Notes under the pieces: model-generated | The model's input: the letters and a program-made list of their open reading frames with translations, nothing else | Told to the model about the DNA's origin: nothing | The model's database searches: none | Source of the DNA: a virus | DNA length: 64,000 nucleotides | Direction: 5' to 3' (one strand) | IMG/VR virus record: IMGVR_UViG_3300043788_000049 | Span: 23,272-87,271 of that record | Part shown: positions 1-64,000 of the stretch, piece after piece | Layout of the letters: each line of letters begins with the position of its first letter | How positions within the stretch are numbered: the first letter of the stretch is position 1 | Made by a program: the position numbers and the translations under genes

Positions 1-217
1 TATAAAGCGGGTGGGAGCCGTTTAACCACAAAATCCGGTGATGCGCCAGCGTGTCATGGCAAGACCTCGCGCCAAATGACTATCTGATGGTCCGGGTAGA
101 ATTTTCTGGCGATAGGGTCCCAAAAGAAGGTGACATGAAGCTTCAGTCTCTCGCGGATGCGCCCCGTCAGGGCTTCAAAATAAACCCAATCCTCAACTTC
201 TGGCGCTTTGATGGGGG

Positions 218-808
218 TCAGTTGGCGCTCTCGACATAGAGCGTCATCGTGGTCGAAACGCCGGTGGCGCCGGAGCCAGAGATCGCCTCAAGCGTCCAGT
301 AGATGAGCGCGGGGGTCCCGGACTGCAGGCGCAGAGAGACGACCGTCCCTGCTCCGGTCAGCGGCGAGCAGCGGGCGTAAGCCCCGTCGCCGCCCTGGAT
401 CATCGTGCAGGAGAAAGAGCCGAGATAGCCGGCGGAGCCGGTAGCGATGAGATAGGCCGCGCGATCGCCATTGGTCATGGTCGGCGCGGCGGCCCATAGA
501 TCGACCTGGATCGTCTTTGCGGGCCACGCGGTCGAAGTCGGATCGCTTGAAATCAGCCGAACGCCGGTCAGGATTGTCGGTAGACCTCCCGGCGATCCTG
601 GAGGCACGAAGGACGGGATGACGCCATTCGCGGGGGAAATCCATTGAGCGGCGGAATAGGCCGTAGTCTGGGTGGTAAGGGTGAAGCTGCTGCTCGGGTC
701 CGCATCGTTGATGGCGAAGGCGGGAGAGCCGAAGAGAAGCGCGGCCACTAAGGCCAGCCCAGAAAGGTAGGCCGCTAAGGCCAGCCCAGAGAAGATAGAG
801 CGCAGCAT
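218..808 (-). CDS. Hypothetical protein with N-terminal signal-like segment, Thr/Ser/Gly-rich (possibly virion-associated)
   Basis: ORF 218..826, likely start at MLRSIF; hydrophobic N-terminus ending PAFA. Confidence 0.6.
   Translation of the reverse strand: MLRSIFSGLALAAYLSGLALVAALLFGSPAFAINDADPSSSFTLTTQTTAYSAAQWISPANGVIPSFVPPGSPGGLPTILTGVRLISSDPTSTAWPAKTIQVDLWAAAPTMTNGDRAAYLIATGSAGYLGSFSCTMIQGGDGAYARCSPLTGAGTVVSLRLQSGTPALIYWTLEAISGSGATGVSTTMTLYVESAN
743..790. repeat. 27-nt-period tandem duplication (ggcc[a/g]ctaaggccagcccaga x2) encoding SGLALxA twice
   Basis: Copies at 743-763 and 770-790. Confidence 0.85.
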
Positions 809-858
809 CGTGGTGGTCCCTGCCAAGGCGGCCTTCGGAATAGCACGGCGCGAGCCTG

Positions 859-1245
859 TTAGGGAAGGATCAGCGGCGGCCCCTTGACCGTGGCGTCATC
901 GGGTGGGACGAGCCCGGTCTTTTGCTGAAATTCAAGATATTCGCCGGAATTGCAGGGCGTGAAGACGACGCGCGCGCGGTCCCAATCTGGCCTACCGCCC
1001 GAGGCGTCGGCGGTTTCACGGATTTGCGTCTTGACGGCTCTGGTCAGTAAATCATCGATCCGGACGTCCTGAGTGTGCCTACGACACAGATGGCAATCGT
1101 GCATGCTGACGATGGGCTTGCGGATTTTCTCGTGCCAGCCAACGAAGGGGACCAGAGCGCAAGGGGCATACGCGCCGTTTTCATCGCATCCATGCGAGTC
1201 ACAGCGAAACCCGAAGAGAGTGGTCCCTTCAACTCGACGTGCCAT
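859..1245 (-). CDS. Hypothetical Cys/His (zinc-binding-like) protein
   Basis: CDSHGC...CHLCRRH; start MARRVEG abuts the upstream stop. Confidence 0.55.
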   Translation of the reverse strand: MARRVEGTTLFGFRCDSHGCDENGAYAPCALVPFVGWHEKIRKPIVSMHDCHLCRRHTQDVRIDDLLTRAVKTQIRETADASGGRPDWDRARVVFTPCNSGEYLEFQQKTGLVPPDDATVKGPPLILP

Positions 1246-1871
1246 CAGCGGAGCGCCCACTGAACGATCGTGGCGATGAGGGCCACAAAAGCGGACGCGA
1301 CTATCGCTACTAAGCTCCAATCAAGCCGAAGCGGCTTGGAGGAGAATGAAACTTGTGATGGCTGCGTCCTTGTCAGGGACTGCCACACCAGATGCTCATT
1401 GAGCTTCTCGTTCTTGTCCTCGATCGCGCCGAGAACATCCATGGCATGGAATAAAGCTCCGGCGCTATCGACGTAATAAATGCCATGGGGCGGCCCATAG
1501 CCGTGGACGGTCAGCACATTTCCGCCCCAATGGATATTGTAGGCCATCAAAAGGCCATGAGCCGCCTGAGTCGGCGCATAATCCTTGAGCGTCTCGCAAT
1601 ATTCTCTGACCTTTGCGGCATGGTCGGGATTGGCAAAGACCGAATCAGCCGGACAATCGAGCTGGGGCGGAACTTCGGGGATGATGGTGGGGGCGGGGGC
1701 AGGCTGGCTATAGACGCCGGCCTGTTGATAGGTGCCGCCGCCATACGGCTGGGTTGCGAGAACTTGCCCCATCCCCGACAGCCCATTGCCGCCGCCGCCA
1801 TATTGGCTTAGGGCGTGCTGGTAGGCTTGGGTGGCGGCGTTCATCTGCGCGAGCATCGCTGGGTGCATCAT
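1245..1871 (-). CDS. Hypothetical protein, Gln/Gly/Tyr-rich N-terminus and C-terminal TM helix
   Basis: 208-aa ORF coupled to neighbours by stop/start overlap. Confidence 0.6.
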   Translation of the reverse strand: MMHPAMLAQMNAATQAYQHALSQYGGGGNGLSGMGQVLATQPYGGGTYQQAGVYSQPAPAPTIIPEVPPQLDCPADSVFANPDHAAKVREYCETLKDYAPTQAAHGLLMAYNIHWGGNVLTVHGYGPPHGIYYVDSAGALFHAMDVLGAIEDKNEKLNEHLVWQSLTRTQPSQVSFSSKPLRLDWSLVAIVASAFVALIATIVQWALR

Positions 1872-2197
1872 CCACCCGCCACGAAATCGAGCAGCTCGCG
1901 AGCGATTCGGATGAGGTCTGCAGGCGGGGAGCCAGTGGGTAGCGACGAAGCCGCCATTTTCAGGACCTCCATTCTGATTTCCGGGGTGGCGGCGCTTTTG
2001 CCGCCGGATAGCCCCGTTGTCTCTGCGGGACGGTCCTTCATGGACTGCGCTTTCATGAGCGCCTGACGGGTTTCCGGGTCGATCCCAGCGGGGAGGGCTG
2101 GCGGTGCGCCTTCGTCCTCGGCAGGGGCGTTCGGGTCGATCACCTGCTTGGGGTTCGGATTGGTCCCGTCAAAGACATGGACGCGCTCTAAGGGCAC
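1868..2197 (-). CDS. Hypothetical protein
   Basis: ORF 1868..2287, likely GTG start at VPLERVH after GGAG. Confidence 0.5.
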   Translation of the reverse strand: MPLERVHVFDGTNPNPKQVIDPNAPAEDEGAPPALPAGIDPETRQALMKAQSMKDRPAETTGLSGGKSAATPEIRMEVLKMAASSLPTGSPPADLIRIARELLDFVAGG

Positions 2198-2213
2198 ATG
2201 CTTCTCCTTCTTC

Positions 2214-2753
2214 TCAGTCTTCCGAGCTTCGAGGGTTGCGGCCCATTGGCGGGCGCGGCGCAGCCGGCGGCTTTCGGACGCCGCCACTTATCGAACCCTC
2301 GGCGACGCGCTTGGCGTAGGCCAGAATATGCTCGGCCAGCGCTTTCTGGACCTGAACGGGATCGTCATTGCTCAGAACAAGATTGCCCTTGATGTTCGAG
2401 CCCTCAATGTCGGGCGACCGGATGATAAGGGTTATCAGCTTCGAGTGGAACAGCTTCGCGATCTGGGCCAAATCCGCTTGGAGGGCGTGGCCGAGGGCTT
2501 CGGGGAGGTCCTTGGTGATCGGGGCGGCGAGGATGGCGGAGGCGATTTCCTCGTATATGAAATTGGCTTTATGGTCGGGACAATGAGCCCGCGCTATCTC
2601 CGCTGCCCGCTCGAAGGCGAGACGACGTTCAGAGCGGAGAACGCTCGTTGCCCTATCTTGACATTTACATTGAACGTCGGGGGCGCAGAGTAAGGCACAC
2701 CATTTTCGAGCCTCACTTTGTAATTCCCGCGCCCTCTCTTCCATCTCGCTCAT
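2214..2753 (-). CDS. Hypothetical protein
   Basis: Start MSEMEERA with AAGGGG RBS. Confidence 0.55.
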   Translation of the reverse strand: MSEMEERARELQSEARKWCALLCAPDVQCKCQDRATSVLRSERRLAFERAAEIARAHCPDHKANFIYEEIASAILAAPITKDLPEALGHALQADLAQIAKLFHSKLITLIIRSPDIEGSNIKGNLVLSNDDPVQVQKALAEHILAYAKRVAEGSISGGVRKPPAAPRPPMGRNPRSSED

Positions 2754-2956
2754 CTCATCCCCCTTTGGAGCTAGTGAAGAAACTATTCTACACGAACCAA
2801 GTACAGGTCCATGCAATATGATCAATCCGGCTTGACTTAATGCTTCGTCGAGGGTCATGGTATGTTCCCTATCCACCAGCCTTGTATATAATCCAAAGTT
2901 GCTGAGCAGTTACAGCAACTATTAAGCCAGTGATGAACCCGAGTAAAAACAACATC

Positions 2957-3343
2957 TCATTTCCCTTTGGAGTCGGTCAGCGCGGCGCGGGCGAGCAGCA
3001 CCATGCTGCCAGTGCGGAGATTAGGATTTGAAGCGATGTTCTCCAGCGCCTCCCGCAATCGCGCGAGTTCGGATTCGGCTTCCTCTCGCCGTCGGCTTGC
3101 GCTAGCCGCCCATATTCGCCAATGCAGCACATCATCCTCGAAAGGATGCGCGGTTAGGTTCAACCCCGCGACTGTATCTTGCGCCTCCTGCAGCGCGGCG
3201 ATGAGACGGCGGATACTTTTGGCATTGCGAACAATCCACGCGCCGAGATTTTCATAATCGGCTTCGCTGCTAAACTTCGCCGTCTGGTCTATGCGACTAA
3301 GCAATTCCCCAATCAGCGCTTCAATCTCGCTCGGATCGCTCAT
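2957..3343 (-). CDS. Hypothetical coiled-coil phage protein
   Basis: GGAG RBS; ELARLREALENIA...ARAAL motif typical of phage accessory proteins. Confidence 0.65.
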   Translation of the reverse strand: MSDPSEIEALIGELLSRIDQTAKFSSEADYENLGAWIVRNAKSIRRLIAALQEAQDTVAGLNLTAHPFEDDVLHWRIWAASASRRREEAESELARLREALENIASNPNLRTGSMVLLARAALTDSKGK

Positions 3344-3352
3344 TCGGTTCTC

Positions 3353-3562
3353 CTACGATGGGGAGGAAGGAGTGTTTGCTATTTTCTTCTTCGCCTCTTC
3401 AAGGCAATGAATGGCGACTTGGATGAGGTAGGCATTCCGCACATCTGTTGGGTTCTCCCACCACAGCTTTAGATTGCCCTCGGCTTCCCTGACGTTTTTC
3501 TGGGCAGTGTCGCCCAGAGGAAGAACAAATAATCCCATCTCCCTCTCCCTTTCTCTGCTCAA
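3353..3562 (-). CDS. Hypothetical protein
   Basis: Fits the tightly packed minus-strand array. Confidence 0.45.
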   Translation of the reverse strand: MSREREREMGLFVLPLGDTAQKNVREAEGNLKLWWENPTDVRNAYLIQVAIHCLEEAKKKIANTPSSPS

Positions 3563-3780
3563 TCAGGTGAACGCGGAACGAAGGGAGTAGTCATGCCATC
3601 GGCACTGGGGGATGTTGGGAAAAGTGGCGCACTTCCGTCTCTGATGTGTTTTATGAAGCGCTGTTGGACCTCATTGGTGGCAGTATCCCAATCCCATTCG
3701 ATGCCGGTCCAAGCACGAGATGTTTCCTCGTAAAGAGCCTTGGCGGCTTTAACGATCGTCGTTGCTGAAATAGCGCTCAT
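3559..3780 (-). CDS. Hypothetical protein
   Basis: GTAGGAGAACCG RBS, near-identical to the one before 3343. Confidence 0.55.
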   Translation of the reverse strand: MSAISATTIVKAAKALYEETSRAWTGIEWDWDTATNEVQQRFIKHIRDGSAPLFPTSPSADGMTTPFVPRSPD

Positions 3781-3815
3781 TCACGGTTCTCCTACGGCGC
3801 CCAAACGACACGCGG

Positions 3816-4022
3816 TCATGCCGGCCGCTTTGCGGCTTCGACAATCGACTGGACCATGAGGGCGTCGCGGATGATGGTCGCTACGGCCTCCTGGCGGGTT
3901 TTATAGCCAAGGCGGGCGATGAGGCGATCGAACAGGGCGAGGTCCGGCCCCTCGATCGTGACGATGGCCTGGATCCCGATTACCGGGCGCTTGTCGTCTT
4001 CGAGGAGATCATCTTCGGTCAA
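3816..4022 (-). CDS. Small ribbon-helix-helix-like DNA-binding protein
   Basis: VTIEGPDLALFDRLIARLGYKTRQEAVATIIRDAL resembles CopG/NikR RHH. Confidence 0.5.
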   Translation of the reverse strand: MTEDDLLEDDKRPVIGIQAIVTIEGPDLALFDRLIARLGYKTRQEAVATIIRDALMVQSIVEAAKRPA

Positions 4023-4246
4023 AGGCCAGCCTCTTCTGCTGTGAGGATTCGATTATCGCTGCGCCGGTCGAGTTCTTTGGCCGCAGCCCTGAATAATCCG
4101 GCCAAGCGGGCCGCGGGGATAAGATTATCGTCGTCGCGCTGGGTTGCAATGCGAAAGGCGTTGCCGTCGTCCAACTCGACGGTCAGATAAACCCAGACCC
4201 CGTGCTCGTCGCCGCCGTAGTTGATGGCGGTGGATTTGACTTTCAT
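4019..4246 (-). CDS. Hypothetical protein
   Basis: Start MKVKST overlaps the upstream stop (ATGA). Confidence 0.5.
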   Translation of the reverse strand: MKVKSTAINYGGDEHGVWVYLTVELDDGNAFRIATQRDDDNLIPAARLAGLFRAAAKELDRRSDNRILTAEEAGL

Positions 4247-4476
4247 TTGAGCGCCTCGTCGATCATCGCTTGCCAGAACCCTTCTGCAACCTCTGCCGGT
4301 TCTCCGATGATTTCTCCAACGCCGCATGCCGCTACCATCGCCTTGGTCGGCTCGCGCATCGCGGCGATGGCGTCACGCGCGACGGTGCGATGCCAAATCT
4401 TCTGGCGATGATCTAACTCGTCCCATGCATCGCGACCGGCTATCGCTATTGCCACGCGCTCAACCATCTCGCTCAT
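4243..4476 (-). CDS. Hypothetical phage protein (ERVAxAI...AIAAMREPTxAM...WQAMIDEAL type)
   Basis: Motif seen in many alphaproteobacterial phage proteins; similar segment in 8933..9409. Confidence 0.6.
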   Translation of the reverse strand: MSEMVERVAIAIAGRDAWDELDHRQKIWHRTVARDAIAAMREPTKAMVAACGVGEIIGEPAEVAEGFWQAMIDEALK

Positions 4477-4953
4477 TTCTTTCTCCACCAGTCCTCGATC
4501 CTGACGTCCTCGATACGGTGTCTCCGGGCATGCCGTTCGGCCCGGACTGATTCGGCGATCATGAAGGGCGCGATCATCAGCATCGGCAGCAGCCAAATCG
4601 GGATGGTGACAATCGCCAGGACGACGAGGATGATGGTGTGGCTGAGCGGCTCGTCCATTTTATTTCCCTCTCCCAATCCACCACCACAAAAAACAATATC
4701 CGCCCACGAATAGGATCGTGCCGAAGATGAACACAAGGCCGCCCTCATAGGAGCCCTCATTCATCCCAATTAACCGGCTGGCCGCGAGATTTTTGGGCGC
4801 GGGCGCATAAATCTAAGGTCAGAATATCCTTGCGGATTTGCGCGCCCTGCGCCCAGGCCAGCTCCCGCCACGAGTTGCGGTCTGTGACCATCCAGCCATC
4901 GACGATGAATAGAGCCGCCATGATCAGCACGTAGACGGCGACGCAGACCTTGC

Positions 4954-5184
4954 TCATGCCGGCATCCTCTCGATGAACATCTTGTTGATTTCGAACGATC
5001 GCTTTTTCCCCTCCCACCGCACGATCACCGTCTGGGTCGGGTAGTGATCCTTGATCGGGTCGGCCACCACGGTCCCGAAGTCCCCATAGAGGTCGAGCCG
5101 GAGCGAACTTTGCCCCAGGTGCGAGAGGCGGACGATTTCGCCTCTGCGGTAGCGATCGCCGGAGAGATAGGTCACGTCGCTCAT
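4954..5184 (-). CDS. Hypothetical SH3/KOW-like small protein
   Basis: RRGEIVRL...GTVV...VIVRWEG pattern. Confidence 0.45.
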   Translation of the reverse strand: MSDVTYLSGDRYRRGEIVRLSHLGQSSLRLDLYGDFGTVVADPIKDHYPTQTVIVRWEGKKRSFEINKMFIERMPA

Positions 5185-5477
5185 TTGTCCGACTTCTTGT
5201 CTTCTGACGCTGGTTTCTCGGCCAGATGCTCTAGAATCCGCTCAGCTAAGGCTTTCGCATCGGATGGGATCATGACGACAGAGGCACGGACGCCTACTTC
5301 CCTGCCAATATATTGGTCGAAGAAAAATATCCGAATGAGCCCAGGATAGACCATGAAGGCGGCGCTATTGCAGAAAACTGACGGAAAATCTCCATGCTTG
5401 GAAATTGTAATGTCCGCCTCCTGGCTCATGGATGGCCCTCGTTTAATCGCCTCAAATAATTCCTCGATGCGGCTCAT
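5181..5477 (-). CDS. Hypothetical protein (DUF3467-like pattern)
   Basis: SVFCNSA..LIRIFFFDQ..VRASVVMIPSDAKALAERI. Confidence 0.5.
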   Translation of the reverse strand: MSRIEELFEAIKRGPSMSQEADITISKHGDFPSVFCNSAAFMVYPGLIRIFFFDQYIGREVGVRASVVMIPSDAKALAERILEHLAEKPASEDKKSDK

Positions 5478-5776
5478 GGCTTTTTCACCCCCATGACGAG
5501 TTGCGCCCAGGCGCGGCCGTTGAGCGGGCACTGGTGATTGACTTCCGGCGGCTCGGGCTCCGGGAAGGTCGCCCCCACCGTCGCGCGGCTTCGTCGGTGC
5601 TCCGCGTAGCGCGCTTTATATTCCGGGCAATCTCTGGCGGTCATGCCGTCGAAAAGCTGGGCCTTGCACTCGCCGCAGGTCGCCAGCGGCTTGAGGGCCG
5701 GCAATTCGGGCAAGGGCGGCGGCACGGCGGCGGCGGTGACTTTGGGCTTGCGTGGCTTGCGGGGGGTCATCACCAA
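5474..5776 (-). CDS. Hypothetical zinc-finger-like protein
   Basis: CGEC...CP...CPL with basic N-terminus. Confidence 0.5.
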   Translation of the reverse strand: MVMTPRKPRKPKVTAAAVPPPLPELPALKPLATCGECKAQLFDGMTARDCPEYKARYAEHRRSRATVGATFPEPEPPEVNHQCPLNGRAWAQLVMGVKKP

Positions 5777-6240
5777 TTTCCTTCGCCGACGGCCTGACGG
5801 GCGATGAAGATAGCTTGGTCCAGCCGATCGATCGATGAGTGCGCCGGAACGGGATTGTTCTCACGCCATTCCTTGTGCGTCATAAACCGCGCGATTTTCT
5901 TGAGCGCGTCTTCCCAGACCTTCGCGACCCCTGGCTCGGTAAGCCGTGGTTTTGGGGCCTCCACCTTGGCGCAGGCGGAGTTGAGCCGTGCGCGCTGGGT
6001 TGGCGAAATGACCCCGTGGCCCTCGGACACCGCATAAACCTCGCCGCAAATATCGAGCAGTTCGCGGATGGCCAATTCGGAGGGGATCGTTTTTACCGGA
6101 TTGGCGAGCAAGGCCAAGTTCCGGGAGATCGAGGTCAAGACAGTCAGTTGGGTGATCTGAACCAATCCCCTCAAATCCTCTTTAGGAAATGCCCTGCCGA
6201 CTTCCCGAATCAGCGCGTTCACAGCCTCAAGATCGCTCAT
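5770..6240 (-). CDS. Hypothetical protein
   Basis: 156-aa ORF with GGAGG RBS. Confidence 0.55.
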   Translation of the reverse strand: MSDLEAVNALIREVGRAFPKEDLRGLVQITQLTVLTSISRNLALLANPVKTIPSELAIRELLDICGEVYAVSEGHGVISPTQRARLNSACAKVEAPKPRLTEPGVAKVWEDALKKIARFMTHKEWRENNPVPAHSSIDRLDQAIFIARQAVGEGNW

Positions 6241-6790
6241 TTCGCCCTCCGCGCGTGGCTATTCAAATACCGCTCCGGGTTCTTGATCTTCGTCGGCTTG
6301 GTCCCCGCCCGGCGGTGATATTTCGCCCATCGACGAACACCGCCTCGCACCGGCGGCGTCCCGGCCGCATCACGCTCGCTGGATTTGCTCATTCTGCTTC
6401 CCCCTCTTCCTGGCCGCCAGCCTTCGCTCCGCCAGATACTTCCTCAATTCCCGCGCCGCCTGCGCCAGCGCCTTCTTGGCGTCCGCCTCAGCCCATGCGC
6501 GCAGTTCTTCCTCGGTTATTTCCGCTCCCGCTGTAAGCTCTGCCGCCAATCCGGCCCGATCAATCGCGCCCAGACCTTCCCGATCAGCCGGCGACACCGC
6601 CGCTTCGACAGCCTATTACCCAACACCCTCGGAACCCCCAGCCCCAACAATTCCTCCCGCCACCGCTGGTCCCATTTCAGCAGCCACCCCTCCATCGTCG
6701 CACTCCCGAACGGCCCAGCAGCCCCGCTCCGGTAAATCCTCAGCACAACCCGCCGCGGACTTTCCTTCGACACAGCCCGGATCGGCCGCT

Positions 6791-7006
6791 TCATTTCGGG
6801 GCCTTCTTTCGCTCGCGGTATTTCTCGGCGCAGCCACTATCGCAAAACCATAGCCCGTAAACCTTGATCCACGTCCCGGCCTGTAGAGCCCGAAGCGCGC
6901 TCCGTCGCGAATAACCAAGCCCTAAATTCGCCTCCTGGCACCACGGGCAAACTACGCCCCAATCGGCGACAAGCTTCCCATCCCGCGTGTTGTTTGCCGT
7001 CATCAT
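6791..7006 (-). CDS. Small Cys-rich hypothetical protein
   Basis: CPWC...WFCDSGC; ATGA overlap with upstream gene. Confidence 0.5.
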   Translation of the reverse strand: MMTANNTRDGKLVADWGVVCPWCQEANLGLGYSRRSALRALQAGTWIKVYGLWFCDSGCAEKYRERKKAPK

Positions 7007-7506
7007 GCCACGTCCCTCATAATCCGCCGCGCCGTGATTTCGACATCCCGGTTCACAAGCCCAGGCCAAATCGCGATTAGCTTTTCCTCCATCGCCCGCG
7101 CCTGCTCGCGCGTCGCATAAGTCGCCATCTTGATCATCTTCGGCCTCACTCCGTGCTCCTGCATCCAGCAATAGACCGCGCTCTCGCGGCTGTGCATGTG
7201 CGAAAGCCTGCGGGAGGCCATATCCATCGTGATCCCCACATAAATCGGGCGGCGGTCACGAGGATCAATCCAATAATAAACGTGGTGGTAAACCGGCCAA
7301 ATTACGGGGTCCGCTTCTTCCCTCGCCGGTAGTCCTTCATGTAATCCCGCATATATTCCTTGTGATAACGCTGCCTGTCGAAGGGCTGCTTCGTCGCGGG
7401 CTCCGCAGGTTTCGCACTCGGAGGCTCCGGGGGAGGCACTGGAGCCACATTCGGCACAGACAATTTTTCCTCTTTCGGAGAGATGCTGCTTTTCGAAGGG
7501 CGACAT
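7003..7506 (-). CDS. GIY-YIG nuclease family protein with N-terminal CxxC-CxxC ribbon
   Basis: VYYWIDPRDRRPIYVGIT..RRLSH...EQARAMEEKLI..LVN. Confidence 0.75.
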   Translation of the reverse strand: MSPFEKQHLSERGKIVCAECGSSASPGASECETCGARDEAALRQAALSQGIYAGLHEGLPAREEADPVIWPVYHHVYYWIDPRDRRPIYVGITMDMASRRLSHMHSRESAVYCWMQEHGVRPKMIKMATYATREQARAMEEKLIAIWPGLVNRDVEITARRIMRDVA

Positions 7507-7592
7507 GCCGGCTCATCCCAAATGTGGACCTGATACGCGAAATGCCGGTGTTCGCAGATCGAGCACATCGGAGGCTCGGAGGCTTTAGCCAT
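7302..7592 (-). CDS. Small phage protein with CxxCxxxH N-terminus and FDRxxYxxEYMR C-terminus (likely DNA-binding)
   Basis: ORF motifs; promoter-like sequence directly upstream. Confidence 0.6.
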   Translation of the reverse strand: MAKASEPPMCSICEHRHFAYQVHIWDEPACRPSKSSISPKEEKLSVPNVAPVPPPEPPSAKPAEPATKQPFDRQRYHKEYMRDYMKDYRRGKKRTP

Positions 7593-7595
7593 CGT

Positions 7596-7640
7596 GTTAG
7601 ACCTAACGGCTGGGTTTAACGGCGTCAAGTTAGTTCTAAC
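7596..7640 (-). promoter_or_regulatory. Sigma70-like promoter (TTGACG on minus strand) flanked by two palindromic operators GTTAG-N2-CTAAC
   Basis: GTTAGACCTAAC 7596-7607; GTTAGTTCTAAC 7629-7640; cgtcaa at 7623-7628. Confidence 0.55.
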
Positions 7641-7854
7641 GCCAGGAGCAAAATATCGCAACTTGCCCGGAAATTTCTGGCCAGATACCGATCCGAAAAT
7701 TTGGCGAAATCGTCGGTCAGTAGCTGGCGGCGGATCGAGGCTTCTCTTTCCACAGGCCCCCGGGGTCGCGATTTGACCCCCTCCGGCTTTGAGGGGTGGG
7801 GGGCCGCGATCGTTCGAGGTCGCGCGGGATGGTCGCTATGCGGTAGCTACGCCC

Positions 7855-8583
7855 TCACCGCTCGTCAGGTTTACCTTTCGGATCAGAGGCTTGCTCGATT
7901 GGACTGCTACCTTCGCTAGGTAGAGCCTTCCCCTCGATCATCGGCGGGCCGGACTGCATCGCTGCGGCTTGTCGGATGAGGAACGCCACCTTCCGAGCCG
8001 CCTCGATCGAGGTCGAGACGCCAACGTTGAGCTGGTTGACTGTGACATTGGTTGGCGGTGGCTTGTCGTCAGCGAACGCGCCGGTGATTTTGAGAATGTC
8101 TACAAGGGCTTGGCGTTGGTCGTGCAGTTCGATGCGCGCGTGGCCGAACTTCGCGATGATGCCCTTGATGCTGGCTGCAGTTGCGGCGCTCATCTTCGAG
8201 CTGGGCGTCATCCGGACGTCTTCCTCGTAGCCCGTGACCTCGCCATCTGCATTGACGATCGCGCGCCTATCCCATTGAGCGATCTCGCGAATGTCCGTGA
8301 ATGCGATGGCTTCCAGGCGAGCCAATGCGCGTTGCTGCAGGTCGCCCGCTTTCGCTTGGCGGCGCACAAACCTGCGAGTTTGGGCTTTTACTCGGTCATC
8401 GAGGAGCTTTTGGACCTGAGCGGCGATGTCAGGTCGGTGTCTGCGGTGCCAAGCTTCTTGCTTGTTGTCGGAGAAGCCAGCGAGCCTATGGGCCTCGGCG
8501 AGTTTGTGGCCTTCAGCGATAGCGGCGGCGAAGGCGTGGTCACGCGGAGAGAGAGAGGCTCTTTTTTTTTGGTTTAAGGGCAT
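7855..8583 (-). CDS. terS: Terminase small subunit
   Basis: N-terminal HTH (FAAAIAEG..EAHRLAGFS), LEAIAFTDI, IELHDQRQALVDILKITGAF as in Terminase_2-type proteins. Confidence 0.85.
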   Translation of the reverse strand: MPLNQKKRASLSPRDHAFAAAIAEGHKLAEAHRLAGFSDNKQEAWHRRHRPDIAAQVQKLLDDRVKAQTRRFVRRQAKAGDLQQRALARLEAIAFTDIREIAQWDRRAIVNADGEVTGYEEDVRMTPSSKMSAATAASIKGIIAKFGHARIELHDQRQALVDILKITGAFADDKPPPTNVTVNQLNVGVSTSIEAARKVAFLIRQAAAMQSGPPMIEGKALPSEGSSPIEQASDPKGKPDER

Positions 8584-8719
8584 TTGGGGGAGGATATGTG
8601 TTTGTTGCCAGCAAGCCAAGGTGCGGCGGTTGCGGCGAAGTTGGGTTTGGGTTTAATGGCCCAACGCCTTATCAGAGGCGAGCGGTGGCAGGCAAAGGGG
8701 AAGTGGGAGGTAGGAGAGG

Positions 8720-8929
8720 ATGTCGGAACGAGAATGGCCGCTGGTGAGGCTTGAAGGGGCGAGAAAGCCTCATTGTTTTCATCGTGAGGGGGAATGGATT
8801 TGTATCCAGCCCACAAAGCGCATCGGTTCTGGTGAACCAAAGGTCGTAGCCGTGAAAGGAACCGTGCGTGATTTGGCGTTTGCGTGGCGAATGGTCGTCA
8901 CAAGAGCGAAAGCATTGGGATTGGAGTGA
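8720..8929 (+). CDS. Hypothetical protein
   Basis: GGAGAGG RBS, 69 aa. Confidence 0.5.
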   Translation: MSEREWPLVRLEGARKPHCFHREGEWICIQPTKRIGSGEPKVVAVKGTVRDLAFAWRMVVTRAKALGLE

Positions 8930-8932
8930 GGC

Positions 8933-9409
8933 GTGATGGCTGAGACGAGAGAAGCGGTTCTGGAGGCTTCCAATGGCGATGGTGGCTATGATGAGGAAGT
9001 CATTGTGGCCAAGGATGCGGCGAATGCGGCTGGGTTTGACCATGTAGGCGCATATTGCGGGACGAAGATGATGGCTGCGGCTATTGCGGCGCTGGATGCA
9101 CATCGAAAGGCTAAGCGTGAACCAAAGGCTTCTGAGGCCAGCGTAGCGATGAGGGTTGGAAGCGCGGTTAAGGCCGAATGGGAGCGGTTCATGATGGGTC
9201 CGGACGGCGATGATGCTGTCAAAGAGACCCGAGCGCTTGGTCGCGCGGCGTTGGCGGCGCTTCGCGACCCGAATCACGAGATGATCGAGGTTGGCCGAAT
9301 GGAGTTGGGCACCTGGCAGGATATCCCAGGGTCCGGATTGACGGTGGCGCGCGAGAAGATGCGGCGAAGATGGAATGCAATGGTCGAATGGGCGATAGCC
9401 AGAGGGTGA
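8933..9409 (+). CDS. Hypothetical protein
   Basis: GAGG RBS; AALAALRDPNHEMIEVG..WNAMVE like 4243..4476. Confidence 0.6.
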   Translation: MMAETREAVLEASNGDGGYDEEVIVAKDAANAAGFDHVGAYCGTKMMAAAIAALDAHRKAKREPKASEASVAMRVGSAVKAEWERFMMGPDGDDAVKETRALGRAALAALRDPNHEMIEVGRMELGTWQDIPGSGLTVAREKMRRRWNAMVEWAIARG

Positions 9410-9413
9410 TGAG

Positions 9414-9665
9414 TTACGCCCTCTTGGCGCGTAGCTCATCAAGGACGTCGAAGAGATTGGGGGGATCGGTGAATGATTGCAAAGTCCAGACCCCGAATCT
9501 ATTTAATCGCCACGTCCATCCAGCCTGATGACCATTGAGCGCGTTTAGCCAAAGCACGCCACCGCGCCGGCGAAGCTGGAAATCAATATTCTTTGGGCAG
9601 ATAGAGAGGGGTCCTAGCTCATCCTCCGACAGATCGCCAACGCCTGGAAGCTTCTCAATGCTCAT
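9414..9665 (-). CDS. Small protein with C-terminal PNLFD-ELR tag (member 1)
   Basis: Ends DPPNLFDVLDELRAKRA. Confidence 0.75.
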   Translation of the reverse strand: MSIEKLPGVGDLSEDELGPLSICPKNIDFQLRRRGGVLWLNALNGHQAGWTWRLNRFGVWTLQSFTDPPNLFDVLDELRAKRA

Positions 9666-9933
9666 GGGCCCGCAATTCCTCAATGATGTCAAATAGATTG
9701 GGGTTTGGGTCCAACCACACCGGACAAAGCGTGCCGTCGCACCCGTAACGCCACTCGTTCCCCAAAAATATGCGCTGCCATGTAGAGTCTGGATACTTAG
9801 AGCGATCTTCCGCCATCAGAGGGCCAAGGATGCTCGGATAAGCCAGCCAATCGCCATCTTCCGGCAGCGCATTGACCGCTTCCAGCTCGATCGCCGTCAG
9901 CCGCCGCGCGCCTTCTCGAATCATGACGCTCAT
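9655..9933 (-). CDS. Small protein with C-terminal PNLFD-ELR tag (member 2)
   Basis: Ends PNPNLFDIIEELRAHEH. Confidence 0.75.
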   Translation of the reverse strand: MSVMIREGARRLTAIELEAVNALPEDGDWLAYPSILGPLMAEDRSKYPDSTWQRIFLGNEWRYGCDGTLCPVWLDPNPNLFDIIEELRAHEH

Positions 9934-10208
9934 TTGCGCAACTCGTCCAAGATGTCGAAAAGGTTGGGGCCGACCATCGCCCGGAACTCCTCATCGGGGC
10001 TTATCTGTTGCCACTGATACGAGTGGCCGCTCGAACTCACGTTGAGGGCGCAGACGACACTATTCTGGGTATTGCGCAGCCAAATCTTGCCGTCAGCGGC
10101 ACGCTCTACTGTCCAGTTCACCTTCTTATCCAGCGCCCGCAGAGCCTCTAATTCAATCCGCGTTGTGATGAATCTTCCGTCATTTGGTTCAAGTGTGAGG
10201 ACCGTCAT
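9930..10208 (-). CDS. Small protein with C-terminal PNLFD-ELR tag (member 3)
   Basis: Ends VGPNLFDILDELRK; ATGA-coupled to the TylF gene. Confidence 0.75.
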   Translation of the reverse strand: MTVLTLEPNDGRFITTRIELEALRALDKKVNWTVERAADGKIWLRNTQNSVVCALNVSSSGHSYQWQQISPDEEFRAMVGPNLFDILDELRK

Positions 10209-10915
10209 TTGCGTAACCAGCGAACCGAGAAGTCCACATGCGCCAGATAGGGCCTGATCCTCAGCGTTGAGAAGAACTCGTTGCAAGCGTCCCGACATCC
10301 TTTGAGGCACCAGTCATCGATAATCACGAAGCCGCCGGGCACGACCAGATCCCATAGGTGGTCGAACGCGACCTTGTAGCTGTCGTAGAGGTCGCCATCG
10401 AGCCGCAGGATTGCGATCGGGCCAACGTAATCGACCGGAACTGTGTGCTGGAACCAGCCCTTGTGGATGTGCAGATCGTCCAGCGGATAGCCGATTTGCG
10501 CCATCAGCCCGATCACATCGCCCAATTTAGCATCGCCGAGCGCGCCAGCGGCTTCGAGCGCGCCATCGCAGCGCCCAGGCGGCAATTTCTGCGTTTCGCA
10601 CGCCCAGATTATGTCGTCCTTGTCGAACCGAGGCCACGGAATGCCCTCGAAACTGTCAAAAGCGTGCAAAGCCCGGCGGCGAGAGCCAAACTTGAGATTG
10701 GCGAGCGCCATCGCGCCCAGAGCTCCGCCCCGCCAACAGCCCAATTCAACAAATGCGCCCGGTATCGCTTCCTCCTCGCAATAGCGGACCTGATCAATTA
10801 ATGTCGCAATCCCGTCATACGTGACCATGGTGTGAAGCTTGATGGCCTCGATGATCGGCCACATGACCGTGTGCTCGTCGCGATAGCCGCGCGACATGAA
10901 CTGCGAGTGGATCAT
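10205..10915 (-). CDS. TylF/MycF/NovP-family sugar O-methyltransferase
   Basis: PGAFVELGCWRGG, FDSFEGIP, KGWFQHT, ILRLDGDLYDS, PGGFVIIDDW. Confidence 0.9.
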   Translation of the reverse strand: MIHSQFMSRGYRDEHTVMWPIIEAIKLHTMVTYDGIATLIDQVRYCEEEAIPGAFVELGCWRGGALGAMALANLKFGSRRRALHAFDSFEGIPWPRFDKDDIIWACETQKLPPGRCDGALEAAGALGDAKLGDVIGLMAQIGYPLDDLHIHKGWFQHTVPVDYVGPIAILRLDGDLYDSYKVAFDHLWDLVVPGGFVIIDDWCLKGCRDACNEFFSTLRIRPYLAHVDFSVRWLRK

Positions 10916-11032
10916 CGCGTCCCCGATCGAGATAGCCTGCGATGAGAAACATTGGTCCGATGGGCCAACCCCTGGGTAAATCATCATGCTTGATCCGGCG
11001 AGTTCCGTTGGTTAAGAGGCAGTTTATCACAG

Positions 11033-11236
11033 ATGGAGACGCGAGTGGAAACCCCGAGCGACAAATTGGACCGAGCGAAGCGCGATAAGCTGCTCGATAT
11101 TATCCGGCGAGTGATCGCCAACCCGGAGAACGCCAAGGAAGCCGCGGACGAGATCGCGCAAGACTGGTTTCCGATGATCAAGGTTGATGCCCGCGGCGCG
11201 ATACACTTTCGTGTGGGCTCGGGCCGCAAACGATAG
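11033..11236 (+). CDS. Hypothetical protein
   Basis: 67-aa ORF heading a short plus-strand cassette. Confidence 0.5.
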   Translation: METRVETPSDKLDRAKRDKLLDIIRRVIANPENAKEAADEIAQDWFPMIKVDARGAIHFRVGSGRKR

Positions 11237-11245
11237 GAGCGACCA

Positions 11246-11425
11246 ATGAAGCTGATCCTCGCGTTGTTCGTGGCCCTCGGCCTCTCGGGATGCGCCACGG
11301 GCAACTATCCGAGCCAAGACTATAGCTGGGAGCACCACGAGGACCATGGATGGGACCACCCAGACCATCATGGCGACTGGCGTCATCCGAATCACCGCCG
11401 GCTCAAACATCAGGCAAAGCCATGA
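11246..11425 (+). CDS. Small His-rich lipoprotein (not in ORF track)
   Basis: MKLILALFVALGLSGC lipobox, then EHHEDHGWDHPDHHGDWRH; AGGAG RBS. Confidence 0.7.
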   Translation: MKLILALFVALGLSGCATGNYPSQDYSWEHHEDHGWDHPDHHGDWRHPNHRRLKHQAKP

Positions 11426-11631
11426 GCATCATTTCCAGCGTCGATCTGGCCCGCAAGCTCGTCATCATGGCGTCCGGCGAGGAAGTCCCGATCACCAATA
11501 TGTTCGATCGGCACGGCGAGGAAGTGACCGACCCGCGCCGCGCCGCGACCGTCGTTGCCGGGCCATGTGAGGCGGGATGGATTGCCACTGTCCTTAGCGA
11601 GGAGGAGCGGGAGGAGTTGGAGCCAGCGTAG
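11422..11631 (+). CDS. Hypothetical phage protein
   Basis: VPITNMFDRHGEEVTDP..VAGP..GW; ATGA-coupled. Confidence 0.6.
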   Translation: MSIISSVDLARKLVIMASGEEVPITNMFDRHGEEVTDPRRAATVVAGPCEAGWIATVLSEEEREELEPA

Positions 11632-11902
11632 CGCGCAATTCCTCGATCACGTCAATGATGTTGGGGCCGGGCTCCTCCCACGCCTCAATGATCGGCCATT
11701 CCTCCAACTCGGGTTGGCGCAGATCGCGCGGCAGCCACCTGCCGTTGCTCATCAGAGCCCACACTCCTTGGATATTTCGTAGCATGAGCCCGTGGGCGTG
11801 CCGTGAGAGCACAAAATTAAGCGGAAGGTCTGAGCGCACTCGCTCGACCGCCCGTTCCTCAGCCTCACTCATCGGGAGGCAGTTAGGGTCATATCGGATC
11901 AT
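11594..11902 (-). CDS. Small protein with C-terminal PNLFD-ELR-like tag (member 4)
   Basis: EPGPNIIDVIEELRA near the C-terminus. Confidence 0.75.
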   Translation of the reverse strand: MIRYDPNCLPMSEAEERAVERVRSDLPLNFVLSRHAHGLMLRNIQGVWALMSNGRWLPRDLRQPELEEWPIIEAWEEPGPNIIDVIEELRATLAPTPPAPPR

Positions 11903-12147
11903 CGCCGCGCCCGCAGTTCGTCGAGGAGATCGAAGAGGTTGGGGGCGTCTACGGATAAGACGATCCAATGCCCGTCGAGCCCCGTTTCCTTTTCCCATGC
12001 CATTCTCGGGAAATGGCCATTTTCATCAACTGCGACGAAGGTGGCGAACTCGTAGCGAAACGTGCATATCCACTTGCCACCGCGAGGCAAAAGATCCGCG
12101 CCCGTGAAGATGCGCCCATCGGGCGTAAAGACCGGACTGCTAGCCAT
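11899..12147 (-). CDS. Small protein with C-terminal PNLFD-ELR tag (member 5)
   Basis: Ends DAPNLFDLLDELRARR. Confidence 0.75.
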   Translation of the reverse strand: MASSPVFTPDGRIFTGADLLPRGGKWICTFRYEFATFVAVDENGHFPRMAWEKETGLDGHWIVLSVDAPNLFDLLDELRARR

Positions 12148-12382
12148 CCCGCTTGGCCTCCAGCGCGCGTAGCTCCTCGATCACGTCCACAATGTCAGGG
12201 CCGGGAGGGGGCGGGTTCTTCCACGCATCATACTGCGCGGTCCAATCGATCCGGAGCGGATAGAGCCAATGAAGCACGAAGCCGAGAAGAAGCCCGAGCC
12301 CGAGGATCACGATTGAACCCATCATCACGATCGCCAGAAAGCCCAGGGCGATATTCACGACCATGTCGGGATCAATCATCAC
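12140..12382 (-). CDS. Small membrane protein with C-terminal tag (member 6)
   Basis: TM segment, then PPGPDIVDVIEELRALE. Confidence 0.75.
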   Translation of the reverse strand: MMIDPDMVVNIALGFLAIVMMGSIVILGLGLLLGFVLHWLYPLRIDWTAQYDAWKNPPPPGPDIVDVIEELRALEAKRDG

Positions 12383-13536
12383 GCACTCGGGTCCAGATCG
12401 AGCAACTTCCCGAACGGCGGCTTGTTCGAATAGCCTCCATATCGCACCCAGAGCACCGGACAGCCGGGTTCCTGGCCGAAGCTATGGCAGCACAGGTCGG
12501 TCAGATAAACGACGCCAGAGGCCTTGGGAGCGTGTTCTGCGGTCCATCGGAAGGCCGGAGCGAAATCTGTCCCCCCTCCAGGCTTCGGACACACGTTGAT
12601 GATGTCGCCGGCCTCGAACTCCAACGTCTCTTGGACCGCGCAATCGCAGAACCCGACAGTCAGCTTCTCGCACGCGCTCTCATCGAGGAAGCCCTGTAGC
12701 TCCGCCATGATCGCGGCCAGGGAGCGCTCGTCCATCGAGCCCGACGTGTCGACCCAAGCGACGATATGCGAGGGCGCGATCGAGCCCGACCCTGGAAGGA
12801 TTATCCCGTCGCCATAGTCGCGGCGCGACGGGCGCGTCCAATCGGTGTCAACGATGCGTGATTCGTCCGCCCAATCCCGGAATAGCTCCTTCCAGGTGAT
12901 CGTGGGCTTGTCCAAATCGGCCATCATCTTGACCAGGGGCGCGGGAATCGAGCCGACGTTCTTGGCGCGCGCCACCGCCATCGCTTGTCGCACCTGCACC
13001 TGGGCGCGGCGCTCGGCCTCCTTCATTTCCGAGGAGGCATAGGGCGGCGCAGCGTCCATCACCCCGCCGCACTTGCCGGGGTCGCTGCCATCGCCCCCCT
13101 TGACCTTCTTCGCGTTCTTGACCAGCAGGTTGTAGACCTGCTCGGTCGACATGCCCTCGTATTTCTGGTCGTAAAGGTGCGGGTTCGGCAGCTTGATGCC
13201 AGCGCGCCGCAGATCGGCGTTAATGACGAAATCGCCGGCAATGTTCCAGATGTCGCCCTGGCGATCGCCGCGGCGCGTGTGGTGGAGATAGCAAACGTGC
13301 ATCACTTCGTGCGCAAGGACAGCTTCAAGCTCCTCCATCTTCAGCTTCAGGACGAACGGCGCCCAATAGAACAGGCGCTTGCCATCCGTCGCCATCGTGT
13401 CGATGCCAGAGCCCTCGGGGCCCGGATGGACCCCCATGTGCATGATCAAGACGGCGAAGAATGGCTGGCTCATCATCAGCCGCGCCCGTGCCTTCAGGAT
13501 CTTCTTCTCAGCTTCGATCTGGTCTGGAGTCAGCAT
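12379..13536 (-). CDS. DUF2201-type metallopeptidase-like (HExxH) plus vWA-like domain protein
   Basis: TMATDG, LAHEVMH, WNIAGDFVIN; MIDAS DTSGSM, GGGTDF, YLTDL. Confidence 0.9.
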   Translation of the reverse strand: MLTPDQIEAEKKILKARARLMMSQPFFAVLIMHMGVHPGPEGSGIDTMATDGKRLFYWAPFVLKLKMEELEAVLAHEVMHVCYLHHTRRGDRQGDIWNIAGDFVINADLRRAGIKLPNPHLYDQKYEGMSTEQVYNLLVKNAKKVKGGDGSDPGKCGGVMDAAPPYASSEMKEAERRAQVQVRQAMAVARAKNVGSIPAPLVKMMADLDKPTITWKELFRDWADESRIVDTDWTRPSRRDYGDGIILPGSGSIAPSHIVAWVDTSGSMDERSLAAIMAELQGFLDESACEKLTVGFCDCAVQETLEFEAGDIINVCPKPGGGTDFAPAFRWTAEHAPKASGVVYLTDLCCHSFGQEPGCPVLWVRYGGYSNKPPFGKLLDLDPSA

Positions 13537-13967
13537 CAGAAATCTCCATCGGCGATCTGAGCGCAAGGGATTCCAAGCTTGCGCCATACATCCACGACGC
13601 GCTTCCTGTCCTCGAAAATCATGATCGGCTCGAACCCCGCCTCGCGCGCCTCAGCCAGCAACTCGACCTTGACCACGCTATCGTCTCGATAGTCGCCAGC
13701 CTTGCGCATGAAAAGGCCATGGATAAGCACTCCGTGCTTGGTCAGCCATTCCACTGTGAGTTGCCGGCACTCATCAGAGCGCCCCGAGAGGCACACGACT
13801 GGCGCAGGGAGCATCTGCGCCAGATCGATCATGTGAGGGATAGGCGCGTCGCCGTCGCACGCAGCGAAGAAGGCCCGCCAATCCTTTGGCTTCTTCTGGA
13901 TGTGATGCAGCCGATGTGACGGGTCCGAAAGCGTCCCATCGATGTCGAAAAACCATGCCCGCTTCAT
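13536..13967 (-). CDS. HAD-superfamily phosphatase (T4 PNKP phosphatase-like)
   Basis: FDIDGTL, SGR, LFMR..D.R.D..VK, FEDR. Confidence 0.9.
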   Translation of the reverse strand: MKRAWFFDIDGTLSDPSHRLHHIQKKPKDWRAFFAACDGDAPIPHMIDLAQMLPAPVVCLSGRSDECRQLTVEWLTKHGVLIHGLFMRKAGDYRDDSVVKVELLAEAREAGFEPIMIFEDRKRVVDVWRKLGIPCAQIADGDF

Positions 13968-13978
13968 TTTCTGCCCCC

Positions 13979-14974
13979 CTAGATCGAGATGTCCTGGTTC
14001 CGCGTCGCCCACTCGGTGTAGGCCTTGGTGGTCTTGAGCGAGGGATCGCGCTTGACCGCATCCGTGACCAGCGTCATCTCGAAGTCCTTGGTCAACCGGC
14101 CGCCATAGATGAGGATCGCTTCGAAATTTCCCCGATCCGCCTTGCGGGCCAGAGCGCCAACCACCGCAAATTGGGTGTTTGGAGCCGATGGAACCGCAGC
14201 CTTCCTCGGATGCGCGATGATCTCGGCCAAGGGCGGTAAGGTTTTATACGTCTGAATGAACGCCTCCAGTTCCGACGCCGCGCCCTCGCCAACTAATCCC
14301 TCGATCAGCTTTTGCCGAATATCGTCATCGGCATGGATGACCTTGGCGACCTGGACCCAGGACCGCGGCGACGGGAACGCCCGAACCTCGATGTTCTGCG
14401 GGACATTGTGGAGCAAGGCCGGCCGATAGCGCAGGAAGGCGCAGATGAGCGGTTCGATCAGCGCCTTGTTGGCCCAGGACTGCCAAGCGTCCATGTCCTC
14501 CTCGACGTCGATCCAGGCAAAGCGATTCGCCAAGCCAACCGGCATCTTGTTGACGCCGGAGCGGTCGATCTGCCGATTGCCCGCGGCGACGATCATTGTC
14601 CGGGGAGGCAATTTATGCAGGCCGACAGCCCGATTCCACACCAGTTGGAAAAATGCCGTTTGCACAGAAACGCTTCCCTGAACTAATTCGTCGATGAACA
14701 GCATCGTCGGCCTGTCGCCGTAGCTCTCCAGCTCCGTCAGCCACTTCGGCTTGGCCCAATCGACGCCCGCATCCGCCCGGAAGGGCAGGCCACGAACGTC
14801 AACTGATTCGAGCGTCGTCGCGCGCTCCTCGACCAGCACAGCGCCCAGCTCATCGGCGACCTGATAGACGCCCTCCGACTTGCCGATGCCGTTCTTGCCG
14901 GAAATCATCACCGACATCCCAGCCGCGAGATAGGCTTTCAGGCACTTCTTAGCCATCGTGACGTTCATAGGCAC
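13979..14974 (-). CDS. MoxR-like AAA+ ATPase
   Basis: Walker A GKNGIGKS, DVRGLP, Walker B LFIDE, AAGNR, LANRF, FPSPRSW. Confidence 0.9.
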   Translation of the reverse strand: MPMNVTMAKKCLKAYLAAGMSVMISGKNGIGKSEGVYQVADELGAVLVEERATTLESVDVRGLPFRADAGVDWAKPKWLTELESYGDRPTMLFIDELVQGSVSVQTAFFQLVWNRAVGLHKLPPRTMIVAAGNRQIDRSGVNKMPVGLANRFAWIDVEEDMDAWQSWANKALIEPLICAFLRYRPALLHNVPQNIEVRAFPSPRSWVQVAKVIHADDDIRQKLIEGLVGEGAASELEAFIQTYKTLPPLAEIIAHPRKAAVPSAPNTQFAVVGALARKADRGNFEAILIYGGRLTKDFEMTLVTDAVKRDPSLKTTKAYTEWATRNQDISI

Positions 14975-15037
14975 AACCCCTTTCGTCGAAGCCTAATCGC
15001 TTCGGACAGCCGGCGCGAGGCCGGCTCCCCGCTGCGG

Positions 15038-15265
15038 TCACAGCAGATGCGCCAGCCGATCGTTCAGCTTGCCCGGAGGCAGCGGGCGATCGCTCTCGAT
15101 CGAAGACGTGCCGTGGGCATAGAAGAAGCAGCGCGGGTCGATCCTCTCCGCCTCATCGGCCGCAACCCTAACCGCAGCCCTGGCGCGTTCATGGTCGGCG
15201 AACGGCCCAAGCAGCCAAGCCGTGCGCTGGCCGTCCTTCAAGGTGACGTAATAGCCTTTTGCCAT
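15038..15265 (-). CDS. Hypothetical protein
   Basis: YYVT..DG.R..WLLGPF..H..A; AAGGGG RBS. Confidence 0.65.
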   Translation of the reverse strand: MAKGYYVTLKDGQRTAWLLGPFADHERARAAVRVAADEAERIDPRCFFYAHGTSSIESDRPLPPGKLNDRLAHLL

Positions 15266-15289
15266 TTGGATTTCCCCTTTCCTCACTTT

Positions 15290-15390
15290 CCCATAAATGA
15301 GGCCGTAGAGCCGGTCAAGCGAAATCTGGCTGTTTCCCCCAATAATATGGGCGTGGGCAGTTGACATGCGCCAGAATATCATATCTAAGG
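15290..15390. promoter_or_regulatory. Divergent sigma70-like promoters
   Basis: TTGACC on minus (15313-15318) and TTGACA on plus (15361-15366) in the AT-richer gap between oppositely oriented operons. Confidence 0.5.
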
Positions 15391-15429
15391 AGCGTGGGGC
15401 GATCGTGTCCCAATCGAAAGGGGTTAAAA

Positions 15430-15624
15430 ATGTTAACCATTCACCGCACCGCCCAAGAATGCCAGAACCTCGCCGCTACCTTCGCCAAGGACGCCCTCGA
15501 AGCCCAGGAGCGCGGCGACGAAGGGATCGCCTGGGCCTTCATGGCCAAGTCAGCCTATTACGAGAATGAGGCCCTGGAGCAAATGAAGATCGAAGACCAG
15601 ATGGCCGAAGCCCTCGCGGCGTGA
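15430..15624 (+). CDS. Small acidic helical hypothetical protein
   Basis: AAGGGG RBS; first gene of the plus-strand operon. Confidence 0.65.
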   Translation: MLTIHRTAQECQNLAATFAKDALEAQERGDEGIAWAFMAKSAYYENEALEQMKIEDQMAEALAA

Positions 15625-15736
15625 AGGAGGACACCATGAGAATCACACCGATCGAATTAGCTCTGATCCTCGCCCTGGTGGCGCTGGCTGTCACCGTCTC
15701 TATCGCAACAACCGCAGGGGTGTGAGAATATTTGGC

Positions 15737-16015
15737 ATGAACCCCCACGCCCAGGCAGTCGAGGCGATCATGGAGGCGGTGGCGGAATATGCGCCGCCGC
15801 TGGATAAGCCTGTGGGGTTTCTCCATGAATTTCTCGACCGCGCGGCGTTATTGGACTTGGACGGAGCCGAAAACTATTTGCGGTGGTTGCTGAACTTGCC
15901 GACGGACACGCCCGGCATTCTCGTGCAACACGGATTCCGGTGGGAACGGGAGCCTAATAAGCGGCGCAGAGAGATCCTCGTGAACTGGCTCCGGCGCGTA
16001 AGGTTCATGAAATGA
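15737..16015 (+). CDS. Small protein with N-terminal HAxxVxAIL tag (member A)
   Basis: MNPHAQAVEAIMEAVAEY. Confidence 0.75.
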   Translation: MNPHAQAVEAIMEAVAEYAPPLDKPVGFLHEFLDRAALLDLDGAENYLRWLLNLPTDTPGILVQHGFRWEREPNKRRREILVNWLRRVRFMK

Positions 16016-16557
16016 CCAAGCGCCACGTCCACCACATCGACGGCAACCCCAACAACCACGACCTCGCCAATCTGAGGTTGGTAAAGGCGAGCGTTGGCGT
16101 GTCGCCGAACTTGAACCCGGTGCCGCTTGGGAAGCTCTACGGCCGCTCCCCCGGCTCGCTCCCTGCCGACTTCGAAGAAGCGATGGACCGGATTAATTCA
16201 TTCAACCGTCGCTTCAAAACCCGCCTCGTGAAGGTGACGCCCCCGCCGGCTAACAAGGAACATGCGGCGGAGGTCCAGAGCATTCTGGAGACGGTGTGCT
16301 CGGTGGACTTCGCGCCATCGCCCCAAGGATTGCCAGGGATGCCCACTGAGGCTGATTTCGCCTATGCAGCCAGTATGGACAGCGCGGGCCGCGCCCTTGG
16401 GCATGTAGGCCGTCTTGCTGCCAATCTCTGCGGGTATTCAGAGCAAGTATTCGATTGGACTGTTGGCGAGGGACGCGCTTGGCTAGGGGCTACTCGCTCC
16501 TTCCGCCGCGATTGGCTCCGAGGCAAGGTCGAGCGCGCCTTGAGGGCCCGCCGATGA
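16012..16557 (+). CDS. HNH-motif remnant fused to an internally tagged domain (member B)
   Basis: HVHHIDGNPNNHDLANLRLV at the N-terminus; internal EHAAEVQSILETV. Confidence 0.7.
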   Translation: MTKRHVHHIDGNPNNHDLANLRLVKASVGVSPNLNPVPLGKLYGRSPGSLPADFEEAMDRINSFNRRFKTRLVKVTPPPANKEHAAEVQSILETVCSVDFAPSPQGLPGMPTEADFAYAASMDSAGRALGHVGRLAANLCGYSEQVFDWTVGEGRAWLGATRSFRRDWLRGKVERALRARR

Positions 16558-16853
16558 CCCACGCCGCCGAGGTCGAGCGCATCCTGGCCCATGCCGAGGA
16601 GTATCTGGCTCCGCCGCAGCGGGTTTTTGATGCAGACTGGCTGACGGAGTGGTGCAAGGGCATGAGCGGTTTTTCGGCAGGGATCGCCGCCATATCCTGC
16701 GTGAGTTATTTCAAGCTAGATGAGCCAGAGGCGATGGTCGCCGACTTGCTTAACCGCCTTGGCTGGAGGGTGGCCGGAGCTACCGCGCGCGTCACAATCA
16801 TTCGCAATGCCTTGAGCATCTTTGGCGTCCGGACGAAGCAGGCTCGCCCATGA
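16554..16853 (+). CDS. Small protein with N-terminal tag (member C)
   Basis: MTHAAEVERILAHAEEY. Confidence 0.75.
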   Translation: MTHAAEVERILAHAEEYLAPPQRVFDADWLTEWCKGMSGFSAGIAAISCVSYFKLDEPEAMVADLLNRLGWRVAGATARVTIIRNALSIFGVRTKQARP

Positions 16854-17149
16854 CCAACGACGCCCATAGCGCCCAGGTGGAGGCGATACTGGAGCAAATC
16901 GGGGCGTTTGCCTTCACCCCAGGAACCAACCTGCGGGTCTGCGTAGGCCAAATCGTTCCAGGTGATGTGATCGTTTGGGACACATGCCAAAGGATCGTGA
17001 GAAAAGTCCGGCATACCGGCGGCCAATATATCGAAGTCTCAATGAGAGGCGTTGACGGTAAGGTGTTCGACGTCGATTGGGACGTCACTCATCACGTCGA
17101 AATCCTCACCCCGCCATTGCCGGAATGTATCGCAAGAGGCTTGCTATGA
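16850..17149 (+). CDS. Small protein with N-terminal tag and SH3-like body (member D)
   Basis: MTNDAHSAQVEAILEQIGAF; IVPGDVI..RIV..V. Confidence 0.75.
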   Translation: MTNDAHSAQVEAILEQIGAFAFTPGTNLRVCVGQIVPGDVIVWDTCQRIVRKVRHTGGQYIEVSMRGVDGKVFDVDWDVTHHVEILTPPLPECIARGLL

Positions 17150-17373
17150 ACCCCGCCGATCACAAAGCCGCCGTCGAGGCGATCGAGGCAAAGGTCGCGG
17201 AGTATGAGGGGCCAGTGCCTGCCCACGATCGCTGGACTGTCGATTTGGGTAGCACAACCATCACGCCACTCTTGAGCGGCAACTTTAACGTGCTGAGTGG
17301 GTATTACCTTGTCGCAACGCCGGAAGAGGCAGCAAAAAACCAACGAGCCTTTTGGGAGAACCTAGACCTATGA
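17146..17373 (+). CDS. Small protein with N-terminal tag (member E)
   Basis: MNPADHKAAVEAIEAKVAEY. Confidence 0.75.
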   Translation: MNPADHKAAVEAIEAKVAEYEGPVPAHDRWTVDLGSTTITPLLSGNFNVLSGYYLVATPEEAAKNQRAFWENLDL

Positions 17374-17618
17374 CCGACGCCGTGACCATCAAGTCCTTCT
17401 CCGAACTCGCCAAGGAATGGCGGACCCGCAACCGCTACTCCCGCCCCCAGCTCTCCGAGCTGACGGGATACTCCCCCTCGGCCATCCAGGACATCGAGGA
17501 GGCGATCTACCGCTCCCCGCCCCATCCGGTCAGCCCGGAGGTCATGCGGCGCTACCGGCTGATCTGCGCCGCGGTGGAGCACAAACTGACGGATTGGGAA
17601 TTTACCGATCGGGGATGA
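17370..17618 (+). CDS. XRE/Cro-type HTH regulator
   Basis: KEWRTRNRYSRPQLSELTGYSPSAIQDIE. Confidence 0.8.
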   Translation: MTDAVTIKSFSELAKEWRTRNRYSRPQLSELTGYSPSAIQDIEEAIYRSPPHPVSPEVMRRYRLICAAVEHKLTDWEFTDRG

Positions 17619-17619
17619 A

Positions 17620-17892
17620 ATGACCCACGCCTCACAGGTCCAGGCCATCCTCGATCGCGTCGCGGAGTGGGAGACGCCGCATGCCGCGGTGATCGAAGCA
17701 GCCTTGGAGCAAGCCGCGCACATGGCTCCGGGCGAAGCCTTACGCTGGCTCAACGCTCGCTTCGGGACGCCAATCCCGCAGTTTTGGGTCCAGCACGAGG
17801 TAGGAACGTGGGGATCGATAATAAAGATTGAGGAGCGCATCGTTTGGCTGCGGCGAAATTGCCTCAGCCCGACGCTAGGCTCCGGGTCTTAA
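17620..17892 (+). CDS. Small protein with N-terminal tag (member F; paralog of A)
   Basis: [17 protein letters not shown]; LRWL..P...VQH...WLRR shared with member A. Confidence 0.72.
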
Positions 17893-18064
17893 CCCGCCGG
17901 GACGCCGTCGCTCGACGGGCGTCCGAGATATGACGGGCCGGAAGCTTGCCGCCAGGATCAGCTCTCATGAACTCCTGGCCAACCTTCTTCGGGATTCCGA
18001 GTGTGGAATGGCCCGAGGCAGCAGCGGCCATCGCACGCCGCTGAGGTTCGCTGACGGCGGGCAA
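17864..18064 (-). CDS. Small basic phage protein
   Basis: [31 protein letters not shown]. Confidence 0.7.
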
Positions 18065-18065
18065 G

Positions 18066-18245
18066 TTAGTGCCTCGCCTTGGCGAAGGTTTGGGCCAAGG
18101 TCGCCATCCGACGAATGCGAGGGTTCTTCGAGTTCTTGGCTTCAGCCACGCGCGCTGCGGGGATTTTCTGGCCCATCGGAACGCCAAGGGCCCGGTGTAA
18201 TCCACCAGGGTGCCGCACGGCACCTGACATCCAACCTTTGGCCAT
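18066..18245 (-). CDS. Small basic phage protein
   Basis: [25 protein letters not shown]...ATLAQTF. Confidence 0.7.
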
Positions 18246-18853
18246 CAGAAGCCCTCCGGTTCGGGGATCTTTACCCAAGCATTACAGCACGCCGCGCCTT
18301 CAATTGTCTTATCGAGATCGAAAACCTCGGGCAACGCCTCGTTGAGCGCCTGATAAAGTTCGCATTCTGGAATGCCGGTCCCATCGCCATCCATGTCAGC
18401 CATCCGACAGTGCTGGCAGCGGACGCGAGTGTCGTAGACGTAGCCGGCCGTCGAGGGCGACACGGCACCGCGCAGGCCACGAGCAAGCTCTGCGGCGTTC
18501 GAGTCAACGATCGCTTGGCATGGCACACCGACAGCCCAAGGTTGCCAGAACCCGCAAGACGAATCGTCGGTCACTGAAAATTCGCTGCCAAGCAGGACGC
18601 ATCTGGCTCCGCGGACCGTGCCGTGCATGGAAGCTTCTGGGACGAATTGGGCACAATTCGAGCACTGGCCAAAATATCCCTTCCCGTCGAAGCCATCGCG
18701 CGGGGCCATATACAAAAACACGCTCCGATCCAGCCTTGGCTCGGCCTTGACGGGCTCCTCGCCGGCTTCGTTCTCGGCCGGAGCGCGGCGGCCGAGGTTA
18801 GATCCTGGTCTGACGGTGACGCGGACCGGGGTTGCGGCGAGGGGGCGGGCCAT
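18245..18853 (-). CDS. Cys-rich protein with two CxxC..C..CxxW units (HiPIP-like pattern)
   Basis: CSNCAQF..C..SCGFW and CQHC..C..CCNAW. Confidence 0.55.
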   Translation of the reverse strand: MARPLAATPVRVTVRPGSNLGRRAPAENEAGEEPVKAEPRLDRSVFLYMAPRDGFDGKGYFGQCSNCAQFVPEASMHGTVRGARCVLLGSEFSVTDDSSCGFWQPWAVGVPCQAIVDSNAAELARGLRGAVSPSTAGYVYDTRVRCQHCRMADMDGDGTGIPECELYQALNEALPEVFDLDKTIEGAACCNAWVKIPEPEGF

Positions 18854-19191
18854 CAGGCGTCTTCCTTTTCGTCAGGATCAGGCGCGGGGACGATGATAAA
18901 GCCGGCCAGATAGAGCCGCATCAGAATTTTGTCTGTGGCTCTGAGCAATCCCGTCCGCTCTGGCTTCGTTTCAATCTCGGTGTTGATGGCGTCAGCCAGG
19001 GCTATGCGCGCGGCCGCGCCGTGCCGGACCCGATCAGTCTTGACGTCGCTCATCTGGATGCCTGTGGATGCCGAACTGGTGGGGATGGTGCTTGTCCCAC
19101 TCGTATTGGACGACCGCGCCGCCACCGAACGCAGCCACAGCGCAGCCGCCAAGCGTGACCGAGAGAAATGCGCAGATGATCAGGAGCCTCA

Positions 19192-19434
19192 TCATTCCCT
19201 CTCCATTTCGGCGATCATCATAACCGCGATCTGAGTATAGAGGATGGAGCCTTCATTAAGGTGATGCTTTGTCGCGAAGATTTCCTCTTTGTCCGCCAGG
19301 ATGGTCCAGATGAAAAGTCCGTCACGGTCGCTATCGAAGCCCGCAACCAGGGTATCGGCGACCCGATCGGGGACATGGCGCTTGCGCAGCTCCACCCCGA
19401 CCTTGGCCTCCAGGACGTTGTGGCGCCCTATCAT
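19192..19434 (-). CDS. Hypothetical protein
   Basis: ATGA-coupled ORF. Confidence 0.5.
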   Translation of the reverse strand: MIGRHNVLEAKVGVELRKRHVPDRVADTLVAGFDSDRDGLFIWTILADKEEIFATKHHLNEGSILYTQIAVMMIAEMERE

Positions 19435-19631
19435 TTGAACAAAAGCGCCCTGACAGCCGCATCTTTTGCTTCCAATAACTTCCGTAGGGCGACCGTGCGC
19501 TCCGGATTCCGGGGCAGGCCCTCAATAAGCCTGTTCGCCAGGTCGCCAAATGGCTTGCTGACCTCCTGCAGCCCTGGCGGCAGGTGGTTGTAGCCGAAGA
19601 ACTGCATAATCGGTTCGTTTTCTTCTGACAT
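19431..19631 (-). CDS. Small helical-hairpin phage protein (possibly Acb2/Tad1-hairpin-like)
   Basis: FFGYNHLPPGLQEVSKPF..LA..LP.NPERTVALRKLLEAKDAAVRA. Confidence 0.6.
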   Translation of the reverse strand: MSEENEPIMQFFGYNHLPPGLQEVSKPFGDLANRLIEGLPRNPERTVALRKLLEAKDAAVRALLFK

Positions 19632-19843
19632 CAGGCTTTTCCTTTCATCATCGCGCCCAGCGCCGCGAGGCCGGCGAAGGTCCGGCGCATGGCCGCCTGC
19701 CGGTCCTTCTCAGACTGCGGCTTAGGAGGCTTGCCCATTGTCGCCATCGTGGCCGGCTGGGCCGGCTTCGATGTGACCTTGGGAGGACCCATGAGGGCCG
19801 ATGTCTGGGAGGGGACGAAGGCTTTCTGCGGGGCCAGATCCAA
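19631..19843 (-). CDS. Hypothetical protein
   Basis: AAGGAGG RBS. Confidence 0.45.
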   Translation of the reverse strand: MDLAPQKAFVPSQTSALMGPPKVTSKPAQPATMATMGKPPKPQSEKDRQAAMRRTFAGLAALGAMMKGKA

Positions 19844-20065
19844 GGCGGCCTCCTTTAGGGCTTGAGGGCGCCCGCCGCGGCGATCCGCGCCAGATTGACC
19901 GCGATTCCGCCGAGCAAATCGATCAAATTCTCGACGGTCGCCACATAGGAAGGATCGGATTGTCCCGCGAGCGCGACAGCTTCAGCTTTCAGCTTTGCAA
20001 CGACAGCATCAACGGCGTCAGGCGTAATCGGCGTGTTCATTTGCGTCACCTGTGTTTTAAAGCTT

Positions 20066-20368
20066 TTAGCCCAGCGCTTTCTCCGTGCGCCCGAGAGCCT
20101 CTTCAATTCGGCTCAAGTGCGCGTGAGAGTGTTCGACAATCGACCCGAGAGTCTCATGCAGTCCGTTCGGAACCGGAGTGGGTGCATTGCCGGGTTTTTC
20201 CGCCTGCTGCGGATATACGCCGCCTACGCGACTTGCGACCCTCTCGGCAGCATTAGCCAATTCAGTGATGCGGTCGATCACAGATTTCAACGCCAGGATG
20301 CGACCGGCTACGGTATTTTGGTCTACCGGAGCACTCGCCGTTTGTAGATTTGAATATTCAGCAGCCAT
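20066..20368 (-). CDS. Hypothetical coiled-coil protein
   Basis: GAGG RBS, helical pattern. Confidence 0.55.
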   Translation of the reverse strand: MAAEYSNLQTASAPVDQNTVAGRILALKSVIDRITELANAAERVASRVGGVYPQQAEKPGNAPTPVPNGLHETLGSIVEHSHAHLSRIEEALGRTEKALG

Positions 20369-20468
20369 TTTGTGCCCTCGTCAGTAATGCAGGATATAGC
20401 CCAGCAGGAATACCGTGGCGACCATCGGCAGCAGGAAGGCGTAGACGATCGCCACGTAAATCATAGCA

Positions 20469-20771
20469 TCACCAGCAGAGGCCGAATAGGCCGCAAGGCG
20501 CGCTCTTGGGCTCCGGCTTTGCGACTACCGGGGTTGTCTCGGGAGGATAGTGGTCGTGGTGATGGCGATGATGATGGTGGTGATCCCGATCGCGGTCATG
20601 GTGGTGGTGGTGACGTCCATCTCGGTCGTGGTCGTGATGCCCCCGGTGCCCGTGGTGATGCCCTTCATGATGACCCCAATGGCCCTCGCCCTTACCCTTG
20701 CCGTGGTGGGCAAGAGCCGGCGAGGCAACTGCCAAGGTGAGAATAGCAGCGCAAGCAAGTAGTCTTTTCAT
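20469..20771 (-). CDS. Secreted His-rich protein
   Basis: Signal peptide ending ALA, then a dense H/G/D/R tract. Confidence 0.65.
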   Translation of the reverse strand: MKRLLACAAILTLAVASPALAHHGKGKGEGHWGHHEGHHHGHRGHHDHDRDGRHHHHHDRDRDHHHHHRHHHDHYPPETTPVVAKPEPKSAPCGLFGLCW

Positions 20772-21604
20772 ATGGTTAAGTCTCCTTTGAGCTGGGAATA
20801 TCCCCTGTCGTCTACACCCGGAACCACACGCAACACAGAACTAGCTTTAAACGTCGCCGCGATATGCCGCGCGAGCGGCAACGGTATCTTAGCGATCATG
20901 GCGCTAGCAGCTTTTCGGGCCGGGCTCTTGCTACTGCACATGCGGGACAATGATGGCTGGGATTGGTTTAACCAATCCCCTCCTTGTTTGATGCCATCGG
21001 CAAGAGCGTCCCGGCCATTTGCGGCATAGGGCCCGAACCAAGAGCCATTGCCGCCGTTCTTCACGCCTTCCCTCGCCTGTCTACCGGCAATGCGCGTAAA
21101 GTCTTGGCCGCGCTTGGTTTGGTCGCTCCAGTTCATGCCGGATGTTTTGTAAGAGTGACCTATCGGCATAAGCGCTGGTATGTCGCCCCATAGGTAGAAC
21201 GAGCCGAAGTTCCAGCGCGCGCGACCGACCCATTTCTGAGCGCCACGCACGTTCTCGACGATCAGCGGAATATGCCGCCCAGCCGCATCGCAAGCCTCGC
21301 GCTGAATGCGAAAGCACGCCTCGAATAGTGTGTTATCAGGCGGCGGAAGCGCCTTCGCCTTCTTCCAAGGCATGGCGCGGTAGCTGTAGGCTTGGCACGG
21401 CGGCGAGGCGACGATCAGCGCTACATCCCTGAATTGGCTGCCGTGGAGCGTCAGCACGTCTTGGAGCACGAGCTGGCCCGGATAGCGATGGCCGCCATAT
21501 TCGTGGCGTTCGATGTCGAACCCGATGACATCGTAGCCCTCGGCGAGAAGACCATCGGTCCAGCCGCCGAGCCCGCAGAACAGATCAATCGCGAGCGGCT
21601 TCAT
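20768..21604 (-). CDS. DNA cytosine-C5 methyltransferase
   Basis: IDLFCGLGG (motif I), SPPCQ (IV), VENV (VI). Confidence 0.88.
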   Translation of the reverse strand: MKPLAIDLFCGLGGWTDGLLAEGYDVIGFDIERHEYGGHRYPGQLVLQDVLTLHGSQFRDVALIVASPPCQAYSYRAMPWKKAKALPPPDNTLFEACFRIQREACDAAGRHIPLIVENVRGAQKWVGRARWNFGSFYLWGDIPALMPIGHSYKTSGMNWSDQTKRGQDFTRIAGRQAREGVKNGGNGSWFGPYAANGRDALADGIKQGGDWLNQSQPSLSRMCSSKSPARKAASAMIAKIPLPLARHIAATFKASSVLRVVPGVDDRGYSQLKGDLTI

Positions 21605-21912
21605 GGCTGACACCGGAGAACCGCGCGCAAATCCGCCAACCCTATCTCCCCCCTGGCGAAAGCCTTGGCCGCCTCGCGCGCCGCCGCAGCGTCGTAGAGG
21701 CGTCGTGGCTGGCGCGGCTTGCGCTCAACCTTGGCAGGCTTCGGCTTACGCGCCCAATGCTGGCCCCTCGCGTCCACCAAGCGGCCGTTCAGCACCCGCC
21801 GGACCTGCGATTTCGATACCCCCACATGCCGGGCGATCGCCCCATTGCTCCAGCCCTCCTCGCGGAGTTCGCGGGCGGTCTGATGCCAGGGGATGGCGGC
21901 TCTATCGAGCAT
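21601..21912 (-). CDS. HTH DNA-binding protein
   Basis: ARELREEGWSNGAIARHVGVSKSQVRRVL. Confidence 0.75.
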   Translation of the reverse strand: MLDRAAIPWHQTARELREEGWSNGAIARHVGVSKSQVRRVLNGRLVDARGQHWARKPKPAKVERKPRQPRRLYDAAAAREAAKAFARGEIGLADLRAVLRCQP

Positions 21913-22504
21913 CAAACTTCGTCTTCTCGTTGCCCCAGACTGTCCAGCCTGAGCGGGATTGACGGCCGAAAAGTTCGAGATACGGCCCAGAGACCAAGCG
22001 CTCAATGCGCTCCTGGACGCAATCCGGTTTGCGACTGTGCTCGCGACGGGGCTCGATAATAGCCTGCCTAACCCCAGAATCGCGGCGCTTCGGCTTGCCT
22101 CGCGTTGCCAACAAACAGATTTCGGAATTTGAGCGCGTCCAATAACCGAGCGTCATATGCGGGTCGATGTCGTCGCGGAACATATCGATTTGGCCAGCAT
22201 GGGCCTTTACCCAGCAAAAACCGCAAGTCTTGTATTCAAAGCCCCACGCCTTGATCGTTCGGAACGACCATTCGATGACCGGCCAGCACGTCCAGAGGAA
22301 CAGCACGCAATCGTCAGCGGCCAAATCGGCAACCGGGAGCGCGTTCAATTCATGCTCGCGCATGACCTCGTAATGAGGACCGACTGCGCGCGAAGCATAG
22401 GCTGCAGGCGTTTTCTCAGAGCGTCCGCCCCACCACAAATTGAAGGCCCACGGCGGATCGGCCAAGATCGCCCCAAACTTGCCCGCCGGGAGAGGATCAA
22501 TCAT
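21902..22504 (-). CDS. MT-A70 family adenine methyltransferase
   Basis: ILADPPW, LFLWT, WGFEYKT, EHSRKP, YLELFGR, WGNE. Confidence 0.92.
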   Translation of the reverse strand: MIDPLPAGKFGAILADPPWAFNLWWGGRSEKTPAAYASRAVGPHYEVMREHELNALPVADLAADDCVLFLWTCWPVIEWSFRTIKAWGFEYKTCGFCWVKAHAGQIDMFRDDIDPHMTLGYWTRSNSEICLLATRGKPKRRDSGVRQAIIEPRREHSRKPDCVQERIERLVSGPYLELFGRQSRSGWTVWGNEKTKFDAR

Positions 22505-22875
22505 TTGCGTCCGCGCTTCGGAAATGACCTCGACGGCCACTTCGACTTCGGCTTTTCCCGCCCCGGCTCTTTGGCCAGGAGCCGGGCGCGGAAGGCGGCT
22601 TGCTCTTTCGTGAGCCGCTTCGCCTTGGCGGCATTAGCGATGTCGGAGCCAGCAGTCGTTGCCGGCGAGCCGAAGGTCTTGAGTGTGTGGCAGTATTTGT
22701 GGACCGCCCGGAGGTTAGCCAGATCGTCGGCGCCGCCGATAGACAAAGCGATTTCGTGGTCAAAATCACAGTTATCCAGAGCCCCGATCCGCAAGCCGCA
22801 TAGCGGGCAGATGGCCTGACGCGCCAGGACCGAGGCTCTCGCCAAAACGCCCCAATGCCGGCGCTTGCGCTTCAC
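22501..22875 (-). CDS. HNH endonuclease
   Basis: CPLCG..DHEIALSIGGADDLANLRAVHKYCH. Confidence 0.85.
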   Translation of the reverse strand: MKRKRRHWGVLARASVLARQAICPLCGLRIGALDNCDFDHEIALSIGGADDLANLRAVHKYCHTLKTFGSPATTAGSDIANAAKAKRLTKEQAAFRARLLAKEPGREKPKSKWPSRSFPKRGRK

Positions 22876-23354
22876 GGGTCGTCTTGCCTCGCTATTCCCA
22901 TGTCCATGCGCGCCTTGGACCCCTCCAGCATCTTGACCGCCACCGCCCGGAAGGCGTCGTAGGCCGCCAGGAACTCCTGCCGCTGCTCCGTGGTCATTTC
23001 GAGGCTTGTCGGGCCGTAGATGGAAACCCAATGATTGACGCCACCCTCGGTGGTGTTGAACTCCAGGCAGCGCTGGACGGGCGGGGGTGCGGGTTGTGAC
23101 GCGATTGCAGGGTGCCTAACTGTTTGCTCCGCGACGACCTTTCGCATTTCTGCCTCTAACCCCCTCTCGGCGGCGATGAGCTGTGCGCTCAGACCGTCAG
23201 CCAACGGCAGTCCATTACGGAGGGCCGGACGCACTTTCGTGGCATTGAACATCTGCGGTTTTCTCCTGAGTCGGGCCCCTATTTGATCGGCCCATAGGGC
23301 GACCGCCAGCAGGACCCCGATGGCGGCGGTGATGGCCCAATGGGCGGAGGTCAT
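22872..23354 (-). CDS. Hypothetical membrane-anchored protein
   Basis: N-terminal TM helix. Confidence 0.55.
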   Translation of the reverse strand: MTSAHWAITAAIGVLLAVALWADQIGARLRRKPQMFNATKVRPALRNGLPLADGLSAQLIAAERGLEAEMRKVVAEQTVRHPAIASQPAPPPVQRCLEFNTTEGGVNHWVSIYGPTSLEMTTEQRQEFLAAYDAFRAVAVKMLEGSKARMDMGIARQDDP

Positions 23355-24424
23355 GCGTGTCCTTCCAGTTCCTTCTTTCTTGCCTCGATGATCGCCAGCG
23401 CCTCGTGCTCGACGTCACTAGTCATATTGGGGAGGGAGTTGCGGAGCTTGCGCTGGGCCGGTTGTTTCCACCAACGGTCCAGTTCACCCCGATCCGTAAT
23501 CCGCCCGATCGTGAGAAAAACATAGTTCGGATAATCCTGACCGGTTCGCGCCTCGATCACATCCGCTAACGGGCCAGCGGGGACGGCTGGGTCCGCGTCA
23601 GCCGCCCCCGTCACGCCCGCGGAAGGCTCCAGAGCAGGGGTAGGACCCTGGGCTTCCGCGGGCGCTGGCGATGCTCCCTTGTCGATCGTGGAAGGAGCGC
23701 TCGCTTCGGTCGCCGGAGCGCTTTGCTCCAGCGTTTGGTGGACATGGTCGGCATTGAAGCCCGCGCGCGCCGCAGCGGCGGGGCTGAGCCGGCCGAGCAC
23801 GTTCGTCTTGGGGGTCACATCCTTGGCGTTGTCGGCGCCGATCGCCGAATCCTCAAGCTCGTCCTTACCGTAGGCACCCAGGAGAATATCTGGGCAATAG
23901 CGCCGGCACCATGCGCGCGCCGCCATATATGCCTGCTGTTGGTCGGGATCATTCTTCCAAAGCGGTGAATTTTTTGGGTTAATGTCCTTGAACTTTGGTG
24001 TCCGATATTCGAGGGCGTCGACCTCGCCCTTCATGTGGCCGGTGCAGATGCAGACGCGCTCTGGCCCTTCGCCTTCATAGGTAAACCGCAGGCGTTGTTT
24101 CAATGGAGCCCGGCGCTCGATGACGGCATGAAGAAGCTGGGCAAAATATCCTATCTGATCGTTGACGACATAAGACATTCGGGCAAGCGCAAAAGGCGAA
24201 AACCCCCACTCGTCCGCCTGAACGCAGATAGCCAAACACGATCCTATGTTACCACGTAAATAGAGCGGGACTGCCTTGTCGGAGACGGCCATTAACCGCG
24301 AGAAATCCATCATCTCGGCGACGTTCTTGAACGAAATGCCGCCGACCTTATCGTCAATTTTGATAAGAGCTGTCTTTTCCTGATCGATTTTGCTCTCGAT
24401 AGCTAAAACACGGTTGTCGCTCAT
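23351..24424 (-). CDS. recT: RecT-family single-strand annealing protein
   Basis: VP..LRGN...CLAI..QA..WGFSPF, SPLWK.DPDQQ..Y.A.R.W.RRYCPDILLG; near RecE-like gene. Confidence 0.82.
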   Translation of the reverse strand: MSDNRVLAIESKIDQEKTALIKIDDKVGGISFKNVAEMMDFSRLMAVSDKAVPLYLRGNIGSCLAICVQADEWGFSPFALARMSYVVNDQIGYFAQLLHAVIERRAPLKQRLRFTYEGEGPERVCICTGHMKGEVDALEYRTPKFKDINPKNSPLWKNDPDQQQAYMAARAWCRRYCPDILLGAYGKDELEDSAIGADNAKDVTPKTNVLGRLSPAAAARAGFNADHVHQTLEQSAPATEASAPSTIDKGASPAPAEAQGPTPALEPSAGVTGAADADPAVPAGPLADVIEARTGQDYPNYVFLTIGRITDRGELDRWWKQPAQRKLRNSLPNMTSDVEHEALAIIEARKKELEGHA

Positions 24425-24978
24425 TGTTGCCCCCATTTGCCCCAATATTTTACGGCCGCTGCGGAATACGCAGCGCTTGCTTCTTCCGGCGTTCCAAATG
24501 CGCCAAGATGGATGAGCGTGCCGTTAATTCTTATCTTCGCGTGCCACCGCACGGTCTTCCTAACGGCTCGAAAAACACCCCTAAATCCAGACGTATTGTC
24601 GATTTGCTTGTTGCGGTTGCGAGCGTTTTCAACCTGCGTTGCAGGTCTAAGATTTTTCCACCTATTGTCAGACTTAACCCGGTTTATATGATCAATTTCG
24701 GCGATCGGCCATTCGCCGGTAATTATCAGCCAGATTAAGCGATGCGCTAGATACAGCCGACGCTTAATCTGGACCGCGACATACCCCTTTTTACCAATGG
24801 TGCCAGCAATTTGCCCAGCCCACCTTTTGCGCCACCACAAAAGCTTTCGGCCAGTAAACCCAGGCCATTCTTTCCACCGTAAAATTCCTGTTTCGCTTTC
24901 ATATTCCAATATTGACCTGACAAATTGCGCCGACAGGTCGCTCTTCAATGGCTGGCCGTTATTGGCGAGAGCAGTCAT
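24421..24978 (-). CDS. HNH homing endonuclease with AP2 domain
   Basis: YLAHRLIW, IDHINRVKSDNRWKNLR, NTSGFRGV, HLGAFGTPEEA. Confidence 0.92.
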   Translation of the reverse strand: MTALANNGQPLKSDLSAQFVRSILEYESETGILRWKEWPGFTGRKLLWWRKRWAGQIAGTIGKKGYVAVQIKRRLYLAHRLIWLIITGEWPIAEIDHINRVKSDNRWKNLRPATQVENARNRNKQIDNTSGFRGVFRAVRKTVRWHAKIRINGTLIHLGAFGTPEEASAAYSAAAVKYWGKWGQQ

Positions 24979-25913
24979 TCCCCTTCCATCCTTAGCTTTT
25001 GCTCGATCACGCCGCGGCGGCGCTCGCTTATTTCCAGATATTGAACTTCCTCTTGATTTCCCCCAGGGCCAGCCCACAGGCCCGAGTTGAACGCCTTGAC
25101 GAAACGCTCCAGGGCAAAATGGTTTTGCTTTTCCCCTAAAACCAGATCGTGCGGCTTGAGCGTGACCATCCGAGCCGAATAGGGAGGGGTCTTGCGGACG
25201 AAGTAGAAGGAGAAGTCCTCGATCTCCTGACCGAATAAAATCCGGTGGCCCTCCGCGACTAATGCAGCTTGTTGCTGATAATTATATTCCCCGACGGTGC
25301 GAACGAGATCGTCCCACTTCACGCTCTGGGTTGTCTTGAGATCCAAGTAGTTGCCCGAATCAGTCGGGATGACGTCGGGCCGCGCGAGCAGCCAGATCCC
25401 CGTGCTCTCGTCCTGCCATGCCATGGTCATTTCTATCAAACCATTGAGCACTCCCGCGCGCACCAGGGGCAGCTTGCCCAGCCCCGTCGCCATGCCTTTG
25501 ATGTCCTCGACCATGTCGGGCGTCAGGACGGTCAGGTCCGCCTCGGCGGCCTCGACGAGCCACTTCTTGCATTTGAGAGAATTGCCGCTCCATGGCTTCT
25601 CGTTGCCCTTCTCGTCCGTGTAGGTTTCCGGCCGGATGACGAAGCTCTTGCGAAACTCGGATTCCCCCATGAGCAAATGGTGGGTCGCGCGCCCGATGAT
25701 GAGGTCTTTGTTCTCGGGCTTCTCGATCCGCTCCGGGTTGTAGGGCGAAAACGCCCAATAGTCGGCCTCCGAATCATCGAAGATTGTGCGGAGACTGGAC
25801 GAGGACAGGGTGGGACCGACGCAAAGTCGTCCACTATGATAAGCGGAAATTCCTACGTTCGAATAAACGCCGGGCCTGTCGATGGGCTGGCCGGACCAGG
25901 GGATGATCTTCAT
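24975..25913 (-). CDS. recE: RecE/exonuclease VIII-like PD-(D/E)XK nuclease
   Basis: LSSSSL, GRATH, ARPD..DLKTT, YNYQQQAA. Confidence 0.85.
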   Translation of the reverse strand: MKIIPWSGQPIDRPGVYSNVGISAYHSGRLCVGPTLSSSSLRTIFDDSEADYWAFSPYNPERIEKPENKDLIIGRATHHLLMGESEFRKSFVIRPETYTDEKGNEKPWSGNSLKCKKWLVEAAEADLTVLTPDMVEDIKGMATGLGKLPLVRAGVLNGLIEMTMAWQDESTGIWLLARPDVIPTDSGNYLDLKTTQSVKWDDLVRTVGEYNYQQQAALVAEGHRILFGQEIEDFSFYFVRKTPPYSARMVTLKPHDLVLGEKQNHFALERFVKAFNSGLWAGPGGNQEEVQYLEISERRRGVIEQKLRMEGE

Positions 25914-26104
25914 CGCCTTGCCCACAGCACGAGAAACGGCAGGCCGGTCACGGCGCACAAGACTAGCCCGAACAAAAAGCCGGGGATGCCGTGATGAAGG
26001 CAATATTCAGCTATTTGGAACCCATCGACGATGTCCGTGACAAACAAAACGAACATGGAAAGCACGGCAGTCATTATCCAAGCACCCAATAGATCTCTTT
26101 TCAT
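25910..26104 (-). CDS. Small two-TM membrane protein
   Basis: Two hydrophobic segments; ATGA overlaps. Confidence 0.55.
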   Translation of the reverse strand: MKRDLLGAWIMTAVLSMFVLFVTDIVDGFQIAEYCLHHGIPGFLFGLVLCAVTGLPFLVLWARR

Positions 26105-26439
26105 CTTACGCGCCCCTCCAGAGCCTTGACCGCCAATCCCAGCGCCGAACTGACCACGAGGCGCTTGGTCGCGTCCTCGATCTCGTCCATGCGGTCGAGG
26201 GTCCCACGAACCGTTTGTAGGATTGAGAACTCGTTGTCGGCCGGAATGAGGTTTCGATAGTGGCCTTTGTCGGGGACCAGAAAGCCGTCCCGAATCATCC
26301 GGCCGATCATCTGTGACGTCCCGCCGATCGAGGAATAATTAAACTCCGTCATCACGTCTCGGAAACTCGGCGATATGCGATGCTTGGCGATATAGCGCCG
26401 GTAGAAGGCCAGGATGTCGTTCTGTTGCTTGCTGGGCAT
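26101..26439 (-). CDS. LexA-like winged-HTH repressor (no peptidase domain)
   Basis: QQNDILAF..YI...ISPSFRDV...YSS......L..DGFL. Confidence 0.78.
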   Translation of the reverse strand: MPSKQQNDILAFYRRYIAKHRISPSFRDVMTEFNYSSIGGTSQMIGRMIRDGFLVPDKGHYRNLIPADNEFSILQTVRGTLDRMDEIEDATKRLVVSSALGLAVKALEGRVR

Positions 26440-26507
26440 TAGCCGGCGATCCTCGGTGGGGCCGAAGCGATTTCCATTAAACGTGTTCCCTTATGTTCCT
26501 TTCCGCC

Positions 26508-26570
26508 CAATTTAGTTTCCCCATTCGCCCCGTCAAGCCTTGACGCGCACAATTCCGACTATTTAAGTGA
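26508..26570. promoter_or_regulatory. Back-to-back divergent promoters sharing the palindrome CGTCAA-gcc-TTGACG
   Basis: 26531-26545 gives a TTGACG -35 on each strand with AT-rich -10-like boxes on both sides. Confidence 0.6.
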
Positions 26571-26602
26571 AAAATTATTTCCACCAGCAAACGGACCAAC
26601 CA

Positions 26603-27199
26603 ATGTCGGACATCAACGAAGACCAGCCCCCGAAGCGCAAGCCTGGGCGCCCTCCCGGCTCCAAAAATAAAACCTCGAACGGCGCAGAAGCAGCGCCTTC
26701 AAACGGTGAGGGCCACAACATCAAGCCGCTCACCGACGAGCAAAAGCAAAAGCTCTTTTTCGAGCACGTCGCGAGCTACCAGAAGGCCCTCAAGAAATTC
26801 AAGACGGCCCAAGCTGACCTGAAAAATGTGGGCAAAGTCATCAAGGGCGAAGGCACGAATCTCGCCGATGTGAAGCTGGCGATCGCGCTCGAAGACCCAG
26901 ACCAAGAGGAAGCGCTACGCGAGCGCATCCAGTCCCAACTCAAGGTCGCGGCGTGGCTCGGCCTGCCGATCGGCTACCAAGCGGGCCTTTTCTCGGCGCT
27001 CCCCGAGGTCAGCAATTCCGATCAGCGGCATTTCGAGGATGGCAAGCGCGCCGGCCTCAAAGGCGAATCAGCCAAGCCGCCAGATCACTTCGGGCAAGCG
27101 GCGGCCGACCACTGGCTCCAGGGCTATCACGTCGGGCAGGCCGTCATCCTCGGCAAGTTCAAGAAGAAGGGCGATGGCGGCGATGAGGCTCACGCCTAA
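26603..27199 (+). CDS. AT-hook plus GapR-like protein with C-terminal RMF-like motif
   Basis: KRKPGRPPGSKNK; GHN plus GapR-like helices; FEDGKRAGLKG..P.....WLQGY..GQ. Confidence 0.6.
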   Translation: MSDINEDQPPKRKPGRPPGSKNKTSNGAEAAPSNGEGHNIKPLTDEQKQKLFFEHVASYQKALKKFKTAQADLKNVGKVIKGEGTNLADVKLAIALEDPDQEEALRERIQSQLKVAAWLGLPIGYQAGLFSALPEVSNSDQRHFEDGKRAGLKGESAKPPDHFGQAAADHWLQGYHVGQAVILGKFKKKGDGGDEAHA

Positions 27200-27602
27200 G
27201 CGCGACCTGAACCAGGAGGCCCGGGCACAGGCCGCGATCGTCGATTTCATCAGGACGGTCGCCCCGCAATGCCTCTGCATCCATATCCCCATGGGCGGTC
27301 TCCGCACGAAATCGGAGGCCGCCAAGCTCAAGTGGATGGGAGCGATGGCCGGCGTGCCCGACCTCCTCCTGGTTGACGAACATTCGCTTTGCTACTTCAT
27401 AGAAATAAAAGGGCTTGAGGGCCGCTTGAGCGAAAGCCAGCTCGCCTTCCGCGAACTCTGCCGCGCGCGCGGCTGGCCGTGGGGCATCTGCCGATCAATA
27501 GAAGACGCGCGGAATTTCCTAGCGCGCTGGAAAATAGTGAACCGCGAGGTGAAGAATGGCGAAACCGAAGCAGCTACCCAGCGCAGAATACCTGCGAACT
27601 AG
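27183..27602 (+). CDS. VRR-NUC domain nuclease
   Basis: HIPMGG, GVPDL, FIEIK..GRLSESQ. Confidence 0.88.
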   Translation: MRLTPKRDLNQEARAQAAIVDFIRTVAPQCLCIHIPMGGLRTKSEAAKLKWMGAMAGVPDLLLVDEHSLCYFIEIKGLEGRLSESQLAFRELCRARGWPWGICRSIEDARNFLARWKIVNREVKNGETEAATQRRIPAN

Positions 27603-28116
27603 GTTTAACTACGATGAAGCCACAGGCATTTTAACCTGGAAACCAATAAATGCCTTTATGGGATGGGAGTATTCTTGGAATCGACGTTGCGCGGGTAAGA
27701 TTGCTGGAGCTATCAGTCTGGGGCATTACATGGTTTCCTTGGCTGGAGTTGGCAGCGTAGGTGCTCATCGTATCATTTGGAAAATAATCCACGGCGAAGA
27801 CCCTCCGCCGATGCTTGACCACAAAAACAGAAACCCCCTCATCAATACCTTAGCAAATTTACGCCCAGCTACGGCCGAACAAAACTGCCAGAACGGGCGG
27901 CTCCGATCTGACAACACCACGGGCGCGAGGGGAGTCTATCTTCACGAAAGCGGTCGATATCGTGTCCTCATCACCGCAGCCCACAAACAACACCACATCG
28001 GTTATTTCGCCACATTAGAAGAAGCCGTTGCCGCTCGAAAAATTGCGGCCGAGAAGCTTCATGGCGAATTTGCATCTCACCTTGCAGGGGATATTCATGG
28101 GGCCAGCGCCGCTTAG
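27556..28116 (+). CDS. HNH homing endonuclease with AP2 domain
   Basis: AHRIIW, LDHKNRNPLINTLANLR, NTTGARGV, IGYFATLEEA. Confidence 0.92.
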   Translation: MAKPKQLPSAEYLRTRFNYDEATGILTWKPINAFMGWEYSWNRRCAGKIAGAISLGHYMVSLAGVGSVGAHRIIWKIIHGEDPPPMLDHKNRNPLINTLANLRPATAEQNCQNGRLRSDNTTGARGVYLHESGRYRVLITAAHKQHHIGYFATLEEAVAARKIAAEKLHGEFASHLAGDIHGASAA

Positions 28117-28328
28117 CCATAGCGCACATGTCGCCGACTATTATCGCCACCACGCATTCGCGAACCGCGAATCACCCGCCGAATATTTCCGGCTCCATCG
28201 CCACCGCCGCACCCACCTGATTCTCTCCGGGGCGCCGATTCGATTCGTCGAGAAGCAGATCAGGATGCCGCGCGAGCCATCGCGGCCTGTGGAAAACCCT
28301 TAGAAATCCGAGAGCAGACGATGGCTTA

Positions 28329-28400
28329 TTGACGGCGAGCCAAAAGCTTGCCTACAAAATGCAGATCGGGCCACTCCAGCCAGAAGTGAGCCCGATCCTG
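28329..28400 (+). promoter_or_regulatory. Promoter-like TTGACG..TACAAAAT followed by stem-loop GATCGGG...CCCGATC upstream of the replication gene
   Basis: Direct reading of 28329-28360 and 28364-28397. Confidence 0.4.
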
Positions 28401-28490
28401 GATATCAACGTGTGCGCCCGGTGACATCTTGAATAAGCTTTCACCATACTTTTATTGCGGTTTCAAGTCGGCTCGCGAGGTATTGTCCTC

Positions 28491-29315
28491 GTGAGTTTCG
28501 ATCCAACCCTTATTGCCGATCTCGTTCGATCTGGCACAGACCCCGATCTGATCGCCAGAGTAGCCGCGGCACTGACGGCCTTTCCAGTGTGCAGCGCAAT
28601 AGCACCCGTTAGCGAACGGGAGCAAGCTACAGATGATGACCGGCAAAAAGTGCGGCGCGAGGCTGCAGCAAAACGTCAGGCGCGGTGTCGGGAGCGCCGC
28701 CGAGAGGCCGAGAGAGGGGCCCTCACAGCGTTACTTTTGCGTGACGCAGAGCGTGACGTCACGCGTGACAAAGCGTTACTTTTGCGTGACGTCACGCCCC
28801 CCGAAGCCTCGCGTGCGCGCGCGTTCTCTGTTGTCGAAGAAGAAGATAATTACCCCCCAGGTGCTTCGCACCTCCCTACCCCCACGAAAGAACTCAGCGT
28901 GACAAGCGTGACTATTCCTGACAACTCTGTTGACCTTTTTGGAGACAAACTAAAGTCGAAGGCCCTCATCAGAGCCGAGGGTAATCAAGCCCTGCTCGAT
29001 CGCATCACAGGCTTGTGGAACGCTTGGGCGGTGCAACATGGATCACCGCAGGTCCAAGGCTTGACCAAAGCGCGTGGCGTCCATTGCCGGCGGCGCATTG
29101 CCGATTTGATGGAATTTGGGCCAAAGACACCAGAGGAAGCTTTCAAATTCCTGCTCACAAAATGCGATCAATCTTTTTTTGCGCATGGCGCATCGAGAGC
29201 GCCGCTGAAATTCAATCAGCTAATGCGAGAAGACTTCATGATCGAAATGATCGAAGACGGTTTTATTTACAGAAAGCCGAACGGAGAAAAAAAATGGTCA
29301 AACGGAAAGATCTGA
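28491..29315 (+). CDS. Putative phage replication initiator
   Basis: RQARCRERRR basic helix, internal iterons, C-terminal WN..A....L...R domain; position in replication module. Confidence 0.65.
   Translation: MSFDPTLIADLVRSGTDPDLIARVAAALTAFPVCSAIAPVSEREQATDDDRQKVRREAAAKRQARCRERRREAERGALTALLLRDAERDVTRDKALLLRDVTPPEASRARAFSVVEEEDNYPPGASHLPTPTKELSVTSVTIPDNSVDLFGDKLKSKALIRAEGNQALLDRITGLWNAWAVQHGSPQVQGLTKARGVHCRRRIADLMEFGPKTPEEAFKFLLTKCDQSFFAHGASRAPLKFNQLMREDFMIEMIEDGFIYRKPNGEKKWSNGKI
28727..28796. repeat. Iteron-like repeats (candidate origin)
   Basis: AGCGTTACTTTTGCGTGACG at 28727 and 28772; palindrome CGTGACGTCACG at 28752 and 28785. Confidence 0.75.
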
Positions 29316-29884
29316 CGGTCATCGCAGGGGGCGGCGGCGTAGGTTCGGGCCCGACGACGAAGGGGAATTATCAGGCGCGCGCCTTGGAGTTCATTAAGAC
29401 GAGGGGCCTTGGCAAGGGCTTCGTGATCCGCACCGCATATCCGCTGGGCGAGCCGTCGAAGTGGCCTGTCAGGGATTTCCCGATGACCGAGGCGCAATGG
29501 AACGCTTGGATGATTTATCTGGCGCGGATTAATTTCAAAACGCATTTCGTTCGGTCGCAGGGCTTGATGACGGTGCCGGCGGAGTGGCCCGAAGAATTTG
29601 ATTCTGACGCGCCACTGAGTGACCGGGATTATCGACCGCTACCGAAGCCGTCCAGGGACTATCGGCCAGAAATTGCCAGGATGATGAAGGAGCTTGCCGC
29701 CTCGATCCAGTCCACAGCGGACGAGCGCCGGGCCGCAGCGAATCCACCGAGGACGCCCGAGCAGCACGAAGCGCATCTGGCGGCCTTGAGAACTAAATAT
29801 TACGACAAGCCTATCACCGAGCCGCTCCACCCGGCGATGCTCAAGCGGCCACCGGAGGCCGACTTTCCGGTCGAGGGGATTTAA
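29294..29884 (+). CDS. Hypothetical protein downstream of the initiator
   Basis: GGAG RBS, overlaps rep stop. Confidence 0.6.
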   Translation: MVKRKDLTVIAGGGGVGSGPTTKGNYQARALEFIKTRGLGKGFVIRTAYPLGEPSKWPVRDFPMTEAQWNAWMIYLARINFKTHFVRSQGLMTVPAEWPEEFDSDAPLSDRDYRPLPKPSRDYRPEIARMMKELAASIQSTADERRAAANPPRTPEQHEAHLAALRTKYYDKPITEPLHPAMLKRPPEADFPVEGI

Positions 29885-30096
29885 TGCCTGTGCTTCCGGT
29901 CCCGCCATCCCTTACCCAAGGGCTTCTTGAACCGGAAGGGCCATTCCTCCGCGCGGAGTTTGCGACGCCGTATCCCGCCAACCCAAGTAGTAAGGCCGAT
30001 GACGAGCATCACCAGGGCCATGAGGATGATAGCGAGCACGGCGCCCCCAGGATCAACAGGGGCGCTCACTGGCGGCAAGGTGACTTCGGTGGTCAT
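29881..30096 (-). CDS. Small membrane protein
   Basis: One TM helix, basic C-terminus. Confidence 0.55.
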   Translation of the reverse strand: MTTEVTLPPVSAPVDPGGAVLAIILMALVMLVIGLTTWVGGIRRRKLRAEEWPFRFKKPLGKGWRDRKHRH

Positions 30097-30101
30097 CGAC
30101 C

Positions 30102-30479
30102 CTACTGCGCGCCCTCGTGCGGGCCTCCGTCGATCTTATTGAGGCGCTGGAGCACGGTCTCCCAATGCTTCTTGTTGTCCGCCGCTTCGAGGGTCCGCTG
30201 GGCCTGCACGGCGCTTAGGGTCTGGGAGAGCGTCGCGAAGTTAGAGCTAAGGCTATTCAGGTGGACCTTCATGCCCTGATCGGGATCGGCGATGGTTGTT
30301 ATGACTTGATTGATGGCCTTCCCGTGGTCTGCAAGGGTCGTCTTCTGATCCTGTTGGGTCCATTGGATTTGGGACAGGGAGATGTCGTGGTCGTGGGTTT
30401 CTTTCACGATCCAGAGGACGCCGGATGCGATGACCGTCGTGGCAATGCCCGAGACGATCTTGCCAACGCTGATGTCCAT
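30102..30479 (-). CDS. TM plus coiled-coil protein (lysis-region)
   Basis: N-terminal TM helix and heptads. Confidence 0.6.
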   Translation of the reverse strand: MDISVGKIVSGIATTVIASGVLWIVKETHDHDISLSQIQWTQQDQKTTLADHGKAINQVITTIADPDQGMKVHLNSLSSNFATLSQTLSAVQAQRTLEAADNKKHWETVLQRLNKIDGGPHEGAQ

Positions 30480-30486
30480 TTGCCCC

Positions 30487-31077
30487 TCACGGATGCCGTG
30501 TGAAAACTTCAAAGGTCATGACCAGCGCGTAGATTAGCCCACCGGCGCCGATAATGTAACCCCAGAGGTCGCCCCGGCCCGCGCCGCGCGCCTCTATCAC
30601 CGTGAGGCGATCCTTCATGTCGTCGATGACCGACGTCAGCCCATCCACCTGCTTGGTGAACAACTGCTCAGTCTTTGTGATCGAATCCTTGGTGTTGTCG
30701 TTCTGAAGATCAACCAAAGTCTGGGCGGCTTTCAGCGCCGCATCGAGGGCCGTCTGCTTATAGGTGTCGGATTGAGTGAGGCGTGTCCCAAGCTCGGTGA
30801 ACCGGGTCCCGACGCCGACGAACTTTTCCTCATGAAGTAGCTTAAGGCTCTCGATCTTTGCCTCAGTCAGGTCACTGACATTCTTGGCCGCGATGTCGAC
30901 GTGCCGCGTGATCGTAATTTCCACGTCCTTGCTGATCTTCTCCATAGAATCGAGACGAACTTCTAGCTTCTCCCGGAGGGCGTTTGTGGCCTTCTCGACC
31001 AGCTCGTTGGTGAGCGTCGTCGGGTCGGGGATCGGCCGGACGATCATGTTCGGCGCGTCGTTGGCGGCGGCCATCAA
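30487..31077 (-). CDS. Coiled-coil protein with C-terminal TM helix
   Basis: PIPDPTTLT, ALDAALKAA, DDMKDRLTVIE..G, C-terminal TM. Confidence 0.7.
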   Translation of the reverse strand: MMAAANDAPNMIVRPIPDPTTLTNELVEKATNALREKLEVRLDSMEKISKDVEITITRHVDIAAKNVSDLTEAKIESLKLLHEEKFVGVGTRFTELGTRLTQSDTYKQTALDAALKAAQTLVDLQNDNTKDSITKTEQLFTKQVDGLTSVIDDMKDRLTVIEARGAGRGDLWGYIIGAGGLIYALVMTFEVFTRHP

Positions 31078-31217
31078 ATCCTCCCCGTTATGGCGAGGAT
31101 GATGACCACGACCAGGATAACGCCGACGAGGCTTAGGCCGCCGCCAACGCCAGCCCCGACATAGCCGAAGCCGCCAAAGATAACGATCAGCAGGAGAAGG
31201 ATGAGGAGGAGGGGCAT
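31074..31217 (-). CDS. DUF3309-like small Gly-rich membrane protein (not in ORF track)
   Basis: MPLLLILLLLIVIFGGFGYVGAGVGGGLSLVGVILVVVIILAITGRI. Confidence 0.65.
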   Translation of the reverse strand: MPLLLILLLLIVIFGGFGYVGAGVGGGLSLVGVILVVVIILAITGRI

Positions 31218-31506
31218 GTTATTGCAGGAGCCTCCCCGCCGTCTCAACGAGGATCACGCCGATGAAGCCCAGGAAGAAAGCCAGGATGCCGCTGGCGAAC
31301 CGATCAATCATGGCCGTCTCCTTCGCGGCTCAAAGGCCCATTCCATCAACGCCTTCTTCAACCTACGCCATTCCCGCACGTCTGCGTTCCGGGGGTTCGC
31401 CCTGGCTATGTCCTCCACGCTCTTACCGGGTTCTATGAAGGCAACGCGGCGCGCGGCCGCCTTCGCCTGCTCAATCAGGATGACGCGACGCCGTCGATGG
31501 GCGTCG

Positions 31507-31770
31507 TCACCCAAGCAATGTCGCAGCTCCAAGGGGGAAGAGTTGGACTAGATGCACACACTCGATCAGCATGAAGAAGACGACGATGATCGCGATGATC
31601 ACCGCTCCCCAGATCAAGATGTTGATCGCCCCCATCACAAGGCCGCCGGACGCGCCGAGCGCCGAGAGGATGGTCGGGAGAACCAGCTTGACGAACGCCA
31701 CAACCATGCAAACGACCACGAGCACGATCAGAATATGCTCGATCCAAGAGAGTGATGCACAGCCGCCCAT
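31507..31770 (-). CDS. Two-TM membrane protein
   Basis: Two hydrophobic helices; AAGGA RBS. Confidence 0.65.
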   Translation of the reverse strand: MGGCASLSWIEHILIVLVVVCMVVAFVKLVLPTILSALGASGGLVMGAINILIWGAVIIAIIVVFFMLIECVHLVQLFPLGAATLLG

Positions 31771-31786
31771 GGCAGTTGTCCTTCTG

Positions 31787-31987
31787 TTACTTCTGGCCCG
31801 GCCTCGGTTCGCTTGGCCCAGGCTTGAAGGTCGAAAACCAAGTCTTCAGACGCCCGGCTGAAGCGTCGAGCGCCGCGTCAACATGAGCCAGGGCGTCGGC
31901 GCCCTTGTTCAGGCCCGCGACCAAATCCGCTCGGAGCGCGGCAAGCTCCGCATCGATCTTCGCCATCGCCGTAGTGTGGTCGGTCAT
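31787..31987 (-). CDS. Small helical hypothetical protein
   Basis: Packed ORF with RBS. Confidence 0.55.
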   Translation of the reverse strand: MTDHTTAMAKIDAELAALRADLVAGLNKGADALAHVDAALDASAGRLKTWFSTFKPGPSEPRPGQK

Positions 31988-31990
31988 CGC

Positions 31991-32326
31991 TCACGGTCCC
32001 TTTGCTGGCGGCGTTGAGGCCGCAGCCACCGCCGAATTGAGCGCCGTCACCTGCGTGTTGATCTGCTGCACAATCGCTTCGACGGCAGCGTCGGGGGTCC
32101 CAGCCGTCGCGGCGCCCAACTGAGTGAGGAGAGACGAGATTTCCGTCGTGGCGCTCGTGATCGCCGTGGTGAGAGAGGCCATGGAAGCCTGGAGGTCGGT
32201 AAGAGCGGACATGATGGCAGTTCCTTGCTTGATGAGAAGCGCGAGAGAAGCCGAAATATTCTTCTGGCCCGCCAGAATGGCGTTCAGTTGTTGGTAGGTG
32301 GAGGGCCCGAAGCCGTCGTCACTCAT
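31991..32326 (-). CDS. Ala/Thr-rich coiled-coil protein
   Basis: IMSALTDLQAS...; heptad pattern. Confidence 0.65.
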   Translation of the reverse strand: MSDDGFGPSTYQQLNAILAGQKNISASLALLIKQGTAIMSALTDLQASMASLTTAITSATTEISSLLTQLGAATAGTPDAAVEAIVQQINTQVTALNSAVAAASTPPAKGP

Positions 32327-32386
32327 CCCATTGGTATACGCTAAAGTTCTGGAGAACCCAAGACGGTCGTATACCTACGGAGATAC

Positions 32387-33157
32387 TCAGACCGAGAGCT
32401 GGCCGCCGCCCATCGCCTGATAGGCTGCGACGATCTGGGCATAGGCAAGTTTGTTCGGGGCTGCGCCATTTGCTGCAATCCAATCCTTGGAAAGAATGCA
32501 ATAGCTTTCCTCGACATAGGTGTCCCACCACGCCCAAGTAAGTTGCTTAAGGCCGCCCCATGTGATGCAGGTAAGGCCGCGAAGAGTATATGAAATCGTC
32601 AAAAAACAATGTCCCCCCCATGAGCCGGGTTTGCCTCTGCCGACAGGACCGCCAGCCGGGACATCCCAAACATCCTGTGTTTGAGCCGAAAGCGGCATGG
32701 CAGCCCCGGTATAGACGCCGCCGAAAATTTCGATCCCATCCCTCACGCTTTCCTGGTTTTCAGGAGCCACGGCGACAAAGGCATCCGGCTTATGGCCCGC
32801 TAGACCGTTTTTGACCCACCACGTCAAAACATCTGCGCAGACACCGCCAACGTCCGATGTCGGATCGGAGGGGTCGTAACCACAGGATGCCTCATACATG
32901 GTCTCAACGGAAATGTCGGGCGGAGTAAATTCGGAACTAGCATTTAATGTCCAGACTTGTTCCTGGTGGCCAGCAGCAGCGCAGGTGCAATCACTGATTC
33001 GGTCGTTCAGGAGGACTCCCCAACTCGTCACGTCACGCGACCAATCGCAAACGTCCGGAGCCAGTGGAAGTTTTGCCGTATATGCCGATAGCAATGGCAA
33101 TCCTGGTAGCGGTTTCACTGGCAGGCGGCCGAGTTTCATCGCAGAATGGTCAGCCAT
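32387..33157 (-). CDS. Papain-like (C1-type) cysteine protease
   Basis: NDRISDCTCAAAGH (Cys), WGGHC (His), ITWG. Confidence 0.72.
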   Translation of the reverse strand: MADHSAMKLGRLPVKPLPGLPLLSAYTAKLPLAPDVCDWSRDVTSWGVLLNDRISDCTCAAAGHQEQVWTLNASSEFTPPDISVETMYEASCGYDPSDPTSDVGGVCADVLTWWVKNGLAGHKPDAFVAVAPENQESVRDGIEIFGGVYTGAAMPLSAQTQDVWDVPAGGPVGRGKPGSWGGHCFLTISYTLRGLTCITWGGLKQLTWAWWDTYVEESYCILSKDWIAANGAAPNKLAYAQIVAAYQAMGGGQLSV

Positions 33158-33252
33158 TGAATTTCTCCCAAGCCCTATGTTAAAAATGACGGAGCCGTAG
33201 GACGCGCTAACGCCCAACGGCTCCTTGACACTGAGCCTTCGTGAGAGGTCCA

Positions 33253-33855
33253 ATGCCATCCCTCAAAATATGCTCGATCCAAGGCTGCAGCAAACGCGTT
33301 GCGGGACGCGGATGGTGTATGACCCACTATTCCCGCTGGCGCATCAATGGCGATCCCCTGATCGTCCATTGCGTGATACCCCCAAAGGAAGCCGTTAAGC
33401 AATTCTTCGAAAAAGCGCTTTCTTATTGCGGCGAAGAATGCCTGATTTGGCCCTACAGTCGCGATCGGATGGGCTATGCGACAATGCACCGAGGCAAAGA
33501 AGCGCCCAACAATACCTGTTTTGTTTCCCGGCGTATTTGTTATGCAGTTCATGGGGCACCCCCAACGCCCAAGCACGAGGCCGCTCATTCGTGTGGCAAA
33601 GGTGGCCTTGGGTGCATCGCCCCGTTGCATTTGAGATGGGCGACGCACCGGGAAAATGTCCACGACGGGTTTATCCACGGCACCATAGGTCGCGGGGAGA
33701 CCCATCGCGGAGCCAAGCTTACCGACGCTGCGGTGAGGGAAATACGGTTGCTCGCTCCAGTGCTCACACATAAAGAAATTGCTCGGCGTTTCGGCGTAGC
33801 GGCCGCAACCATTGATTACGTGGTATGCCGCAGGACTTGGCGTCACGTCCTCTGA
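33253..33855 (+). CDS. HNH/His-Cys-box-like homing endonuclease, opposite strand
   Basis: CSIQGC..RGWCMTHY; CLIWPY; EAAHSCG..GCIAPLHLRWAT..EN; C-terminal HTH. Confidence 0.85.
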   Translation: MPSLKICSIQGCSKRVAGRGWCMTHYSRWRINGDPLIVHCVIPPKEAVKQFFEKALSYCGEECLIWPYSRDRMGYATMHRGKEAPNNTCFVSRRICYAVHGAPPTPKHEAAHSCGKGGLGCIAPLHLRWATHRENVHDGFIHGTIGRGETHRGAKLTDAAVREIRLLAPVLTHKEIARRFGVAAATIDYVVCRRTWRHVL

Positions 33856-34069
33856 TTCCTAGAAACCGGGCGGCGACGGAGGCTTGGTCTACGTAGTCCG
33901 CGGCCATCCGCGTCACTCATATTGTCACCCGCAGCCCAAATCTTGAACAGCCGCTCCCAGCGGTCGAACGCCTCGTCCCTGTTAACGTTGCGCCGGTGGC
34001 ACATTAGCCAGCCGGCGCAGAAGGAAAACAAAGCGGTGACCGGCAGGAACGCCCAGACCCAGCCGCACA

Positions 34070-34477
34070 TCACGCAATCGGCGGGAAGCCGCAGGCTTTA
34101 ATGAACGCGATGGCCCCGGCATAGCCGGCCGCGCTGATCGCCGCGATCGTATCGGAGTTCTCGAACGAGGCTCCGGTCACGACTATCTCCGAGGAATAGG
34201 TCGGAGGGGTTGTCGCCGCCGCCGCGAGCTTGATCATGGTGTGTGGCTTGAGCCACAGCATCCCGGCCGCATCCGCCGAGAGGACCATCCCGTCCGGGCT
34301 CGCCATGCAGTTCGAGAGCGTGATCGCCGTATTGTGGTCGGCGGGATTGTCTGGGTCCGAACCAGCATCCCAGATGCGCGTCTGGACTGCCAAGCTCGTC
34401 GGCCCGCTCTGCATAAGGGTGACTTTGTTGAGCGCCCCCGACACGACCGAGACGATGGTAAACATATTGACGGCCAT
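34070..34477 (-). CDS. Hypothetical protein
   Basis: GGGAG RBS, 135 aa. Confidence 0.6.
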   Translation of the reverse strand: MAVNMFTIVSVVSGALNKVTLMQSGPTSLAVQTRIWDAGSDPDNPADHNTAITLSNCMASPDGMVLSADAAGMLWLKPHTMIKLAAAATTPPTYSSEIVVTGASFENSDTIAAISAAGYAGAIAFIKACGFPPIA

Positions 34478-34491
34478 TGCGGTGCTCCCTG

Positions 34492-34890
34492 TCAGACCCG
34501 CGTTCCGTGGATGACAATTTGCTTATTGTTGATCGTGACGACCGGGAGCGGCAGCCCGCGGCGGCGCGCGCTGGCGGTGGTCGCCGGGGTGGCGTTGACC
34601 GCATCGCAGATGACCTTGGCGACCGCCTCGACGGGCACGATGACGGTGCCGGCGGGGCCATAGGCGGCAAGGACGGCGGCGACGCTCTCGATGGTCGGCA
34701 GGAAGCTACAGCCCGCAACGACGGCCGAGCGCACCGAGTTGATGAACGCCGTGACGTCCTGCTGGACGACAGGCGGCACGCCGCCAGCGCAAGCGGCAAG
34801 GCTGAGGGCCGCGGCGACCGGCAGGGCGTTGACCAGTCCCCGGAGGGCGAGCGATCCGGCGAAGATCGGGATAGCAATGGCCTTCTGCAT
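34492..34890 (-). CDS. Lipoprotein (possible spanin/lysis accessory)
   Basis: Lipobox LAAC; directly downstream of the holin. Confidence 0.55.
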   Translation of the reverse strand: MQKAIAIPIFAGSLALRGLVNALPVAAALSLAACAGGVPPVVQQDVTAFINSVRSAVVAGCSFLPTIESVAAVLAAYGPAGTVIVPVEAVAKVICDAVNATPATTASARRRGLPLPVVTINNKQIVIHGTRV

Positions 34891-34891
34891 G

Positions 34892-35269
34892 TCAGGCTCC
34901 CTTCTTGAGCTGCGCGGTTCCGCTGACGTTGCCGCTGACCACAACATTGTCGGTGATGAAGTCCGAGGCCGTGACGACCTTGTCGTTGTCGTTGTGGGCC
35001 GCATTGTTGGCGACCGCAGGCGTGGTGATGACGCTCACAACTCCAGGCGCGTGGCTGGCGGCCGTGATGACGGCGTCCGGCGTGTGCTGGTAGGACTTGT
35101 AGCGCTCGATCACGAAGCCGACGATCAGCATGATGATGGTGCCGAAGGCCGCGGTCGTCGAATCGAGGTCCGGCGAAGTGACGATGCCCTTGCTGACGAG
35201 CCAAGCGGCGACTGCGCCGGCAAGCCACATGGCTGCGCTGGTGACGGTGCTCTTAAGCTGCGGGTCCAT
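34892..35269 (-). CDS. Putative holin
   Basis: Two TM helices (..AWLVSKGIV..); close to the endolysin. Confidence 0.65.
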   Translation of the reverse strand: MDPQLKSTVTSAAMWLAGAVAAWLVSKGIVTSPDLDSTTAAFGTIIMLIVGFVIERYKSYQHTPDAVITAASHAPGVVSVITTPAVANNAAHNDNDKVVTASDFITDNVVVSGNVSGTAQLKKGA

Positions 35270-35419
35270 TGGGTGTTCCTTTTGGTTTTTTCCATGCTCC
35301 TGGTGGAAAAGAAGGAAGGCTAAAGAACGGCCAGTTTTTCCACCAAAGCACAAGTCGCCAAGGCCATTTGAACGCATACAGTCGAACACCTAACGGGCCA
35401 ATACCGAAACCGGGCGTTG

Positions 35420-35665
35420 TCATTCCACTCTCCAAATACGGACGCCTTCTTTAAGCTTTCGCGTCGTGAACTTGCGGCCGGTCTCGCGCGTGATCGCAGT
35501 CGCGAACGCGCTCAGGTTATGCTGGGTCCTCTCCGGGAATAGCACGCTGTCGCCTATTTCCATATCCCGCAAGATAGAGCGTTCCTGCGAGGGCGCGGGG
35601 ATCGGGACCCCCTTCTCGATCTCTGGGGCAGCGAACAACGCCTTATGGTTCAGGAAATCTGGCAC
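35420..35665 (-). CDS. Small DNA-binding-like phage protein
   Basis: IEKGVPIP..MEIGDS...RKFTTR...GVRIWRV. Confidence 0.65.
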   Translation of the reverse strand: MPDFLNHKALFAAPEIEKGVPIPAPSQERSILRDMEIGDSVLFPERTQHNLSAFATAITRETGRKFTTRKLKEGVRIWRVE

Positions 35666-35673
35666 ATGGTTCC

Positions 35674-36138
35674 TTAAAGGGTCTGGTCAAACTGTTTCAG
35701 GTTACTCGTTTGGATAATGTTAAGCAATTCAGCGGCATAGTGAATGTCCGTCGCATAGCCGCAGTCGTGGAGGGCCTGACAATACGCCTCGACGGTCGGG
35801 GCGTCGATGCAGAGCTGGTAGTGCGGTGTCACCAGCAGCGCCGCGTGCGCGTCGAAGCCCGCCTCGACCGTCGAGTAGTTCGCGAAGTTCTGCCATATCG
35901 CATAGACATGGCCGGAAGGCGTCTGCTCCTTGGTCATGCGCCGGGTGTAGTCGCCCGCCGCAACCTGCGCCACCGTGGCCTTGATCCCGAAGTAGTTGTT
36001 CGCCCCCGATGCGTATTTCCCCCATCCGCTCTCTAGCGCCCATTGCGCGATCGTGACCGAAACGAATGGGCCCCGCGGCCAGAACGTCTTGTGAGAGGCT
36101 TGGGCGGCCTCGATGATCTCGGCGGGAATGTCTGTCAT
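35674..36138 (-). CDS. Endolysin, GH73 glucosaminidase (FlgJ-like)
   Basis: AQWALESGWG, NNYFGIKA, GYATD..YA..L. Confidence 0.9.
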   Translation of the reverse strand: MTDIPAEIIEAAQASHKTFWPRGPFVSVTIAQWALESGWGKYASGANNYFGIKATVAQVAAGDYTRRMTKEQTPSGHVYAIWQNFANYSTVEAGFDAHAALLVTPHYQLCIDAPTVEAYCQALHDCGYATDIHYAAELLNIIQTSNLKQFDQTL

Positions 36139-36764
36139 CAGGCAGCCCTCCGAGACCACGTCGTCCTTAGTGCCATTTCGACAGCTTTCTGAGCTGCCAT
36201 CCCTCTATAAACACGGCCATGCACAGTGCCATATTTTAAGGTGCAACCGGATCGTTCGAATATTTCGGGCAGCGTTAGCGCTTCGCCTTTATAGGGATGA
36301 AGATGCGAGACGGTGCGGTTGCGCGCTTGTTCCTTTACGGTTGCCCAGCGGCAATTCCCCGGCTCGTAGTTGCCGTCATTGTCGATCCGATCAAGCGATA
36401 GACCACGGGGCCTTTTGCCCATGTCTGCAAGAAATGCCTCAAAACTATCCCACCGCGAACAAATAACAATGCCGCGATCCGCATACCACTTGCGGTTCTT
36501 TTTATCGCTAATTTTTACGCGCTGACGCATTGAGACCCATGCACTATAGGTAGTGGAGCGCTCGTTTCGCCTATTGTGGCCATGAGAGAGAGACCGCGCA
36601 GTTATGGCGCTGCGTGCGTAACAGCCGCAGGAAGTTGTATGACCACTCTTCACATGCTGGAGAGTTGTTTCGAATTCCTTTCCGCATTCGCATCTGAAAA
36701 CGCCACGCGTGATGAATCCGCGACCGCCAGTCCGTGGCAATCTCTGAATCAGCAATGGCGTCAT
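36138..36764 (-). CDS. HNH-type homing endonuclease
   Basis: CECG, SCGC, RGI.IC.RW.SF..FLADMG, LDRIDNDGNYEPGNCRWAT. Confidence 0.88.
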   Translation of the reverse strand: MTPLLIQRLPRTGGRGFITRGVFRCECGKEFETTLQHVKSGHTTSCGCYARSAITARSLSHGHNRRNERSTTYSAWVSMRQRVKISDKKNRKWYADRGIVICSRWDSFEAFLADMGKRPRGLSLDRIDNDGNYEPGNCRWATVKEQARNRTVSHLHPYKGEALTLPEIFERSGCTLKYGTVHGRVYRGMAAQKAVEMALRTTWSRRAA

Positions 36765-37204
36765 AGTCCCAGCCCCTCATGACTAATGAAACCTTGGCCA
36801 ACTTGGTCGATCATGTCGACCAACTGCTTTGGCGCTTTCATAGGTGTGCAGGCGTTTGGTCCATCGATCCAGAAGATAACGCCTCCGTCTCCTATTCGAG
36901 CCAGAACGGCCTTATCGCCGGATGGAAAGCCGGCCCCTGTTTGTGGGTTTAGGATGTAAATGCCGCGCAAGAACTCCCATTGGTCTCTATTTAACTCAAT
37001 CCAGGCTGTGCTGCCATTTGCGATAGCAAGCGCTTTAGCCTCTTCGATCGTCCTACAGGGGCCTCGTGGCGTCTGAGCCGCCGCCTTGTGCTGCATGTCG
37101 GCCATCACGAACAAGAGAAATATCACGATGGCCAGGACTGCGGCGATGAGCCAGTCGGTGCGGCTGAGATCCTCGGGCTTCTTCCGATACTGCCGCAATG
37201 TCAT
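36761..37204 (-). CDS. Membrane-anchored hypothetical protein
   Basis: N-terminal TM helix. Confidence 0.6.
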   Translation of the reverse strand: MTLRQYRKKPEDLSRTDWLIAAVLAIVIFLLFVMADMQHKAAAQTPRGPCRTIEEAKALAIANGSTAWIELNRDQWEFLRGIYILNPQTGAGFPSGDKAVLARIGDGGVIFWIDGPNACTPMKAPKQLVDMIDQVGQGFISHEGLGL

Positions 37205-38482
37205 TTACCCCCCCCAGATTGTTGCATCGGCGGTATAGTGGAGGAAGGCCGATGAGATGCTGGTGGTCGATCCATCGAAGAGAAATGAGGCTGTCGAGAT
37301 ATTGAATGGCGGCTGCGTGGCCGTGACGCCGGCCGTAAAGGCCGAACTGGTTTGCAGAATGACCGAAACCTTGTTGACCGTCCCAGCACTATCCCAATAG
37401 CTGACCGTGGGGACATTGCGCATCAGGGTCGGGAACATCACGAGGCCGGCATTGACGCCTGCGTTATTGGTGAGGGCCGGCCCTGCGATATTCAGCGTGG
37501 TGGCGGTCCCGGCGGAGCTTCCATTCGCATAGCTCTGCGCCCAGAAGCGGTAATTCCACTGAATGTCGCTGGCCGGATCGCGAACCTCTGGAGTGGGCGG
37601 GCTCGCATTGAGGCCGATGGTTGCGCCAGGGGTGACGCGCGCATCGAAGCCGGCGTTGAGAGTGAACGTCTTGCCGGAAGTCGAGAAGTTATTGCCAAGA
37701 TCCACAATGAACTCGTAGCCGGTGGTAGCTCCTGAATTGGCGGCAAAGGTGTAGGCTTCCGTGCAGCTCGTGTTGTTCAAGCACGCTTGCAGGTTGACCG
37801 AGGAAAGATCGGTTGTGGAGCCCGCCCAAGCTCCCCCTGCCGTAACCCCGCCATCCTGACCGCCTGTGGCGTATTTCGTCGTTAGGGTCGGCGTGATGGT
37901 CGCGCCGGAATTATTAAACCAGGGAAGTTGAAAGGTTACGGTCTGCCCCGCAAACTTTGCCGCCGTGTAGCTTTCGACAACGAACCGCAGTTTCACATCG
38001 GTTACGCTCGCTGCCCCGGTGACTTTGAGAGCGTTGTAGCCAAGAGAGCCAACCGGACCAGCAGACTGCGTCCAGGTCACGGCGGCGCCAGATGCGACGA
38101 CAAAGACACCCTCGGCGGTCCAATCCGCATTCCCCACGACAGTCGATGTCGTCCCGCTGGTTCCGTGGAACCATGCGGTTAGGGTGGCGTTCCGCAGAAC
38201 GTTGGTGAAGCCCTCGGTGTTGCCGGCGATCACCGCATTGCCGATGTTGTTGCAGCCGAAGGCTGACATCGAAGCCGTCCAGGTCAAGGCTTGAGCAGCG
38301 CCGTGGCAATCCGTCATCGTGAAGAAATGCTGGATGCCGGATTGGTCAATGCCGCCTGAAGGTTGCGAACCCGCAGTCCCCGACGATTGAAGGCGGTTGA
38401 TGTAATCCTGCGCCGCCGCCGGCTCGGCCAGCAAGGCGAATGGGGAGCAAGCCAGAAGGAGGCCGAGGCGGTGAGGCTTCAT
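37205..38482 (-). CDS. Tail fibre-like/carbohydrate-binding virion protein
   Basis: Thr/Gly-rich beta protein with fibre-type C-terminus (PTPEVR...YRFW...FPTLMRNVPTV); signal-like N-terminus. Confidence 0.55.
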   Translation of the reverse strand: MKPHRLGLLLACSPFALLAEPAAAQDYINRLQSSGTAGSQPSGGIDQSGIQHFFTMTDCHGAAQALTWTASMSAFGCNNIGNAVIAGNTEGFTNVLRNATLTAWFHGTSGTTSTVVGNADWTAEGVFVVASGAAVTWTQSAGPVGSLGYNALKVTGAASVTDVKLRFVVESYTAAKFAGQTVTFQLPWFNNSGATITPTLTTKYATGGQDGGVTAGGAWAGSTTDLSSVNLQACLNNTSCTEAYTFAANSGATTGYEFIVDLGNNFSTSGKTFTLNAGFDARVTPGATIGLNASPPTPEVRDPASDIQWNYRFWAQSYANGSSAGTATTLNIAGPALTNNAGVNAGLVMFPTLMRNVPTVSYWDSAGTVNKVSVILQTSSAFTAGVTATQPPFNISTASFLFDGSTTSISSAFLHYTADATIWGG

Positions 38483-39099
38483 CGGTTTGTCTGCGCAGTT
38501 GATTGGATCGTCGCGATTTGCGCCGAGGTCAGCCCAAGAGAGCTTTGGACCAAGGCCCAGATAGAGCCGCCGACCGGCCAGAACGCATCGCTATAGGCAA
38601 TGTTCTGAGAGTTGGTCGTGTCCGGCGGCACGGCGGCCTCGAAGGTTTCGAGCGTATAGCCCTGCGTCACGATCGCCCGCTTGGCTTGCCCCGAGGTAAT
38701 GGGCAGCGTGTTGATCGTCGGGGCAGCAGCAGTGAACTGGATGAAATTGATTGGTGTCACGCCAACGATGATCGGGTTAGGCGTCGCGACCGCGAAGATC
38801 GCGTTGGCGTAGAGCAGGCCATTAGTGATAAGAGTTTGTGTGCCCTGGACGACGTTGGAATCGCCATTAAAATCAATTGCTAACGTCCATGCACCAAGCT
38901 GCGCATTGTAAATTCCGTTCGTGGTCGCCGATGTATTTGCCCGGACGAGGATGCGGTCGCCGGCCAAAGTCTGATAACCATCGATCACGAGCAGACCGAT
39001 CATTCCATTCGTGCGGTCCATTGTCGTGGCGGCCTGACAGGGCGCTTTGATCGCCACCTGATCGGGAATGCCGCCGAGAATATCGAGGGAGGTCGACAA
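38479..39099 (-). CDS. Tail-associated protein
   Basis: KAPCQAATT..IDG..LAGDRILV..N....NGIY motif of fibre proteins. Confidence 0.65.
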   Translation of the reverse strand: MSTSLDILGGIPDQVAIKAPCQAATTMDRTNGMIGLLVIDGYQTLAGDRILVRANTSATTNGIYNAQLGAWTLAIDFNGDSNVVQGTQTLITNGLLYANAIFAVATPNPIIVGVTPINFIQFTAAAPTINTLPITSGQAKRAIVTQGYTLETFEAAVPPDTTNSQNIAYSDAFWPVGGSIWALVQSSLGLTSAQIATIQSTAQTNR

Positions 39100-39160
39100 G
39101 CCTGGACCTCAACCAATAGAGGAACGAGCCTGACGGATTACCACGGATAGCCGCTAGGGG

Positions 39161-39301
39161 CTACCGCCCCCGCGTATTGCGGGTGCCCGGTGGCGGCTTC
39201 GTGATCTTGACCACCTGGGGAGCCGAGCGGACCACGCGCCCGCTGGCGTCGCGGCGCACGATGACGACCTTGCCGGGGCGATGGCTGTAGATCGCCTTCA
39301 C
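39161..39301 (-). CDS. Small basic protein with RDxxG motif
   Basis: GTGA-coupled; VIVRRDASGRVV. Confidence 0.45.
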   Translation of the reverse strand: MKAIYSHRPGKVVIVRRDASGRVVRSAPQVVKITKPPPGTRNTRGR

Positions 39302-39528
39302 TTCTTCCCCCGCTCGGCCTCGATCCGGTGGACCTCGGCGATCATGTCGAAGATGTCGGGCTCCGGCGGGTCCTCCTCTTCGTCGAGCAGGCCGATATCC
39401 CGCAGATAGTCGTGGCTGACATAGGTGATGCCGCCCGCCCATGGGTGGTTAAGAGCGTGTCCGCCTGCCGGTGTTTCGAAGGCGTCGACGAGCAAGCCTT
39501 GCCAGTTCGGAGGATCGCCAATGGTCAT
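39298..39528 (-). CDS. Small protein with WAGGITYV motif and a degenerate C-terminal tag
   Basis: PWAGGITYVSHDY; PEPDIFDMIAEVHR. Confidence 0.6.
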   Translation of the reverse strand: MTIGDPPNWQGLLVDAFETPAGGHALNHPWAGGITYVSHDYLRDIGLLDEEEDPPEPDIFDMIAEVHRIEAERGKK

Positions 39529-42251
39529 CGCGGAGCCGGAGTAAAGATGCGGGGCCAGCGGGAGGGTAGCATTTCTCCCGGTTTCCAGAAATACTGCTGG
39601 CCTGTTTCCTTCCTAAGTTTTTCAGCTTGCTGCCAGAACTCACGGTGCGCATCCGGGTCGGTCGCATACTGCGCCTGATCGAGGATCATCCGGTTGAACG
39701 CCGCGCGGATCGGCCATGCTGTCGCGGCGACGGGCGTATAGCCTTGCGCAAATCGCCGCCCCGCCTTCGCGAAGACCTTGCGCCACGGCTGCTTCTGCGT
39801 GCCGGATTGCCAGTTGCGAAGAAGATCGAGGGCGCCCTGCCCGGCGTTGATGGGGAATGTGGCGACCGGCCCCGCCAGGGTTTCGAGCGGCCCTTGGCCG
39901 AAGGATGAAATGTCGGAGGTCAGGAAGTCGCCGAATAGACCGAAGGAGGCCGAGGTCGCCAGGGCGCGAACCCAGGTCGAGAAGCCAACGCGCGATGTAG
40001 GGTCCATAGGCAGCGCATCCTTGCCAGCGGCGATCTGCTTTAACTGGAGCGACATCATCCCCATCATCCAGAGGATCGGGATGAAAGCGGCGAGATAAGC
40101 GATGCCGTGCCAGTTGCTTCGGGCGAACTCGCGCTGGAGCCCGAGGGCTTGGGTGATCGTGTAGGTGCCAATGAAACCCTTGAACATGCCGAAGGATAGC
40201 GCGAGCGCTCTGGGCGCCCCCCCCGGCACCGTGCCGCCAAGCATTGTCGCCGAAAAGCGCATGGAGTGTTGCGGGACGGCGACCTCTCGCTCGCCCTGCA
40301 TATAGGTGTTGAGGTTGATCCCCACCTGCCGGGCGATCTCCTCGGCGGCCTCTTGGTCCTTGGTCGGATCGAGCGATGGGCGGCCATAGGCTTGCAGGAC
40401 TTCCTGCGGCTTCAGGCTCCCAGCATCGGGAATGTCGATCGGCCGGAGCCACTTCGCGGAGCCGACCGATGGCTCATAAAGCTCGGCGAGCTGCATGACC
40501 TTCCAGTCGCGCTCATCCATCCCGTAGCCCTGGAGCTTCGTGCGCACGCGCTCAGGAAGCCCGGACCAGGACTGCTTGATGTTGTCGGCGAAGAAAGCCA
40601 TGTGGCCGCGGAAGTTGGCGGCCTTGTGGGCATTGACGACCGGGATAAGGCCCGTCCAGTGGGTGGTGCGGTCGGGGAGCCAGCGCGACCAGTTCGCCGC
40701 CTTGGCGAGCGCGCCGGACTGGCGAGCGAGCGCGCCGATGTGGAAGGCTCCAGTCTCGATGTCCAAGCCAGCGCGGAGCATTTCGGCATGATTCGCGCCG
40801 CCTCGGATGAGAGCGCTAAGGACCGTCGGCACGACGTTCGCCCAGCCAATGCCGTTCAAATAGCGAGCCTGGGTCTGGATGACGGGATTGGAGAAGACGT
40901 GCGGAATGACTGCCGAGCCAAGCAATGCGCTATAGGCGTCATTGCGCAGGATCGTGCCAGCCATGGCCCATTTCCCCTCCGTAGCGTCCGCCCCACGGAA
41001 TTGCTCGTAGTAGCCGTCCAGAACTTTCTCGGCCCGCCTCACGCGACGGGTGAGACTTTCGTAGCGATCAGGATTGATCCGCGTTCCCTCGGCGTATTTC
41101 CCTACGAGGCTGGATTGTCCGCCGAGTTCCCGTTCAGCCTCTAAGGACATCAGCTTCTTCAAATGGACGAGCGTTGCCGGAGGGTTGGTGCCGAAAATCT
41201 CCATGAGCGCCGCCTCGCGGGCGATGCTGTGGGTGTGGTGCATCATCTGCGCGAAGAGAGGGCCGTCGCCGACTTCTTTATTGTAGGTCGCCGCAACGTC
41301 GGAATTCTTGAACTTGAAAAAGCGATGGTCGATGTGTGCGAAGGCAAGACCACCGCCGCCCTTGCCGCCATGCGGCTGTAATCGGGCATAGTGGCGGGAG
41401 GAGCCGTCTGTCACCTGATTGAGCCAAGCATGGCGAAGCGTTTGCAGCTTCTTCTCGCGCGGCATGTTGGCGGGGAATTTCTCGCCGGTGAGGGCGTCGA
41501 ACATCCCCGGCCAGTCCAGAAGCGGCTCCAGCCAGTTGGCATAAAGTTCGGCCGCGCGGACCTGCGGCTTGAGATTGGCCTTCTGGATTGCCGAATACTG
41601 AGAGGGCGGCATTCCCTCCGGGGCCTTTCGGCCAAAGCGAACCAGCGCGTAGGGATCCGCTTTCTGCGGGACGCCCCAATTCTCCATCTTTGGGATCATG
41701 CCACCCCAGCGGTTGAACTCCTGCCGGACGAATTCATTGCCGGTGATGTAGGCGTCGTAGACCGCCTTGGCCTCCGGGGTGCTGCGCTCGCCATAGGCCG
41801 CGCGCAGGATGTCCCGCTCCAGGGCTTTGTTGATGTGGTTGCCGCTGAGCTTCGAGCGCCGGAAGGCCAGGAGAAATTGGCCCATCTTCGCATGAGCTAT
41901 ACCGATCAGCGATTCGCCGCGAAAGCGCGCACTCGGAAAGCCGGCATGGCCGAAATCCTCAAACAGTGAGAACTCTGCGCCGATCAGGTCCGGCCGCCCG
42001 CGCGCATCGCGGTAGTTGACGATGTTGCGTGAGACGCGGTCGATGGCCCGGAGCTGGAACAGCGCGGCCCGCTCCTGGGCCATGCCGATGATGTCCTGCC
42101 GGCGCTGCAGTTCGGTCTGGGCTTCTTTCGGTGTCTTCCCGGTCTTCATCAAGCCGGCAAAATCGCGCAGCGTATCGTCGGCCTCTTCCTGGCTGATGTC
42201 GCCGCGGGCGAGCTGGCCTTTGACGCAATTTACGAAATCTTCGGCAGCCAT
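39525..42251 (-). CDS. Large internal virion (ejection) protein
   Basis: 908 aa helical protein, hydrophobic C-terminal region (ATSASFGLFGDFL, LAGP), terminal YFWKPG. Confidence 0.72.
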   Translation of the reverse strand: MAAEDFVNCVKGQLARGDISQEEADDTLRDFAGLMKTGKTPKEAQTELQRRQDIIGMAQERAALFQLRAIDRVSRNIVNYRDARGRPDLIGAEFSLFEDFGHAGFPSARFRGESLIGIAHAKMGQFLLAFRRSKLSGNHINKALERDILRAAYGERSTPEAKAVYDAYITGNEFVRQEFNRWGGMIPKMENWGVPQKADPYALVRFGRKAPEGMPPSQYSAIQKANLKPQVRAAELYANWLEPLLDWPGMFDALTGEKFPANMPREKKLQTLRHAWLNQVTDGSSRHYARLQPHGGKGGGGLAFAHIDHRFFKFKNSDVAATYNKEVGDGPLFAQMMHHTHSIAREAALMEIFGTNPPATLVHLKKLMSLEAERELGGQSSLVGKYAEGTRINPDRYESLTRRVRRAEKVLDGYYEQFRGADATEGKWAMAGTILRNDAYSALLGSAVIPHVFSNPVIQTQARYLNGIGWANVVPTVLSALIRGGANHAEMLRAGLDIETGAFHIGALARQSGALAKAANWSRWLPDRTTHWTGLIPVVNAHKAANFRGHMAFFADNIKQSWSGLPERVRTKLQGYGMDERDWKVMQLAELYEPSVGSAKWLRPIDIPDAGSLKPQEVLQAYGRPSLDPTKDQEAAEEIARQVGINLNTYMQGEREVAVPQHSMRFSATMLGGTVPGGAPRALALSFGMFKGFIGTYTITQALGLQREFARSNWHGIAYLAAFIPILWMMGMMSLQLKQIAAGKDALPMDPTSRVGFSTWVRALATSASFGLFGDFLTSDISSFGQGPLETLAGPVATFPINAGQGALDLLRNWQSGTQKQPWRKVFAKAGRRFAQGYTPVAATAWPIRAAFNRMILDQAQYATDPDAHREFWQQAEKLRKETGQQYFWKPGEMLPSRWPRIFTPAPR

Positions 42252-43417
42252 CAGACCTCACACTCCCCGATCAGCTTCGCCAGCACCCGCCCGCGCCCGG
42301 CGCGATTGAGGAATTCCTGCCGGGTGACGTAGCTGCCGTCTTCCATCGGGACCTTGTTGAACAGATCATCGGGGCCGCGCGTGGCGTCGTCAAACAGGGG
42401 CTCCGGCTGGGGCGCGGTTGGAGGGGCTTGTGCGGGTGGTGGGGGCGCAGCTTGCGCCCCCTTCGGGAACATCGCCTCGATGGCCGGCGGCCCTTCCGTC
42501 TCCAACACCTGCCCTATGCGCTGGTCGAGCGGCTCTGGCGATTGCGAGGCCGCCACCGTCGCATGATGCAGAGCTTGGCGAACCACGCCTTCCGCAGGAC
42601 TGCCGCGATGTGCGGCCAGCGCCGCCTCGCCCTCGATCCGTAGCTTGTTGGCCTTGGCCTCTCCCTCCTTCTCGAAGGAAGAGAAGCTCCCGCCCTTATC
42701 TCGTGAAGCAAGATGGTCATCGTCATGCGGATAGGGCTTCTGGTAGAGATCGGGCGGCGGGTTCTTGGGGTTCTCGTGATCGATCGGCTTTAGCCATTTG
42801 GCCCAATTGTCCTGGTATCCCTGCCATGCGTTCGGCCCTATGTTCTTGGCAACCCATGCTTCCTCCGCAGGTTCGGCCCAGCCAAAGTGGGCGATCGGAT
42901 AGGCGCGATCATCCGACAGGCCGGCAGCCGTCAGAAGATTGAAGACGTGCTTCTCGACCTGCTCGTGGACGACCACAGGGATGGCCGGGTCATATTTCAC
43001 GCCATCGACCTCGGCCTCCTTCGGGACGTGGCGATCGACATTGGTCACGCCGTCGTTGGCGTTGTTCGGCCCCGCCCCGTAGGGCACATCGTTCTCGCGA
43101 TTGATCTTCGGATTGGCGATGGCGCCGGCGACATAAGGGTCGGCCAGGACGCGATCGACCTCGGGAATGCCGGTCAGGGGCTCGGCCCCAGCGGCGATCT
43201 GCGGGCGTTCGAGGGGGTGCCCGGCCGGGATGGGCTGGCCGATCTCGGCCTTGGCTTTCTGGATCAGGTCATGCCCAGCGCGGCGCAGCGGGCGCGGCAC
43301 GCCGGCCGCGTCGTGCCTTTCATAGAGATTGTAGACCTCGTTGAGCACGCGCGCTGCGGCCTCGTGGTCCAGGCCGGACGCCGCGGCGATCGCCTCGATG
43401 CAGTTATCGAACGCCAT
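42251..43417 (-). CDS. Virion-region protein with HExxE metalloprotease-like domain
   Basis: DVPY.AG....DG...VDRH.P...VVHEQVEK...AH...E...DLY.KPY. Confidence 0.55.
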   Translation of the reverse strand: MAFDNCIEAIAAASGLDHEAAARVLNEVYNLYERHDAAGVPRPLRRAGHDLIQKAKAEIGQPIPAGHPLERPQIAAGAEPLTGIPEVDRVLADPYVAGAIANPKINRENDVPYGAGPNNANDGVTNVDRHVPKEAEVDGVKYDPAIPVVVHEQVEKHVFNLLTAAGLSDDRAYPIAHFGWAEPAEEAWVAKNIGPNAWQGYQDNWAKWLKPIDHENPKNPPPDLYQKPYPHDDDHLASRDKGGSFSSFEKEGEAKANKLRIEGEAALAAHRGSPAEGVVRQALHHATVAASQSPEPLDQRIGQVLETEGPPAIEAMFPKGAQAAPPPPAQAPPTAPQPEPLFDDATRGPDDLFNKVPMEDGSYVTRQEFLNRAGRGRVLAKLIGECEV

Positions 43418-43418
43418 T

Positions 43419-43682
43419 TTATAGCTCGATTAGGAAGAGAGGCGTCAAGGCGCGACCAGTGCGCTCATCATATTCATGATCGACCCACGTAATGCCGCCG
43501 GCCCAAGTGTTCACACCGCCTTGGATGACCTCCCCGATCTGGGCATAATCGGGCCAAGTGATGGCTGGCGCAGGGAACCACGATTGCCCGGATGGTCGTA
43601 TGGCAGAGCTTTGAGGTCGCGTGCATCCGACCAGAGCCACAGGAGCGCCTAAGAGGACGGCAAAAAATCTACGTCTATCCAT
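43419..43682 (-). CDS. Small Tat/lipoprotein-signal protein with GGITWVDHEYDER motif
   Basis: MDRRRFF twin-arginine, LVGC lipobox. Confidence 0.55.
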   Translation of the reverse strand: MDRRRFFAVLLGAPVALVGCTRPQSSAIRPSGQSWFPAPAITWPDYAQIGEVIQGGVNTWAGGITWVDHEYDERTGRALTPLFLIEL

Positions 43683-46600
43683 TATCTCCGAACCTCGATT
43701 TGATGAGCGGCATGATCCTATCCAGAATGTCCATGATGTCCTGGGTGTGATTGCGGACCATCGGTCCTTTCCCTTGGACAGTCGGCGGAATGGCGTCGAA
43801 GGCCAACCTATACCTCATCTTGATCGAATGGACCCCGACCTCCGAGGATCGGTCGATCGCGGTGATCGCAATTACCCTGGCCTTATAGACTACCTTCACG
43901 CCCGGCGAATGGACAGTGCCTCTCGGCGCTATCTCCCGCGCCTCGATGACGCTGCTGGGGAAGTCCTCGAAGTCGAACCCGCCGTGGGCGTGCCTGAAGA
44001 ACTCTGGGCCGCCCTCGCCGGGTTTGAGCGGATATTTCGGGCCACCGCCGCCAGAGGGCGGGATCTCCAAGACGATCGGCGGCACGACCGGAGGCAGCAC
44101 GATCGGCGGGGTTGGAGGCGCTGGCGGTGGAGGCGGCGGCGCGCTCTGCGGAATGCCGAGCGTCGCGATTTCGAACATCGGGTCCGGCGGCGTCCAGGTC
44201 GCCAGGACGGTCGGCAGCGACAACCTGCCGCCAATCAGTGGTGGGTTCTGCGGGGTTGGCCCGCTCGGGGTAAACTTCGGCCCGACGATGGGCGCAGGAT
44301 CAGGCGGGAGCCATGCGGTCAGGAATGCCGCGAGCTGGCCCGCGCCGCTTACGGGTTGCAGGGGAGGAGCCGACGGTGTGAACCACTTGACGCCCCATTG
44401 AGGAGCAGGATCAGGCGGTATCCAAGCCGCGAGGATCGCGGGGAGTTGCCCCGAGCCACCGATCAGCGGCGGGTTTGAAATCCCCGATGGCGTGAAGACG
44501 CGGGTTCCGAGTTGCGGCGCAGGCTCAGGCGGGAGCCAAGTCGTAAGGACCGCTTGGAACTGCGCCGAGCCGCCGATGAGGGGCGGGTTCGCCTGCGGGA
44601 CGAGCTTCGGCCCGAACTGCGGGAGTGGATCGGGCGGCAGCCACGCGTTGAGGATCGCGTCCGGAACCCTCGATCCGACAGGCGTCGGCTGCGGGGCGGA
44701 TGGCGTGAAGACCTTCGTCCCGAGTTGCGGGAGTGGGTCTGCAGGCAGCCAGGAGTTGAGAACCGCGATCGGGATGCGCGCGCCGATCAGCGGCGGGTTC
44801 TGAGCCGCCGGACCAGAGGACGTTAACTTAGGTCCAGACTGCGGAGCGGGGTCTGGGGAACCCCATGTCGTCAGGACGCCGGGCAACCACGGGTTGGCTG
44901 CGAGCACGGGCGTCGGCGGGGCGCTTACCGGGAGACCACTCGGCCCGAGAAGGACGTATGCCGGGTCCTGAGCGAACCAAGCGAACGCCGGCCACTGTTG
45001 CTCGCCGGGAGGGATAACCTGGGATGTTGCCGGGCCGGAAGCAGTTAGTTTGGGACCAAATTGCGGGGCCGGATCGGGAGGAGCCCATGACGCAATGATC
45101 GCCGCGAATTGGCCAACGTTGCTTACTGAAAGCTTTGGCGGGGCTGATGGCGTGAACTGCCGCGTCCCCAATTGCGGGAGTGGGTCAGGCGGTATCCATG
45201 CCGCGAGGATCGTTTGTAGCGCCGCAAGGCTTCCGCCAATGACCGGCGGGCTTTGCGGGTTTGGCGCGCTGGGGCCGTATAGGTCGATCCCAAGCGCTGG
45301 TTGGGCGAACCAGGAATAGACGCTCTGTTGGTTGGCCCCGATGATCGGCGGCCGCTGCGGGGCCGGCCCCGAGGGGGTGAGCTTCGGCCCCCATTGCGGG
45401 GCTGGATCAGCCGGCGTCCATGAGGCGAGGACGATGGGCAGCCAGGAATTAGCCGAGAGTTGCGGCGCGGGTGGCGCAGACGCAGTTAGGTTCGGACCAA
45501 GGACGACATAAGCCGGCGCTTGCGCGAACCACGCATAGGCAGGCCACTGTTGTTCCCCTGGCGGGATGACCTGGGAGGCTGCGGGTCCAGAAGCGGTTAG
45601 CTTTGGACCGCCTTGCGGCAGAGGATCGGGCGCGGCCCAAGTAGCAAGGACCGTCTGGAGCCATGGATTGCTGGGGCTGAGATAGGCGGCCGCGGTTGGC
45701 TGAGGGACTATCTTGGGCCCGAACTGCGGAGCGGGATCGCTGGGCGTCCAAGTGGATAGAACAGAAGCTAATGTGCCGCGACCCGCGAGCGGTGGCGCTT
45801 GCGGCGTAGGGCCGGACGGCGTGAATTTTGGACCCCATTGAGGAGCCGGATCGGGCGGCATCCAGGCGGCAAGGAGGGCCGGAAGCGCTCGGGCCCCACC
45901 GACCAGCGGCGGCGGAGTCGGCGCAGACGAAGTTAGCTTTGGACCATACTGCGGGGCCGGGTCTGGAGGCGTCCAAGTCGCGAGGATGGACGGAAGTGCA
46001 GGCAATCCGCCGATGACCGGCGGGGCCTGCGGTGTCGGTCCAGACGGAGTGACCTTGGGACCCCACTGTGGCGCGGGATCAGGAGGAAGCCAGTCATTCA
46101 GCGTCGCTTGGAACTGGCCGGCCCAACGATCGATGAGTGGTGGGTTCTGCGCCGCCGGGCCGCTCGGGGTAAGTTTCGGGCCCCACTGTGGAGCAGGGTC
46201 CGGAGGCAGCCACGCGACTTGGGTTGCCGTTAGGTGCTCAGGCTCGCCGCCAATGACCGGAGGGTTCTGGGGAGTTGGACCAGAGGGTGGGATCAGCAGG
46301 TTCGGCGCATACGGCTGTTCGTCGAGGCTGAGATTGAAGTTGGCGGCTGCCGCCGCATCCCACACGCCGAGGATGGCCGGGAGTCTGCCGAGGCCAACGA
46401 GAGGCGGATTCGTCGGGGCCGCGATCGGGATGCCCAGCGGGCCGAGGAGGACATAGGTCGGCGCTTGCGCGAACCACGCATAAGCGGGCCAGCTCTGTTG
46501 CCCTGGAGGCGGGGGCTGAGCTACTGGCGCGATGATGGAAAATCGCTGTGTTTGCGCCGGCTGATCAACTGGCGTCCACGCAGCAAGGATCGTCGTGAGA

Positions 46601-47025
46601 TTTGTTTTGCTGCCGCCGGTCAGGGGTGGGGTCTGTGGGGCAGGACCGGAAATCGGTGGAACCAGCCGCTTAGCCTGGAGAGGTTGCTGATTGCCAATGT
46701 GCCGGGGGAAGTCCGCAGCGGTGGCGGCATCCCAAGTGCTCAGGATCGAATAGAGATTATGCGTGGTGGCGCACGGCGCCCCCGGCCCCGAAATTGGCGG
46801 GGTTAACCGCTTCGCTTGGAGCGGCTGTGCGGCCCCTATGTGCGGCGGAAAGTCCGCGGCGGTTGCGGCGGCCCAGATCGCCATCGTTGCGACGAGCGCG
46901 GCCTGGAGACTACGGAGGGGCGGATTGTTAACCGCCGGCCCCGCCTGTGGCGGGACGAGCTTTTTCTGCTCTAGCGGCTGCTTGTTGCCAACATTAGGCT
47001 GGGGCGGATCGTAATAAATGCCCAC
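43675..47025 (-). CDS. 1116-aa proline-rich repeat protein (virion region)
   Basis: About 16 WxPPDPAPQxGPK units plus other repeat types. Confidence 0.8.
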   Translation of the reverse strand: MGIYYDPPQPNVGNKQPLEQKKLVPPQAGPAVNNPPLRSLQAALVATMAIWAAATAADFPPHIGAAQPLQAKRLTPPISGPGAPCATTHNLYSILSTWDAATAADFPRHIGNQQPLQAKRLVPPISGPAPQTPPLTGGSKTNLTTILAAWTPVDQPAQTQRFSIIAPVAQPPPPGQQSWPAYAWFAQAPTYVLLGPLGIPIAAPTNPPLVGLGRLPAILGVWDAAAAANFNLSLDEQPYAPNLLIPPSGPTPQNPPVIGGEPEHLTATQVAWLPPDPAPQWGPKLTPSGPAAQNPPLIDRWAGQFQATLNDWLPPDPAPQWGPKVTPSGPTPQAPPVIGGLPALPSILATWTPPDPAPQYGPKLTSSAPTPPPLVGGARALPALLAAWMPPDPAPQWGPKFTPSGPTPQAPPLAGRGTLASVLSTWTPSDPAPQFGPKIVPQPTAAAYLSPSNPWLQTVLATWAAPDPLPQGGPKLTASGPAASQVIPPGEQQWPAYAWFAQAPAYVVLGPNLTASAPPAPQLSANSWLPIVLASWTPADPAPQWGPKLTPSGPAPQRPPIIGANQQSVYSWFAQPALGIDLYGPSAPNPQSPPVIGGSLAALQTILAAWIPPDPLPQLGTRQFTPSAPPKLSVSNVGQFAAIIASWAPPDPAPQFGPKLTASGPATSQVIPPGEQQWPAFAWFAQDPAYVLLGPSGLPVSAPPTPVLAANPWLPGVLTTWGSPDPAPQSGPKLTSSGPAAQNPPLIGARIPIAVLNSWLPADPLPQLGTKVFTPSAPQPTPVGSRVPDAILNAWLPPDPLPQFGPKLVPQANPPLIGGSAQFQAVLTTWLPPEPAPQLGTRVFTPSGISNPPLIGGSGQLPAILAAWIPPDPAPQWGVKWFTPSAPPLQPVSGAGQLAAFLTAWLPPDPAPIVGPKFTPSGPTPQNPPLIGGRLSLPTVLATWTPPDPMFEIATLGIPQSAPPPPPPAPPTPPIVLPPVVPPIVLEIPPSGGGGPKYPLKPGEGGPEFFRHAHGGFDFEDFPSSVIEAREIAPRGTVHSPGVKVVYKARVIAITAIDRSSEVGVHSIKMRYRLAFDAIPPTVQGKGPMVRNHTQDIMDILDRIMPLIKSRFGDNG

Positions 47026-47057
47026 AGCCGTTTGTCTCCAAGGCTACGAAGCGAACC

Positions 47058-47948
47058 TTATCTCCTAATGACGACAAAGTCCGGGTTCTGGGCTCTTATA
47101 TCAAATGGAGGCATGCGCTGAGGGTAAGGAGGCGGGTTCACGGGGCCAACGGCTGCGGCCGCGCCAACCAATGTCGCGAATATTTCATCTTCAGGCCAGA
47201 TCAGAAAGCCGTAGGGATCAGCATCTAAGTTAGCTTGATCGGTATCCGACAAATTGCGAGTATAGAAATAAGCACAATAAACATCCGCGTTCAGGATCGC
47301 ATTATCACCGCCGGCTGGCTCGCAGGCCAAGCATATCTGAGAGGTAGCCGCAGGCGTTGTCTTGGTGCCGTTTGTGAAACCGCATAGGTACGACACTCCG
47401 TTAACGTAACCGAATTGTGTGTCTTGCGTCATATTAAAGGAACCGCCACAACTGTTGGTTTTTCCAGTTGTCCAACTCGCCGTCGCGAATTGTGAATAGG
47501 TGCTGCCCCCATTATATTGTAGAACAATACCATTACCCGTGGTTCCCGTCGTATTTGCGCGAAAACCCATGAATATATATGGCGGGCTCCACGAATTGTG
47601 GTCGCTGATCGCAATGATTGGAGCAGCTGCGCTTGTATTGGAATTCGCCGAGACAAACCCACGCCAGTAAAACGAAAAATAATTCCCGGCATAAAATGTT
47701 GGTGGAGTCGTCCCAATCAACCCAGCGGTAGCCGTGGTTACAGCGGCCACGCCTTCCTGATCCACAGCGGTCCCTGTGCCGCTTTGGAAGGTCAGCGCGC
47801 CGCCCATGCCCGTCAGATTTACTCCTCCGACAATCCCCGGAAGATAACAACCGACTAGTCCTTGCGCTAACGGGTGTGACCAATCAATTCGGGGAATGCC
47901 CGGACTCAGCCATCTAGGTTTTGGTCGGACTAGGATAGGAAGCTGCAT
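47058..47948 (-). CDS. LamG/ConA-like virion protein
   Basis: IDWSHPLAQGLVG, beta-rich, YVNGV, RNLS..L..DPY. Confidence 0.6.
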   Translation of the reverse strand: MQLPILVRPKPRWLSPGIPRIDWSHPLAQGLVGCYLPGIVGGVNLTGMGGALTFQSGTGTAVDQEGVAAVTTATAGLIGTTPPTFYAGNYFSFYWRGFVSANSNTSAAAPIIAISDHNSWSPPYIFMGFRANTTGTTGNGIVLQYNGGSTYSQFATASWTTGKTNSCGGSFNMTQDTQFGYVNGVSYLCGFTNGTKTTPAATSQICLACEPAGGDNAILNADVYCAYFYTRNLSDTDQANLDADPYGFLIWPEDEIFATLVGAAAAVGPVNPPPYPQRMPPFDIRAQNPDFVVIRR

Positions 47949-47960
47949 CGCAGCCCCCGG

Positions 47961-48443
47961 TCAATATTGGATCGCGACGGGCGCCGCTTTGATGACATTT
48001 CCCGTCGCCGGCAGTGTAGCCCCGGCGTGGCTATTGATGAAAACCTTGTTGCTCCAGAAGGGCACGCGGACAAGCCCGGATGCCTGAGAAACACTGTTTG
48101 TTGCGTAAGCCGACACAAACAAAGGAATGATGAAATCAGGGGCGCGCGGCAGGTCAGTGTTCGAGACAGTCGCCTCGAACGTAGTGCCCCCATCCGGGGA
48201 AAACAGAAACCACCCGGCAAGATAATTTGGGGCGGCGGGAGTGAATGCCCCGCCCGATTGAAAATAGACCTCGGCCCATATGGCGTTAGCGTAGTTCGTT
48301 TGGGTGAAGACGCCACCCGCGCCGCCGACGCTGGATGCTGTGCTGGTAGCCGTCGCAAGGGCGTTCAGTTCCGTTGACAGGAGATTAAACGGCGTCGCGA
48401 GAAAGCCATTAGTGCCAGCGCTCTCTAAGAAGTTAGTGGGCAT
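47961..48443 (-). CDS. Virion structural protein
   Basis: ELNALA, SPDGGTTFE, N..G.TL...GN. Confidence 0.6.
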   Translation of the reverse strand: MPTNFLESAGTNGFLATPFNLLSTELNALATATSTASSVGGAGGVFTQTNYANAIWAEVYFQSGGAFTPAAPNYLAGWFLFSPDGGTTFEATVSNTDLPRAPDFIIPLFVSAYATNSVSQASGLVRVPFWSNKVFINSHAGATLPATGNVIKAAPVAIQY

Positions 48444-48895
48444 CAGGTAAGCCCTCCGGCTGCGGTCAGGTCATTCTGATTGAAGGGACCCCCATACCCA
48501 TTCGCTTGCCACCAGGGTTGCACCGTTCCTTGGGCGAGCGCCGTCAGATTGGTGATGGTCGCCCCTGCGTGATTGGAAAAATACGACAGGAGCATCCCAT
48601 CCACGATGTTCGCGGTGTTGGCGCTGCCGCCGAGAAGAGGCCCCGATATGGAGCAAAGAGCCAGGAGGTTGGTTTGTTGGGCCGGCAGGAGCGCTGCGAA
48701 TTCTGTCCAATTGAAACAGTTGGCGATTTGGGCGCCGGTCGCATAAAGGGTCGTAGGCACAACCCCCGTCACGGTCCAAGCATTGATGTTGGCGAGCTTT
48801 ACGGCGGTCGTCTGCCCGGTGAGCGCGGAGCCGGTCACGCCGCCGGGGACCGTGCCGGTGTTCCAGGCGTTGATGAGGGCGGTATAGTAGGCCAT
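48443..48895 (-). CDS. Virion-region hypothetical protein
   Basis: Coupled ORF with GAGG RBS. Confidence 0.6.
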   Translation of the reverse strand: MAYYTALINAWNTGTVPGGVTGSALTGQTTAVKLANINAWTVTGVVPTTLYATGAQIANCFNWTEFAALLPAQQTNLLALCSISGPLLGGSANTANIVDGMLLSYFSNHAGATITNLTALAQGTVQPWWQANGYGGPFNQNDLTAAGGLT

Positions 48896-48904
48896 TCGAT
48901 CCTC

Positions 48905-51094
48905 TCAGAACTGCGTCACGGAATAGGAAGCTTGCAGGATTGAGTTTGGCGTGTAAACCGTCGTCTTGGTCCCAGCCAGCAGGCTGAAGCTGGTGTCGCT
49001 CGTCGTCTCACAGACCGTGATATAGCCGAGGGCAGGATAGACGCCGGTTACTACATATGGAACCGAACCGCCGCCGTTATTGAGGTTTATGGAAAGACCC
49101 GCGAACATATAGGTGATGCTCAAGACGTCCAGATAGACGACATCAGTCTGCCCCTTGTAGGATACCGTCAGACCACTGACATTGCTGGTGGTGAGATTGG
49201 TTCCATAGCTTGCAAACGTGTGAGCCCATCTCGCGAAGTGTGTCGCGGGAGCGCCGGTGTTCCAATCCGTAACCTGATAATCGACATTGCCGAAGACGGT
49301 ATTGTAAGAGCCAAGAGCGCCAAGCGACCCTAGTGCGGTGACTTCAGTCGGCGTCAGGCGCGGCGCCTTATCAAATGCCGGCTGCGAACCCCAGAATTCC
49401 GTATTGTCATTCGACCATGGCTTGTTGAAAGGCGTCGAGGTATGGGCCAGAAAAGGCGTCCTATCCCATTCGCCCCCACCCGTCGCTAGGCAATCGTTAA
49501 ATTGTGGCGCGGCTCCATTGGAGCAAGTTATGACCGTGAACCCCTGGATGGAGCGACCGTTGCGTACATTCGGAGCGTAGATAGTGTTCCCGTTATCTCT
49601 GAAAATAAGTCTTGCCGTTGTATTTGGTTGGATGTCGATGATAATCGGTTCGCTTTGGTAGTTTTGCCCAAAGGTATTTGCATCAAACGTAATATCCCCG
49701 GCACTTGCTTCTTGCACTATAAAAGGAAAGGATTGAGCGCAGTAGAATAAAGCTAAGTTAGGTCCCGTAGGACTGTTCGACGGTTTATAAGTGGTCATCC
49801 CCGGGTCATAGTTAAAGTACGACCGTTGAATTAGGGATTTCGCATCTCCAGTGAATCCAGAGAAACTATCCACAAATGTCGTACAGCCACCTGGATTCTC
49901 TATATGAACACCGAGGGTATTGAATGCCGTTCCGTAGAATACTGTTACGCGTTCCGCTCCATATACTGTTGTTACCGCTTGAATCTCATTTTGGAAATCT
50001 GTTGCGGTCGCTACGTTCGCATTGTTGTAGTTACCGACAATCCAATTCTGCAAAACCTGAAACGTCCCGACGCCGGTGCTCGTGTTGAACTGCGTCATGG
50101 TCGCCGGAACGACGCCAAAGTGGGCCGTGTTGAACATCCACGAATTATAGACGCAAGCGCTGACCAAATTTGACCCGATCGTTGGACAACCGGTTATCGT
50201 CGAATCTGGCGACGCAACAACGGCGGTGAACGTCAATGTGAATGTGTTTCCGACCGGAGTCGCCGTGACTGATGAAACACTTGATATAGAAAAAGAGTTT
50301 GATTTGCCCGACACGGCTGATGGGTTGCCGCCAAGGACCGTTACCGCTCTACCCATGCTCGAATTGTAGGCGATCGTTGCGCCTATGCTATCCTCAACCG
50401 CGTCGTTTATGTCGTTCTGGGCTTGTGAGAAATAGAGGCCATTATAGCAATTGGTGAAAACCGACTTTCGGATCGTGTTGCTGTCCGCTAGGTTCGAATT
50501 GCCATTCGCCCCTGTTTCGAAGCATGAGTAGAAATTTTCGACCCAGACATTTTCGATAAGCGTTCGAGAGGTTCCGCCGGAGCCCCCCGCAACACCGATC
50601 CCGACTCCGTTCGCGTTAAGTTGCCCTCTATAGCCGTTGTTCGGCCCTTGAATGAGCACGTCAGTGACGCCCATTCCCTGGCCTGTGCCAACCCATAAGG
50701 CGACACCATTATTGAAGTTGGGGCATATGCGAGTGCCCCAGCCCTCGTGATTTGCCCCTCCGCTTGGCTCGCCCGCAAGCGTCATAGAGAAGGCGAATAT
50801 TGTCGGATTGGATAAGCTTGAGCGGAGGTTGCCCGGAGCATCGAGGAAGAGTGACGAGGTGGTTTTGTAGCAGTTGCCGGTAGGAGGGAGATAGACTCTC
50901 TGAATCCCCGCCGCGTATGCCGCGTCTATCGTTGCCTGAATGGCAGCCGTGTCGTCGGTTGACCCGTTGCCTACCGCGCCGAAATCCTTGGCGTTGACGC
51001 TACCCCAATAGTTTTGGAAGGTCGTATTTGCGTAAACCCCACTGTAGACGAAACAGACGAGGCCAATCAGAAAGACTTTCAGGGCCTTCGTCAT
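48905..51094 (-). CDS. Tailspike/depolymerase-like beta-helix protein (pectate lyase 3-like)
   Basis: VNAKDFGAVGNGSTDDTAAIQA; Asn/Gly/Thr-rich, lower GC. Confidence 0.8.
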   Translation of the reverse strand: MTKALKVFLIGLVCFVYSGVYANTTFQNYWGSVNAKDFGAVGNGSTDDTAAIQATIDAAYAAGIQRVYLPPTGNCYKTTSSLFLDAPGNLRSSLSNPTIFAFSMTLAGEPSGGANHEGWGTRICPNFNNGVALWVGTGQGMGVTDVLIQGPNNGYRGQLNANGVGIGVAGGSGGTSRTLIENVWVENFYSCFETGANGNSNLADSNTIRKSVFTNCYNGLYFSQAQNDINDAVEDSIGATIAYNSSMGRAVTVLGGNPSAVSGKSNSFSISSVSSVTATPVGNTFTLTFTAVVASPDSTITGCPTIGSNLVSACVYNSWMFNTAHFGVVPATMTQFNTSTGVGTFQVLQNWIVGNYNNANVATATDFQNEIQAVTTVYGAERVTVFYGTAFNTLGVHIENPGGCTTFVDSFSGFTGDAKSLIQRSYFNYDPGMTTYKPSNSPTGPNLALFYCAQSFPFIVQEASAGDITFDANTFGQNYQSEPIIIDIQPNTTARLIFRDNGNTIYAPNVRNGRSIQGFTVITCSNGAAPQFNDCLATGGGEWDRTPFLAHTSTPFNKPWSNDNTEFWGSQPAFDKAPRLTPTEVTALGSLGALGSYNTVFGNVDYQVTDWNTGAPATHFARWAHTFASYGTNLTTSNVSGLTVSYKGQTDVVYLDVLSITYMFAGLSINLNNGGGSVPYVVTGVYPALGYITVCETTSDTSFSLLAGTKTTVYTPNSILQASYSVTQF

Positions 51095-51247
51095 GATAGT
51101 GGCCTCTCGTCAGGGGCGACCCCCCTCCCGTCGTCAATGGATCGCCTGCGCCCGTCGTCAGAAAATCTGTTGGGATAGCGGATGCCGGGAATGGCCTATT
51201 CCTCATGACCAGAAAGAATGCCGACGTGGAGAGCATCGTCAGGCCGC

Positions 51248-51745
51248 TTAGACGCCTTCGGCGTAGTTGATGCCGGCACCCCAATTGGTCAATGAAGCGG
51301 CGGCGGCGGGCAGATATAGCGCGAAGCCCGAGGTCGAGCCGGGAGGCATATCGATCTGCTCACGCGGGGTCGCGACCCAGAGATAGCCGTTCAGCACGTT
51401 GAAGTTGTCGCCAAACATGACGACCCTCGCGCCGGCGCCCTCAGTGGAGGCATTGATGCCCGTCGTTCCCGCTGCTCCGGTGGTTCCACCGGCCAGGATC
51501 GAGGCGGTCGCGTCGCCGAATTTCAGATGCTTCGGCGTTACCGTCACTAATGACGGAAAGACTGAGACCTGCGTCACAGCCTGGATACGCTGCTGCGCCG
51601 AGGTCGCCGAACCCTGCTGCGATGCCCACATGCGCATGATCAAAAGATCAATGTTCGGCGCGGCAGGCGGGTTCATGAAAATGAGCGTTACGGGATTGTT
51701 GGTGATGGAGAGGCCATCAAACCCTACGGAAAACTCGCGCGCCAT
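51248..51745 (-). CDS. Virion structural protein
   Basis: Beta-rich, FNVLNGYLW..P.E.I motif; AAGGTGG RBS. Confidence 0.6.
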   Translation of the reverse strand: MAREFSVGFDGLSITNNPVTLIFMNPPAAPNIDLLIMRMWASQQGSATSAQQRIQAVTQVSVFPSLVTVTPKHLKFGDATASILAGGTTGAAGTTGINASTEGAGARVVMFGDNFNVLNGYLWVATPREQIDMPPGSTSGFALYLPAAAASLTNWGAGINYAEGV

Positions 51746-51788
51746 GGGTCCACCTTATAGGTTTGAGGACTGTCCTCAGAGGGGCATT

Positions 51789-52892
51789 CTACTCGGACTC
51801 TCGGTAAGCCGCCACGATATTCTCAAAGCGGTCCTTTTTCCAGATGATTCTCTGGTTGGGGCCTGACCACGGATATTGCCCGACCCCCATTTCTATTCCC
51901 ACATATCGATCCCAAAACTCGGGCGTATTTGCGTAATAGGTGCTGCCCTGATCCTCGACCGGGATAAACATCATCCAGGGAGCCTTGCTGTGAACGGCCA
52001 GGGTCGCCGGGCCATTGGAGACGAAGCAGTTGAGCTTGGCGTTTTCATAGAGCGCCATGCGGAAATCGAGATCGCGTGAGGCTTGCGGTGACGTGGTGAA
52101 ATCGCCGAAGGGCTCGTCCGCCTTGGCCGTGTCCCGAACGATGACGACATGCTCTCCGTGCCGATCGAGATATTCGGCAAACAGCCCCCAGGCAACCAGA
52201 TCGCTATTGCGTTGCGGCCACTTGCCGCTCTCGCGGAGAGTGATCGTCACCGATCCGGGGTGCTGATTTGATTGAATGACTGATCGAAGGAGCGGGACCT
52301 TCTCGCCCTCCTCCGCCGCCTCGACGATCACTCTGGGCGTGAAGTGGCGGGTTCCGCGTCCCCGGCATGCGGCGGGGTCCTCGACCGCGCCGATCATCGG
52401 CAAGGCTGGCCGGAAGACGTTGTTGAGCCACATGGATAGAGTGTCGGTCGGCGTCCTGTGCTTACCGAACTCAGTCCAAAAGCCGACCTTGAGCGGCGCA
52501 GGAGCGCCCAGCCGGACGCGCCTCATTTCCATGGCGATCAGCCAAACGATGAAATCGTAACCATTCGGGTCGGTCGCCATGTTGTAGCAGACGTAGCTGG
52601 CGTCGAGACTTTGGTCTTGCTCCGGCGATTGCCATGCGGCGATCGACTGATCCAATTCCCCGTCGAGGTTCTTAATCGCTTTCTTTAGCTCGTGCTCCAT
52701 CAGCGCTTCGCCGGCAAACCCTCTGCTTTGGACATTGGTTGGATAGCCGTCTTCGTCTCGACCGCAGCCGATGAGGCATATGGCGATCCCGCTGACCGGG
52801 GTCAGTTGCACAAGCTTATGATATGTCTCGATAAGCTGAAGGACCTCTGGGGAGCTTTGGTCCCTGGTTGGAATGATGCGAGTGACAGACAT
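51789..52892 (-). CDS. Glycosyltransferase-like (GT-B/GT9-like) protein
   Basis: VTITLRES..P.RNS...W; RMALYE.A.LN.FVSNGP..LA resembles the GT9 nucleotide-sugar-binding half. Confidence 0.5.
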   Translation of the reverse strand: MSVTRIIPTRDQSSPEVLQLIETYHKLVQLTPVSGIAICLIGCGRDEDGYPTNVQSRGFAGEALMEHELKKAIKNLDGELDQSIAAWQSPEQDQSLDASYVCYNMATDPNGYDFIVWLIAMEMRRVRLGAPAPLKVGFWTEFGKHRTPTDTLSMWLNNVFRPALPMIGAVEDPAACRGRGTRHFTPRVIVEAAEEGEKVPLLRSVIQSNQHPGSVTITLRESGKWPQRNSDLVAWGLFAEYLDRHGEHVVIVRDTAKADEPFGDFTTSPQASRDLDFRMALYENAKLNCFVSNGPATLAVHSKAPWMMFIPVEDQGSTYYANTPEFWDRYVGIEMGVGQYPWSGPNQRIIWKKDRFENIVAAYRESE

Positions 52893-53206
52893 CAGATGAA
52901 GGCCCTCCGACTACGGCTGAATGTCTTCCAGCCATAATGGCCGAAGATCCTCACTCGCCCGCGCACATATTCTATCCGCTTGGCGACTTCCTTCATGTCG
53001 ACATCGTTGCGCATGACGGGAAATTCGAACTCGCCATTGTGGGTCTCATACTGGCCCGCGCCGAATGTCCACATCGCGCCGTCGCTGTCGGTGATGAGAA
53101 AGGCCGGCGGAACCGTAACGTAGTTCTCTGATTTGTTCTCGCGCTCGTAGCGCACGCCATTGATCACGCCCGCGAGGATGCCTTTGTCGAAGAGAAGTTC
53201 AGCCAT
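52892..53206 (-). CDS. Hypothetical protein
   Basis: AAGGAG RBS. Confidence 0.6.
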   Translation of the reverse strand: MAELLFDKGILAGVINGVRYERENKSENYVTVPPAFLITDSDGAMWTFGAGQYETHNGEFEFPVMRNDVDMKEVAKRIEYVRGRVRIFGHYGWKTFSRSRRAFI

Positions 53207-53217
53207 AGCGGCTCCTT

Positions 53218-54120
53218 TCATTGCGCGACGAGCGGGCCGAGTTGCCGCCAGGGGTTAAACGGAAGGAATGGCGTATAGACAACGACGATGAGGCCCGCAG
53301 CGCCGGCATTGCCGGTCCCGCCGCTTGTCGTGCCGCCGCCGCCATAGAGCGTGCCGGGGACGCCGTTTCCGAAGGTCGAGTTGTTGGCGGTGCCCGCACC
53401 ACCATTGCCGCCGCCTGGGCCGTGCGTTCCATCGTAGGTTTGTTTCGTCGCGCCGGCCGCGCCGTTCCCATCGAGTGTTGCTAAGGGGCCGCCGCCACCG
53501 CCGCCACCGCCATTGAGGCCCGCCGTCGCAGCCACAATTGACGTTCCGCCAGCAGCGTTAACGCCACTGCCGCCCGTGCCACCCGTCCCCCCCGACCCGC
53601 CGGTTGTCGATGAACCAGCGGTGACGCCGGTTCCTCCGTCTGCGCCGCCACCGCCGCCGCCAGCTCCAGGAGTGACGCCGCCCGTGCCGCCAGCGACGCC
53701 GCCTACTTCGCCATCCGCATTGGTTCCGCCTGCGCCGCCGCTGCCATCGCCGCCCGAGGTCGTTCCGCCTGCCCCGCCGCCTGCGCCGCCGGAATGTTTA
53801 TTCGTCCCGGTTCCGCTCGCCGCCGCGCCACCCGCGCCGCCATTGAGACCGGAGGAGACGCCTGCCCCGCCTTTCGCGACGACGGCCGATCCGTTCCATG
53901 TAGTGTCGCCACCGGGACTTGTGCCCGCTGCAACGCCGGCTGCGCCGACGACATAGTTAATCGTGCCGGGGGTAATCGTCTCATTCGGCGTCTGCGACCA
54001 AGCGCCGGCGCCGCCGCCCGTTCCGGCCTGATCGCCACCACCGGCGCCAATGCAATCGGGCGTGACCGGAGAGACCGGGAATGGCGAGGAAGTGCCCGAT
54101 GTGATGATGACCTGCGTCAT
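53218..54120 (-). CDS. Glycine-rich tail protein
   Basis: IGAGGG..GGGAGA; GGGGGGG; G.AGLIVV.Y glycine-rich domain. Confidence 0.7.
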   Translation of the reverse strand: MTQVIITSGTSSPFPVSPVTPDCIGAGGGDQAGTGGGAGAWSQTPNETITPGTINYVVGAAGVAAGTSPGGDTTWNGSAVVAKGGAGVSSGLNGGAGGAAASGTGTNKHSGGAGGGAGGTTSGGDGSGGAGGTNADGEVGGVAGGTGGVTPGAGGGGGGADGGTGVTAGSSTTGGSGGTGGTGGSGVNAAGGTSIVAATAGLNGGGGGGGGPLATLDGNGAAGATKQTYDGTHGPGGGNGGAGTANNSTFGNGVPGTLYGGGGTTSGGTGNAGAAGLIVVVYTPFLPFNPWRQLGPLVAQ

Positions 54121-54590
54121 CCGACCAACCAATGCCAACTACGCCCCAACCAGCCTTCCTTATGCGGAGGGGTCAGAACGCCCTTGACGAGCCTCCAATC
54201 GAAGCCGGCCTCGGGATGCTGAACGAGAACGTGACCTGGGCCTATGTGCTCGCCGCTATCGCCGCAGGTCGGATCGGCGTGGATGAAATTCACCACATGG
54301 CCGTCAGGGTGAACAACCGCATGGCGGCTTGCCATTGGGTCGGGCGCTTTGGCGAACCCTGCGTGCTGGGCGACATGATCGTTGAGCGCATGGGCGTGCG
54401 GGAACCCGTCGTAGGTCGCGTGGTCGAGGTAGACCATCCCCTCGCCGGGATGGAGCCGTTCTTCGTGCCACGCATATTCGCCATCGTCATCTGCATCGAT
54501 CACGCGGCGGCGCTCGCCGGTCGCTTTCGAATAGACGACGAGGTTCTTGGTTGCGGTAGGGCGAAGATGGCGGGTGAGATGGCGGGTCAT
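54117..54590 (-). CDS. Tail-associated hypothetical protein
   Basis: HAVV..DGHVVN.I.AD motif. Confidence 0.55.
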   Translation of the reverse strand: MTRHLTRHLRPTATKNLVVYSKATGERRRVIDADDDGEYAWHEERLHPGEGMVYLDHATYDGFPHAHALNDHVAQHAGFAKAPDPMASRHAVVHPDGHVVNFIHADPTCGDSGEHIGPGHVLVQHPEAGFDWRLVKGVLTPPHKEGWLGRSWHWLVG

Positions 54591-54997
54591 AGCCTGAAGA
54601 TCGTCTTACCTGATTCCCAGCCGATATGAACGTCACCCGCCTGTGGCGAAAAGGGAAATTTGCCGCTACCGAGGGTGTCAATATGGGCGATCAGCCGGCT
54701 CGTGGCTCGGGAGCCGGTATCCTGGTAGACGACGATGAAATCGACGGAGGCCGCATCGACCGCCTCGATGACGACGCTATTGGCGCAGGCGACGCCGTTC
54801 TCCCCCGTCTTGCCCGTCAACACGACGCTCTTGGACACCACCGCCGCGCCGAGGTCGGCCAGAAAGCGATCCTTCTGGATATTGGCCTTGCGCTGCTTGC
54901 CATCGCAGAGGACCGCGCAGATTTTGTCCTCCAGCCACTTAATCTGGCCGCAGAGGAAGGCTTCACGCCCTTTCTCAAAGAGACTGTTCGCCATCAT
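54587..54997 (-). CDS. Minor tail protein-like
   Basis: ANSLFEKGREAFL.G.I.W..D; LTGKT..GV..A; LIA.ID; P.GDV.I.W. Confidence 0.65.
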   Translation of the reverse strand: MMANSLFEKGREAFLCGQIKWLEDKICAVLCDGKQRKANIQKDRFLADLGAAVVSKSVVLTGKTGENGVACANSVVIEAVDAASVDFIVVYQDTGSRATSRLIAHIDTLGSGKFPFSPQAGDVHIGWESGKTIFRL

Positions 54998-57900
54998 TCG
55001 ATCCTTGCGCCAGTGATCATGCCGGTTTCGTCGCGTGAGAAAGAGACCTTCGTCTTGTTCTCGGCTCCGACCGTCGCCCCGGTGATGAAGCCATTCTCAT
55101 CGCGAGAGAAGGAGACGCTCTTGGCCCCGCCCTCCATGCACTTGACTGCGGCCTTATAGGCTTTCTCAAGCTGGTCCGCCATTTCTTGGGTCATGACGTG
55201 AGGCGGTTCGGGGACGCCAGCCTCTTTCGCGGTGCGCGCGGCGGCGGCGATTTCCTCATCGGTCGCCAGCAAGCGGTCGTAGACGCCGCGCATTTCTTCG
55301 GAGATCGGACGCCCAAGGCGCAAGAGGCCACGGTAAATCTTGCGCAGCCAGTCCTTGAACATCTCGAAGACGCGGGCGAGGCCTTCCGATGGAGCTTTCC
55401 CTGAGGCCAGATAGTCCTCGAAGCCATCAGAGAACTTTTCGCGGTGTTCTGGCGTGAGGCTCTCGCGGTCTTTGGCTCCCACAAAGGCTAGCGCCGTGGC
55501 GGCGTCTGCCTTGATCTGGGGTGAAGCGTCCGGCGCGGAGGCATCCTCCAGCAGCTCGTCGAACCAAAGATGCGAACCCTCGTGCATGACTGTCGAGGCG
55601 TCCGCCGTCTCGAACAGCTTGATGATCCGCTGGTTGCCCTGGAAGGTGATGGCCCCGCGCTGCGCGCCGCCGGGTAGCGCCGGCCCTTGAGCCAATTCCT
55701 TCTCAGTCTCCGGCTCGATCGTCGCCGCGGGGTTCGGCGCCTTCATCGAATCGGATAGCGCTTTGATCTTCTGAAGCGTCTGCTGGTATTCGGCCTCCTT
55801 CGGCCATTTGCCGGCGGCCAGCTTTTCGAGCTTCTCGAGGTCCTTGCGCCGATCGGCCAGCGCCGTCTCGGTCGCCTTGGCCCTGCTGGCGATATTGCCC
55901 AGGAGGTTCTCAAAACGCCGGATCAGGCCGCCGGGGTCCGTCTCCTTATTAAGTATGGTCTGGGTCGGCGAGCCATAGGGGTCCGTGCCCTTGAGCATCG
56001 GCGTGCCCTTTAGATAGAGCCCGTCGCTGTCGTATTGGGTCTGGACCTGCATCTGCATTTCAAAGCCGGACAACTCGCCCAGGTTGATGATTTTGGGCGT
56101 GTAATAGCGGCTGGCGTCCAGAGCCAGCACGGTCTTGAGGATGGCTTCGCCAGCCGCCTTGCGCTCGGTGATCACCTTGCCGCCGACCGTGATCTTGAAC
56201 TTGTCGCCGGCAAGGTCCTGCACGCGATCGCCGTCGGCCTTCTCGGTCGGCAGGCGCTCCTCGTAGGTGGCGATGGCCGCGCGACTGGCGTTGATCTGCC
56301 AGGAGGCGCGATCGACGTTCTGCTTATGCGCGCGCCGCTGGGCGGAGAGTTGCCGAGCCTGCCGATCGAGTTCCGCCAATTCCATGATGCGAGTATCGCC
56401 GGAGGCCGCCGCCTTCATTTCCGCCGCCTCGGGGAGCGGGTTGTCGATGTCCTCGGCGTGGCGCGAGCCCTTGGCGCCCGACAAGACTTGGCTGATGAAC
56501 TTCGACTTCGTGTCGAGCTTTTGCCACATGAAGGCGTCGAACGAGCGCTTGGTCACGTAGCGGAAGATTTGCACCTGCTTGTTGAGGTTGCCTTGGCGGA
56601 CAATGCGCCCGTCGCGCTGTTCGACCTCCGCCGGCTTCCATGGCGCATCCAGATGGTGCATCGCGATCAGGCGATCCTGAACGTTAGTGCCGACGCCCAT
56701 CTTTCCCGACGAGCCGATAAGGACACGAATATCGCCAGCGCGGACCTTCTTGAATAAGCGCCCCTTGGCAGCATCGTCCTTGGCGTCGTGGATCGCCGCG
56801 ATCTGCTCCGCAGGAATGCCCTTATCGACCAAGCGCTGTTTGATGTCGGCATAGAGGTCAATCTTGGGTTGTTCGATCTGCGCCGGGTCGCCCATCTCAT
56901 CCTCGATAGGCTTCTTTGCCGCCACTTTGGTCTGCGGCACGCCCATGTCGAGGAAGACCATCTGGACAGTGCCCGGCTCTTTGCCCTTCTTCCAAATCTC
57001 GTGAATATTTTTAACAGCGAGCGCGATCTTGCCTTTGGGGTTGAAATCGAAATTAGGATCGATAAGGCGACCGTCCGTCGCAACCTTGCGTCCGGCCGTC
57101 ACGACCGAGAGCATGTTCGGTTGGCCCTTCTCAGGCCGCTTGCCTTTCAGACTCTCCGCCAATTCCACGAGCTTCTGAATGTGCAGTTCTTCCTCTTCCG
57201 AAGGGGTCGCTTGGACAATCTCAATCCCTGGTCCGCCCGCTTTGGTCCGAACCTCGGGCCGCGGCAGTTTGAGCATGTCCGCCGTCTTGGTGTCGGCGAT
57301 CTCGGAATAGAGGCTGATGAGTTCTGGAACGTTGACGAATTTCGAGAAGGACGAGACTTCCTTGAAGGTCCGGCCGTCCGCTGAAAGCTCCATGTTGTTG
57401 ACGACCTTGCCGAAGGTCGAGGCCCAGGCATCGAAGTTCTCCAGCCCCGCTTCCTTCAGACGGTCGAGTTCGAGATAGCGCATCATCGTCCAGAGTTCGG
57501 CCATCGTGTTGGAGACGGGAGTGCCGGTCGCGAACACCGCTGATCGGCCGGGGCGCTTTTGTTCGAGGTAGCGGATTTTGAGGAACAGGTCCTCAGCCCG
57601 CTGGCTGTCGCCCTGGGCGAGACCCTTAACATTCCCTAACCTACTGGAAAAATACAGATTTTTGAAAAAATGCGATTCGTCGATTACCAAATGATCGATC
57701 CCGGTCTCTTCAAATGAAACGCCAGTGTCCTTGCGTTCCTCGTTCAGGAGCTTTTGCAGCTTGTCCTCCAGTTTCTTCTTGGCCTTTTCGAGCGCCTTGA
57801 CCGTCGGCGAGCGCTTGTCATCGGTGTCGGCAATCTCCGCCTTGCGCGCCCGCTCCAATTCGTCGAGTTGCTCCTGGATGAAATTCTGCCGATGCTCCAA

Positions 57901-60900
57901 GCTTGTGTTGATACGCCCGAAGGCGGAATGGGTCATAATGACGCCATCCCAATCGTTCGCTGCGACCTTGGCGATAAACGCCTTCCGGTGCTCTCTAGTC
58001 ATTTCCTCCTTCTGAGCAACCAGAATTTTGGCGTTTGGATAGGCTTCGATGAACTCTCGGGCGAATTGCTCCAGCATATGGTCGGGGATAGCAAAAGCGC
58101 CTTTATTGATGAGCCCTAAGCGCTTCTGTTCCATCACAGCGGCAATGCTCGTGACGGTTTTTCCACTTCCAACACTGTGCGCCAGAAGCGTATTTCCACT
58201 CTGGACAATGCGCCAAACTGCATCCTTCCGATGCTTACGATCGGCGAATTTGGGATTGAGGCCGGGGAAGGTCTGGTGGGCGCCGTCGAATTGCCGCGGG
58301 ACGAGGTTGTTGTAGGTCCGATTGTAGATGGCCTCCAGGCGCTGCGCGCGCTCCGGATCGGCGAAGGCCCAGGCGTCGATGCCGCGCTCCGGGTCGCCGG
58401 TGAAGGCTTCCTTGAGCGCCTCGACGCGCACGCGCGCCGCCTCGGTTGCGCCTTGGTCGACCTCATAGACATCAGGATTGCTGCTGACGTGGTTCCGGAC
58501 GGTGATCTGGCGGTTGTTGATCGCAGCGTCGATCACATCGTCCACGCTCACCCGGTCGGTCCCGTAGGTGGTGTGGGCAGAGGATGAATACTGGCCGTGC
58601 TTGACCTTCCAGCCGCCGGTGACGGGAATGGTCGAAATCCGGGTGTTGTAGCCGCCGATCTCCTTGATGAACGCCTCGTAGACGTCCGCCGGGATCCATG
58701 GGGCCCCGAACTGCGCCATGATGTCCGTGCCGGTCAACGGGGTCGGCTGAACCTTCTCCAAGGCCGCGACATTGCGTGAGTAGGCCGGGTCGCCATCGGC
58801 AATGACGCGGGCCTCTTCGAGCTTCTTGACCACATCGCCGGAGAGATAGCGGTCCGCCGGCTCCCATTGCCGCCCGTTCGGGTTCTGGAAGATCAGATCG
58901 CCTAGCGCTTTCGCGGCGGCTTCCTCGCTCCCGACATTGAGCATCTGGCCGATCTGTTGCAGATCGACGCGGCCGGTGGCGTCGAGCGTCGCCGCGAGCG
59001 CATCGGCGGGGCCATTGATCTGGCGCTCCTTCGGCGGGGCGATGATGTCCTTCTTCTGAATGTCGGCGGGCTTGGCCGTGCCCGTCTCGGCGTCATATTG
59101 CTCGATCGCCGCGACCTTCCAGGAATCGGGGTCATCCTTGAATGGCGCGAAGTTTGGCGTCTTGGTGATCGTGACCGGCTCGCCCGCGCGCGTGAGGCGC
59201 TTGGTGGTCTTTGTTTCTTCCTTGTTGATCGGGCCATGCGCCTTGACGAACTGGTCATAGGCTTCGCGGAGTTGCTTGCGGAGAGCATCGGCCTTGTCGC
59301 CACCCGAGAGTTGCTCCTTGAGCAAGTCGTTGACGATATCGCGAATGCCGGAGAGCTTCTTGACCCTGCTTTCGTCATCCCCGGATAGCCTCTGCTCGAC
59401 GCCGCGGCCCTGCTCGCGCCGATAGACCTTGCCGCCCTTCGAGAAGTAGGCCCCTTCCTTGGAGGCTCCCGGCTCAATATCGCGCTGGTCGATGACGGGC
59501 GGCCGCGGCGAGCCTCTGGGGACGAAGGCTCCTTCCCGCATGGTCGCGCCAGCGCCGTGGATTGCCATTCCAAGGTCCTGCGGGTCGCCTATTAGCACCG
59601 GCTCATTCTTGGCATACATCGAGCCCATCAACCGCATCTCGCCCAGCATCATCTTCGGATGGTCGGCAAAATACTCGTTGATCTTGACCGGCCCCTCGGG
59701 AGTCGAAATCTCCTTGAGATTGGTCCAGTTCTCGCCCGGATAGTCCGGCTCGCCGGGGACCTTCTTGCGCAGAAAGATAATGTCGGTCGTGACCTCGGTG
59801 CCGGCATTCCCCGCGAATGCGCCCTTGTCTCCGCCGGGCAGGCGAATAGCGCCAACGAAATCCGCCGTCTTGGAAAGCTCGCGGCGTGTTCCCGCGTCCA
59901 CGCGATCCATCGTGTAGCGCGACGTGATGAACGAAACGACGCCGCCGGGGCGAACCTTATCGAGCGACTTGACGAAGAAGAAATCATGGATCGGATAGGA
60001 GCCGTAGGGCTTTTCGGTCAGATTGAAATTGCCGAACGGCACGTTCGAGATTGCGAGGTCGAAGTAATTGCTGGGCCGCTTCAGCGTCTCGAAGCCCTGG
60101 ACGTTAATGTCAGCATCCCCGTAGAGCGCCTTGGCGATCCGGCCGGTCAGCGAGTCCAGCTCCGTCGCGGTCCAGGCGGTGCGGCTCGCGAGGCTGTCGG
60201 GGATCAGGCCGATGAAGTGCCCAACGCCCGCGGCCGGTTCGAGCGCGAGGCCGCCGTTGAACCCCAAATGCTGGAGAGCGCCCCAGATGCCGCGGATGAC
60301 GTCGGGAGACGTGTAATGGGCATTGAGGGTCGAGGCGCGCGCGGCGGCGTATTCCTCATCGGTGACGAGCGCTCGGAGGGCGTCGCGCTGCTGCTTGAAC
60401 TCGGGCCCACGGTCGGAGAACATCTTTTGGGCGAACGCGCCCCAGCCGGTGTATTTGACGAGGGTCGCCTTTTCCTCCGGCGTCGCCTCGCGCGCCTCGT
60501 CCTCGATCAGCTTGAGAACCCGGATGGCGTCGATGTTGGCGTTGATCTTCGTCTTGGGGCCACCGACGCCGACTTGGTCATCGGGAGTGATGCGATAGTT
60601 CGAGCGGGTGCGCTCCGCGATCTTCTCCTCGGCCTCGGCTAGTCCTGCGCCTCGGGGGTCGGTTGATGGATCTGGTCGTGCCTCACCTGCTCCTGGACCT
60701 CCGCTTGGCGGCTTTGTAACTCCCTCACTCGGTCCAGGTAGGGCAGCTTCTGCACCTCCGGCTTGTTGTGGTGCTCCGCCATCAGGTGCTCGTCCATCTC
60801 CGACGCCGAGTTCCCCACCCCCTCCAGATAGCTCTGGAGGTTTCCGGATGCGCTTAGGTCTTTGAGGACGTGCGGCATTGCCTCCTTCAGGTATTGGTGG

Positions 60901-63900
60901 TGCTCCTGGCCGTATCTCTCCGCCGTCGGGTTGTTGAACATTGGCTTCCTCGCCAGTCGGGATGGGTGCGGGCTCGGTTATCCCCGGTCCCCACTCAGGG
61001 TCCTTGTTCCAGGCGTTGTCGTAAAGCTGCCGTCCCAACGCCATCACGTCCTTGTAGTGAGCGAGATTGGCGGGGTCTGACAGATCGAGGCGCTTGACCG
61101 GCTGTCGGATCGCATGGGCCTTTCTCATCACCTCGGCGATCGGCTTCGGGACGATCTGCAATTCCGCTGACGTGCCGTCCCCCAGACCGACTTGCAGGTG
61201 ATAAGCCCGGTAGCCCTCCTTGCTCGTCTCCATGGAGCTTTCAGCTTCCAGGACGCCGCCGGTGCGGTCGAGCTTGGCTAGGATTTCATCCATCGCGGCG
61301 CGAGTGTCGACGACGATGCGCGCGCCGAGGTAATCGGAGATTGTCGAGGCCGGGCGCCCCTTGACCTTGATCTTCTGCTCTAGGCCGGACTTGTCCTTGA
61401 CGCGGCTGTTGTAGACATGGGCGCCGTCGATGCCCGCGACCAATTGGCGCAACCCCTCGTCCAGCCGGGGTTTATTCTCTTCCGCAGCGGCATGGAGGGC
61501 TTGCCAATCGTTGCTCCCCTGAATAATTAATTTATTGGTGGAAGGGTCAATGTCTCCCAACCGGAAATCCGAAAATCGAGTGATCGCCGGCCCCTCGAAG
61601 ATTGATGGCGGCATTTCGCGGGTGATTGAACTGCCCAACGGCTCGGGCAGGGTCGAAACTTGGAAGCCCGGCGTCGGCTGGGTCGAGGGCGGCGCTTCGC
61701 CGGATGAATTTATCGGGGCGATGCCGGTATCCAAGGCATTGGCCGCGAGAGCCGGCATTCCCTCATCCGAACTCTGAGCCAGCCGGATTTCGACATTCTG
61801 CTTCGAATAGAGGTCCCAGGCGTCGCCCGCGCCGGTGCGCGCCGCGCGCGCGTTATAGCGGGCCGCCCAGACCGTCGCCGCTGCGTCTGCCACCGCTGGG
61901 TCCGTGCCCCCCGCGATCAGCTTCCGCCGCACGTCCTCGTAAACCATCTGGGAAGGCCCAGGAGGGGCAACGGGCGGCGCGGTGGCTAGATCAGCCTCCA
62001 ATGCCTTCGCCTGCTCCTGGCGGCCTTGCGGCGTGTCCAGATCGGGTGTTTCCGGCTCGGCGTCGGTGCGATCGAGGTCCGTGAGGTTGAAACCGTCCCT
62101 GGCGATCAGTTTCGCCACTTCATCGAGAAAGACGCGCGCGGCCTTACGGGGCTCCATCCCATCCACCACGCTCGACGCCGCGCGGTTCAAGGCCGCCGAA
62201 ATCGGCCCCGATCGGGTGGCAAGTTTCTGGAGCAATTGCCCAAGCTGCGCGGCTTGCTCGGCGCGGTCGGCATTGGTGTCGACAAGAACATTCCCCTGGC
62301 CCTCGATCCGCTCCGCCTCGCGCGCCAGAGTGGCGAAGATGCGCTTGTCCTCGCTGATGAGCGACATCGCGGCGCCGTAGACCTGCGCGCGCTCCTGGTA
62401 GAGCGAGCGGGTCACTTCCTCCTTGCCGAATAGCGTCTCCTGGACTTCCCTGGCGAAGCCGGCCGAATTGGCGTCGGCAATCATCATCCGGGCTTCGTTC
62501 TCGTTTTGCGGCTTGAACTTCGCCAATTCCCCCATGACCGCCGCATGGTTCTCCTTGCCCGGCATCATATTGCCGACCAGGGCCGCGTGGTTCTGCGGCA
62601 CAACGCCGTTGAGCGTCATTTCCCAAGCGGGGTCCGAAAGTTCGGAGAGGCCCTTGGCCTGCCGCAGTTTGCCCGACGTGATCGGCAGGCTGTCGTCCCA
62701 CATATCCGGGCGGTCGCGGAAGACGCGCGCAGTGTCGAGCGCATCGCCAGAGCCTTCCTGGATATTCTTCTTCGCCGAGATTGCGCGGGCATCGGCTGGC
62801 GTCCAGCCGTCCTTCTCACGCAAAAGAGCGCCGGTCATGCGGATCGATGATGTCAAGTTTTCCGCCCTCAGATGCGTCTCTTCCGGGCGCTTTGTTTGAG
62901 CGGCATTCTGGGCGATTTCCTGGGCTTCTCTCCTACCGACATAGCGGCCTTTGGAGGTAATGAAGCCGTCCAAGCCGATGGCGTCGATGTCCTTTATGTC
63001 GATCCCGGCGGCCATCGCCTTCGCATAGGCATCAGAGTGAAGAGGCCCTGTGAATACGCGACCATCCTTGGCCTTGATCGCCGATGAGACAATGCGCTCA
63101 GGACCTGTGGCCTCTTGTTCGGACAGAAGCCGCTTCGCCAGCCCAAGGCGCTGATGGCCATCAACAATGGTCCGCGTCCCATCGGCGCTTTCGTAAACGA
63201 CGACGTTCCCCGCCGCGAGCGGGTCCCAGCGCTGCACGCCCGAGAGCCGATCCGTCACGCCCTGCTGGTTGGCCCCGCCCTTATATTGGAACGCCTGGGC
63301 GTCGGTGCCGAGAGTGCGGGGATCGAAGCTCGTATAGGTGATCGGCTTCCCCTCGACCATTTCGGTGTGGCCGGCGGCGCGCTCGGGAAAGCCCTGGTGA
63401 TCCGGGATGACGGCGATCGGCCCGGCCGGCGGCGCGTGCATCGGCGGCTGCGGCGGCGCGACAATGTCCGGGTTCTCAGCGTGCCGGACCATTCCCTCGT
63501 AGGAGCGGAGGTTTTCTTCCGCCGGCACGCCGGGGACTGCCGGCGGCGAGGCAAGGTGATCGTTCTCGGCCCGATCGACGAGGCCGTGGTTGGCGGAGGT
63601 CTGCGGGGCTTCGCGATCGGCGGCGGCGGGCGGGACGAAGGGCTTCGGCGGTCCAGGCAACGCCTTGGGAGGGCCGGTGGGCGCGGTTGGCGGCGCGGGC
63701 TCCTCGACCTTCGGGGGCTTTCCCGTCGCCGCGGCGCGCGCGGCCTCACGGGTCGAACCGACCGGCAGCCCGTTATCTTTCTCCCAATCCGCGACGCTAT
63801 CCCAGAATTGCTTGGCTCCCGGCGATGTGTCCTCGCCTCCATTCTGGGCCATGCGGATGAAGTGGTTGATCCCAGCCTGACCGAGAAGGCGCCCAACTTC

Positions 63901-63975
63901 CGAGATGCCCTGCATGAACCCAGACGGGACCGCGCCGTAGAGTGCGGCCGTCCCCACATCGCGAAGCGCCGGCAT
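54994..63975 (-). CDS. DarB-like large polyvalent protein: ParB-like, RelA/SpoT, N6-adenine MTase, SNF2 helicase, zincin-like domains (frame open to the window edge, so possibly longer)
   Basis: IVDGHQR; SRVK..DYLGARI..GYRAYH..ELQI; NAHYTS, LEPAAGVG, NVPFG; AHSVGSGKT, DESH, ATGTPVSN, EQRDGRIVRQGN; HEGSH. Confidence 0.9.
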   Translation of the reverse strand: MPALRDVGTAALYGAVPSGFMQGISEVGRLLGQAGINHFIRMAQNGGEDTSPGAKQFWDSVADWEKDNGLPVGSTREAARAAATGKPPKVEEPAPPTAPTGPPKALPGPPKPFVPPAAADREAPQTSANHGLVDRAENDHLASPPAVPGVPAEENLRSYEGMVRHAENPDIVAPPQPPMHAPPAGPIAVIPDHQGFPERAAGHTEMVEGKPITYTSFDPRTLGTDAQAFQYKGGANQQGVTDRLSGVQRWDPLAAGNVVVYESADGTRTIVDGHQRLGLAKRLLSEQEATGPERIVSSAIKAKDGRVFTGPLHSDAYAKAMAAGIDIKDIDAIGLDGFITSKGRYVGRREAQEIAQNAAQTKRPEETHLRAENLTSSIRMTGALLREKDGWTPADARAISAKKNIQEGSGDALDTARVFRDRPDMWDDSLPITSGKLRQAKGLSELSDPAWEMTLNGVVPQNHAALVGNMMPGKENHAAVMGELAKFKPQNENEARMMIADANSAGFAREVQETLFGKEEVTRSLYQERAQVYGAAMSLISEDKRIFATLAREAERIEGQGNVLVDTNADRAEQAAQLGQLLQKLATRSGPISAALNRAASSVVDGMEPRKAARVFLDEVAKLIARDGFNLTDLDRTDAEPETPDLDTPQGRQEQAKALEADLATAPPVAPPGPSQMVYEDVRRKLIAGGTDPAVADAAATVWAARYNARAARTGAGDAWDLYSKQNVEIRLAQSSDEGMPALAANALDTGIAPINSSGEAPPSTQPTPGFQVSTLPEPLGSSITREMPPSIFEGPAITRFSDFRLGDIDPSTNKLIIQGSNDWQALHAAAEENKPRLDEGLRQLVAGIDGAHVYNSRVKDKSGLEQKIKVKGRPASTISDYLGARIVVDTRAAMDEILAKLDRTGGVLEAESSMETSKEGYRAYHLQVGLGDGTSAELQIVPKPIAEVMRKAHAIRQPVKRLDLSDPANLAHYKDVMALGRQLYDNAWNKDPEWGPGITEPAPIPTGEEANVQQPDGGEIRPGAPPIPEGGNAARPQRPKRIRKPPELSGGGGELGVGDGRAPDGGAPQQAGGAEAALPGPSEGVTKPPSGGPGAGEARPDPSTDPRGAGLAEAEEKIAERTRSNYRITPDDQVGVGGPKTKINANIDAIRVLKLIEDEAREATPEEKATLVKYTGWGAFAQKMFSDRGPEFKQQRDALRALVTDEEYAAARASTLNAHYTSPDVIRGIWGALQHLGFNGGLALEPAAGVGHFIGLIPDSLASRTAWTATELDSLTGRIAKALYGDADINVQGFETLKRPSNYFDLAISNVPFGNFNLTEKPYGSYPIHDFFFVKSLDKVRPGGVVSFITSRYTMDRVDAGTRRELSKTADFVGAIRLPGGDKGAFAGNAGTEVTTDIIFLRKKVPGEPDYPGENWTNLKEISTPEGPVKINEYFADHPKMMLGEMRLMGSMYAKNEPVLIGDPQDLGMAIHGAGATMREGAFVPRGSPRPPVIDQRDIEPGASKEGAYFSKGGKVYRREQGRGVEQRLSGDDESRVKKLSGIRDIVNDLLKEQLSGGDKADALRKQLREAYDQFVKAHGPINKEETKTTKRLTRAGEPVTITKTPNFAPFKDDPDSWKVAAIEQYDAETGTAKPADIQKKDIIAPPKERQINGPADALAATLDATGRVDLQQIGQMLNVGSEEAAAKALGDLIFQNPNGRQWEPADRYLSGDVVKKLEEARVIADGDPAYSRNVAALEKVQPTPLTGTDIMAQFGAPWIPADVYEAFIKEIGGYNTRISTIPVTGGWKVKHGQYSSSAHTTYGTDRVSVDDVIDAAINNRQITVRNHVSSNPDVYEVDQGATEAARVRVEALKEAFTGDPERGIDAWAFADPERAQRLEAIYNRTYNNLVPRQFDGAHQTFPGLNPKFADRKHRKDAVWRIVQSGNTLLAHSVGSGKTVTSIAAVMEQKRLGLINKGAFAIPDHMLEQFAREFIEAYPNAKILVAQKEEMTREHRKAFIAKVAANDWDGVIMTHSAFGRINTSLEHRQNFIQEQLDELERARKAEIADTDDKRSPTVKALEKAKKKLEDKLQKLLNEERKDTGVSFEETGIDHLVIDESHFFKNLYFSSRLGNVKGLAQGDSQRAEDLFLKIRYLEQKRPGRSAVFATGTPVSNTMAELWTMMRYLELDRLKEAGLENFDAWASTFGKVVNNMELSADGRTFKEVSSFSKFVNVPELISLYSEIADTKTADMLKLPRPEVRTKAGGPGIEIVQATPSEEEELHIQKLVELAESLKGKRPEKGQPNMLSVVTAGRKVATDGRLIDPNFDFNPKGKIALAVKNIHEIWKKGKEPGTVQMVFLDMGVPQTKVAAKKPIEDEMGDPAQIEQPKIDLYADIKQRLVDKGIPAEQIAAIHDAKDDAAKGRLFKKVRAGDIRVLIGSSGKMGVGTNVQDRLIAMHHLDAPWKPAEVEQRDGRIVRQGNLNKQVQIFRYVTKRSFDAFMWQKLDTKSKFISQVLSGAKGSRHAEDIDNPLPEAAEMKAAASGDTRIMELAELDRQARQLSAQRRAHKQNVDRASWQINASRAAIATYEERLPTEKADGDRVQDLAGDKFKITVGGKVITERKAAGEAILKTVLALDASRYYTPKIINLGELSGFEMQMQVQTQYDSDGLYLKGTPMLKGTDPYGSPTQTILNKETDPGGLIRRFENLLGNIASRAKATETALADRRKDLEKLEKLAAGKWPKEAEYQQTLQKIKALSDSMKAPNPAATIEPETEKELAQGPALPGGAQRGAITFQGNQRIIKLFETADASTVMHEGSHLWFDELLEDASAPDASPQIKADAATALAFVGAKDRESLTPEHREKFSDGFEDYLASGKAPSEGLARVFEMFKDWLRKIYRGLLRLGRPISEEMRGVYDRLLATDEEIAAAARTAKEAGVPEPPHVMTQEMADQLEKAYKAAVKCMEGGAKSVSFSRDENGFITGATVGAENKTKVSFSRDETGMITGARIE
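60639..60941 (-). CDS. TnpV-like small protein overprinted within the giant ORF (other frame)
   Basis: RYGQEHHQYLKE..P..L..L..SG.L..YL..V...A.E; GAGGA RBS 5 nt before ATG. Confidence 0.65.
   Translation of the reverse strand: MFNNPTAERYGQEHHQYLKEAMPHVLKDLSASGNLQSYLEGVGNSASEMDEHLMAEHHNKPEVQKLPYLDRVRELQSRQAEVQEQVRHDQIHQPTPEAQD
61550..61777 (+). CDS. Antisense nested small protein next to the RelA/SpoT domain
   Basis: AT-rich stretch plus GGAAGG RBS; RVIELPNGSGRVETWKPGVGWVEGG reads as globular while the opposite frame is a S/P/T linker. Confidence 0.5.
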   Translation: MSPNRKSENRVIAGPSKIDGGISRVIELPNGSGRVETWKPGVGWVEGGASPDEFIGAMPVSKALAARAGIPSSEL

Positions 63976-64000
63976 GAGACCATTATCCTCGCCGGCCGCC

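What the first reader, a model, noticed from the sequence alone, without database searches (positions are those of the whole stretch)
60639..61777. RelA/SpoT domain inside the giant protein is bracketed by two overprinted genes
Seen: a domain at about 61000-61510 has the four synthetase motifs (SRVK..K, DYLGAR, GYRAYH, ELQI). Both flanking linkers look disordered in the main frame but carry plausible ORFs with RBSs in other frames. Established: small alarmone synthetases can be toxins with adjacent antitoxin genes, and RelA/SpoT domains occur in phage polyvalent and MuF proteins. Inference: a virion-delivered nucleotide synthetase whose immunity or regulatory genes are hidden within its own coding sequence.
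Basis: partly seen in the sequence, partly recalled or inferred. Interest (0 to 1): 0.78.

Follow-up and report, generated by a model that had tools for sequence, protein, structure and literature searches.

The report
Two hidden genes inside giant phage gene
A 2,993-residue phage anti-restriction protein with an alarmone-synthetase-like domain carries a real small gene in a second reading frame, and probably another on the opposite strand, so one stretch of DNA makes a giant protein and its likely small partner proteins.

Summary
The giant minus-strand ORF (54994-63975) has a RelA/SpoT domain that just passes Pfam's cut-off and has the small-alarmone-synthetase fold.

ORF A (60639-60941, +1 frame) is a genuine TnpV-like gene:
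- It matches Pfam PF14198 and folds at pLDDT 95.6.
- About 80 related phage and bacterial loci have the same nested ORF.
- Selection follows its frame, yet the giant frame stays open in 62 of 62 loci, against 8 expected.

ORF A travels with the methylase-helicase module, not with RelA/SpoT. It is predicted to dock on giant residues 1519-1645.

I first took ORF B (antisense, 61535-61777, likely ATG 61550) for a shadow ORF. Three results changed that:
- Seven distinct loci keep it open.
- Wobble changes spare its amino acids in 11 of 14 cases, against 23 of 154 in controls.
- ATG and GGAGG are conserved.

ORF B lies opposite the leader that accompanies this RelA/SpoT domain wherever the domain sits. 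I put about 65% on it being a real gene and a candidate partner or immunity protein.

This scan has noted both kinds of nested gene before on other DNA. I found no published report, and RefSeq records for phages Bcep22, Gerry and VvAW1 do not annotate ORF A.

The parts
54994..63975 (-). Giant polyvalent ORF of 2993 aa: ParB-like motif, RelA/SpoT domain, N6-adenine methylase, SNF2 helicase and an HExxH motif
   Evidence: PHROG DarB-like antirestriction match over residues 1094-2762 at 1636.8 bits.
61153..61407 (-). RelA/SpoT (small alarmone synthetase fold) core, residues 857-941
   Evidence: Pfam PF04607 at 27.7 bits against cut-off 27. Motifs located. AF2 model of residues 790-1010 has pLDDT 69.6. 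Foldseek E 5e-6 to 1e-5 to 6fgk, 5ded and 6ox6, and 2.5e-4 to CapRel 7ztb, with TM about 0.5.
60639..60941 (-). Nested ORF A: complete TnpV-like gene, 100 aa, in the +1 frame of the giant ORF, with TAG stop
   Evidence: Pfam TnpV E 2.2e-10, 40.9 bits. 92 homologues, nearly all 80-170 aa. AF2 pLDDT 95.6. The same nested ORF is found in related loci. Frame-specific selection shown.
60945..60953 (-). Shine-Dalgarno-like GAGGAA ahead of the ORF A ATG
   Evidence: An SD core lies upstream of the nested ATG in 41 of 68 loci, against 14% of control ATGs.
60622..60963 (-). Gly/Pro-rich main-frame linker (residues 1005-1118) that reads the ORF A DNA in the giant frame
   Evidence: The main frame is open across the nested gene in 62 of 62 loci, against 8.2 expected from codon re-sampling; for the window P = 0.0175.
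59041..59421 (-). Giant residues 1519-1645, the predicted docking surface for the ORF A protein
   Evidence: complex prediction. The segment holds many invariant columns of alignment A3.
61535..61777 (+). Nested ORF B: antisense ORF of 80 aa from TTG. The more likely start is ATG 61550 (75 aa), with GGAAGGG at 61540-61546
   Evidence: Open in 7 of 7 distinct loci. Wobble test. Conserved ATG and GGAGG. Six called homologues.
61534..61779 (-). Sense 'leader' (residues 733-814) that always precedes this RelA/SpoT domain and lies opposite ORF B
   Evidence: Present in P0001 and P0004-P0009 at residue positions 253 to 3740. Alignments.

Best explanation
The gene encodes a DarB-like polyvalent protein, probably packaged in the virion, that includes a RelA/SpoT-type nucleotide pyrophosphokinase domain. 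Two stretches of it are read twice.

(1) ORF A. The Gly/Pro-rich linker just before the methylase is also a complete TnpV-like gene in the +1 frame. It is most likely translated from its own SD and ATG by internal initiation. The small four-helix protein most likely acts as a bound partner of the methylase-helicase module encoded just downstream. TnpV is the older gene; the giant frame overprints it and is kept free of stop codons by codon choice. Shown: homology, conservation, dual-frame selection and the start signals. Inferred: translation, binding and role.

(2) ORF B. The conserved leader in front of the RelA/SpoT domain is probably also read on the opposite strand as a gene of about 75 aa. 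This gene moves with the synthetase domain as one cassette. I propose it is the domain's partner, either an immunity protein or a regulator. Shown: an open frame, wobble-site constraint and start signals in seven loci, and co-travel with the domain. Inferred: expression and function.

My separate odds: ORF A is a real gene, about 0.95; ORF A is tied to the methylase module rather than to RelA/SpoT, about 0.9; ORF B is a real gene, about 0.65; ORF B is an immunity protein or regulator of the synthetase, about 0.3.
For: ORF A homology and fold:
- Pfam TnpV at 40.9 bits.
- 92 homologues, nearly all short.
- pLDDT 95.6, pTM 0.83.
- An HMM built without the window's own ORF finds the ORF in the +1 frame, wholly inside giant ORFs, in 10 of 13 viral loci.

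ORF A distribution:
- 80 of 88 anchored loci have a +1 ORF ending -66 to +30 nt from the methylase motif.
- 42 of 80 such ORFs hit Pfam TnpV individually.
- It is also present but unannotated in phages Bcep22, Gerry, Itty13 and VvAW1.

ORF A selection:
- BLOSUM62 per column is 1.48 in the nested frame, 0.88 in the main frame and 0.67 in the third frame.
- For pairs with at least 80% identity in the methylase region, codon-position identity is .847/.910/.740 in the nested frame, against .893/.935/.672 for the ordinary downstream frame. The giant's wobble position is therefore the best-kept base in the overlap.
- The main frame is open in 62 of 62 loci against 8.2 expected; the third frame is open in 0 of 62.

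ORF A start and main-frame start:
- ATG lies 16-26 codons before the invariant Pro in 62 of 68 loci, and an SD core is present in 41 of 68 against 14% of controls.
- A main-frame QLxLF motif lies upstream of the nested ATG in 33 of 35 stand-alone loci, so the main ORF really starts upstream.

ORF A binding:
- Complex prediction gave a median score of 0.71, with the best of 3 controls at 0.00.
- That mark was reached by 58 of 80 solved complexes and by 2 of 110 mismatched pairs. These counts hold only roughly, because my own alignments were used.
- The runs agree in at least 64% of contacts, and the partner's pLDDT is at least 77.
- No solved relative of either chain was found by sequence.

ORF B:
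- The antisense frame is open for 84-108 codons in 7 of 7 distinct loci.
- At sites where a sense-synonymous change would alter the antisense residue, the residue changed in 3 of 14 varied sites in the ORF B span, against 131 of 154 in three control regions (Fisher p 1.2e-6).
- The spared sites cluster at offsets -30 to +34 from residue 786.
- ATG (GTG in L107) lies 17-18 codons before the IDG motif.
- GGAG or GAGG lies upstream in 5 of 7 loci, against 4.3% of control ATGs.
- Six homologues have been called as genes.
- The leader opposite ORF B accompanies the RelA/SpoT domain at seven different positions in seven giants.
Against: ORF A:
- No direct evidence of translation.
- Its function is unknown.
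- The docking segment is not clearly weaker in the TnpV-less relatives among the Verrucomicrobiota MAGs.
- Classic TnpV genes occur without any methylase, as in Tn4451-type elements (PMC3158075) and in L094.

ORF B:
- It lies in the antisense frame whose wobble positions coincide with those of the sense frame. That frame is prone to shadow ORFs.
- Openness is expected from the sense protein alone in 50-76% of re-codings for most loci.
- It has no Pfam family.
- Language-model recognition is low, 1723.
- No promoter-like site was found on its strand.
- ATG and SD could partly be shadows of the conserved sense residues D-I and A/T-S.
- Only seven related sequences and 14 informative sites support it.

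RelA/SpoT domain:
- The Pfam score is only just above the cut-off.
- The fourth motif reads ELQIVP where I recall EIQIRT as the canonical form (my own knowledge), so activity and product are open.
Confidence: 0.6

Rival explanations
1. ORF B is only a shadow ORF. The sense leader of the RelA/SpoT domain is the sole coding frame, and the antisense frame stays open because that leader has no tyrosine codons and the genome is GC-rich.
For: It lies in the wobble-coincident antisense frame. P(open) given the sense protein is 0.70 for the window and 0.5-0.76 for most loci. There are 20 antisense ORFs of 80 aa or more inside the giant gene. No Pfam or PHROG family matches. Atlas recognition is low. 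No promoter-like site lies on its strand. Sense and antisense identities are alike, 0.545 against 0.551.
Against: Wobble variation is limited to changes that keep the antisense residue in 11 of 14 sites, against 23 of 154 in controls, and the effect is confined to the ORF span. ATG and GGAGG are conserved. The frame is open even in L109, where the expected probability is 0.03.
Confidence: 0.3
2. ORF A is not made as a free protein. It is joined to the giant protein by programmed ribosomal frameshifting, either a +1 shift into it from upstream or a -1 shift out of it into the methylase frame.
For: It is on the same strand and one base out of frame, and its stop lies only 3-66 nt before the methylase motif. 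Frameshift fusions are common in phage and IS genes (my own knowledge).
Against: A canonical -1 slippery heptamer lies in the last 40 codons in only 5 of 82 loci. In most loci, stops in the +1 frame lie within about 25 codons upstream of the nested ATG, often within 10. The ATG keeps a fixed distance from the invariant Pro, and SD cores are enriched fourfold. Homologues are called as free proteins of about 100 aa. A -1 fusion would not require the main frame to stay open across all of ORF A, yet it is open in 62 of 62 loci.
Confidence: 0.07
3. Both nested ORFs are immunity or regulatory genes of the RelA/SpoT domain. On this view ORF A is an antitoxin of the synthetase.
For: Both ORFs flank the domain in this window and in L012.
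Against: ORF A is nested before the methylase in about 80 loci that lack this RelA/SpoT domain within the fetched DNA. In P0006 and P0008 the domain lies some 1,900-2,100 residues after the methylase N-terminal motif, hence far from the linker that ORF A overlaps in related loci. ORF A is predicted to dock on residues 1519-1645 of the methylase-helicase part.
Confidence: 0.03
4. ORF A is a dead remnant of a tnpV gene that was swallowed when two genes fused, and it is no longer functional.
For: TnpV exists as a free-standing gene in low-GC elements (L094; PMC3158075).
Against: The ORF is intact with a start codon in 62 of 68 loci across several phyla. Codon-position conservation follows its frame. 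The fold is very confident.
Confidence: 0.02

Closest known systems
Polyvalent proteins of phages and conjugative elements (Iyer et al. 2017, PMC5512222); DarB of phage P1; Bcep22 gp75
   Same: A giant multi-domain protein with methylase and SNF2 helicase. RelA/SpoT domains are already reported in such proteins. PHROG DarB-like match at 1636.8 bits.
   Different: That paper does not contain the words TnpV, overlapping or frameshift. P1 DarB itself has no leader and no nested TnpV-like ORF.
TnpV (Pfam PF14198), first named in Tn4451/Tn4453
   Same: ORF A matches the profile over positions 24-110 of 111, well above the cut-off. It is small and helical.
   Different: Classic TnpV is a free-standing gene of unknown function, postulated to be Xis-like (PMC3158075). 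Here it is embedded out of frame in another gene and coupled to a methylase-helicase.
Same-strand embedded genes: Rz1 inside Rz (lambda), comS inside srfAB (Bacillus subtilis)
   Same: A complete small gene in another frame of a larger gene, with both readings in use (my own knowledge of these cases).
   Different: Here the embedded gene is the ancient one and the host frame is the newcomer. The arrangement is kept across phyla, and the product is predicted to bind the host gene's own protein.
toxSAS toxin-antitoxin modules and Tas1-Tis1 (PDB 6OX6)
   Same: The domain has the same synthetase fold as Tas1, RelQ and CapRel. A small co-travelling gene (ORF B) sits beside it.
   Different: ORF B has no sequence match to any solved protein, Tis1 included, or to any Pfam family. 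It is antisense and lies inside the toxin-bearing ORF. Neither toxicity nor neutralisation has been tested.

Membership tests
RelA/SpoT synthetase domain (PF04607; small alarmone synthetase fold) | Profile match at or above the curated score | tested here: met
   27.7 bits against cut-off 27, residues 857-941. This is marginal.
RelA/SpoT synthetase domain (PF04607; small alarmone synthetase fold) | Synthetase fold | tested here: met
   Foldseek probability 1.00, E 5e-6 to 1e-5 to RelQ, RelP and Tas1, TM 0.45-0.55. The model's pLDDT is only 69.6.
RelA/SpoT synthetase domain (PF04607; small alarmone synthetase fold) | Catalytic motifs (DxxGxR, GYRxxH, ExQxRT) | tested here: inconclusive
   DYLGAR, GYRAYH and ELQ are present. 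The fourth motif reads ELQIVP, not my recalled EIQIRT. Activity and product cannot be read from sequence.
TnpV (PF14198) | Profile match above the curated score over most of the profile | tested here: met
   40.9 bits against 27, profile positions 24-110 of 111. 42 of 80 counterpart ORFs in relatives also match.
Out-of-frame embedded gene (Rz1-in-Rz kind) | Complete ORF inside another ORF, with selection on both readings | tested here: met
   Nested-frame codon periodicity. Main frame open in 62 of 62 loci against 8.2 expected.
Out-of-frame embedded gene (Rz1-in-Rz kind) | Separate translation of the embedded gene | not testable with these tools
   Only start signals can be shown: ATG in 62 of 68 loci and an SD core in 41 of 68 against 14% of controls.
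Programmed frameshift fusion | Conserved slippery site at the frame junction | tested here: not met
   5 of 82 loci have a canonical -1 heptamer.
toxSAS toxin-antitoxin / Tas1-Tis1 effector-immunity pair | Cognate small gene genetically linked to the synthetase domain | tested here: inconclusive
   ORF B's DNA accompanies the domain in seven giants and shows wobble-site constraint. Expression is unknown.
toxSAS toxin-antitoxin / Tas1-Tis1 effector-immunity pair | Partner resembles a known antitoxin or immunity family | tested here: inconclusive
   No Pfam hit and no PDB sequence hit.
toxSAS toxin-antitoxin / Tas1-Tis1 effector-immunity pair | Toxicity of the domain and its neutralisation by the partner | not testable with these tools
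   Needs expression tests.
DarB-like antirestriction protein | Methylase plus helicase module homologous to DarB-type proteins | tested here: met
   phrog_10089, E 0, residues 1094-2762. tblastn hits 105 phage records, many annotated as DarB-like.

The most novel reading that the evidence does not exclude
Polyvalent giant proteins keep the genes of their domains' small partner proteins inside their own coding sequence, so a domain and its partner stay linked without breaking the polyprotein. A TnpV-like subunit of the methylase-helicase is written in the +1 frame of the linker. An immunity or regulatory protein of the RelA/SpoT toxin-like domain is written on the opposite strand of that domain's leader. 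Each pair moves as one cassette when domains are shuffled between giants.
Probability: 0.3. Interest if true: 0.85.

Novelty: new variant of a known kind. Interest (0 to 1): 0.75.

Why it matters
Standard annotation misses these genes. RefSeq shows only the giant CDS in Bcep22, Gerry and VvAW1. The case is also a well-controlled example of long-lived double coding in bacteria and phages.

If the small proteins are partners of the domains they overlap, two things follow. The anti-restriction methylase-helicase of many phages has an unrecognised subunit. And an injected alarmone-synthetase-like domain may carry its own antidote on the other strand. Both ideas can be tested in culturable phages.

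The work also gives a general warning: conserved 'disordered linkers' in giant proteins may be shadows of hidden genes.

Tried and rejected
- The genome search draws no relatives for a virus record.

Searches that found nothing useful:
- Viral-contig scans with P0002, A2 and the single RelA domain; A1 and A5 were too diverse to seed a scan.
- tblastn of P0002 gave one phage record and no plasmid.
- Fold search of the ORF A model: Foldseek found nothing at E of 0.001 or better. The VIA wide search gave a best Z of 7.2 (2apl_A, rmsd 1.9 over 65 residues), below what helical bundles reach by chance. So there is no functional lead, and no family is excluded.
- PDB sequence searches of the RelA domain, the TnpV profile, the methylase part and the ORF B profile found nothing significant.
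- NCBIfam and extra Pfam scans added nothing.
- Atlas search of ORF B: no usable hit.

Tests that were inconclusive or negative:
- Co-occurrence of ORF A with its predicted docking segment. TnpV-less relatives among the Verrucomicrobiota MAGs score like TnpV-bearing ones, while distant ones (P1, L100, L101) score low. The comparison is confounded by phylogeny.
- A Tis1-like antisense gene behind the RelA/SpoT domain, as noted elsewhere in this scan. The antisense ORFs at 60862-61097 translate to Cys/Arg/Trp-rich junk.

A reading I gave up:
- My first reading of ORF B as pure chance was abandoned.

Full report
THE GENE AND THE DOMAIN

The finding lies in one minus-strand ORF, 54994..63975, of 2993 aa. 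PHROGs matches residues 1094-2762 to 'DarB-like antirestriction' at 1636.8 bits. Pfam finds SNF2 and helicase-C domains and, at residues 857-941, RelA_SpoT at 27.7 bits against a cut-off of 27.

A model of residues 790-1010 (pLDDT 69.6) matches RelQ, RelP, Tas1 and CapRel structures with Foldseek probability 1.0. The synthetase fold is therefore real. Activity and product are open, because the fourth motif reads ELQIVP.

RelA/SpoT domains in phage polyvalent proteins are already described (PMC5512222). Neighbouring genes include a virion structural protein and a tail-spike-like protein, so virion delivery is plausible but only inferred.

ORF A (60639..60941, minus strand, +1 frame)

Its translation hits Pfam TnpV at E 2.2e-10 over nearly the whole profile. 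It has 92 homologues among 1.84 billion representatives, almost all 80-170 aa. With those as alignment it folds as a four-helix protein at pLDDT 95.6.

I then fetched relatives of the giant protein. There were 13 viral loci and 80 loci from bacterial genome bins labelled Verrucomicrobiota, Acidobacteriota, Alphaproteobacteria, Planctomycetota and others.
- An HMM built without the window's own ORF finds the gene in 10 of 13 viral loci. It is always in the +1 frame and wholly inside giant ORFs of 2,400-7,400 codons (several cut by the contig end).
- Taking the start of the methylase motif as anchor, 80 of 88 loci have a +1 ORF ending -66 to +30 nt from it.
- 42 of 80 such ORFs match Pfam TnpV on their own.

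Cultured phages Bcep22, Gerry, Itty13 and VvAW1 have the nested ORF too, and for the first, second and fourth the RefSeq records show only the giant CDS. P1 DarB lacks it. A low-GC gut phage carries TnpV as a free gene.

BOTH FRAMES OF ORF A ARE UNDER SELECTION

Amino-acid conservation is highest in the nested frame: BLOSUM62 per column is 1.48, against 0.88 in the main frame and 0.67 in the unused frame.

In pairs whose methylase is at least 80% identical, codon-position identity in the overlap is .847/.910/.740 in nested-frame terms. The ordinary downstream frame gives .893/.935/.672. The giant's own wobble base is therefore the best-kept base in the overlap.

Yet the giant frame never breaks. 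I kept each TnpV protein and redrew its codons from the locus's own usage. That leaves the main frame open in 13% of trials (8.2 of 62 loci expected; 1.75% for the window), whereas it is open in 62 of 62. The third frame is open in none. These loci are related by descent, so the counts are not independent, but the sequences are highly diverged.

In 58 loci the methylase-helicase protein is not fused to upstream domains. Even there its N-terminal leader covers the nested gene. A main-frame QLxLF motif lies upstream of the nested ATG in 33 of 35 such loci, which shows that the main ORF starts upstream.

HOW ORF A IS MADE AND WHAT IT MAY DO

An ATG lies 16-26 codons before an invariant Pro in 62 of 68 non-identical loci. 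An SD core precedes it in 41 of 68, against 14% of control ATGs. Slippery heptamers are rare, 5 of 82. Internal initiation is thus the best reading.

ORF A is tied to the methylase module, not to RelA/SpoT. Among 93 loci, only the window and L012 have this synthetase domain in the fetched DNA, and in other giants the domain sits elsewhere.

A complex prediction of giant residues 1100-1900 with ORF A gave:
- a median score of 0.71, with the best of 3 controls at 0.00;
- a mark reached by 58 of 80 solved complexes and 2 of 110 mismatched pairs, counts that hold only roughly because my own alignments were used;
- runs agreeing in at least 64% of contacts, and a partner pLDDT of at least 77.

The contacts fall on residues 1519-1645, a segment rich in invariant columns. 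Neither chain has a solved relative by sequence. This supports binding but does not show it.

ORF B (61535..61777, plus strand, antisense)

At first this looked like chance:
- no family match;
- 20 antisense ORFs of 80 aa or more inside the giant gene;
- the antisense frame whose wobble positions coincide with the sense frame;
- openness expected in 70% of re-codings, because the sense stretch has no tyrosine.

Further data changed my view.

The sense stretch opposite ORF B (residues 733-814) is a conserved leader. It precedes this RelA/SpoT domain in all seven giants that have the domain, at residue positions from 253 to 3740. DNA for seven distinct loci keeps the antisense frame open for 84-108 codons.

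The telling test uses sites where a sense-synonymous change would alter the antisense residue. In the ORF B span the antisense residue changed at 3 of 14 varied sites. The controls gave 8 of 10 upstream, 36 of 39 in the RelA domain and 87 of 105 in the methylase region (Fisher p 1.2e-6). A core-only version gave 2 of 12 against 35 of 38. The spared sites cluster at offsets -30 to +34 from residue 786.

Start signals also hold. An ATG (GTG in L107) lies 17-18 codons before a conserved IDG motif. GGAG or GAGG lies upstream in 5 of 7 loci, against 4.3% of control ATGs. Six homologues have been called as genes, some on contigs over 50 kb.

Against ORF B:
- no Pfam or PDB relative;
- low language-model recognition;
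- no promoter-like site on its strand;
- few sequences, and start signals that may partly mirror conserved sense residues.

I put about 65% on a real gene. Its function is unknown. Co-travel with the synthetase domain makes an immunity or regulatory partner the natural guess.

COMPARISON AND VERDICT

The RelA/SpoT domain in a polyvalent protein is known. Embedded out-of-frame genes are a known kind (Rz1 in Rz, comS in srfAB). New here, as far as I could find, are three things:
- an ancient Pfam family kept inside the linker of DarB-like giants across phyla;
- a prediction that its product binds its host protein;
- a probable second, antisense gene that moves with the synthetase domain.

Earlier notes of this scan describe the TnpV nesting in at least 18 other genomes, and antisense genes beside RelA/SpoT domains in at least 6. 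My results agree with them. They add the codon-resampling control, the stand-alone methylase forms, the docking prediction and the wobble-site test for an ORF in front of the domain.

The claim that both serve the synthetase is not.

Noticed in passing
L019, L027, L039 and other loci, main frame just upstream of the nested ATG; absent from the window's linker: The methylase-helicase leader carries a QL[DSE][LF]F motif in 33 of 35 stand-alone loci. From my own knowledge this resembles the beta-sliding-clamp binding consensus. Giants L002, L006 and L010 have two copies. The window's protein has lost the motif.
   Followed up: partly
L097 (Pseudomonas phage Itty13, NC_070969.1 4442-8482): The RefSeq record annotates a hypothetical CDS on the strand opposite to the DarB-like ORF that matches the window. 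This is probably a shadow-ORF mis-call in 68% GC DNA.
   Followed up: no
L099 (phage P1, NC_005856.1 24542-27529): P1 ddrB has an annotated gene, iddB, nested on the opposite strand. This is a precedent for antisense nesting in the P1 Dar gene set.
   Followed up: no
L090:9469-10059: In this deltaproteobacterial bin the TnpV-like ORF lies in a different frame relative to the methylase anchor, and the main frame is open for only 120 nt upstream.
   Followed up: no
L102:1871-2272 (gut phage MT837606, GC 44%): The TnpV-like ORF straddles the junction of two ORFs and lies about 720 nt before the methylase motif. This looks like a partly overlapped form.
   Followed up: no
window 63145-63162 and 55570-55584: A ParB-like DGHQRL motif lies near the N-terminus and an HEGSH zincin-like motif near the C-terminus of the giant protein. 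Pfam did not call either at E of 0.01 or better.
   Followed up: no
window 60862-61097, plus strand: Two antisense ORFs (72 and 75 aa) lie behind the RelA/SpoT domain and translate to Cys/Arg/Trp-rich sequence. They give no sign of the Tis1-like antisense gene noted behind such domains elsewhere in this scan.
   Followed up: partly
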